Source: a virus (taxonomy: Duplodnaviria > Heunggongvirae > Uroviricota > Caudoviricetes). Taken from it: a DNA stretch of 8,085 nucleotides. The stretch lies in the IMG/VR virus record IMGVR_UViG_2534682338_000005, one strand, 5' to 3'. The number at the start of each line of letters is the position of its first letter. Within the stretch, counting starts at the first letter, position 1. The translations under genes were made by a program, and so were the position numbers. The notes beneath the pieces were generated by a model. The model made no database searches and was not told the DNA's origin. It worked only from the letters and a program-made list of their open reading frames with translations. Below are positions 1 to 8,085 of the stretch, piece by piece.

Positions 1-1
1 A

Positions 2-1297
2 TTAATTTTTCATTGCTTCGTTATGGGGCATGGTTGGGGCAAACTCGCTTAACTGTGTATTTAACAAAGCTACCTGTGCATTATTGTTTTCAGACATCCA
101 TTTTCCGTATACCTGAAATACCATTTGCGCATCTGCATGGCCCATCTGGTTTGCTATAAATGCCGGGTTAGCACCAGCTGTCAGCGACCAGCAGGCATAA
201 GTATGTCTCGACTGATATGATTTTCGATGGCGGAGTCCGGCACGTTTTATCGCTGCGTCCCACATCTGCCTTATTGAGTCAACGGTAAAATGGTCACCAT
301 AATTTTTTACTCTCGCTGACACTTCAGGTTGAAAAACAAAGGTGCATTTATGTTTTTCTGTTCTGCCATACTCTCTGAGGTGAACATCAATGATATGCTC
401 TTTGCTCAGTCTCGTTAATGTCATCTGACTCCGGAGAGCGTCGATTGCTGGCTTAATAAGATGAATGACCCGATTGGTTCCCGCCTGTGTTTTTGGGACC
501 GTGAAACGGTCTTTTGCTAAATTTCTCCTGATCATCATTGTTCCATTTTTCAGATCTATGTCCTCCCATCCAAGTGCACACAGCTCACCAGGGCGAACGC
601 CAGTATAAACAGAAACACACCATAAATTTTTGGCTTGCTGATTTCTGCACGCATCGATAAGACGGATGAATTCCTCCCGCGAAAGAGGATCCGGAATGGT
701 TCTTGATTCCTTTAATGGCGAGATCCCCTTAAACGGGTTATCTGCCAGGTAACCGTTATCAACACCAAACTGGAACACGGCGTTAAGATTTGTCATGTAA
801 TTATTTACAGTTACAGCCGATCTCCCTGGTTGTGTAACAATATAGTTACTTTTGGGGATCTGGTATCCAGTCAGTAGCTCTTTACGAACCTCCAGTAATT
901 TTTCTTTATTAATCGATGAGGCAAGATTTTTTTCACCGATTATGCTCAGGATATTTTTGATGACGGCACGGTATGTGTTGAGTGATGTTTTTGCGACTTC
1001 AGTTTCTTTCAGTGCCAGAAATTTTTCAGCCAGTTCTTTTATGGTTAAATCTTGTCGGGCCTCACCAAATTTTTCCAGATTGCGTGAGGAGGGAAACTGT
1101 TTTGCATAGTCGAAAACACCAGTTTTTATTGCGTAACAAACAGAGGCGCGTAGCTCACCTGCAACGCGCCTGTTTTTTGCTGTGTCAGGAACCCCCAGGT
1201 TTTCCCTGACTCTTACGCCTTTATAAACAAACCAGATACGTAATTTCCCTCCATGGTTTTCCACGCCTGTCGGATATTTCATTTCAACTTCTCTCAT
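2..1297 (-). CDS. int: Tyrosine-type site-specific integrase (prophage Int)
   Basis: 431-codon ORF ending with TAA at 2-4. N-terminal arm-type region (GGKLRIWFVYKGVRV...), C-terminal catalytic core with conserved Arg (TGVRPGEL), H-x-x-R (SRHTYACW) and a Tyr near the C-terminus (VFQVYGKW). Last gene of the leftward operon, directly after xis. Start is ambiguous: ATG at 1297 has no Shine-Dalgarno (SD); an in-frame ATG at 1282 (MKYPTG...) is an alternative. Confidence 0.93.
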   Translation of the reverse strand: MREVEMKYPTGVENHGGKLRIWFVYKGVRVRENLGVPDTAKNRRVAGELRASVCYAIKTGVFDYAKQFPSSRNLEKFGEARQDLTIKELAEKFLALKETEVAKTSLNTYRAVIKNILSIIGEKNLASSINKEKLLEVRKELLTGYQIPKSNYIVTQPGRSAVTVNNYMTNLNAVFQFGVDNGYLADNPFKGISPLKESRTIPDPLSREEFIRLIDACRNQQAKNLWCVSVYTGVRPGELCALGWEDIDLKNGTMMIRRNLAKDRFTVPKTQAGTNRVIHLIKPAIDALRSQMTLTRLSKEHIIDVHLREYGRTEKHKCTFVFQPEVSARVKNYGDHFTVDSIRQMWDAAIKRAGLRHRKSYQSRHTYACWSLTAGANPAFIANQMGHADAQMVFQVYGKWMSENNNAQVALLNTQLSEFAPTMPHNEAMKN

Positions 1298-1316
1298 TAG
1301 TTAGTGTGGCTTTTAG

Positions 1317-1568
1317 TCAAGTAAGATGACGTCTTGGTCTTGCTGATGCCTGGCGCTCAATCCAGCGATCAATTTCTTCCAGGTTGTAAAAGCATGGACT
1401 GTTATCCCATGGCATACCGTCATGAGCGACATGCTTATATTCCCTTCCTTCCATAAACGATTTTTCCCGGGCCTTTTTTAACGTACCTTTTTTTATTCCT
1501 TTCAGCGCAATTAACTGCTCTTCGGATACCCATTTGCCGGGAGAGACAATCATGATTACTTCGCTCAT
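1317..1568 (-). CDS. xis: Excisionase-like small DNA-binding protein (Xis/DUF1233-type)
   Basis: 83-aa ORF immediately upstream of int on the same strand, stop only 19 nt before the int ATG. Purine-rich SD (AAGAGATAAAGAAA) before the ATG at 1566-1568. Size, position and the WVSEEQLIALKGIKKGTLKK motif fit small prophage excisionases. Family assignment is from memory, not a search. Confidence 0.75.
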   Translation of the reverse strand: MSEVIMIVSPGKWVSEEQLIALKGIKKGTLKKAREKSFMEGREYKHVAHDGMPWDNSPCFYNLEEIDRWIERQASARPRRHLT

Positions 1569-1640
1569 CGATTTCTTTATCTCTTACATCAGACGAGCGC
1601 CGGTTGCAGAATACCAGTCACAACCGGCGACAGTTGAACA

Positions 1641-4112
1641 TTAAGAATCAGCCTGACTCGGGATCAGTTTTTGCCAGATAGCTGAAACGTATTTTGCCTG
1701 GTAACGGGCGTCATCAAGTGCATTATGGCGCTCACCTTCGAATGGAATAGCCGTTCTGGCATCGAAGTCTATGGCTTTCCCCAGCTCAACGATTGTGCGT
1801 ACATCGCGATCGTTGTAGTAACGCCACGGGCAGGGGATCCCCTGCCGTTCGTATGAACGGCGCAAAATCGTGTTGTCGAAGTTGGCTCCATTTCCCCAGA
1901 CATGAACAAAAAATTCACCGGAGTTTTCGTCGATAAATTCCCGCAATTGTAACAGTGCATCATCTAACGGGATTTCATCGGTCATAATGGCAGATTGCGC
2001 TTCGCGTGATTGTTTAAGCCACCATTTAATGGTGTCCCGATCAATGACTCCGCCAGCAGTTTCCAGATCGATAGTCTTACTAAATTCCGGTCCCATATCT
2101 CCGGTTTGCGGATCGAAAAATATTGCACCTATTGAGATAATCGGGGCATCGGGATTTTTTCCCATGGTTTCAAGGTCGATCATCAGATGAATCCCCGCTC
2201 TGCTGGTGGATGTGATTTCGTGATGACCGTTCACCTTAATTGAGTGATCTGCCGTCTCGCCAGTTTCATTATCGCTATTGTGATGCTGATTGCCGCCAGT
2301 GTTCTCCTTGTGTGGATGTTCAGCGCCTTCCATTTCCTCCGGATCATCTTCCTGAACTTCAACCTGATACTCTTCATCGAATGTTTCTTGGTATGTTGCG
2401 TCGCCCATCACCGCGCCACAATCAGGGCAGTTGCCGCCGCCGGTCTGACCGCAGGCGGTGCAGACTTTTTCCACTTCCTGTTGCGCCACTGGTTCAGGCT
2501 GTTTCGTTTCTGGCTCGTTTTGTAACGCATTTGTGCTGTTTTGTTCCGCTTTTTGGTAGTTCCGTTCCGATTCATGCTGGTTCTGGTTCACAGAATCGCG
2601 GGTCTGGATCCCCTTAACCCATTTCGGATCATTCGGGTCACTAATCTCTTCAACAAATTCACCACGTGATGCAGCAAGCAACTTATCGGCGTCAGGCTGG
2701 CTGATATTGGCTGCCTGCATAATTTTGTTTACTTCGTCAGCGGTAACTTTTATCGGCTCTGGTTGTTCTGAATCTTCAGCGGTATCTACATTTTGCGGTA
2801 AGCCCGTGTATGTGCCATTTTTTCGGGCAAAATATTCTTCTTTTGTGATTTCAGTGGCGCCAGCAGCCAGTGCCTTATCCAGACCAGAAAGTTTGTTTGC
2901 GCGACCGTATTTTTCTCCGTCCTTATCTGCGAAGAGGAAATAGAACGGCCCCTCACGCTCTACAGATGGTTCAGCTTCCGGCGCGGTTTCATTTTTTGGG
3001 ATATCAGATACCTCAGTTTCCACTGCATCAGTTTGTGTTTCTGATGACTGGAGAACATCAACAGTGCCCAGGTCTGTTTCTTCATTCTCAAACACGCCCT
3101 TTGTCGTCAGGTATTCGCAGATATATTTGTTCAGTGCTATGGGATCTTTGTGAATGTCGATCGGACGCTCACGGACAAGGCCAAAAATAGTCTGGCGGTC
3201 GTAGCGAAGGGCATCAGGCTGTTTGCGCATTGATGCCGAGATACGCTTCCAGTCTTCGCGGTCGTTGTCGATAACTTCTTTTTTTGCCCAGCGATGGATG
3301 CTGCCGTCAATGTTTCCGGCATCCACATCACCAGGCCAGAGAGCGTAGGCCAGTTCGTCATCCAGTGTTTTCCATGTCTGCTTGTATTCGCGATGAATGG
3401 CAGCAATGACCGGGCTGATTTTTCCTGTTGAATTTTCAGTGTACTGTTGATTGGCTCTGGCGCGGGCGAGATCAACAACAGACGTGTATTTTCCGGTTTC
3501 CTTGCGTTCACCTTCGCGACGTTTTTTCCAGATGCGCATCTCTGCCTGAATTTCGGGCCATTTAGCACCAGGAATACATTTATGCTTAACCCACCCAATG
3601 GCGTGCAACTTAAGCTCCGGATACATGGCGTTAACTTCTGGCATTTTCATCAACGCTTCAACGATATGTCCGTCGAATGTTGCCATGTCTTCCTGCAACA
3701 ATTCCTGTGCGCTAATAACCATATCAACGGTGATGTTTTCACATGTGTCGAACTTAACCATGACAGCGTTCTGTACTTCAGGGGCCAGCTTGTCAAAAGT
3801 GACGTTCATCGGATCGGATTCAGTCTCAACCGGGACAAAAGAAGCAGACTCCTCATCCCAGCGGTTTTCCTGCATATATTCAGCATCCCATGAATCGAGG
3901 GCAGGGCGGGGTATGCCAGGTTTATCCTCGCAGACAATAAATTTATAAGCGCAGTCCTGAGCAGCCGGATAATGTTCCAGGAACTGCCAGTGAAATTTTG
4001 CTCGAGCACGGCGTTCGTCGCCAGCTTCAATGGCTGTGGCTACAGCCACAGCGCCTTCTTCCCTTGTTGCCAGTTCGTCAGGAATAGCGGCGCAAATAAA
4101 GACTTTACTCAT
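1641..4112 (-). CDS. Large prophage exonuclease-like protein (annotated in relatives as exodeoxyribonuclease VIII-like); C-terminal DEDDh/DnaQ-like 3'-5' exonuclease domain, central zinc ribbon, acidic linker
   Basis: 823-codon ORF, ATG at 4110-4112 with GAGG 10 nt upstream, stop TAA at 1641-1643. C-terminal ~180 aa carry DEDDh motifs: Exo I MIDLETMG (encoded ~2160-2181), Exo II FFVHVWGNGANFDNTIL, Exo III ERHNALDDARYQAKY. Central CTACGQTGGGNCPDCGAV is a C-x2-C...C-x2-C zinc ribbon (~2406-2460), flanked by acidic low-complexity sequence. Sits where lambdoid phages carry exo; likely the intact form of what is truncated as ydfE in K-12 Qin. Confidence 0.85.
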   Translation of the reverse strand: MSKVFICAAIPDELATREEGAVAVATAIEAGDERRARAKFHWQFLEHYPAAQDCAYKFIVCEDKPGIPRPALDSWDAEYMQENRWDEESASFVPVETESDPMNVTFDKLAPEVQNAVMVKFDTCENITVDMVISAQELLQEDMATFDGHIVEALMKMPEVNAMYPELKLHAIGWVKHKCIPGAKWPEIQAEMRIWKKRREGERKETGKYTSVVDLARARANQQYTENSTGKISPVIAAIHREYKQTWKTLDDELAYALWPGDVDAGNIDGSIHRWAKKEVIDNDREDWKRISASMRKQPDALRYDRQTIFGLVRERPIDIHKDPIALNKYICEYLTTKGVFENEETDLGTVDVLQSSETQTDAVETEVSDIPKNETAPEAEPSVEREGPFYFLFADKDGEKYGRANKLSGLDKALAAGATEITKEEYFARKNGTYTGLPQNVDTAEDSEQPEPIKVTADEVNKIMQAANISQPDADKLLAASRGEFVEEISDPNDPKWVKGIQTRDSVNQNQHESERNYQKAEQNSTNALQNEPETKQPEPVAQQEVEKVCTACGQTGGGNCPDCGAVMGDATYQETFDEEYQVEVQEDDPEEMEGAEHPHKENTGGNQHHNSDNETGETADHSIKVNGHHEITSTSRAGIHLMIDLETMGKNPDAPIISIGAIFFDPQTGDMGPEFSKTIDLETAGGVIDRDTIKWWLKQSREAQSAIMTDEIPLDDALLQLREFIDENSGEFFVHVWGNGANFDNTILRRSYERQGIPCPWRYYNDRDVRTIVELGKAIDFDARTAIPFEGERHNALDDARYQAKYVSAIWQKLIPSQADS

Positions 4113-4205
4113 TTTGTTTTAACCTCATGACAGATTTAAGGATGAACAAATCCCTGCCATTGCTGGCATATAAGAATGAAACCGGATATTTATTACGGAA
4201 CTGTT

Positions 4206-4397
4206 TTAAAGACCTGCCGGGATTTCGATATTATCCTGGTGAATAACTTTATCGACCGGGTAACAGTTACCGGGAATTTTCTGTTCGGTTGCTGCAGTCA
4301 TACACTCCTGCATTGTCCTGTGAACACTGACTGCAATATCAACTGGCTCTCCGGAAACAAGAAAAACTGTCAGAACAAGCGCAAATGCTGAATTCAT
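4206..4397 (-). CDS. ydfD: YdfD-like small protein with N-terminal hydrophobic/TM segment (Qin prophage lysis-associated protein family)
   Basis: 63-aa ORF (MNSAFALVLTVFLVSGEPVD...), ATG at 4395-4397 preceded by AAGGA with 8-nt spacer. Its start overlaps the dicB stop in an ATGA arrangement (4394-4397), the same 4-nt overlap and 63-aa size as dicB-ydfD in K-12. Longer ORF-track start at 4451 rejected. Confidence 0.8.
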   Translation of the reverse strand: MNSAFALVLTVFLVSGEPVDIAVSVHRTMQECMTAATEQKIPGNCYPVDKVIHQDNIEIPAGL

Positions 4398-4582
4398 TGT
4401 GCACATCCTTTTGGCATCAGACGTAAACGAGCCAGCATTGAAACAATGCATATTTTATTTAATAGCTCCCGTTCTTGTTTTCTCTTGTTAATGGCATCTT
4501 CAGTAAATACAGGGTTACTGATAGTGACACCAATTTCAAAACAACCTTCAGACGTATTAACGTTTGGTAATAACGTTTTCAT
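4394..4582 (-). CDS. dicB: DicB cell-division inhibitor (MinC-dependent FtsZ-ring inhibitor, Kil analog)
   Basis: 62-aa ORF MKTLLPNVNTSEGCFEIGVTISNPVF...LMPKGCAQ, matching my recollection of E. coli Qin DicB in length and sequence. ATG at 4580-4582 preceded by GAGGA with 7-nt spacer. Located downstream of DicF in the leftward early operon. ORF-track start at 4687 rejected (no RBS). Confidence 0.9.
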   Translation of the reverse strand: MKTLLPNVNTSEGCFEIGVTISNPVFTEDAINKRKQERELLNKICIVSMLARLRLMPKGCAQ

Positions 4583-4751
4583 TATCGCGTCCTCAACAAT
4601 GAATTTTGTGATGCAGTGCCTGGTGCCTCCAGGTGACGTTAACCAGTTAACAATTAACGCCGGATACAGAGAATCCACCCATAACACTGTTTTTGGTTTT
4701 AACTGTTCCGCGTGCGCTTAGCCGCATTCACCGCATCACAAAATTCACTTT

Positions 4752-4794
4752 AAAAACGGCGGCAGAGCAGTCACGGAGTAAAACTGATACCGCC
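4752..4794 (-). terminator. Intrinsic terminator forming the DicF 3' end
   Basis: On the minus strand, GGCGG (4790-4794) pairs with CCGCC (4758-4762) around an internally structured loop, followed directly by a 5-U run (4752-4756). Confidence 0.7.
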
Positions 4795-4809
4795 AAACGT
4801 CACCAGAAA
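4752..4809 (-). ncRNA. dicF: DicF small RNA (Hfq-dependent antisense regulator of ftsZ and other mRNAs)
   Basis: Minus-strand sequence TTTCTGGTGACGTTTGGCGGTATCAGTTTTACTCCGTGACTGCTCTGCCGCCGTTTTT matches my recollection of the ~53-nt DicF RNA and ends in its terminator hairpin plus U-run. Position between ydfC-like and dicB is as in the Qin dicB operon. Ends are approximate (+/- 3 nt). Confidence 0.8.
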
Positions 4810-5084
4810 ATTGATAACAGAGGGCGTTGCAGCGGGGTTGTCACTTAAGCGTATGGTCAACCTGACAACTCGGTGTCCTCAACGGGGAAGGAATAACCCC
4901 GCCATACTTACCGCCGCGCCATTTCGCGGGTTGCCACAACCGGAAGCGCACGGTCGAATTAAATTTAACGACACCGTACAGTGAGACGAACTTCGCCGTG
5001 CGCTTTCGTGTTGTGTGCCTGCTTTTAACCACGTCAGGCGAGGTGGTATCCTTCTTATTCCGAATAACCAAGAAGGAAATCTAT

Positions 5085-5285
5085 ATGACTAAAGAAGAAT
5101 TTGTCTCTTATATTTTTGATAAAACGGTTGAAATGTATGCCGCTACTTACGGGTCCTGTAATCCTCTGAATAAACCAGAGGGGAAAGATGATTTCGACAA
5201 AATTTACCGCTTCTTGGAGGACCGCTATATCAAAAGGTTAGAGGACGCAGGGATCAAATCCCCAGTGAAGTCACCATTGTCCTGA
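5085..5285 (+). CDS. Hypothetical small acidic protein (66 aa), convergent to the leftward operon; candidate only
   Basis: ATG at 5085-5087 preceded by a strong SD AAGGA (5073-5077) with 7-nt spacer; ORF MTKEEFVSYIFDKTVEMYAATYGSC...KSPLS. AT-rich coding sequence next to a GC-rich structured region. 3' end overlaps the ydfB/C-like 3' end by 32 bp on the opposite strand. No homolog recognised and no clear promoter. Confidence 0.3.
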   Translation: MTKEEFVSYIFDKTVEMYAATYGSCNPLNKPEGKDDFDKIYRFLEDRYIKRLEDAGIKSPVKSPLS

Positions 5286-5619
5286 GAACTTGCAGGACGT
5301 CATGATCGTAACTTCCATCCAAACCGCGACGGCAAATTGCTTCTCGTATTACCGGAAGCAGTTCGCTGGAAATCTCGGTGCATATTTCACCTGATAATAC
5401 GCCTGGCTCAAGTGAGAATATTGGTGAACTTACGGTCTTGGTCTCGACAGTTTCAGAGTCAGTGCCAACATTATAAAGCTCAACGAAAGCGGTCTTGATT
5501 TTCCGGGCCAGATCTTTTGCTGGCTCGCTTGCAATATCTTTCCCGATTTCTCGCAGCACAGAATGCAATGTATGAGCTGCTGTTTTCTGTACATCAGACG
5601 GTAAATCTTTAAATTCCAT
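5254..5619 (-). CDS. YdfB/YdfC-like prophage protein (single 121-aa ORF spanning what is split as ydfB + ydfC in K-12 Qin)
   Basis: ORF with ATG at 5617-5619 (MEFKDLPSDVQ...) preceded by GAGG with 6-nt spacer; a further upstream ATG (5629-5631) overlaps the ydfA-like stop (TGATG) but lacks an SD. Stop TGA at 5254-5256. Sits at the ydfB-ydfC position after ydfA-like; total span (~366 bp) matches the ydfB+ydfC span I recall. Confidence 0.7.
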   Translation of the reverse strand: MEFKDLPSDVQKTAAHTLHSVLREIGKDIASEPAKDLARKIKTAFVELYNVGTDSETVETKTVSSPIFSLEPGVLSGEICTEISSELLPVIREAICRRGLDGSYDHDVLQVLRTMVTSLGI

Positions 5620-5630
5620 CGTCAGCCTCA

Positions 5631-5783
5631 TCAGTCAGTGTTTCTGGCTAACCAGCAACGCGCGCCAGATTCGGTTTTAAACGTTTTGCTTTTGGTATAT
5701 GTCATCGCGGTGAACGTACCGTCCTGGTTGGGGAACACGCCACATACCAGAGATTCGCTGTTGCCAAGATCGATAGTATCCAT
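5631..5783 (-). CDS. ydfA: YdfA-like small prophage protein (DUF1391-type)
   Basis: 50-aa ORF MDTIDLGNSESLVCGVFPNQDGTFTAMTYTKSKTFKTESGARCWLARNTD. ATG at 5781-5783 preceded by GAGG with 5-nt spacer. First gene downstream of the operator/promoter region that follows the repressor gene, the position of ydfA in Qin. ORF-track start at 5837 rejected. Confidence 0.8.
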   Translation of the reverse strand: MDTIDLGNSESLVCGVFPNQDGTFTAMTYTKSKTFKTESGARCWLARNTD

Positions 5784-5861
5784 GCTGACCTCATTTCCCC
5801 TTAACGCCGGGGTCGCGGAACTGTTTGCTGAGAACACCGTGCGGTGTCTTGATGGAAAGTA

Positions 5862-5879
5862 ATTTAGAATAACCTAACA
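5862..5879. promoter_or_regulatory. Operator-like site, imperfect (ATTTAG-N6-CTAACA), leftward early promoter region
   Basis: Same 6+6+6 architecture as the perfect palindromes at 5898-5915 and 6409-6426. Lies over a candidate leftward promoter (minus strand TTGCCT-17 nt-TAAATT) upstream of the ydfA-like gene. Confidence 0.45.
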
Positions 5880-5897
5880 TGAGAGGCAAGTGTTTTT

Positions 5898-5915
5898 TGT
5901 TAGATTGATCTAACA
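5898..5915. promoter_or_regulatory. Operator, perfect palindrome TGTTAG-ATTGAT-CTAACA (candidate DicA-like repressor site, OL-like)
   Basis: 9-bp perfect inverted arms TTGTTAGAT / ATCTAACAA (5897-5916) about 40 bp downstream of the repressor stop and upstream of the ydfA-like gene. Same half-sites and spacing as the site in the divergent promoter region. Confidence 0.65.
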
Positions 5916-5951
5916 AAAAGAGTGGGCGCAACTAATCACTTGAAAAGAATG

Positions 5952-6359
5952 TTATTTTATTGATTTATTTTTACGCGCTTTAAGCATTTCTTCGAAGAGT
6001 TTGTTGAAGTTTTCTACTCTTGCGCGCATTTCAGACAGCAAGGCTTCCTGCTCGGAAGATGGAAGAGCATCGAATAATTCGATCAATTCTTTGTGGTTGG
6101 GAGTTAGCTCTGTTTCCACATGAAGTTCTTGTGCAGGCACTGGTGCCTTGTCTTCGTCACCAAACATTAGCCATGTAGGTGAGCACTTCAGAGCATCCGC
6201 TAAAGCAAACAATCGTTTTCCGACTGGCTGGGTTTCGTCTCTTTCCCATTGTGAAATTGTGACGTGAGCAACTCCAGCGAGGCGCGCAGCTTCTCGTTGT
6301 GTTAAGCGTAATTCTTTTCGTCGCGCCAGAACTCGCTGGCCTAGGGTTCTTGTATCCAT
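5952..6359 (-). CDS. dicA: DicA-like HTH (XRE-family) prophage repressor, CI functional analog
   Basis: 135-aa ORF, ATG at 6357-6359, stop TAA at 5952-5954. N-terminal HTH_XRE signature (LRLTQREAARLAGVAHVTISQWERDETQP), and the C-terminal segment CSPTWLMFGDEDK...EMRARVENFNKLFEEMLKARK resembles E. coli DicA as I recall it. Divergent from the Cro-like dicC with operators between them. Confidence 0.88.
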   Translation of the reverse strand: MDTRTLGQRVLARRKELRLTQREAARLAGVAHVTISQWERDETQPVGKRLFALADALKCSPTWLMFGDEDKAPVPAQELHVETELTPNHKELIELFDALPSSEQEALLSEMRARVENFNKLFEEMLKARKNKSIK

Positions 6360-6377
6360 AGTTAGGTAATTCTAATT
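6360..6377. promoter_or_regulatory. Operator-like site, imperfect (AGTTAG-GTAATT-CTAATT), adjacent to the repressor start
   Basis: Same 6+6+6 architecture as the consensus palindrome; immediately upstream of the dicA-like ATG in the divergent intergenic region. Confidence 0.4.
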
Positions 6378-6381
6378 TTTC

Positions 6382-6409
6382 TTGACTTAGGTATCCCGCG
6401 CACAATAAT
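6382..6409 (+). promoter_or_regulatory. Candidate sigma-70 promoter for dicC-like/early-right operon (pR analog)
   Basis: -35 TTGACT (6382-6387), 16-nt spacer, -10 AATAAT (6404-6409). The perfect operator begins at the 3' end of the -10, so repressor binding would occlude the start site. Confidence 0.55.
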
Positions 6410-6426
6410 GTTAGAAAAGTCTAACA
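6409..6426. promoter_or_regulatory. Operator, perfect half-sites TGTTAG-AAAAGT-CTAACA (OR-like)
   Basis: Inverted repeat with identical half-sites and spacing to 5898-5915; overlaps the -10/+1 of the rightward promoter, 13 nt upstream of the dicC-like ATG. Confidence 0.65.
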
Positions 6427-6439
6427 AGAGGGGGCTTTG

Positions 6440-6667
6440 ATGCTTAAAGTTGACGCAATTACTTTTTTTGGCAGCAAAACAAAGCTTGCCAATGCCGCAG
6501 GAGTGAGACTGGCAAGTGTTGCTGCTTGGGGGATACTGGTTCCTGAAGGTCGCGCGATGCGTCTACAGGAGGCATCTGGCGGGGAGCTTCAGTATGATCC
6601 CAAAGTTTATGACGAATATCGTAAGACGAAGCGGGCGGGGCGGTTGAACAATGAAAATCACTCCTGA
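6440..6667 (+). CDS. dicC: DicC/YdaS-like Cro-type regulator
   Basis: 75-aa ORF from ATG 6440 (ORF track starts at TTG 6437), SD GAGGGGG 5 nt upstream. Sequence MLKVDAITFFGSKTKLANAAGVRLASVAAW...LQEASGGELQYDPKVYDEYRKTKRAGRL is typical of small DicC/YdaS-type regulators. Divergent from the repressor. Confidence 0.85.
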   Translation: MLKVDAITFFGSKTKLANAAGVRLASVAAWGILVPEGRAMRLQEASGGELQYDPKVYDEYRKTKRAGRLNNENHS

Positions 6668-7172
6668 ACAGGCTCGTGAGGCTCTGGATGCCTGGATATG
6701 TCGACCAGGAATGACACAGGAGCAGGCGACGATATTAATCACTGAAGCATTCTGGGCTTTGAAAGAGCGCCCGAACATCGATGTTCAGCGTGTCACATAT
6801 GAAGGTGGCGCGGTTGATCAGCGAGCGCTTAGCGTTAATCGAGTGAAGATATTCGAACGCTGGAAGGCTATCGACACCAGGGATAAGCGTGAAAAGTTCA
6901 CAGCGCTAGTGCCTGCAATTATGGAGGCTATCCGGATTAGTGATTTCAGGTTGTATCGTGAGATCAGTGATGGAAAAAGTATTACGTACATGATCGCCGG
7001 GTTAAATAAAGAATATGGCGATGTGGTGGAATCCGGACTGCTTTTTGCAGATCCTGCCGTTGTAGATCGTGAAACTGACGAACTTATAGAAAAAGCAATT
7101 GCTTTCAAGCTTGCGTATCGACAGCAATACCAACAAAAAGCTGGATGGAATTATGAGTCTTCTTTTTGCTGA
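6651..7172 (+). CDS. YdaT-like protein at the cII position (putative CII functional analog / regulator)
   Basis: 173-aa ORF whose ATG (6651-6653) overlaps the last 17 nt of dicC-like, suggesting translational coupling. Internal segment DKREKFTALVPAIMEAI resembles the YdaT family as I recall it. Sits between the Cro-like and replication genes. Confidence 0.65.
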   Translation: MKITPEQAREALDAWICRPGMTQEQATILITEAFWALKERPNIDVQRVTYEGGAVDQRALSVNRVKIFERWKAIDTRDKREKFTALVPAIMEAIRISDFRLYREISDGKSITYMIAGLNKEYGDVVESGLLFADPAVVDRETDELIEKAIAFKLAYRQQYQQKAGWNYESSFC

Positions 7173-8085
7173 ACGCCCACTGGTTATAAACACGCAGCTG
7201 GCAATGAAAATCGGCTTAAACGAAGCCATTGTTTTGCAACAACTGCACTACTGGTTGAGAGATACCAACTCCGGTATGGAATGTGATGGTGTTCGCTGGA
7301 TTTATAACACAACGGAACAATGGCTGGAACAGTTCCCATTCTGGTCAGAGTCAACGTTAAAGCGCGCGTTTGCAAGTCTGAAAACGCTGGGGCTTTTGCG
7401 TTGTGAAAAGCTCAATAAATCAAAGCGCGATATGACCAATTTCTACACGATCAACTATGGGAGCGAGCTTTTAGATGGTGGCAAATTGAACGAATCCATC
7501 GGTTCAAAATGCGCCGCTCCATCAGGTCAAAATGACACGATGGAAGAGGTCAAAATGAAACGCTCCATTGGTTCAAAACGATCCAATGTCATCGGGTCAA
7601 AATGGCCTGATGATCTTACAGAGAATACAACAGAGATTACTACAGAGAATAAAAACACTTTTCGTCCGGAAGCTTCGCAACCGAACCCGCAGACGACTGA
7701 ACAGGATTTTTTAACCCGGAACTCCGACGCGGTTGTGTTTAGTGCGAAAAAACGCCAGTGGGGTAGCAGGGAGGATTTGGCGTGTGCGCAGTGGATCTGG
7801 GGGCGGATCGTGGGTCTCTACGAACAGGCAGCCAGTGATGATGGCGAGATCATGCGACCAAAAGAGCCTAACTGGACTGCCTGGGCCAATGACGTGCGCA
7901 CAATGCGGATGCTGGATGGCAGAAGCCACAGACAAATTTGCGAAATGTTTGGTCGGGTTCAGCGAGATCCATTCTGGGTAAAAAACATCATGAGCCCGTC
8001 AAAGCTCCGCGAAAAATGGGACGAACTGGTCATCCGCCTGGGACGTTTGATCTTACCCAGCAATAGTGGACACGCGGCTAAGTGA
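7153..8085 (+). CDS. Replication initiator protein (lambda O-like replisome organizer; iteron-binding N-terminus, C-terminal helicase-loader-interaction-like domain)
   Basis: 310-aa ORF from ATG 7153 (MSLLFAERPLVINTQLAMKIGLNEAIVLQQLHYWL...), stop TGA at 8083-8085. Contains an internal iteron array coding for the repeated SIGSK/VIGSK linker, as oriLambda does within gene O. ORF-track TTG start at 7099 rejected. Start overlaps the upstream gene by 20 nt. Confidence 0.85.
   Translation: MSLLFAERPLVINTQLAMKIGLNEAIVLQQLHYWLRDTNSGMECDGVRWIYNTTEQWLEQFPFWSESTLKRAFASLKTLGLLRCEKLNKSKRDMTNFYTINYGSELLDGGKLNESIGSKCAAPSGQNDTMEEVKMKRSIGSKRSNVIGSKWPDDLTENTTEITTENKNTFRPEASQPNPQTTEQDFLTRNSDAVVFSAKKRQWGSREDLACAQWIWGRIVGLYEQAASDDGEIMRPKEPNWTAWANDVRTMRMLDGRSHRQICEMFGRVQRDPFWVKNIMSPSKLREKWDELVIRLGRLILPSNSGHAAK
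7501..7604. repeat. Iteron array (candidate phage replication origin) inside the replication initiator gene
   Basis: Five direct repeats of an 11-bp core with 23/23/23/24-bp spacing: GGTTCAAAATG (7501), AGGTCAAAATG (7524), AGGTCAAAATG (7547), GGTTCAAAACG (7570), GGGTCAAAATG (7594). A possible degenerate sixth copy lies at ~7478. Followed by an A/T-rich ACAGAGAAT-repeat stretch (7611-7660). Confidence 0.7.

Follow-up and report, generated by a model that had tools for sequence, protein, structure and literature searches.

The stretch of DNA that we analyzed (the window; 8,085 nucleotides) carries on its minus strand, at positions 4206 to 4809, what is with a probability of about 0.93 an intact dicF-dicB-ydfD segment belonging to the dicBF operon of a lambdoid prophage of the Qin family. 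The present analysis showed what the parts are, how they are ordered, in which operon context they lie, and which RNA structures are conserved. The molecular activities assigned to them below all come from literature on the near-identical K-12 genes; the precise site at which RNase III cuts toward dicB and any influence that the leader has on translation of dicB are inferred. The cassette itself is already known, being an ordinary copy of a well-studied Qin-type E. coli module that blocks cell division. The original prediction had named DicF, DicB, and YdfD; all three names proved correct when compared with Rfam, Pfam, and K-12 alignments, with matches far beyond chance, and the limits proposed for the cassette coincide exactly with the stop codon of ydfD and the 5′ end of DicF. 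Since it amounts to a correctly annotated textbook module of prophages, the finding itself matters little. The features of the cassette and its flanks are as follows.

4206-4397 (-): ydfD, 63 aa; Pfam DUF1482 (PF07358); identical DNA is called "lysis protein YdfD" in RefSeq
4394-4582 (-): dicB, 62 aa; Pfam PF05358; identical DNA is called dicB in RefSeq
4583-4756 (-): dicF-dicB spacer, 174 nt, the dicB leader, with five helices (folding and covariation)
4598-4618 paired with 4729-4749 (-): basal helix of the leader, about 20 bp (fold)
4619-4633 (-): invariant hairpin of the leader
4752-4756 (-): U5 run completing the DicF intrinsic terminator (read from the sequence)
4757-4809 (-): DicF sRNA, 53-nt form; Rfam RF00039; 52/53 identical to K-12 b1574
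4758-4794 (-): DicF terminator hairpin (Rfam structure line and folding)
4795-4809 (-): single-stranded 5′ tail of DicF (fold)
4810-5026 (-): conserved noncoding segment ahead of DicF (pre-DicF), identity to K-12 about 98% (alignment)

Identity of DicF, DicB, and YdfD

DicB matched PF05358 over residues 1 to 62 of 62 with a score of 136.8 bits (gathering threshold, 27; E = 1.9e-40), and the protein is identical to K-12 DicB at 62 of 62 positions (100%). A Shine-Dalgarno sequence, GAGGA, lies 8 nt upstream of its ATG. We dropped a 97-aa, GTG-started extension of the gene (4394-4687) in favor of the in-phase internal start of the 62-aa protein, which is known in K-12. DicB acts via MinC and ZipA and blocks ManYZ-dependent entry of phage DNA (PMC6832061, PMC5069750). 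Since the activity was published for an identical K-12 protein (PMC6832061), the DicB encoded here would be expected to exert the same MinC-dependent division block and the same inhibition of ManYZ. The functions that the original prediction had attached to DicF and DicB, namely, repression of ftsZ, action through MinC, and phage resistance involving the mannose transporter, were therefore already in print in these two papers.

YdfD, which the original prediction had called a small membrane protein, has a hydrophobic N terminus, scored 92 bits against PF07358 (gathering threshold, 25), and is identical to K-12 YdfD at 62 of 63 residues, with A6 here and V6 in K-12. The coupling of dicB to ydfD that had been claimed could be read directly from the sequence: in the ATGA at 4394-4397, the ydfD ATG (4397-4395) overlaps the dicB TGA (4396-4394). 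The proposed link between YdfD and lysis had also been published: the K-12 protein, described as membrane associated, lyses cells by binding IspG and is antagonized by DicB (PMC8835842). Downstream, between ydfD and ydfE, a consensus scan listed a weak terminator-like hairpin with a T-rich tail at 4155-4168 (-), which we rejected as a real terminator because it folded no better than shuffled sequences (z = −0.7).

The scan with Rfam RF00039 that had been suggested as a check on DicF gave a match at 4757-4808 (-), covering model positions 1 to 52 of 52, with 72.5 bits (gathering score, 48; E = 6e-15). When the 53-nt K-12 dicF was aligned to 4809..4757, the single difference was the last base, C in K-12 and G here, just before the U run. 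The RNA folds with an energy of −16.6 kcal/mol into a 3′ hairpin followed by U5 and a single-stranded 5′ tail, as expected for the family. This arrangement bears out the claim that a terminator gives DicF its own 3′ end, and termination at this site in K-12 is attributed to Faubladier 1990 by papers that cite it (PMC5069750, PMC10448788). A generic promoter and terminator scan of the window did not list the terminator because its stem is bulged. With the dicBp homolog before it and dicB 174 nt after it, DicF lies inside the dicB operon.

DicF represses ftsZ (PMC6832061, PMC5069750). The duplex between DicF and the K-12 ftsZ leader has a calculated energy of −38.9 kcal/mol, a value that 29 of 300 shuffled DicF sequences equaled. 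Because this energy does not discriminate, the case for pairing rests on the 52/53 identity to K-12 DicF, an RNA that has been tested, and by that identity the DicF of the window would be expected to act as an antisense RNA to ftsZ. Upstream of DicF, the pre-DicF segment contains a long hairpin at about 4934-5019 (fold z = −4.6 in the window and −3.0 in K-12). A 190-nt DicF species that depends on RNase III has been described (PMC10448788), and its length would place its 5′ end near 4941-4946, in the 3′ arm of this hairpin. A 76-aa ORF in the same region, 4841-5071 (-), was set aside: it has no Pfam match and is absent from the RefSeq annotation, and the region is accounted for as a structured RNA.

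The prophage family that hosts the cassette is usually defective and DicF is unannotated in the RefSeq rows, as might be expected if this copy were a decaying remnant with nonfunctional parts. The missing annotation is no sign that the RNA is absent, however, because of its Rfam score, which is far above the threshold. Moreover, both ORFs are full length and identical or nearly identical to proteins of demonstrated activity, and the promoter, the operators, the Shine-Dalgarno sequences, and the ATGA coupling are intact. Decay is a highly improbable explanation, one that is already contradicted at the level of sequence.

The early operon and the state of the prophage

The window has the layout int-xis-ydfE-ydfD-dicB-dicF...dicA<->dicC-ydaT-O, which is the Qin arrangement without the IS2 deletion of K-12. 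The features outside the cassette are listed here.

2-1282 or 2-1297 (-): integrase, intact (PHROG; RefSeq)
1317-1568 (-): excisionase, intact (PHROG; RefSeq)
1641-4112 (-): ydfE, full length, 823 aa, downstream of ydfD (Pfam PF16473, 225 bits; phrog_2082)
5085-5285 (strand opposite to the operon): convergent 66-aa ORF, which together with the 121-aa ORF replaces ydfB/ydfC
5254-5619 (-): 121-aa ORF in place of K-12 ydfB/ydfC (phrog_33007, 275 bits)
5631-5783 (-): ydfA homolog (DUF1391), first leftward gene (Pfam PF07151, 92.7 bits; RefSeq)
5861-5889 (-): putative dicBp-like promoter, from alignment to the K-12 dicA-ydfA intergenic region; −35 TTGCCT at 5884-5889, 17-nt spacer, −10 TAAATT at 5861-5866
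5862-5879: DicA-type operator with 2 mismatches, overlapping the −10 element
5898-5915 (no strand assigned): perfect DicA-type operator, TGTTAG-N6-CTAACA, upstream of the promoter
5952-6359 (-): DicA-type repressor, 135 aa (Pfam HTH_3, 54.2 bits; DNA homology to K-12 dicA)
6409-6426: perfect DicA-type operator between dicA and dicC
6440-6667 (+): DicC/P22-Cro-type regulator, first in the rightward operon (Pfam P22_Cro, 45.8 bits)
6651-7172: YdaT-like gene, rightward operon (Pfam YdaT_toxin)
from 7153: replication protein, rightward operon (RefSeq annotation in strain Combat13F7)

The placement of the cassette in a leftward early operon agrees with this map, in which a lambdoid immunity region with DicA and P22-Cro/DicC homologs around operators adjoins the dicBp-like promoter. 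The operator motif TGTTAG-N6-CTAACA matched three times in the window compared with 0.17 expected matches, and none of 200 shuffled sequences reached three. The generic promoter scan did not list the dicBp homolog; like the DicF terminator, it was established by homology and folding rather than by that scan.

The closest well-studied system is the dicBF operon of K-12 Qin (ydfABC-dicF-dicB-ydfD-ydfE; b1571-b1577), which has the same gene order and orientation. Over the stretch that starts 220 nt ahead of DicF and runs to the IS2 junction of ydfE (window 3346-5026), the two are 98.3% identical, and homology extends to the dicBp promoter and to the layout of the DicA/DicC immunity region. Farther to the right, the dicC region has 86.6% DNA identity to K-12 dicC-ydfX, whereas DNA identity is no more than about 78% for dicA and ydfA, and the region of the 121-aa ORF showed no homology to K-12 in a DNA alignment. 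Since the segment from the promoter to pre-DicF has the 121-aa ORF and the convergent 66-aa ORF where K-12 has ydfB/ydfC, read-through into DicF could be lower. The left arm also differs. In K-12, an IS2-associated deletion took out the counterpart of window 1162-3345 and left ydfE truncated by IS2; here, IS2 is absent and ydfE, xis, and int are complete. The integrase-excisionase segment shows 99% identity to what remains of K-12 intQ, and the C terminus of YdfE has an Rv2179c-like 3′-5′ exoribonuclease domain.

The original prediction had described this as a complete prophage early region. The early region is indeed intact, but the prophage is defective in genomes with identical DNA. Strain Combat13F7 is 100% identical over window 1-8047, and its prophage is devoid of head and tail genes and carries a frameshift in Q; the CP53 element has IS5 and IS903 insertions. 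In both, the locus adjoins rspB, at the Qin site between rspB and ydfJ that is also used in K-12, and dicB and ydfD are annotated. As the genomes with identical DNA carry a defective Qin prophage, "complete" applies to the early region only. No complete inducible prophage was found in the 8-kb window, outside which the genes that would mark one (morphogenesis, lysis, functional Q) are located.

These observations bear on whether the cassette is a working phage takeover module at all. It might instead be a domesticated host asset in a defective prophage that is never used lytically and is expressed only now and then or in response to stress, serving phage exclusion, growth arrest, and metabolic rewiring. 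The fixed position and the defects of the prophages in the 100%-identical genomes are consistent with domestication, as is the wide distribution of the 1-kb cassette region, which is present in 4,750 of 5,426 complete E. coli genomes (88%), at a median of 2 places per genome. Induction in stationary phase and under stress has been reported in K-12 (PMC10448788), and domestication was argued for by Balasubramanian et al. in 2016, when no phage genome was known to carry dicBF (PMC5069750). Now, however, the whole cassette is found in eight phage genome records with 95 to 99.7% identity and the same order, int-xis-exo-ydfD-dicB-DicF, and the window has an undamaged early region along with an intact integrase and excisionase. 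We give domestication slightly less than an even chance, and it and a role as a phage module are not mutually exclusive.

Among the phage relatives, Escherichia phage Tritos (OV696610), HannyBb, PhiR42_1, and mEp460_ev081 have cassettes 97 to 99.7% identical to this one and the same left arm (int-xis-exonuclease-ydfD-dicB-DicF). In contrast to the window, Tritos and its relatives are complete phage genome records of 45 to 49 kb. The existing annotation of Tritos (46 kb) includes DicF, as "DicF antisense sRNA, inhibits ftsZ"; this phage has a different immunity region (CI/Cro/Rha), and upstream of its DicF there are ydfABC-like genes. The undamaged left arm (int, xis, full-length ydfE), both here and in the phage relatives, bears on what form the operon had in an ancestral phage.

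The structured leader of dicB

The spacer between dicF and dicB is far more structured than expected by chance. Its minimum free energy is −71.4 kcal/mol compared with −45.9 kcal/mol in shuffled sequences (z = −6.8). Among 37 variants, double changes occurred in 20 of the 43 base pairs, compared with 8.4 ± 2.0 in shuffled sequences (0/500 as many), and 97.2% of cells were paired in the alignment of the leader subfamily. A 72-nt form of DicF has a 3′ end made by RNase III (PMC5069750), and this published end maps to 4738, the center of the basal helix.

In read-through transcripts, then, a DicF 3′ end is also produced by RNase III; the original prediction had left the structured spacer unremarked.

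The spacer resembles the STnc100 (RF02076) and PasD RNAs. The Rfam STnc100 model aligned to it over its full length with 34.5 bits (E = 1e-4), which does not reach the gathering cutoff of 47; the corresponding K-12 spacer scored 34.4 bits and that of Rac-SA53 scored 43.8 bits, and a search at the gathering threshold gave no match at the loci of the leader subfamily. On account of this score, we ruled out membership in STnc100 and regard the spacer as related. A 21-nt core, TCACCNGGAGGCACCNGGCAC, is common to the spacer and genuine STnc100 copies (57 to 161 bits), and the spacer shares with STnc100 and PasD a 5′ GGUGAAU motif, a variable covarying hairpin, an invariant UCACCNGGAGGCACCNGGCAC hairpin, and a closing helix. 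Unlike those RNAs, it lacks its own promoter, has a far longer basal helix, and sits between a terminator and an ORF; classical STnc100/PasD copies stand alone, often 3′ of clusters of phage tRNAs.

The full-length alignments and the shared core would also be expected if the spacer were an independent gene for a trans-acting, STnc100/PasD-type sRNA, with its own promoter and targets, rather than a cis-acting leader or RNase III site. STnc100 and PasD are reported to be Hfq-associated sRNAs, and many classical copies have their own TTGAC-N17-TAnAnT promoter. In the leader subfamily, however, the DicF terminator, together with the 5′ arm of the 20-bp helix, occupies the position of that promoter; a generic scan found no minus-strand promoter at the spacer; and the score is below the gathering threshold. 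In the 16 leader copies that were inspected, the nearest plausible start codon follows the invariant hairpin by 36 to 56 nt, although two of the ORFs are doubtful. Finally, the location of the RNase III end of 72-nt DicF inside the basal helix argues for a processed read-through transcript and against an independent sRNA, which we therefore consider unlikely.

Proposed course of events and related leaders

The K-12 literature and the features mapped here are consistent with the following course of events. In a lysogen, a DicA-type repressor bound to the TGTTAG-N6-CTAACA operators would close the leftward promoter at 5861-5889. After derepression, transcription would proceed through ydfA, the 121-aa ORF, pre-DicF, and DicF in that order. 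Some transcripts would end at the DicF hairpin and U5, and trimming of their 5′ ends by RNase E would yield the 53-nt DicF, which with Hfq would pair with the mRNAs of ftsZ (and manX, xylR, and pykA). Read-through transcripts would enter the 174-nt folded leader, whose 20-bp basal helix would be cut by RNase III, generating the 3′ end of 72-nt DicF and, we infer, a dicB-ydfD mRNA with a short 5′ untranslated region of about 27 nt. DicB (62 aa) would bind MinC and bring it to ZipA at midcell, where Z rings would dissolve; through the same MinC interaction it would block ManYZ, so that lambda-type phages would be excluded. YdfD (63 aa), its translation coupled to that of dicB through the ATGA overlap, would inhibit IspG and lyse dividing cells, an effect that DicB would counteract.

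Other small division inhibitors are likewise encoded in leftward early operons. In phage lambda, the kil gene of the PL operon, located between the genes for recombination and the immunity region, encodes a small, FtsZ-directed, ZipA-dependent division inhibitor. It is not known to have sequence similarity to the cassette, an associated sRNA, or a requirement for MinC. In Rac-type prophages and Stx phages (Rac-SA53, Shigella phage 75/02 Stx), the kilR region occupies the same position in the early-left operon as the cassette and has a DicF-like terminator hairpin followed by the same structured leader (80 to 90% identical), and its small FtsZ-directed division inhibitor begins about 40 nt past the invariant hairpin. 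KilR (73 aa) is nonetheless unrelated to DicB, no ydfD follows it, and the sRNA-like hairpin upstream of it is without the 5′ seed of DicF and, at 41 bits, falls under the Rfam threshold for DicF.

In other phages, too, the leader was found ahead of kilR, tciA, and tiny hydrophobic ORFs. One tentative reading, to which we give well under an even chance, is that the spacer is a portable, covarying leader, distantly akin to STnc100/PasD, that is cut by RNase III ahead of toxic or host-targeting ORFs and serves as a joint for toxin swapping. Its users may be lambdoid and P1-like phages, and the ORFs that it precedes may be DicB, KilR, TciA/TerB, and hydrophobic peptides of 36 to 40 aa. Cutting of the basal helix may free the toxin mRNA from a stable RNA that lies upstream of it (DicF, a DicF-like hairpin, or tRNAs) and may also fix the 5′ end of that mRNA. 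We found no papers linking STnc100 or PasD to dicB or kilR leaders in the literature searched. The conserved fold of the leader offers a physical reason for the DicF end that RNase III has long been known to produce, and it connects dicB, kilR, and tciA through a common RNA control element. The leader may double as a recombination joint at which toxins are exchanged; one locus contains a DicF-leader-kilR hybrid, which may exemplify such an exchange.

Identity of the cassette

The original prediction placed a DicF sRNA gene, dicB and ydfD at 4206-4809 in the leftward early operon. An Rfam scan bore out DicF, and Pfam matches together with identity to the K-12 genes bore out dicB and ydfD; the positions claimed for all three elements were exact. 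The proposed ATGA coupling of dicB to ydfD and the terminator at the 3' end of DicF were likewise present.

Elements of the cassette
4757-4808 (-): DicF, Rfam RF00039, 72.5 bits (gathering score, 48), E = 6e-15, whole model covered
4758-4794 (-): DicF terminator, bulged hairpin followed by U5, from the Rfam structure and folding
4394-4582 (-): dicB, 62-codon ORF, Pfam DicB, 136.8 bits
4394-4397 (-): ATGA overlap, ydfD ATG on dicB TGA, read from the sequence
4206-4397 (-): ydfD, 63-codon ORF, DUF1482 (YdfD family), 92 bits

The 53-nt dicF of K-12 (b1574) aligned to 4809..4757, with the last base (G here, C in K-12), directly preceding the run of five U, as the sole difference. DicB is identical to its K-12 counterpart, and YdfD is one residue apart (A6 here, V6 in K-12). 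A generic terminator scan of the window did not return the DicF terminator. The RefSeq feature tables of the genomes examined list dicB and ydfD and omit the DicF ncRNA, despite its 72.5-bit Rfam score.

By each testable defining feature, the cassette belongs to the dicBF operon family of Qin, the cryptic lambdoid prophage of E. coli K-12. It differs from the K-12 locus only in the absence of an IS2 deletion, the replacement of ydfB/ydfC by another ORF pair, and a few point differences. The cassette was already known; the observation is confirmed, and its interpretation is supported with small qualifications.

DicF represses translation of ftsZ and other mRNAs, manX among them, and knowledge of its RNase III end dates from 1990. 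Every activity considered here is taken from studies of the identical or nearly identical K-12 genes. The dicBp promoter is repressed by DicA, with relief via the Rem antirepressor, stress, or stochastic switching (PMC10448788). DicF is excised from a polycistronic RNA: the 5' end is made by RNase E in the 53-nt form and by RNase III in a 190-nt form, and the 3' end arises by intrinsic termination or, in read-through transcripts, by RNase III, which yields a 72-nt form (PMC5069750). DicB binds MinC and brings it to ZipA at midcell, blocking Z rings; its interaction with MinC also underlies inhibition of ManYZ, which makes cells ~100-fold resistant to lambda-type phages (PMC6832061). YdfD, which binds IspG, lyses dividing cells, an effect counteracted by DicB (PMC8835842). 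The suggestion that the cassette doubles as a superinfection-exclusion module matches the DicB-MinC-ManYZ result (PMC6832061); as that resistance is published, the hypothesis is not new.

Immunity region and prophage state

Positions 3346-5026 are 98.3% identical to K-12 Qin, from ~220 nt upstream of dicF to the IS2 interruption of ydfE, and positions 1-1161 are 99% identical to the intQ remnant of K-12. The counterpart of 1162-3345 is absent from K-12 Qin through an IS2-associated deletion; the window therefore represents the Qin left arm before that deletion. The genes int, xis, and ydfE are followed by ydfD, dicB, and DicF. Upstream of the cassette, the same strand carries a 121-aa ORF, a ydfA homologue (DUF1391), and a DicA-type HTH repressor; the opposite strand encodes a P22-Cro/DicC-type regulator, a YdaT-like protein, and a replication protein.

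Elements of the left arm and immunity region
2-1282/1297: integrase, intact
1317-1568: excisionase, intact
YdfE: full length, 823 aa; 3'-5' exoribonuclease domain (Rv2179c-like) at the C-terminus
5861-5889: promoter, -35 TTGCCT, 17-nt spacer, -10 TAAATT; repressor-ydfA intergenic region aligned with K-12 dicBp
5898-5915 and 5862-5879: palindrome copies at the leftward promoter
6409-6426: palindrome copy between dicA and dicC

The palindrome, TGTTAG-N6-CTAACA, occurs three times in the window (0.17 expected by chance), and its copies are presumably DicA operators. The alignment with dicBp and the palindromes, alongside the DicA/DicC-type regulators, therefore support the assignment of the cassette to a leftward early operon under a lambdoid immunity region.

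A 66-aa ORF at 5085-5285(+) (phrog_34441, WP_000159335.1) converges on the 121-aa ORF at 5254-5619(-) (phrog_33007) with a 32-nt overlap. K-12 Qin has ydfB/ydfC at this location; Rac-SA53 has a similar convergent pair (rac10/rac11) in the same place. Such convergence could disturb transcription running leftward into DicF.

A 1-kb query around the cassette matched 4750 of 5426 complete E. coli genomes, at a median of two places per genome (maximum, ten), and at least 80% of it was covered in 3772 of those matching. RefSeq names the products of identical DNA "cell division inhibition protein DicB" and "lysis protein YdfD". In strains CP53 and Combat13F7, whose DNA is 100% identical, the element lies between rspB and ydfJ, which is the Qin site, and is defective: it lacks head or tail genes, has a frameshifted Q, or carries IS insertions. 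Thus, the description of a complete prophage early region holds for the early region and not for the prophage as a whole.

Eight phage genome records (Tritos, HannyBb, PhiR42_1, mEp460_ev081, and four vB_Eco phages) likewise carry the cassette, at 95-99.7% identity. Tritos has the same int-xis-exonuclease-ydfD-dicB order, annotated with "DicF antisense sRNA, inhibits ftsZ". As of 2016, dicBF was known from no phage genome (PMC5069750), so the idea that the cassette sits here in its ancestral context is reasonable; such a context is already visible in public records.

Relatives of the dicB leader

The cassette check yielded, as a by-product, an observation on the 174-nt leader between DicF and dicB. 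In Rac-SA53 and Shigella phage 75/02 Stx, the same sequence (80-90% identity) immediately precedes kilR and follows a DicF-like terminator hairpin; in P7 and D6, it precedes tciA/terB and has tRNA genes on its upstream side. Scanning viral contigs for the invariant 21-nt hairpin TCACCNGGAGGCACCNGGCAC gave >100 loci. Classical copies reach 57-161 bits with the Rfam STnc100 model (RF02076; gathering threshold, 47 bits) and are often located after phage tRNA clusters. Copies of the dicB/kilR type make up a sub-family below that threshold (34.5 bits in the window, 43.8 in Rac-SA53); the leader is distantly related to STnc100. STnc100/PasD RNAs have been described as prophage sRNAs (bioRxiv 10.64898/2026.05.13.724894), and our literature search found no paper tying them to dicB or kilR leaders.

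In 16 copies inspected, the nearest plausible ORF starts 36-56 nt past the invariant hairpin and encodes DicB, KilR, TciA, a hydrophobic peptide of 36 to 40 aa, a 94-aa protein, or a 282-aa protein. Among 44 distinct leader-plus-ORF combinations, 25 have true DicF followed by DicB (one with a longer, 92-aa DicB-like ORF), 7 have KilR after a DicF-like hairpin, and one is a true DicF-kilR hybrid. The hybrid, on viral contig L117 at 4243-4415(-), has kilR in place of dicB after the leader and appears to have arisen by recombination inside or beside the leader. In Klebsiella phage Kp4865-4 (~1982-2164, minus strand), a leader of this type precedes a 40-aa ORF and a YdfD-like 64-aa ORF, suggesting a parallel cassette whose first ORF differs. 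The hairpin before the Rac-SA53 kilR leader (2653-2707, minus strand) scores 41.1 bits on Rfam DicF (cut-off, 48); it has the terminator hairpin but differs in its 5' tail and could thus be a distinct sRNA acting on other targets.

At L018 2265-3380(-), L028 3121-3798, and L011 8044-8233, the classical copies directly follow the 3' end of a phage tRNA gene cluster; L018 has four in tandem, or five with a further Rfam hit at 2678-2883. Positions 249913-250142 of the jumbo Aeromonas phage AP1 (MT713136) are 100% identical to window 4583-4812 (DicF plus leader), and Actinobacillus phage vB_Apl-pPE4 (PP818812, 5840-6004) has a Rac-type leader at 86%. These hosts are unexpected, and the records may reflect contamination or chimeric assembly.

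Structure of the leader and the pre-DicF segment

The leader (4583-4756, minus strand) folded at -71.4 kcal/mol, versus -45.9 for shuffled sequence (z = -6.8). RNAalifold on 37 distinct sub-family variants gave five helices with 43 pairs, and 97.2% of cells were paired across these variants. Compensatory double changes occurred in 20 pairs, versus 8.4 +/- 2.0 in column shuffles (20 was reached in 0 of 500); sliding the partners left 2-6 covarying pairs.

Basal helix of the leader
4729-4749 paired with 4598-4618 (-): basal helix, 20 bp, from RNAalifold and covariation

In the basal helix, 12 of 20 pairs covary, as in GAAUUUUGUGAUGCGGUG/CACUGCAUCACAAAAUUC of the window versus AGACCUUGCAAUGCAGUG/CACUGCAUUGCAAGGUCU of locus L042. 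The published 3' end of 72-nt DicF maps to 4738, the centre of this helix. We infer that the basal helix is a candidate RNase III site; a matching cut at ~4609-4611 would release a dicB mRNA with a predicted leader of ~27 nt.

The segment of 217 nt preceding DicF (4810-5026) is ~98% identical to K-12, and folding predicted a long hairpin there at ~4934-5019 (z = -4.6 in the window, -3.0 in K-12). The 5' end of the 190-nt species, placed at ~4941-4946 from its length alone, would fall in the 3' arm of this hairpin, a position that fits RNase III cleavage.

Follow-up and report, generated by a model that had tools for sequence, protein, structure and literature searches.

An inverted repeat between dicF and dicB is the elongated closing helix of a divergent STnc100/PasD-related RNA module and a probable RNase III substrate

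The 8,085-nt stretch of viral DNA analysed here (the window) corresponds to the early-left arm of a lambdoid prophage, with genes for an integrase, an excisionase and exonuclease VIII in addition to ydfD, dicB and dicF. The features described below are read from the minus strand, and their positions are collected in Table 1. The DicF small RNA (sRNA) was the sole match when the window was searched against Rfam at gathering thresholds (RF00039, positions 4757-4808, minus strand; 72.5 bits, E = 6e-15, exceeding the gathering score of 48). Its 5' end at 4809, one base beyond the Rfam match, is taken from the K-12 annotation, and the window DicF is the same as annotated K-12 dicF save for the final base (G4757 in the window, C in K-12). 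The product of dicB matches Pfam PF05358 (DicB, E = 2e-40). Its ATG lies at 4582-4580 (minus strand), preceded by a Shine-Dalgarno (SD) sequence, GAGGA, at 4594-4590.

Several E. coli chromosomes match the dicF-dicB segment at 100% identity, and among 5,426 complete E. coli genomes there are 3,962 that contain 80% or more of the 467-nt query spanning dicF-dicB. The Qin prophage of K-12 is nearly identical to the window from ~130 nt upstream of dicF to the dicB start (97% over a 450-nt comparison) and diverges further upstream. In annotated phage records, the 174-nt spacer between dicF and dicB carries no annotation. Near-identical E. coli prophage sequence (L133, L136, H52 and H53) was also found in metagenome-assembled genomes bearing the labels Veillonella parvula and Candidatus Nanosynbacter, as well as under the record names of Aeromonas phage AP1 (100% over 247 nt) and of an Actinobacillus phage; all of these matches probably reflect binning or assembly contamination.

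Table 1. Features of the dicF-dicB region, in window coordinates.
Feature	Position	Strand	Basis
dicB coding sequence, 62-aa cell-division inhibitor	4394-4582	-	Translation; Pfam PF05358; RefSeq annotation of identical matches
Full-length, sub-threshold match to STnc100 (Rfam RF02076)	4550-4759	-	cmscan, 34.5 bits, E = 7.8e-6
Helix extension, 3' strand, including dicB SD GAGGA (4590-4594)	4589-4599	-	Folds
Arm 2, 3' strand of closing helix P1, CACUGCAUCACAAAAUUCA	4600-4618	-	Repeat search; covariation
Multi-stem module core	4619-4728	-	RNAalifold consensus, 69 copies
Stem H4, loop AGGCA	4629-4633/4619-4623	-	Compensatory changes
Stem H3, invariant loop UGUUAACUG	4653-4661/4635-4643	-	Compensatory changes
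Junction stem J, enclosing a variable insert	4707-4709/4662-4664	-	Compensatory changes
Stem H1	4721-4725/4710-4715	-	RNAalifold consensus
Arm 1, 5' strand of closing helix P1, UGAAUUUUGUGAUGCGGUG	4729-4747	-	Repeat search; covariation; RNAalifold
Helix extension, 5' strand, terminator U-run and AAAG	4748-4757	-	MFE fold; weaker support than the core
DicF sRNA, 53 nt, including Rho-independent terminator hairpin	4757-4809	-	Rfam RF00039; K-12 annotation
Upstream hairpin, candidate RNase III site for the 5' end of the 190-nt DicF precursor	4940-5012	-	Inverted repeat I5; fold

An initial reading of the sequence alone (the sequence-only reading) had reported a perfect 15-bp inverted repeat bracketing the spacer, with one arm just 3' of the DicF terminator and the other just upstream of the dicB SD. 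The two arms are indeed exact reverse complements in these positions, TGAATTTTGTGATGC at 4600-4614 and GCATCACAAAATTCA at 4733-4747 of the plus strand, separated by 118 nt, and the Rfam and translation coordinates confirm their placement relative to the terminator and to the SD, which lies 5 nt from arm 2. This is the longest perfect inverted repeat in the window for arms up to 400 nt apart. None of 300 dinucleotide-preserving shuffles of the window contained a repeat of 15 nt, the maximum being 14, reached once, and a chance origin was thereby ruled out.

A repeat finder extended the arms to 4600-4618 and 4729-4747 (19 nt, 95% complementary), and the sole non-complementary position is a G·U wobble in the minus-strand RNA, giving 19 contiguous pairs with a duplex energy of -27.8 kcal/mol. 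K-12 has U for the window C in arm 1, which places U·G where the window has C-G. RNA folding, proposed in the sequence-only reading as a check, recovered the long-range helix when applied to 4570-4815 of the minus strand (z = -5.4 versus shuffles). In the MFE structure, the helix comprises 29 pairs with one bulge, formed between 4729-4757 and 4589-4618, and the extended helix has an energy of -35.2 kcal/mol. Outward from the core, the path runs through G4748/A4749 and past a bulged G4597, after which the terminator U-run (4752-4756) is paired with the dicB SD.

To collect homologous copies, public contigs of viruses and genomes were scanned for the 20-nt motif CACCNGGAGGCACCNGGCAC (4616-4635), which occurs once in the window where 0 occurrences are expected by chance. 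The scan yielded well over a hundred distinct copies, and 69 distinct copies of the dicF type were aligned with MAFFT (alignment A2) and the window helix was mapped onto the alignment. Across these copies, 90.2% of the helix cells are paired, as compared with 44-52% in controls with the 3' partner displaced by 1-3 columns, and the former count slightly underestimates the pairing as MAFFT placed the bulged base inconsistently in ~10 rows. The core sub-helices are paired in 93.6% and 99.5% of cells, and the U-run/SD extension, which is rich in G·U, in 78.5%. The sequence-only reading had named a lack of covariation as grounds for its own rejection; compensatory changes on both sides were found in 18 of the 29 helix pairs, and it was not refuted. 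In 500 column shuffles, none of the three observed values (for pairing, for the covariation score and for the count of compensated pairs) was reached.

A bulge-aware table of the stems shows exchanges of U-A for C-G and of A-U for G-C in L082 and L183, and of C-G for U-A in L125, and four further loci (L036, L041, L095 and L202) carry an unrelated but perfect 20-bp stem, ACAGACCUUGCAAUGCAGUG/CACUGCAUUGCAAGGUCUGU, around the homologous core. When the 69 copies were submitted to RNAalifold, the closing helix was recovered independently along with four internal stems, and compensatory changes are present in three of these.

Perfect 15-bp arms around a 118-bp segment could also be read at the level of DNA, as a palindrome recognised by a protein, a recombination site or the inverted ends of a small mobile insertion, and in many phages the outer border of arm 2 (query position 263) is indeed the exact point at which homology ceases. 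However, the non-Watson-Crick cells of the core include 56 G·U as against 12 A·C, and the constraint thus acts on the minus-strand RNA helix rather than on DNA. The compensatory substitutions and the tolerance of 1-nt bulges disfavour a DNA element as well, the arms run on into internal RNA stems in which covariation is likewise seen, and neither target-site duplications nor a transposase were found at the repeat. A DNA-level element is therefore considered very improbable.

The helix was placed in a wider RNA family by a permissive Rfam scan at an E-value threshold, the only search in which the relationship was seen. The match to RF02076 (STnc100) spans model positions 1-206 of 206, and the consensus closing helix of the model coincides with the inverted repeat. 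As the score of the window copy is below the gathering score of 47, it was filed as a divergent relative. Canonical copies score 57-132 bits, and a sibling of the dicF type, L125, reaches the gathering score with 47.8 bits. The window module has the architecture of STnc100, namely the closing stem, the GGUGAAU junction and the conserved 3' hairpin stacked on the closing stem. In every retrieved copy, the 5' junction reads GGUGAAU, and there is a first hairpin, an arm that varies and, stacked on the closing stem, the invariant 3' hairpin; the sequence of the closing stem itself varies by lineage. On sequence grounds, the window module is classed as a divergent STnc100/PasD relative and not as a curated member.

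The inverted repeat is therefore the elongated closing helix of a conserved multi-stem RNA of ~130 nt located between dicF and dicB. Of the view that the repeat brackets a spacer, the repeat has stood, but what it encloses is not a mere spacer but a conserved structured RNA module. STnc100 and the related PasD are sRNAs of prophages that are expressed and associate with Hfq, and their function is obscure; accumulation as a discrete, Hfq-associated RNA has been shown for PasD and for some STnc100 copies. No link of STnc100 or PasD to the dicF-dicB spacer was found in the literature examined, and the supplements of the EPEC RIL-seq study contain no entry for dicB or the spacer.

Two elements of the module are strongly conserved. 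The 9-nt loop of H3, UGUUAACUG (4644-4652, minus strand), is invariant in 69 of 69 dicF-type copies. CACCNGGAGGCACCNGGCAC (minus strand) is invariant throughout the family, and an SD-like GGAGG within it lies partly in the H4 loop. The UGUUAACUG loop or the GGAGG hairpin could be a seed or a binding site. The H4 stem reads CCUGG/CCAGG in DicF-linked copies and CCGGG/CCCGG in copies with no DicF upstream. In the window, CACCAGG (within 4619-4633, minus strand) is complementary to the 5' end of DicF, UCUGGUG (4809-4800), over 7 pairs including one G·U. This complementarity may be a phylogenetic correlation only.

An in-phase open reading frame that starts from GTG 4687 (minus strand) runs through the structured spacer into dicB, and the spacer could in principle encode a 97-aa extended form of DicB (4394-4687), in which case the repeat would be a by-product of codon constraint. 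dicB was reportedly described in the first instance, by Cam et al. in 1988, as translated from an in-phase internal start. Against this, in 61 copies the frame ahead of the dicB ATG stays open for as few as 8 and as many as 64 codons, mid-spacer indels are not multiples of three (module lengths are 105-131), and the substitutions are compensatory in stems rather than located at third codon positions. The 97-aa frame is probably not conserved as coding sequence, and an origin of the repeat in codon constraint is scarcely credible.

The sequence-only reading had further suggested that the helix is the RNase III site from which DicF 3' ends arise. Double-stranded substrates of RNase III span about two helical turns (at least ~20 bp, nearly uninterrupted), and the helix described here, with 19 pairs extending to 29, is of this length. 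According to two reviews (PMC5069750 and PMC9438474) that cite Faubladier 1990, a 72-nt DicF species obtains its 3' end by RNase III processing of a full-length transcript. Counted from the DicF 5' end at 4809, the 72-nt length quoted in these reviews leads to 4738, nucleotide 10 of the 19 in arm 1 and the centre of the core helix; as the position is obtained by coordinate arithmetic, it is uncertain by a nucleotide or two. Another review citing the same work (PMC2777011) includes the dicA-dicF-dicB intergenic regions among RNase III substrates. Text searches of the literature on the 72-nt DicF and on dicF-dicB returned nothing beyond these citing reviews.

A separate line of evidence is provided by Table S1 of Gordon et al. 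2017, where site 1649470, annotated as 'dicF-dicB' intergenic, is recorded as rnc-dependent and flagged as known. In those unstranded, low-depth data, the site is spanned by 0 reads in both wild-type replicates and by 26 reads in the rnc mutant. In K-12 coordinates, it is located 8 nt 3' of arm 1, outside the arm and just inside the module. Together with the 72-nt end in arm 1, the length of the helix and its covariation, this site supports the RNase III reading indirectly.

On the 5' side of DicF, Ragunathan 2023 (PMC10448788) described a 190-nt DicF species that is dependent on RNase III, for which the 5' end alone was mapped. The only species given there are of 190 nt and 53 nt, and RNase III is discussed at the 5' side only. 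A length of 190 nt counted back from the terminator end at 4757 leads to ~4946, within the 3' arm of the upstream hairpin (-39.4 kcal/mol, z = -3.5). DicF would thus be bracketed by two RNase III-type helices.

Taken together, the data indicate that P1 is probably an RNase III substrate located between dicF and dicB, belonging to an STnc100-related module that is embedded in the operon. When polymerase reads through the DicF terminator, arm 1 and arm 2 would pair to form the 19-bp duplex, extendable to 29 bp. Cleavage by RNase III in arm 1 at ~4738 would then generate the 3' end of the published 72-nt DicF and part the sRNA from the dicB message. By the rule that RNase III leaves 2-nt 3' overhangs, a staggered cut in arm 2 would be expected at ~4607 (predicted range 4607-4609), creating a new 5' end for the dicB mRNA. 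A double cut would in turn release the module as an RNA of ~130 nt closed by a 9-bp stem; the predicted product, 4737-4608, is 130 nt in length with a 9-bp closing stem, a 2-nt overhang and an MFE of -46.9 kcal/mol. An effect of the helix on DicF termination was excluded by inference, as the polymerase reaches arm 2 only when it is more than 130 nt past the U-run.

The retrieved copies differ in the length of the closing stem according to their setting. In the 73 copies that are not of the dicF type, the closing stem has 6-9 contiguous pairs, a promoter-like sequence (TTGnnn-N16-18-TAnnnT) is present upstream in 18, and a terminator-like hairpin followed by a U-run is present downstream in 36. 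By these features, many of them look like stand-alone sRNA genes. The stems of the 75 dicF-type copies, in contrast, are ~20 bp or more, with 21 contiguous pairs in 37 copies and 10 pairs that resume after a 1-nt bulge in a further 24. A GC-rich hairpin and U-run resembling the DicF terminator lie upstream of 61 of the 75, none has a downstream terminator of its own, and an ORF follows within ~20-55 nt. The downstream ORFs encode DicB variants, a 73-aa Rac-type Kil, an Ash-family protein, a 94-aa protein, acidic proteins of 91-96 aa and 36-aa hydrophobic peptides. By comparison of the two groups, stem length tracks stand-alone versus operon-embedded status, and the long stem (~20 bp or more) looks like an adaptation that would allow an operon-embedded copy to be excised by RNase III.

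This difference bears on the simpler explanation that the helix is purely architectural, serving as the closing stem of an STnc100-like RNA, with RNase III cleavage being incidental or occurring elsewhere in the spacer. All members of the family do have a closing stem at this position, and the coordinate of Gordon et al. 2017 falls just inside the module and not in an arm. However, stand-alone members manage with 6-9 bp, stems of ~20 bp or more are found solely in operon-embedded copies, and these long stems include lineages with unrelated stem sequences. The 72-nt DicF end at the centre of arm 1, as quoted in the citing reviews, also argues against a purely architectural role, which we regard as unlikely.

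A more serious alternative is that the helix acts mainly as a translational gate, in which the dicB SD is locked on the U-run in read-through RNA and the toxic DicB is silenced until the structure is opened. It is possible, if not favoured here, that this is the main role, and the opening might tentatively be assigned to RNase III, a ribosome or a helicase. In a 318-nt model of the read-through RNA, the probability that GAGGA is unpaired is at most 0.07, and it rises to 1.0 in the fragment that starts at the predicted arm 2 cut. The pairs of the extension are 78.5% conserved among the 69 copies, and the genes downstream of dicF-type copies are toxic division inhibitors or small hydrophobic peptides, as a gate would suggest. 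However, the U-run is the only partner of the SD, and the pairing is made through G·U and A-U pairs. In copies located before kilR, the Ash-like ORF and the acidic 91-aa ORF, the ribosome-binding site (RBS) is open (mean probability of being unpaired 0.6-0.75) though the long core helix is kept, and the core helix is thus not explained by SD occlusion.

Two further properties of the dicB leader weaken the case for a gate. The dicB AUG is held in a local hairpin whether or not the long helix is present, a weak 7-bp structure, GAUAAUG/CGUUAUU, at 4569-4586 of the minus strand. After the cut, the DicF tail and the dicB leader, which form the outer half of the helix, would still make a favourable dimer (ddG -12.3 kcal/mol), so that release of the SD would not be automatic. 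In view of the kilR-type and other copies with an open RBS, the idea that the element generally occludes an SD was rejected. As judged by the folding models, SD gating is plausible as a secondary effect limited to dicB-type copies, and not as the reason for the helix. In three dicB loci on viral contigs, L081, L140 and L152, unrelated sequence stands in place of arm 1 and the rest of the module's 5' half, leaving arm 2 and the dicB RBS without a partner. These natural variants, equivalent to a deletion of arm 1, could inform the question of gating.

In rRNA precursor stalks and at the site in the lambda N leader, long-range pairing of ~20 bp or more creates a duplex in which RNase III cuts both strands, so that products are excised or parted, and in the lambda N leader the cut also alters translation of the downstream gene. 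The dicF-dicB element resembles these in that the flanks of a structured RNA pair into a long duplex. It differs in that the upstream product is an sRNA with a terminator, the excised piece is predicted to be sRNA-like, and one of the two cuts is documented.

As cited, the RNase III site of the Qin dicBF operon (Faubladier, Cam and Bouché 1990) lies at the same locus in what is essentially the K-12 sequence, and it is the same element. On the evidence of the works that cite it, RNase III processing was already placed in the dicF-dicB interval in 1990, and the central result is thus rediscovered here. What goes beyond the literature examined on the Qin site is the covariation seen among phages, the extension of the helix to 29 bp and the relationship to STnc100. 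With STnc100 and PasD, which belong to the late region of lambdoid and Stx phages, the window module shares a full-length match and the same architecture. However, those RNAs are stand-alone, adjacent to tRNAs, stx or lysis genes, and have stems of 6-9 bp, whereas the window module lies in an early-left operon between the terminator of an sRNA and an ORF, has a closing stem of 19-29 bp and lacks a terminator of its own.

The new elements are hence the identification of the helix as the covarying, elongated closing stem of a divergent STnc100/PasD module, the relation of stem length to stand-alone or operon-embedded status seen among the retrieved copies, and an SD occlusion that is predicted to be specific to dicB-type copies. 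The RNase III site itself adds nothing on the formation of DicF, and the added value lies in its context. The 'spacer' of a toxic operon is a structured RNA that is kin to an abundant and functionally obscure sRNA family, and the split in stem length offers a simple, testable rule for release of the module.

A tentative extension of the RNase III reading is that the excised module (~4608-4737) is a third product of dicBF, a stable regulatory RNA of the STnc100/PasD kind, and that lambdoid phages have repeatedly paired it and a DicF-like sRNA with genes toxic to the host. Such genes might include dicB, kilR and those for small membrane peptides, and the functional sites would conceivably be its invariant loops, the UGUUAACUG loop and the GGAGG-containing hairpin. 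We hold each of these proposals as a possibility only. Should the module prove to be excised and active, two regulatory RNAs would be encoded by dicBF alongside the DicB protein, and STnc100-type RNAs would gain a genetically tractable representative in K-12.

The genomic surroundings of other copies were also recorded. RalA antitoxin sRNA genes (Rfam RF02694) are found in L011 (11213-11391, minus strand), a locus of the kilR type, and in L087 (86-264, plus strand), a locus of the Ash type. This fits Rac-like prophages and confirms the DicF-like sRNA, the module and kilR as parts of the Rac early-left operon. In one sublineage, represented by L087 (5482-5670, minus strand) and L138 (5208-5396, minus strand), the genes for isrK and the C4 antisense RNA, a P1 immI-like module, come directly after the dicF-type element; the Ash-family ORF predicted in these two loci overlaps the isrK/C4 genes and may not be a genuine ORF.

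Canonical STnc100 copies are often arranged in tandem beside tRNA genes. Such arrays are present in L013 (2265-3380) and L101 (4349-5513 and 8357-8555), with 4 and 6 copies, respectively. STnc100 copies are near tRNA genes in L013 and L007, and an isrI RNA is present among the L101 array. In the P1-family phage P7, the module is present with a closing stem of 9 bp, AUUGCGGUG/CACCGCAAU (L001, ~1490-1620; AF503408.1, ~72440-72570). The P7 copy is situated between tRNA-Thr and terB in the ban operon and is not annotated in the record, and a copy is also carried by D6.

Follow-up and report, generated by a model that had tools for sequence, protein, structure and literature searches.

A conserved, apparently undescribed pseudoknotted RNA domain next to DicF in a Qin-type prophage

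The dicBF-type operon and the block upstream of DicF

The stretch of viral DNA that we analyzed (8,085 nt, IMG/VR record IMGVR_UViG_2534682338_000005; hereafter the window) is a Qin/mEp460-type lambdoid prophage integrated beside rspB. Its open reading frames (ORFs) include those for integrase, excisionase, an exonuclease, ydfD, dicB, regulators, and replication genes. Over the query, the locus is 100% identical to an annotated Qin-like prophage of E. coli CP53, and phage mEp460 is 99.5% identical across the block described here. Identity to the Qin prophage of K-12 is 92.5% over positions 4700–5026, and homology to K-12 ends at about 5026. On the minus strand, a dicA-like repressor gene is followed by a DUF1391/ydfA-like gene, a 125-aa hypothetical gene, the block, DicF, dicB, ydfD, an 823-aa exonuclease gene, xis, and int. 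The block therefore lies on the minus strand directly upstream of DicF, within the early-left dicBF-type operon. An earlier, sequence-only reading had named the gene upstream of the block ydfB/C-like; the genes actually found there are the DUF1391/ydfA-like gene, the 125-aa hypothetical gene, and a convergent 66-aa ORF.

DicF is among the oldest known bacterial small RNAs (sRNAs), and the dicBF operon is still under active study. The Rfam model of DicF (RF00039) matches the minus strand at 4757–4808 with 72.5 bits (E = 6e-15) and covers only this interval, which leaves the block at 4835–5008 as a neighbor outside the family model. A covariance search of Rfam, which had been proposed as a check, matched the block to no family at the gathering score or at E ≤ 10 and found DicF only. 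The MG1655 RefSeq record carries no annotation in the 340 nt between ydfC and dicF, about a third of which is the conserved pseudoknotted domain described below.

The GC content is 0.55–0.56 over 4800–5049 compared with 0.34–0.47 in the flanks, as the sequence-only reading had noted, and the four inverted repeats it listed are all present where it placed them. The repeat designated I3 pairs 13 nt with 92% complementarity between arms that lie 42 nt apart; the arms mismatch at one position, which reads G-U in plus-strand RNA and A.C in minus-strand RNA. The others are GTTGTCA/TGACAAC (I9), GTATGG/CCATAC (I16), and CCGCG/CGCGG, the last seen directly in the sequence. They had been described as nested hairpins. 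Instead, CCATAC lies in the hairpin loop of GTTGTCA/TGACAAC, so that the two helices cross and generate a pseudoknot. Compared with dinucleotide shuffles, a 196-nt stretch gave z = −2.5 on the minus strand and z = −3.5 on the plus strand, with 1 of 200 shuffles folding as well on each strand. We counted comparative pairing as a better test than shuffle folding. We consider the block to be, probably, a non-coding minus-strand RNA that constitutes the 5′ untranslated part of the DicF precursor and contains two modules, A and B (Table 1).

Table 1 Features of the block and its surroundings (window coordinates; RNA sequences refer to the minus strand)
Feature	Position	Strand	Basis or remark
Second copy of AAGCGCACG (core of module B 5′ arm)	4711–4719	−	38 nt downstream of DicF
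DicF sRNA, 53 nt, with intrinsic terminator	4757–4809	−	Rfam RF00039
Small hairpin GUUAUCA / UGGUGAC	4799–4819	−	MFE folds
Module A, conserved pseudoknotted multi-helix domain, 117 nt	4823–4939	−	Covariance model R1, 142.8 bits
Helix P1, 3′ strand GCUGCAA	4827–4833	−	Partner UUGUGGC 4933–4939; 94.5% paired
Helix P4, GUUGUCA 4863–4869 with UGACAAC 4837–4843, 19-nt loop	4837–4869	−	I9
Pseudoknot, 3′ strand CCAUAC in P4 loop	4851–4856	−	Pairs with GUAUGG 4902–4907; I16
Helix P2, CGGU 4910–4913 with ACCG 4871–4874	4871–4913	−	Encloses pseudoknot 5′ strand and P3
Helix P3, variable hairpin CGGGG ... CCCCG	4883–4901	−	
Hairpin P0, CCGCG-AAAUGG-CGCGG	4914–4929	−	CCGCG/CGCGG (4914–4918 / 4925–4929); 96.3% paired
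Module B, long imperfect hairpin, ~20 paired positions, conserved mismatches	4933–5018	−	MFE fold
13-bp helix within module B	4941–4953 / 4996–5008	−	I3
Inferred RNase III cut, 5′ end of ~190-nt long DicF	4944–4948, ~4946	−	Arithmetic only
76-aa ORF	4841–5071	−	TTG start codon
66-aa convergent ORF	5085–5285	+	phrog_34441
125-aa hypothetical gene	5254–5631	−	
dicA-like repressor gene	5952–6359	−	

Fold and covariation of module A

A by-eye alignment of the window with K-12, phage P1, cdtI, and pPE4 revealed that 4823–4939 is a separately conserved unit, which we designate module A and which makes up the body of the long form of DicF. The sequence-only reading had proposed a processing or stability domain of the DicF precursor on this strand. 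That proposal holds for the long helix, which lies at the inferred RNase III site, whereas the three smaller repeats form one separately conserved pseudoknotted domain that is independent of the RNase III hairpin and had been missed.

To the sequences of the initial alignment were added 130 further copies of module A retrieved from IMG/VR by a two-anchor pattern (62–65 distinct variants) and, by BLAST, copies from P1-like plasmids. In alignment A2, which was fitted to the structural model and represents a narrow family with few independent substitution events, 96.4% of the cells in the proposed helices pair, compared with 30–57% when the partners are slid (71 distinct homologues). Eight pairs change on both sides, a number reached by 1 of 500 shuffles. 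The comparative alignment that had been suggested earlier thus does contain compensatory base changes, and these support the predicted helices P2, P3, and P4 and the predicted pseudoknot.

The pseudoknot is 100% paired; the retrieval pattern fixed five of its six pairs, which are therefore uninformative, and also part of P2. Within it, U-A alternates with C-G in two lineages, with U-G as an intermediate, and a C-G pair is replaced by U-A in P1-like plasmids that were retrieved independently of the anchor pattern. A U-A pair of P2 becomes C-G in two P1-like plasmids (L151, L152), which were likewise retrieved without the pattern that fixes these bases. In P4, U-A is replaced by C-G in sequences of the phage P1 type, and a second, different position shows the same replacement in loci L035 and L124. 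P3 varies most: at least six different hairpin sequences occupy the same position, three pairs change on both sides, and 1-nt insertions or deletions are common.

The remaining helices differ in their evidence. Helix P1, which would close the domain, shows alternation of U-G with U-A and of G-U with G-C; it is missing in pPE4 and in locus L063 and hence is not universal. Its 5′ strand, UUGUGGC, is also the base of module B, which makes the pairing of helix P1 and of the module B base mutually exclusive. P0 shows no double changes, and its support is conservation only. The strongest and longest local repeat, I2 (4832–4846 / 4888–4902), is not conserved in copies of the phage P1 type and does not covary, since 297 of 500 shuffles score equally well. 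Outside the helices, the unpaired bases AAG, GGUUGA, and CGC are invariant and common to the phage P1 and lambdoid lineages. We found no published description of module A, on which older papers on put-like RNAs, the P1 genome, or DicF may comment, and the Rfam search described above returned no match to it. Module A apparently represents an undescribed conserved structured RNA domain.

Module B, processing of DicF, and the KilS locus of Rac

Module B, a hairpin of about 85 nt, contains the 13-bp helix, and its long stem is kept in six variants (the window and five others, that of the Rac prophage included). In Rac, AAAGCGCAC/GUGCGCUU is replaced by AAGGCGCA/UGCGCCU, a compensatory change from A-U to G-C. 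A precedent for such a hairpin is the RNase III site in the N leader of lambda, which also lies in a pL transcript but has no sequence relationship to module B.

The processing of the homologous transcript is known from K-12. According to published work (Faubladier et al. 1990, as cited in later papers; Ragunathan et al. 2023, PMC10448788), RNase III cleaves the polycistronic Qin transcript to yield a DicF of ~190 nt, and cleavage by RNase E yields the 53-nt form. The 190-nt species is gone in an rnc mutant and accumulates once RNase E is inactivated, and the two species are related as precursor and product. A figure of the supplement prints the sequence found in the window. The papers examined label the region as a "long untranslated region" or as the ydfC 3′ UTR and place no conserved pseudoknotted domain between the two cuts. 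The window shares with K-12 the type of locus, the long hairpin as RNase III substrate, and an AU-rich linker before DicF as RNase E site, although its upstream genes are not ydfB and ydfC.

Where would RNase III cut in the window? Subtracting 53 from 190 leaves 137 nt, and counting these back from 4809, where DicF begins, puts the cut at about 4946, with an uncertainty of about ±5 nt given that the size comes from a gel. Because this position falls within the 13-bp helix, in the 3′ arm of module B, we assign the cut to module B. By analogy to K-12, module B would be the part of the DicF precursor on which RNase III acts, a role that is already known in substance. The published cut numbering "813/814" does not match a length of 190 nt if counted from the transcription start (PMC10448788).

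Downstream of module A, the DicF 5′ seed UGGUGAC is predicted to pair with GUUAUCA in the linker that precedes it, in a small hairpin whose loop contains the RNase E cut (4810|4809). The pairing is preserved through a G-U in variant L030. The 190-nt DicF may thus be a masked pro-sRNA in which the seed is sequestered. A further pairing involves the 9-mer AAGCGCACG, which occurs on the minus strand at 4711–4719 and, in the 5′ arm of module B, at 4997–5005; its complement at 4944–4952 is the 3′ arm. These three occurrences in the window compare with 0.09 expected. If transcription reads through, the downstream copy could offer the 3′ arm an alternative partner, and the resulting helix would enclose module A and DicF. 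No covariation was observed at the site of the downstream copy in Rac.

The Rac prophage offers a natural comparison. KilS is an annotated Hfq-bound sRNA of Rac (b4833) encoded upstream of kilR (Bar et al. 2021, PMC8175672). In the K-12 chromosome (NC_000913), its locus lies at 6406–6600, minus strand, of segment 1412000–1424000 and consists of module B, AAAU, another seed, and a DicF-like terminator, followed by the downstream flank of Qin. KilS resembles DicF in its position upstream of a kil-type division inhibitor, its RNase III-type hairpin, its terminator tail, and its downstream flank. It differs in the seed and in that AAAU takes the place of module A between the two strands of helix P1; model R1 finds no module A in Rac. 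As judged from sequence, KilS is a member of the DicF family. Its 5′ end falls in the 3′ arm of the hairpin, and its length of 98 nt is 92 nt shorter than that of long DicF, about the size of module A. The position of the 5′ end suggests that it arises from RNase III processing rather than from the independent promoter that has been proposed from transcription start site data.

The model that we favor, with moderate confidence, treats module A as an accessory that serves the sRNA unit in cis. RNA polymerase starting at the dicA-proximal promoter would proceed through module B, module A, and DicF with its terminator. RNase III would then cut the 3′ arm of module B near 4946 to give the ~190-nt DicF, a step published for the K-12 homologue. 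The cut would free the strand GGUUGUGG, which also forms the base of module B, to close helix P1. Module A, with the fold that covariation supports, would collapse into a compact pseudoknotted domain that forms the 5′ body of the long species. Finally, RNase E would cut ~13 nt past module A, in the loop of the putative seed-masking hairpin, to release the 53-nt DicF; the dependence of this step on RNase E is published for K-12.

Distribution and possible roles of module A

Module A was found in 4418 of 5426 complete E. coli genomes, or about four-fifths; the copy number is 2 at the median and 8 at most. All 40 records listed lack any annotation beneath the match. A strict scan of genome contigs with a DicF 25-mer returned six loci, nearly all near-identical, and a search of IMG/VR for divergent members, with a pattern carrying R before CAGGTTGACC, yielded mostly chance matches that were rejected by model R1. 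The family appears to be limited to lambdoid prophages of the Escherichia type and to P1-like phage-plasmids of Escherichia, Salmonella, and Klebsiella.

The architecture of the loci varies. In phage P1 (NC_005856; 2440–2605, minus strand), module A is annotated only as a "dicF-like region". It lies ~25 nt downstream of the C1-controlled promoter Pban and precedes the tRNA genes, tciABC, and ban, transcription of which must pass through module A and its terminator. Like the window, this region combines module A (78.6% core identity) with an intrinsic terminator on the transcribed strand; unlike the window, it lies right after Pban and has no RNase III hairpin, DicF seed, or dicB. In cdtI and Stx2c phages, module A occupies a leader of ~280 nt between the first gene and a promoter-like site just downstream of cI, which we read as a putative pL. 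The first gene after the terminator in a cdtI (L012) and an Stx2c phage (L155) encodes a phrog_204 protein and is followed by that of a DUF2303 protein. In pPE4, module A lies between a dicA-like repressor gene and kil. Its frequency, its multiple copies, and its position at the head of the ban operon of phage P1 make module A a concrete object for experiments.

An intrinsic terminator or sRNA unit follows module A in every locus examined. In ten different spacer/terminator classes, the terminator lies 13–31 nt after helix P1 and is preceded by differing single-stranded "seed" segments. Because all ten downstream classes carry a terminator, we conclude that what constantly accompanies module A is a seed with a terminator, a unit resembling an sRNA. 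The modules combine in several ways: Qin has B, A, and the sRNA; Rac KilS and most loci with the KilS seed have B and the sRNA; cdtI/Stx2c, pPE4, and phage P1 have A and the sRNA. A scan for the KilS seed found module B only at most loci, module A at one, and neither at a few, the last in unrelated phage contexts. Since loci with one and the same seed can carry B only, A, or neither, we interpret modules A and B as optional 5′ accessories, independent of each other, in a DicF/KilS family of sRNAs that is diversifying. A second copy of module A was not found by R1 within any of 40 loci with up to ~7 kb of flank.

The 17-nt seed ACAUUGCUGUGUGUAGU with a terminator recurs in unrelated phage contexts (among L159–L274; for example, L220, L227, L240, and L191), and some copies directly follow the stop codon of an ORF without modules A and B. 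Its recurrence suggests a widely shared sRNA seed with a common target.

What could module A contribute as an accessory? It is likely to shield the seed and terminator from the upstream mRNA, to protect the long form, and to present the RNase E site. We prefer this cis role because module A takes the same slot as the known processing hairpin and is dispensable in Rac; the presence of an intrinsic terminator 13–31 nt after helix P1 in all ten classes, the free combination of the modules, and the 5′ end and length of KilS point in the same direction. Module A is not needed for sRNA biogenesis as such, since loci of the Rac type lack it and still produce a stable sRNA. Against the accessory role, a plain hairpin would do the jobs of processing, stability, and insulation, and the invariant unpaired bases suggest a specific partner instead. 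A parallel exists in the 3′ETS sRNAs linked to tRNAs, which are released by RNase E just after a compact structured RNA and end at the operon terminator, although module A has no sequence relationship to them and is not a tRNA. If module A acts in processing only, it refines the model of DicF and KilS biogenesis and explains the existence of the 190-nt form.

The strongest competitor of the accessory model, itself rather unlikely in our estimation, is that module A is a cis-acting processive antiterminator. Like put of HK022, the nascent domain would bind and modify RNA polymerase and, in phages that lack N, permit read-through of the DicF-type terminator into dicB or kil, the exonuclease gene, xis, and int. 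HK022 putL and putR are likewise nascent structured RNAs ahead of terminators in the early operons of an N-less lambdoid phage, and the complex fold with invariant unpaired bases would suit such a function. In every architecture seen, polymerase passes module A shortly before it meets the first intrinsic terminator of an early operon with needed genes downstream, and module A lies, as put does, between the early promoter and the first terminator; the short distance to Pban in phage P1 and the leader position in cdtI are examples. Moreover, the early-left operons of Tritos, cdtI, and Stx2c phages and of the window have no N-like gene, either by annotation or by search. However, module A resembles putL and putR neither in sequence nor by model: only chance 9–12-mers are shared with the HK022 genome, in which R1 finds no match, and with putL and putR themselves nothing beyond a chance 9-mer. 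The put elements consist of two stem-loops without such a pseudoknot and come in twos, with one in the PL operon and the other in the PR operon, whereas module A has four or five helices plus a pseudoknot and is present once per locus; the loci examined contain no further copy in the rightward operon. In addition, Rac and most KilS-seed loci have the terminator and lack module A, and in Qin-type phages module A is ~1 kb from the promoter.

It is tempting to speculate more broadly that module A belongs to a new class of nascent-RNA regulators and acts on the transcription or processing machinery, either in the manner of put or by sensing a host factor or metabolite. Such a regulator would decide between a stop at the sRNA terminator and continuation into the kil/dicB, recombination, and excision genes of N-less phages and of phage P1; we consider this proposal, too, rather unlikely. 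Control of read-through, if true, would represent a second RNA-based route, after HK022 put, to the delayed-early genes of N-less lambdoid phages.

It is less likely still that module A acts in trans, as a piece of ~137 nt between the RNase III and RNase E cuts that serves as a decoy or tRNA-like mimic. The two known cuts would give such a piece defined ends, purifying selection on module A is strong across phage P1 and lambdoid phages, and the four-way junction resembles a cloverleaf where helix P1 forms. Yet module A never occurs apart from a terminator or sRNA unit, ARAGORN calls no tRNA or tmRNA, and Rfam gives no tRNA match. We found no report of a discrete module A species, and the published blots were probed for DicF only. 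A tRNA-like element was rejected on the negative ARAGORN and Rfam results, the four-way topology being the only likeness. The analogy to type III toxin-antitoxin systems, with their order of structured RNA, terminator, and toxic protein, was also rejected: module A is not tandemly repeated but occurs singly, and the downstream gene varies (dicB, kil, phrog_204, tRNAs).

We think it very unlikely that module A is a riboswitch-like sensor in which a ligand switches the terminator or the access of RNase E. As in terminator riboswitches, an aptamer-like fold with a multi-helix junction closed by helix P1, a pseudoknot, and a variable peripheral hairpin is followed by an intrinsic terminator, and in phage P1, cdtI, and pPE4 the domain lies in a 5′ leader. 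Module A differs from riboswitches in having no conserved switching helix, no known class, and no clue to a ligand in its gene context. The best duplexes that module A can form with the terminator 5′ arm have z of −0.9 to +1.3 and lie at inconsistent positions across the ten classes; this shows no conserved, exclusive antiterminator pairing. The spacer differs in length and sequence between classes, and I2, the longest alternative pairing, does not covary (297 of 500 shuffles are as good). No aptamer class of Rfam matched at E ≤ 10, and the distribution of module A is very narrow.

That the block encodes a protein is scarcely credible, despite a match of the 76-aa minus-strand ORF to phrog_8854 (E = 2e-27) and despite the hypothetical proteins that several phage records annotate over the block. 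Among close relatives, module A measures 115, 116, 117, 118, 119, 120, or 121 nt, with 1-nt insertions or deletions in P3. Because its lengths vary by 1–2 nt, we regard module A as non-coding. The reading frame is not conserved among homologues, the ORF would start with TTG, substitutions are compensatory in helices rather than codon-periodic, and K-12 RefSeq has no annotation at the block. The frequent 1-nt changes in length mark the 76-aa ORF, its phrog_8854 match, and the phage annotations as spurious. Thus, several phage records and one PHROG family describe as "hypothetical protein" what is a structured RNA.

The sequence-only reading had also offered a leader on the plus strand for the convergent 66-aa ORF, and a plus-strand leader or promoter region must be judged extremely improbable. 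The block does lie upstream of this ORF, and, taken alone, the plus strand has a slight advantage in folding (z = −3.5). Nonetheless, the block is conserved at loci without the ORF (K-12 Qin, cdtI/Stx2c phages, and phage P1), and homology to K-12 stops short of it. Among the helix cells, 135 are G-U and would turn into A.C mismatches on the plus strand; 96.4% of cells pair on the minus strand compared with 92.2% on the plus strand. No promoter-like site was detected on the plus strand between 4835 and 5085. A retron msr/msd, which had already been thought unlikely, was rejected, as the ORFs of the window include no adjacent reverse-transcriptase gene.

The 66-aa ORF takes the place of ydfC of K-12, the break in homology with K-12 being at about 5026, and overlaps the 3′ end of the 125-aa early-left gene by 32 nt. 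At locus L003, an ORF of similar place and size is named as an ECs_2282-family putative zinc-binding protein.

Follow-up and report, generated by a model that had tools for sequence, protein, structure and literature searches.

The locus described here raises the question of whether a 66-codon open reading frame that runs against the direction of its neighbours is a genuine gene and, if so, what it might do for the phage that carries it. The window, by which is meant the whole stretch of 8,085 nucleotides analysed, corresponds to the arm of a lambdoid prophage of the Qin / mEp460 type that extends from the integrase to the replication genes. The open reading frame, referred to as gene A, occupies positions 5085-5285 of the plus strand with the stop codon included, its ATG being at 5085 and its TGA ending at 5285 (MTKEEFVSYIFDKTVEMY...PVKSPLS). 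It is preceded on the same strand by the Shine-Dalgarno sequence AAGGA (5073-5077) with a 7-nt spacer before the ATG (5078-5084), and it is convergent with a 121-aa gene, referred to as gene B, at 5254-5619 of the minus strand (WP_001320327.1, PHROG 33007). The stop codon of gene B is at 5254-5256 and the two genes overlap tail to tail by 32 bp (5254-5285), a stretch that codes on both strands for the tails ...PVKSPLS of A and ...TMVTSLGI of B, each up to its stop codon. Reading of the sequence confirmed the original prediction in the coordinates and 66 codons of the frame, in the Shine-Dalgarno sequence with its spacer, in the overlap and in the leftward direction of the remaining stretch, since all other annotated genes from 2 to 6359 are on the minus strand. 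The description of an AT-rich frame between GC-rich flanks held only in part: the GC content of gene A is indeed lower (0.41), but the contrast with the 235 bp upstream (0.52) and with the downstream sequence (0.46) is modest, the value for the whole window being 0.46.

The possibility had also been raised that gene A encodes an unannotated small protein. The gene is ordinary in the sense that databases already carry it as a hypothetical protein. It is a CDS in PGAP annotation, and its product is the RefSeq entry WP_000159335.1, the identical protein being annotated in E. coli GE3 and in E. coli B REL606, where the gene is ECB_RS08150 (NC_012967.1, complement 1624621-1624821). It is also VUF53565.1 in mEp460_ev081, which is a functional temperate phage (PMC10448788). 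Moreover residues 1-66 match positions 1-66 of the 66 of the PHROG 34441 profile (E 1.5e-50), a family whose function is unannotated, which was the sole match of the PHROG search and which is also matched by two distant members, P0018 and P0022. The gene was found in 398 of 5426 complete E. coli genomes, REL606 among them, and its sequence also matches BL21-derived strains. A 95-aa version started by GTG (4998-5285) was considered and rejected, as its N-terminal extension is not conserved and the PGAP start is the ATG at 5085. Literature searches with the accession and the peptide gave no mention of gene A.

Taken alone, the length of the frame and its Shine-Dalgarno sequence are within chance: mononucleotide shuffles yield 5.8 +/- 2.3 ATG-started frames of at least 66 aa and the window contains 22, many of them being the antisense shadow of a real gene. 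What places gene A above chance is its conservation. Protein searches retrieved full-length homologues of 98, 89, 88, 73, 57 and 54% identity, in all of which the frame is kept, and a 73-aa relative was found at E 1e-11. In codon alignments of five diverged copies (Nei-Gojobori) dN/dS was 0.11-0.29 in every pair, at saturating dS, with the substitutions concentrated at third codon positions, and the frame of gene A was the only one of the six without stops in all five homologues tested. This purifying selection extends across Escherichia, Enterobacter, Cedecea, Shigella phage SfII and Edwardsiella phage EPP-1. The sequence AAGGAAAT at the Shine-Dalgarno site is preserved in the E. coli-type, L003-type and SfII homologues. 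A check of reading-frame conservation had been proposed for this locus, and the frame was found open down to 54% identity by direct search and down to 29% in SfII. The proposed refutation, a frame broken in related prophages, was sought among 76 loci carrying 23 DNA alleles of the gene, and the only broken copies were an IS2 insertion in L007, IS1 insertions in L074 and in L075/L076, and one stop located two codons early. The searches differed in their reach: a HMMER search of 1.84 billion representative proteins gave 10 proteins at E<=1e-10, and scans of genome, viral and metagenome contigs gave almost solely near-identical E. coli-type copies. Among these near-identical E. coli copies 11 changes are non-synonymous or nonsense and 5 are synonymous, which is close to neutral, and within the overlap (5254-5285) three variants alter or truncate A yet are silent in B. 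This polymorphism suggests a relaxed short-term constraint and little constraint on the C-terminal tail of A. With selection acting across genera and phages, the small-protein alternative of the original prediction is supported, and gene A is almost certainly a real protein-coding gene.

The other genes of the window show the surroundings in which gene A is found. On the minus strand these are the integrase (2-1297), an excisionase-like gene (1317-1568), the exonuclease (1641-4112), ydfD (4206-4397), dicB (4394-4582), the DicF RNA (4757-4808, Rfam 72.5 bits), a DUF1391/YdfA gene (5631-5783) and a DicA-like repressor (5952-6359), and on the plus strand they are cro-like, ydaT-like and replication genes. 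When the window was compared with Qin of K-12 by blastn, identity was 98.3% from 3346 to 5026, a segment that covers the exonuclease gene, ydfD, dicB and dicF together with roughly the first 220 bp upstream of dicF; no match was obtained from 5027 to 5639, and from 5640 onwards identity was 76%. The 613 bp without counterpart in K-12 Qin (5027-5639) therefore represent a cassette formed by B plus A at the position that ydfB-ydfC occupy in K-12. Gene B had been taken for a ydfB/C-like gene; it is unrelated, with no BLASTP alignment to K-12 YdfB or YdfC at E<=100. Nor is the location a ydfC-dicF spacer, as A and B replace ydfB-ydfC.

The suggestion that gene A could be a chance frame in the DicF precursor region was not sustained either, the gene being under selection and also present in prophages without dicF and dicB. 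Gene A lies outside the conserved DicF-proximal segment, which ends at 5026. Both dicF and dicB are absent from most of the other gene A loci (L003, L004, L012, L015, SfII and EPP-1), and K-12 has dicF and no gene A. In the Rfam search only DicF reached the gathering score, and between 4850 and 5450 there was nothing at E<=1. Judged by this distribution, gene A is independent of DicF. The misleading link to DicF is thereby removed from what is in all likelihood a real gene.

Each intact gene A is convergent with a minus-strand gene that follows the repressor gene either immediately or after one intervening gene, and the two overlap at their 3' ends by 32-56 bp. The conservation of this partner alongside gene A is limited to its last approximately 50 residues, which in the window are encoded roughly at 5257-5415 of the minus strand and which always accompany A. 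The window-type C-terminal domain (...ISSELLPVIREAI.RRGLDG.YDHDVLQVLRTMVTSLGI) is joined to the window-type N-terminal domain in E. coli, Salmonella and Enterobacter, and window-type A with this C-domain on N-domain type 1 was found in the window, L012, L013 and L077. In L003 and L004 window-type A is accompanied by the C-domain (E 5e-7) joined to an unrelated N-domain. In a Cedecea prophage the C-domain starts at an ATG of its own with a GGAGAG Shine-Dalgarno sequence, inside an A/C-domain block of about 375 bp located between cro-like and cII-like genes, and it shows coding selection (pN 0.23 vs pS 0.78). Gene 36 of Shigella phage SfII, of 63 aa, shares 29% identity with A (E 6e-6) as well as the Shine-Dalgarno sequence and the MTKEE start, and is convergent with an unannotated stand-alone frame of 68 aa that is a homologue of the B C-domain (E 0.002, ISSELL motif, 39-bp overlap). 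Edwardsiella phage EPP-1 carries an SfII-type A (E 4e-18), and its 121-aa partner has an SfII-type C-domain (E 1e-9) on an L003-type N-domain (E 3e-15). These SfII and EPP-1 relatives were reached only via the upstream DNA element described below. Across the loci compared, the subtype of A and the subtype of the B C-domain always co-occur, and the N-domains are exchangeable or absent. The repressors that accompany gene A are of the DicA type or of the S24/LexA type, the integrases differ as well, and A plus the B C-domain is, as judged from these arrangements, a small mobile unit of lambdoid prophages. It is of interest that gene A is invariably paired with the matching domain, about 50 aa long, of a convergent gene on backbones from E. 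coli to Edwardsiella. Nevertheless the physical overlap alone would keep A and the C-terminus of B together, and the linkage is not proof of protein interaction.

The locus L078 of Enterobacter kobei has the same backbone and the same B N-domain as L077 of Enterobacter asburiae, with another C-terminus and no gene A. It keeps the equivalents of window positions 4998-5039 and 5473-5619 and is without 5040-5472, which places the inner exchangeable unit of the cassette at about 5040-5472. L078 can be seen as a natural control for the linkage of A and the C-domain. The 63-aa partner in L015 and the alternative convergent frames in L078 and L079 were also considered; no homology among them, or with A or B, could be detected, and they are not counted as members.

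The position of the unit recalls that of sieB. SieB is a hydrophobic membrane-associated protein of about 190 aa which aborts the lytic growth of superinfecting phages. In lambda, sieB (34482-35036, plus strand) adjoins N (35037-35438, minus strand) tail to tail, and P22 has a convergent arrangement of sieB and gene 24. In the window and in eight other backbones gene A is likewise on the opposite strand and convergent with B, and in L003 and L015 consensus PL-like promoters are found immediately upstream of the partner gene. Moreover a conserved element, GTGCCTGyCTTTTmACCACnTCAGGCnnGGTGG, is present at 5009-5047 of the window (GTGCCTGCTTTTAACCACGTCAGGCGAGGTGG), where it includes the first of the two predicted hairpins discussed below, and has matches in lambda and P22. 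Window positions 5014-5047 are 88.6% identical to lambda 34394-34428 and 91.4% identical to P22 29650-29684, the P22 copy being 6 nt upstream of the curated sieB promoter, and the element, of 35-45 nt, was found in 96 phage records. Judged by position and by this shared element, the A/B unit lies in the sieB slot, just past the repressor and opposite to the early-left operon (PL or dicB promoter). The translation of P22 sieB is controlled by a 105-nt cis-antisense RNA, sas (PMC12197685).

The products of genes A and B are both predicted to be soluble and acidic, with no transmembrane segment; for A the GRAVY is -0.68 and the maximum 19-residue Kyte-Doolittle score is 0.31. The AlphaFold2 model of A is a helical hairpin (H3-22, H31-54) with a floppy tail (mean pLDDT 82.8), and that of B, which is of low confidence (mean pLDDT 58), consists of an N-terminal and a C-terminal helical hairpin with a disordered linker between them. 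For A the Pfam search gave only a sub-threshold Zn_ribbon_16 match (E 0.04) and the PDB sequence-profile search nothing below E 0.46, and Foldseek of the model against PDB and BFVD gave no match at E<=0.001, which is unsurprising for a bare helical hairpin. NCBIfam, Pfam and PADLOC gave no match for A, B or their homologues. With no homologue in a characterised family by sequence or fold, the function of gene A is unassigned.

The strict co-variation of A with the C-domain, while N-domains are swapped or absent, could indicate a toxin-antidote or abortive-infection pair resembling polymorphic effector-immunity cassettes, with the C-domain of B as the toxic or effector part and A as its neutraliser, or the reverse. 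This reading is in keeping with the absence of A, and the presence of another convergent frame in its place, when the C-terminus is different. It would also suit the location of the pair in a slot known for abortive infection and the independent IS1 or IS2 hits in A at 4 of 76 loci. Those hits, however, are in an AT-rich stretch and may merely reflect a preference of IS1, and the linkage is explained by the overlap alone. In addition, PADLOC, Pfam and NCBIfam recognised nothing, both proteins lack, in the predictions, hydrophobic character and a recognisable enzymatic fold, and a convergent layout is atypical for toxin-antitoxin pairs that act protein to protein. We regard such a pair as improbable, while ranking it first among the alternatives.

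How gene A might be expressed can be approached through its upstream region. The best candidate for a promoter is an extended -10, TGgTATCCT, inferred at 5044-5052 of the plus strand, about 35 nt upstream of the ATG. In the corresponding pattern TGnTAYYCT the bases G-T-G-n-T-A are invariant across 8 diverged loci; it is kept in the transposed Cedecea block as TGaTACCCT and in L078, despite the different downstream frame, as TGgTATTGT. The TGnTATCCT motif is missing from lambda and P22. A possible and weak -35, TTAACC, is found at 5025-5030 of the same strand, 16 nt upstream of the candidate -10, with 4 of the 6 bases of TTGACA; it was not called by the scan. The strict sigma-70 scan gave no promoter upstream of gene A, the candidate -10 included.

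The leader is also predicted to fold on the plus strand. In hairpin 1 positions 5028-5032 pair with 5043-5047, and in hairpin 2 (5049-5077) an anti-Shine-Dalgarno arm (5049-5056) pairs with the arm that contains the Shine-Dalgarno sequence (5070-5077). The minimum free energy is -17.9 kcal/mol (z -2.7), and RNAalifold gave -12.1 kcal/mol for the plus strand vs -6.2 for the minus strand. In hairpin 2 four pairs change on both sides, but this occurred likewise in 26 of 500 shuffles, a weak covariation control, and for neither Cedecea nor L015 was this hairpin predicted. Its 5' arm, which would sequester the Shine-Dalgarno sequence, overlaps with the candidate -10; for the mRNA to contain the hairpin, transcription would have to begin further upstream than that -10, and the start point is therefore ambiguous. 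By analogy with P22, the complementary structure on the minus strand could be a sas-like RNA, as an alternative to an mRNA leader hairpin.

Downstream of gene A no intrinsic terminator was found in the window, L003 or L005. The only one found, a plus-strand terminator-like hairpin in L015, is located beyond the whole partner gene, and therefore the RNA of A could cover that gene entirely. This, together with the absence of a terminator after A in the window, the conserved 3' overlap of 32-56 bp and the precedents of OOP and sas in lambdoid phages (PMC7067206, PMC12197685), would fit a plus-strand transcript that serves mainly as a cis-antisense regulator of B and of the early-left operon, with coding as a secondary matter. 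A role as RNA only is nonetheless ruled out by the codon-periodic purifying selection seen in the 56 codons outside the overlap with B, and the context of Shine-Dalgarno sequence and ATG is conserved. As the main explanation an antisense RNA is slightly less probable than the toxin-antidote pair; as an added layer it is compatible with the explanation that we prefer.

That explanation, which we hold to be reasonably probable, is that A and the C-domain of B form a conserved unit in the sieB slot, in which A is an accessory gene with transcription of its own, active when the early-left operon is not, and encodes a protein that partners the C-domain of B. Transcription of A would start separately, the conserved extended -10 being the best candidate, and A would be made in the lysogen, where the early-left operon is repressed. 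Upon derepression, leftward transcription through A would silence it, possibly with the help of a sas-like antisense RNA cut from the leftward transcript, and A and B would thus be reciprocally expressed. The A protein, as a soluble acidic helical hairpin, would most likely bind the helical C-domain of B and modulate or neutralise it, and the output may lie in controlling early phage development or in excluding other phages. Expression in the lysogen, silencing and action via the C-domain of B are all inferred by analogy with sieB/sas and with antisense prophage genes (PMC7067206); genes antisense to lytic operons and having their own promoter are typical accessory loci of prophages (PMC7067206). 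Taken by itself, accessory expression of the lysogen type is plausible, at somewhat less than an even chance, and a direct partnership of the A and B proteins is doubtful.

Expression of A after induction or infection, in the service of phage development or counter-defence, would agree with its retention in three isolated functional temperate phages, mEp460_ev081, SfII and EPP-1 (PMC10448788), and with its product being a small acidic helical protein, like many phage proteins of host takeover and anti-defence. Strong early-left transcription would, however, collide head-on with that of A during lytic growth, the orientation and slot of A are those of sieB, which is expressed in the lysogen, and no site for a late or early activator was identified, which makes a lytic-phase gene quite unlikely. 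An accidental open frame antisense to the dicB-operon transcript, the DicF precursor, from which no protein is made, could appeal to the abundance of long frames in the window, to the strict scan passing no promoter or terminator and to the near-neutral short-term polymorphism, but it is very improbable and on the sequence comparisons effectively refuted by the low dN/dS, by the sole frame open in all homologues, by conservation at loci that lack dicF, by its position in Cedecea, flanked by cro-like and cII-like genes, by the end of K-12 identity at 5026, before the frame, and by the same start context in homologues as distant as SfII (29% identical to the window) and the SfII-type EPP-1.

Returning to the preferred explanation, in which A is expressed oppositely to the early-left operon and acts with the C-domain of B, it can be extended, as a speculation of low probability, to an undescribed two-component switch of lambdoid phages. 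In such a switch a pair of small helical proteins, whose convergent genes overlap at their 3' ends in the sieB slot, would be expressed reciprocally under repressor control of PL together with antisense action or collision. Cognate pairing would serve as an exclusion, abortive-infection or developmental checkpoint, and the effector domain could be grafted on different N-terminal carriers as in polymorphic effector-immunity cassettes. If the A/B pair were an exclusion or checkpoint module, it would be a new type of cargo for a classic accessory locus of lambdoid phages. The existence of cultivable temperate phages with gene A (mEp460_ev081, SfII and EPP-1), along with REL606 and BL21, allows cheap testing in existing strains, and existing Ribo-seq or RNA-seq data could possibly be used for the expression of gene A.

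Several known systems can be compared with this locus. One is the dicA-ydfABC-dicF-dicB operon of K-12 Qin, with which the window shares DicF, DicB, YdfD, the DUF1391 protein YdfA and a DicA-like repressor. It differs in that B and A stand in the window at the place of K-12 ydfB and ydfC, to which they have no homology.

The sieB gene of lambda and P22 resembles gene A in being on the strand opposite to the early-left operon, convergent with the first gene of the PL operon (N in lambda, gene 24 in P22), and in having the same element of 35-45 nt just upstream. In P22 the gene is transcribed from its own promoter and is controlled by an antisense RNA that runs in the PL direction (PMC12197685). 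Unlike SieB, with which it has no similarity of sequence or fold, the product of A is an acidic, soluble protein that lacks any hydrophobic segment and has 66 aa rather than 184-192 aa. Gene A also overlaps its convergent partner and co-varies with the C-domain of that partner, which is not known for sieB, and the curated P22 sieB promoter is downstream of the shared element, at the position that in the window is taken by the ribosome-binding site of gene A. The likeness to sieB is one of slot and DNA element.

With moron and other accessory loci gene A shares its opposite orientation within a one-directional early operon, a somewhat lower GC content and a conserved candidate promoter (PMC7067206), as well as its mobility between unrelated prophage backbones. 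It differs from them in having no detectable terminator and a promoter that is only a candidate, and the unit carries part of the coding sequence of its neighbour, not being a simple self-contained insertion. The OOP/cII pair of lambda (PMC7067206) and the type I toxin-antitoxin systems that overlap at their 3' ends are also convergent units, with an overlap of tens of nucleotides, in a phage regulatory region. In contrast to these, A and B are both protein-coding under purifying selection, and, unlike in type I systems, neither is a small hydrophobic toxin, both being soluble. From type II toxin-antitoxin and known defence systems the pair is set apart by A, B and their homologues having no recognisable toxin, antitoxin or defence domain, and by its genes being convergent and not co-oriented.

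Two starts were considered for each gene of the convergent pair. For gene A (66 aa, window 5085-5285, plus strand), a mechanical ORF list gave a frame extended to 95 aa (window 4998-5285, plus strand) from a GTG at 4998. This read-through is contained in certain fragmentary proteins of the databases (116-117 aa). The extension is unconserved and overlaps the conserved slot element upstream of gene A, and it was rejected. For the partner, gene B (minus strand), the two calls differ over window 5619-5631, next to the DUF1391/YdfA gene at 5631-5783 (minus strand): the ORF from the mechanical list begins at 5631 (125 aa), that of PGAP at 5619 (121 aa). The start kept in the homologues is that of the 121-aa version (MEFKDLP), and some homologues carry another N-terminal extension of 16 aa (MKTGMIRTITLEDGDV).

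In locus L015 a terminator-like hairpin was found on the strand of gene A (L015:2307-2319, plus strand; TAGGCTATGCCTA followed by a T-run), just past the entire 63-aa partner gene and the PL-like promoter of the partner. The gene A transcript of this prophage could therefore cover, as antisense, the whole partner mRNA. In the Cedecea prophage (L005) a homologue of the B C-domain stands alone (L005:3568-3897, minus strand); its stop codon has been lost (TGA to TGC) and the frame reads on for 109 codons, antisense to all of gene A, which alone is picked by gene callers there.

Gene A is broken by insertion sequences in four of the 76 loci (L007:5001-5288; L074:2501-2569; L075:2501-2551; L076:1957-2007). 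The end of an IS2 sits 3' of codon 37 in one of these four (L007), and in the other three IS1 entered after codons 15-16, in both orientations. These insertions could reflect an AT-rich target for IS1 or counter-selection of gene A. Three genome contigs (L009, L010 and L011) hold near-identical copies of the enterobacterial prophage region, although the metagenome-assembled genomes to which they were assigned bear the names Veillonella parvula, 'Proteobacteria bacterium' and Geobacteraceae. Binning contamination is the most likely reason.

A 76-aa ORF (window 4841-5071, minus strand) overlies the conserved sequence upstream of dicF and matches PHROG 8854 (E 2e-27). The K-12 counterpart of this sequence, at 98% identity, is the ydfC-dicF spacer, which is non-coding, so PHROG 8854 is probably the product of spurious gene calls across the DicF precursor region.

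Shigella phage SfII has an unannotated 68-aa ORF homologous to the B C-domain (L100:1431-1637, minus strand; KC736978 ~28147-28353; E 0.002). It is convergent with SfII_36, with a 39-bp overlap, and it is probably a gene missed by the SfII annotation. In two other prophages (L078 and L079) a B-like gene has the same N-domain and a different C-terminus, and the position of gene A is taken by other small convergent ORFs, related neither to gene A nor to one another. The first (L078:2739-2969, minus strand) has 76 aa, is uncalled and overlaps by 131 bp; the second (L079:2769-3014, minus strand) has 81 aa, is called, and shows a strong SD (TAAGGAG) and a 26-bp overlap. The slot, which is the sieB position of lambda and P22, may house alternative cargo pairs.

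Follow-up and report, generated by a model that had tools for sequence, protein, structure and literature searches.

The four inverted repeats flanking the repressor gene in the stretch of DNA analyzed here (8,085 nucleotides, hereafter the window) are very probably the operators of a lambdoid immunity switch of the Qin (DicA/DicC) type (probability about 0.85). Two of these sites (5898-5915 and 6409-6426) are perfect TGTTAG-N6-CTAACA palindromes and two (5862-5879 and 6360-6377) are degenerate. The sequences and positions of the sites, their conservation and their covariation with the helix-turn-helix of the repressor were established in this analysis. Proposals for operators of the dicA/dicC switch date back to 1986–88 and the half-sites are identical to those of the known K-12 operator, so the finding is a rediscovery: the window has these half-sites next to a repressor allele that has diverged, within a prophage that is more complete. 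As a discovery it counts for little, and its value is practical, as annotation of the four sites, the promoters and the presumably leaderless start of the repressor can be carried over to 564 E. coli genomes, each with a match to at least 80% of the 1.1-kb region.

Gene context, promoters and perfect palindromes

The window is part of an E. coli prophage that is lambdoid, Qin-like and fairly intact; a 100%-identical prophage carries integrase, excisionase, exonuclease, replication, lysis and head genes, together with the antirepressor gene rem, annotated outside the window (L002, 25627-25878). The DicA-like repressor gene (5952-6359, minus strand) encodes 135 aa, with an HTH_3 N-terminal domain and a short helical C-terminal part. 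The protein is 57% identical to K-12 DicA, and its residues 1–71 resemble the N-terminal domain of P22 C2 (E = 1.3e-18), with PDB matches also ending at residue 71. HTH_3 (E = 1.5e-14) was the sole Pfam domain type identified, and no S24 peptidase or oligomerisation C-terminal domain was detected in a Pfam search that returned helix-turn-helix families only, in keeping with the non-S24 XRE-type repressor of the earlier note; RecA-mediated autocleavage is therefore not expected. The divergent DicC-like (Cro-like) gene (6440-6667, plus strand; 75 aa; Pfam P22_Cro, E = 4.9e-12) encodes a protein that shares 86% identity with K-12 DicC and 93% with the DicC of PPompW, a heteroimmune phage, and a CII-like YdaT homologue (6651-7172) is encoded to its right. 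On the other side of the repressor gene, the minus strand carries ydfA (5631-5783; DUF1391 in Pfam) and the DicF RNA (4757-4808; Rfam, 72.5 bits), with dicB and ydfD farther left. For the repressor gene, the Cro-like gene and the leftward genes, this context agrees with the earlier note.

A promoter scan identified a sigma-70 promoter for the dicC-like operon (6382-6409, plus strand; 10/12 consensus positions), with a −35 TTGACT (6382-6387), a 16-bp spacer and a −10 AATAAT (6404-6409). The predicted operator at 6409-6426 (TGTTAG-AAAAGT-CTAACA, no mismatch) begins on the last base of this −10, spans about −7 to +11, and matches the K-12 site Oc both in its half-sites and in its position relative to the −35 and −10. 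In K-12, DicA occupies Oc (TTGTTAGTCATAACTAACAA) in vivo, and through this site dicC is repressed and dicA activated; a single A-to-C change in CTAACA abolishes DicA binding, Oc-dependent repression needs dicA, and the promoter is arranged as in the window, with a mapped dicC start site (PMC3441716). The DicA site has also been annotated at −8 to +12 of dicCp (bioRxiv 10.1101/2025.05.13.653802).

On the left side, we infer a promoter equivalent to dicBp or PL (5863-5891, minus strand), with a −35 TTGCCT (5891 down to 5886), a 17-bp spacer and a −10 TAAATT (5868 down to 5863). It matches 8/12 consensus positions, below the threshold of the promoter scan, which did not pick it up, and it would drive ydfA, DicF, dicB and ydfD. 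In K-12, DicA represses dicBp, which is located upstream of ydfA (PMC10448788), and the location of DicA binding at dicBp has been stated to be unknown (PMC7567609). The second perfect palindrome, 5898-5915 (TGTTAG-ATTGAT-CTAACA), is predicted to be a promoter-distal operator, 6 bp upstream of the leftward −35 (about −42 to −59).

Direct reading of the sequence placed both perfect sites at the coordinates given in the earlier note, and this motif, present twice in the window, was not found in any of 200 dinucleotide-preserving shuffles. No third leftward operator was found 24–25 bp beyond 5898-5915, where positions 5917-5949 vary freely among prophages with the same repressor allele. The search of 41 kb of identical prophage plus flanks for further sites yielded a single additional match with two mismatches (L002, 33069), which is within chance. 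The conserved leftward leader (about 5790-5850) was also considered as a potential structured RNA; it had no match in Rfam, its folding was no better than that of shuffled sequences (z = 0.32) and RNAalifold gave only a 4-bp helix, so this candidate was rejected.

Conservation and covariation among relatives

The relatives fall into three specificity groups (A, B and C), in which the half-site sequence changes together with the repressor helix-turn-helix, giving a simple code that leads from one to the other. Repressors with TQR in helix 2 pair with TGTTAG..CTAACA, the Oc-type half-sites being present in 75/76 such loci, sampled via the protein. Repressors with SQA in helix 2 and an unchanged helix 3 pair with (C/T)CTTAG..CTAAGG, and the phage mEp460, with SQN and the helix 3 SGSSISLWE, has ATTGAG-N4-CTCAAT, at site spacings (36 bp and 49 bp) equal to those of the window.

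The four-site layout recurs, at repressor identities of 48–100%, in 75 distinct regions, which come from Escherichia, Citrobacter, Buttiauxella and viral contigs. Counted from the repressor ATG, two sites are at +1 and +50/51, and the other two are 36–48 and 71–81 bp below the stop codon; a site at 36–48 bp, the position of 5898-5915, was found in all group A loci. The promoters are also maintained: the rightward −35 is conserved in all specificity groups, and the TTG of the leftward −35 has the same offset in 72/73 distinct group A regions, with TTGACC, TTGATC and TTGACG standing there in K-12, Enterobacter and mEp460. The centre-to-centre spacing of the leftward pair ranges from 33 to 37 bp, which argues against rigid, helically phased cooperative contacts.

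The earlier note had made its reading depend on the conservation of the palindromes in prophages with the same repressor allele, and such conservation was observed. Among 54 same-allele loci, which were found through the repressor protein and not through the motif, only 1/48 half-site columns varied, versus 46/129 of the other columns. The corresponding values were 0/24 versus 35/76 on the left side (Fisher p = 1e-5) and 1/24 versus 11/53 on the right side. For 5898-5915, five of the six spacer columns and none of the half-site columns varied among 27 same-allele haplotypes. A scan of viral contigs for TTGTTAG-N6-CTAACAA yielded 120 stretches, with a DicA homologue on 43 of the fetched stretches; these viral loci were chosen for one perfect site and do not provide independent evidence for that site. 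Campylobacter hits in the genome-contig scan aligned to residues 82–115 only and were discarded as not being relevant homologues.

Degenerate sites and the proposed switch

The predicted promoter-proximal leftward operator, 5862-5879 (ATTTAG-AATAAC-CTAACA), has two mismatches, both in the left half, and overlaps the inferred leftward −10 and spacer (about −6 to −23). The other degenerate site, 6360-6377 (AGTTAG-GTAATT-CTAATT, three mismatches), directly adjoins the repressor ATG (6359). The names Oa, Om and Oc are those of PMC3441716, and we take Oa to be the site adjoining the ATG, so that 6360-6377 is considered Oa-type. This site had been thought to overlap the rightward promoter; it was instead found to lie 5 bp upstream of the −35 of that promoter, on the leftward promoter and start codon of the repressor itself. 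On its minus strand, 9 nt ahead of the ATG, is TAGAAT (6374 down to 6369), which resembles a −10 hexamer, and no Shine-Dalgarno sequence precedes this start codon. The K-12 dicA mRNA is leaderless (PMC4681348, Fig. 2).

The positions of both degenerate sites were confirmed by direct reading, and comparison with relatives supports them, whereas significance within the window does not. With up to three mismatches allowed, the window contains six matches versus 2.7 expected, and six or more were reached in 17/200 shuffles; the degenerate sites are consequently not significant alone. Their offsets from the repressor gene are the same in every relative with the same helix-turn-helix type, and their half-site bases are invariant among same-allele prophages, in which spacers and flanks vary; in 6360-6377, all 18 of 18 columns are invariant among same-allele haplotypes.

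It might nevertheless be argued that only the perfect palindromes are operators, with the degenerate sites conserved as core promoter DNA and their operator resemblance partial and incidental. Under this alternative, to which we give a minor share of the probability, 6360-6377 would be the −10 and start of a leaderless repressor transcript and 5862-5879 the leftward −10 and spacer. The lack of significance of either site alone fits with such an explanation, as do several features of the relatives. The hexamer within 6360-6377 is TAGAAT or TAGCAT in 75/75 distinct group A regions, and the site retains the same degenerate form despite differing DicA specificity, as AGTTAG..CTAA[AT]T in 74/76 TQR-type loci and TATTAG..CTAA[AT]T in 17/18 group B loci. 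The left half of 5862-5879, ATTTAG, coincides with the inferred −10 and is constant across all specificity groups, and in K-12 no binding of DicA in vivo was seen with Oa or Om cloned on its own (PMC3441716, data not shown in that paper). The conservation of 6360-6377 and of this left half could reflect promoter function alone. However, the right half of 5862-5879 differs between specificity groups, being CTAACA in A, CTAAG(A/G) in B and CTCATT in C, as expected of an operator half-site, and 6360-6377 keeps the full TTAG-N6-CTAA, including bases that the −10 hexamer does not need. Furthermore, in K-12 the counterpart intergenic region is bound by DicC, which represses dicA 48- to 84-fold; the strongest DicC ChIP-seq signal was at the dicA locus, with one site inferred by the authors to each side of dicA (PMC11430063). 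Both roles could in any case be combined in one site, as for a lambda OR3 site lying over PRM.

Regulators other than DicA and DicC are very improbable as the main users of the palindromes, even if the host TetR-family protein YjdC has been reported on the K-12 dicC operator region (PMC9283627) and inverted repeats of the 6-N6-6 type in the immunity region of the Rac prophage are targets of YdaT homologues (PMC11879457), which brings the CII-like protein encoded at 6651-7172 into consideration. The half-sites covary with the DicA helix-turn-helix rather than with a host factor, the YdaT box in the literature (TTGATT-N6-AATCAA; PMC11879457) differs in sequence, and the Oc-dependent repression described above requires dicA (PMC3441716). 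A candidate YdaT box spanning the ydaT-like start codon (6644-6661, TTGAAC-AATGAA-AATCAC) was rejected, as six matches with up to three mismatches were found versus seven expected. Short palindromes are abundant in AT-rich promoter regions and the degenerate sites are within chance expectation, but the view that all four sites are functionless chance repeats is effectively refuted. The shuffles rule it out for the perfect sites and the comparative data alone for the degenerate ones, with positions conserved across genera and half-sites invariant while spacers vary, and the matching K-12 site has been validated experimentally (PMC3441716).

A further element, which did not appear in the earlier note, is weakly supported as an Om-like middle half-operator. 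Read from the sequence at 6385-6402 (ACTTAG-GTATCC-CGCGCA, five mismatches), it keeps the TTAG core in its left half and has a poor right half, overlaps the dicC promoter at its −35 and spacer and lies 24–25 bp away from either neighbour. The sequence at the corresponding offset (+26) in K-12 is ACTATG-TTTTTG-TTAACA, the three K-12 sites lying at +1, +26 and +51, and in group C the TTAG beside the −35 is replaced by TTGAG.

With the four sites read as an operator set, a DicA-like dimer on the right side would bind 6409-6426, over the edge of the −10 and the start point of the dicC-like promoter, blocking the rightward operon (Cro, YdaT and replication) and, by analogy with K-12, stimulating the weak promoter from which the repressor itself would be expressed as a leaderless mRNA. 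On the left side, the repressor would occupy two sites, 5898-5915 immediately ahead of the −35 and the weaker 5862-5879 across the −10 and spacer, silencing ydfA, DicF, dicB and ydfD. During switching, 6360-6377 most likely acts like OR3, filled by the Cro-like DicC or by excess repressor, and its occupancy would shut off repressor synthesis after the switch flips. Induction would be expected to proceed via the antirepressor Rem and not via RecA cleavage, because the repressor has no S24 domain; K-12 DicA has no RecA cleavage site and is countered by Rem, the signal inducing Rem being unknown (PMC10448788). For the biochemical steps, namely binding of DicA to Oc, repression of dicC and dicBp, autoactivation, binding of DicC and repression of dicA, the leaderless mRNA and the action of Rem, we rely on the K-12 literature. 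The assignment of each site to DicA or DicC, the leftward promoter hexamers and any cooperativity are what we infer.

The preference of the two proteins, which the earlier note considered not to be evident from the sequence, is partly resolved by the comparison with relatives: the outer operator bases vary with the DicA type, and the published DicC motif, TT[ACT]G..C[GAT]AA (PMC11430063), agrees with the inner TTAG/CTAA core. The 6360-6377 site retains only this inner core. Since K-12 Oa alone was not bound by DicA, 6360-6377 is better read as an OR3-like site that is probably preferred by DicC, by analogy with lambda. It is possible, and we propose it only tentatively, that DicA alleles read the outer operator bases and DicC the inner core only, with 6360-6377 being an OR3-like site used by DicC alone and anti-immunity not being allele-specific. 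The outer bases concerned are TG/CA with TQR in helix 2 and CC/GG with SQA. This proposal is consistent with the near identity of DicC (93%) between groups A and B, which are heteroimmune, and with the retention, in both groups, of the inner core only in the degenerate site over the presumably leaderless repressor promoter. If it is correct, a heteroimmune resident could have its repressor shut off by the DicC of another prophage or of a superinfecting phage, releasing DicB and DicF, and DicA alleles that are 48–100% identical would be cross-immune, because TGTTAG/CTAACA is common to them.

Comparison with known systems

The closest known counterpart is the cryptic K-12 prophage Qin, which occupies the same chromosomal site, beside rspB, and has the same gene order, with dicC divergent from dicA, followed by ydfA, dicF, dicB and ydfD. 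The half-sites TGTTAG/CTAACA are identical, the offsets are the same (+1 and +50/51), two sites lie in the dicA-ydfA spacer, and the repressor is of the same non-cleavable 135-aa type, with rem present in the prophage studied here. The two loci differ in that both K-12 leftward sites are degenerate (two mismatches each), whereas the distal one is perfect here; the spacers and the middle Om sequence also differ, K-12 ydfB and ydfC are replaced by other ORFs in the window, and this prophage is much more complete than Qin.

The immC region of P22 also has divergent repressor and cro genes. The recognition helix core V-x-ISQWE is common to P22 C2 and the repressor of the window, the Cro-like protein belongs to Pfam P22_Cro, and each operator is an inverted repeat of 18 bp whose half-site contains TTA, as in the window. 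The P22 operator is ATTTAAG-N4-CTTAAAT, whereas the half-site here is TGTTAG, with only two clear sites per side. The repressor also differs from the P22 type in having no C-terminal S24 peptidase or oligomerisation domain.

The operators on both sides of the repressor gene follow the lambda OR/OL logic proposed in the earlier note, in agreement with the K-12 literature and the comparative data. As in lambda CI/Cro, they flank the repressor gene at the rightward and leftward early promoters, and one site overlaps the repressor's own promoter, which gives a leaderless mRNA in lambda and, by K-12 analogy, probably also here. In lambda, OR3 overlaps the PRM promoter. The Cro-type protein of lambda shares the operators, as the DicC-like protein may do, and the rightward sites may share the lambda spacing, at about 24–25 bp, if the Om-like half-operator is counted. 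In contrast, the repressor here belongs to a different fold family, differs in size and has no S24 domain, the strongest leftward site lies upstream of the −35 and not over the −10, and the centre of the activating Oc lies near −58 relative to the start of the repressor, unlike lambda OR2, which is centred at −42. The DicA type also differs from lambda in being induced by an antirepressor (PMC10448788). In this respect it resembles the Gifsy-type Salmonella repressors GfoR/GfhR, which are short, lack a cleavage domain and are inactivated by a small antirepressor, a likeness to DicA/Rem already drawn in PMC10448788.

Probable operator sites around the repressor gene

All four palindromes of the TGTTAG-N6-CTAACA type were found exactly where the earlier note placed them: two perfect sites, TGTTAG-ATTGAT-CTAACA (5898-5915) and TGTTAG-AAAAGT-CTAACA (6409-6426), and two degenerate sites, ATTTAG-AATAAC-CTAACA (5862-5879, 2 mismatches) and AGTTAG-GTAATT-CTAATT (6360-6377, 3 mismatches). 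However, the inventory of four overlooked a weak middle half-operator, ACTTAG-GTATCC-CGCGCA (6385-6402), 24-25 bp from both its neighbours, the K-12 counterpart of which is the site at +26. Two perfect sites are far above chance (0 in 200 shuffles), but up to 3 mismatches gave 6 matches versus 2.7 expected, a count reached by 17 of the 200 shuffles, so evidence from elsewhere is required for the two degenerate sites.

The sites flank the gene for an HTH_3 repressor of 135 aa (5952-6359, minus strand), between DUF1391/ydfA (5631-5783, minus) and the genes for a P22_Cro-family protein (6440-6667, plus) and a YdaT-family protein (6651-7172, plus); the DicF RNA lies at 4757-4808 (minus). The Cro-like protein shares 86% identity with K-12 DicC. 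Over residues 1-71 the repressor matches the N-terminal domain of P22 C2 (E = 1.3e-18), its conserved C-terminal part reads ALPxSEQ...RARVENFNKLFEELLKAR, and a domain search of the 135-aa protein revealed no S24 domain, in agreement with its description as a non-S24 repressor.

A 1.1-kb test region of the window was 100% identical to a lambdoid prophage common to many E. coli chromosomes, with matches covering at least 80% of it in 564 of 5426 complete genomes. In strain 104, this prophage adjoins rspB, at the same chromosomal site as the cryptic Qin prophage of K-12, and contains, besides the repressor and Cro pair, ydfD, dicB, rem and a YdaT-family gene, an antiterminator, genes for integrase, excisionase and exonuclease, and genes for replication, lysis and the head. 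The rem gene of this prophage lies outside the window (25627-25878 of the strain 104 stretch, L002); Rem relieves DicA repression in K-12, whereas the repressor of the window is only 57% identical to K-12 DicA. K-12 DicA has no RecA cleavage site and its antagonist is the antirepressor Rem (PMC10448788); given this, the absence of S24 and the presence of rem, induction is expected to occur through Rem rather than RecA. K-12 ydfB and ydfC are absent, their place being taken by two ORFs (regions 4998-5285, plus, and 5254-5631, minus). One, of 125 aa and without a Pfam match, directly follows ydfA; the other, oppositely oriented and annotated as hypothetical in strain 104 (CDS about 5085-5285), is located within the leftward operon on the upstream side of dicF.

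Conservation and specificity of the sites

The four-site layout was kept in every relative found by protein or DNA similarity in which repressor helix 2 begins with TQR (comparison with Escherichia ruysiae, E. albertii, Citrobacter, Buttiauxella, K-12 and phage PhiR42_1). Two of the sites are at +1 and +50/51 relative to the ATG and the other two 36-48 and 71-81 bp past the stop codon, with free variation of the 6-bp spacers. Scanning viral contigs for TTGTTAG-N6-CTAACAA yielded 120 stretches, and a DicA homologue (48-100% identity) was present on 43 of the 120 fetched. Scanning by protein, with no reference to the motif, gave 80 loci, in 54 of which the repressor shares at least 99% identity with that of the window. 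In these same-allele prophages, where a loss of the palindromes would have refuted the operator reading, the palindromes are conserved: among distinct haplotypes, 0/24 half-site columns vary in the leftward region versus 35/76 others (Fisher p = 1e-5), and 1/24 versus 11/53 in the rightward region. The spacer of 5898-5915 varies in five of its six columns.

The operator half-sites covary with the repressor helix-turn-helix across three groups, but the relatedness of loci in each group reduces this to a few independent events, and no formal statistic is attached. Group A (helix 2 TQR, helix 3 (A/S)HV(T/S)(I/V)SQWE; 76 loci) has TGTTAG..CTAACA at the Oc position in 75/76. Group B (helix 2 SQA, helix 3 as in A; 18 loci, from PPompW, Enterobacter, Pantoea and Erwinia) has (C/T)CTTAG..CTAAGG. 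Group C (helix 2 SQN, helix 3 SGSSISLWE; phages mEp460 and HannyBb) has ATTGAG-N4-CTCAAT, and its four sites have the 36-bp and 49-bp spacings of the window. Helix 2 of group B, SQAALGK, is almost identical to the RQAALGK of P22 C2, and Cronobacter phage phiES15 has a different helix-turn-helix (TQQ / SSVSVFKWE) and, in its leftward region, CTAAC-AAAA-GTTAG, with half-sites in the opposite orientation; these observations suggest that the DicA family contains more specificity classes.

On both the ydfA and the ydaT side, phages mEp460 and HannyBb share 96-99% identity with the window, but their repressor (52% identical), Cro and operator cassette is a different one. As the cassette differs between near-identical flanks, and its left junction coincides with ATTTAG (5862-5867) in the promoter-proximal site of the leftward pair, the immunity module is swapped as a unit, including its own operators and excluding the leftward-promoter -10.

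Promoters and probable roles of individual sites

The leftward pair lies, as claimed, at a putative promoter downstream of the repressor gene. Our reading of the sequence places a putative -35 (TTGCCT, 5891 to 5886, minus strand) 17 bp from a -10 (TAAATT, 5868 to 5863), with 5862-5879 over the -10 and spacer and 5898-5915 just upstream of the -35, the TTG of which has the same offset in 72 of 73 distinct regions and equivalents in all groups. The right half of 5862-5879 changes with the specificity group, while the left half, ATTTAG, is constant and also serves as the -10. The centres of the pair are 33 to 37 bp apart among relatives, versus a fixed 49-50 bp for the rightward outer pair, so any leftward cooperativity would need a flexible connection. 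The leader (5790-5850, minus), between the putative start (about 5856) and the ydfA ATG (5783), contains blocks CCATC, CTCAG and GTTCCGC, unchanged in Escherichia, Citrobacter, Buttiauxella, Enterobacter, Pantoea and phiES15, and a 6-N6-6 inverted repeat with taxon-dependent arms (GACACC..GGTGTT in the window, AATCAC..GTGATT in Enterobacter); it had no Rfam match and folded no better than shuffles.

The assignment of the other pair to the rightward promoter (-35 TTGACT, 6382-6387; -10 AATAAT, 6404-6409) holds for 6409-6426, which spans about -7 to +11, like K-12 Oc, and when occupied would repress the Cro/YdaT/replication operon by simple steric hindrance. It does not hold for 6360-6377, which appears to coincide with the -10 and start point of the repressor gene itself, since TAGAAT or TAGCAT occurs at the same place upstream of the ATG in 75/75 distinct group A regions and the K-12 dicA mRNA is leaderless (PMC4681348, Fig. 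2). The sense strand reads AATTAGAATTACCTAACT-ATG, and no Shine-Dalgarno sequence was found upstream of this ATG.

Site 6360-6377 is conserved as a degenerate sequence, AGTTAG..CTAA[AT]T in group A and, in group B, TATTAG..CTAA[AT]T. It retains the inner TTAG/CTAA that fits the DicC motif and lacks the outer bases, which are those that vary with the type of DicA. Because only the inner core is kept, and DicC shares 93% identity between the window and heteroimmune PPompW versus 66% for the repressors, this is probably an OR3-like site preferred by DicC. Protein preference, previously considered not evident from the sequence, is thus partly readable by comparison. A general division, with the outer bases read by DicA and the core by DicC, seems to us rather doubtful; if true, anti-immunity would be non-allele-specific.

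The sequence TTGAAC-AATGAA-AATCAC (6644-6661) extends across the YdaT-family start codon (6651), a placement shared with the published YdaT box of the Rac and CP-933P prophages, TTGATT-N6-AATCAA (PMC11879457). Taken alone, its 3 mismatches to that box leave it short of significance (6 matches versus 7 expected).

Comparison with the K-12 dic locus

The reading of the palindromes as operators is supported by the K-12 literature as well as by our comparative tests. DicA binds in vivo to Oc (5'-TTGTTAGTCATAACTAACAA) in the dicA-dicC spacer, repressing dicC, and dicA transcription requires DicA there; a single A-to-C change in CTAACA abolishes binding, and Om and Oa, operators predicted from sequence, failed to bind DicA when each was cloned by itself (PMC3441716). 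Annotation places the DicA site at -8 to +12 of dicCp (bioRxiv 10.1101/2025.05.13.653802). DicA also represses dicBp, upstream of ydfA, and acts with DicC as a bistable switch (PMC10448788). The DicC ChIP-seq signal is strongest at the dic locus, where its authors infer one site on each flank of dicA, with the palindromic motif TT[ACT]G ... C[GAT]AA; DicC represses dicA 48- to 84-fold (PMC11430063). The same four positions are occupied in K-12, by a perfect TGTTAG-TTATGA-CTAACA at +51 from the dicA ATG, AGTTAG-CTAATG-CTAAAT at +1, and TGTATG-CTATAG-CTAACA and GATTAG-CCATGA-CTAACA in the dicA-ydfA spacer. The sites in the window are therefore the known dic operators rediscovered in another allele, and the window is a new allele-level member of the known dic system.
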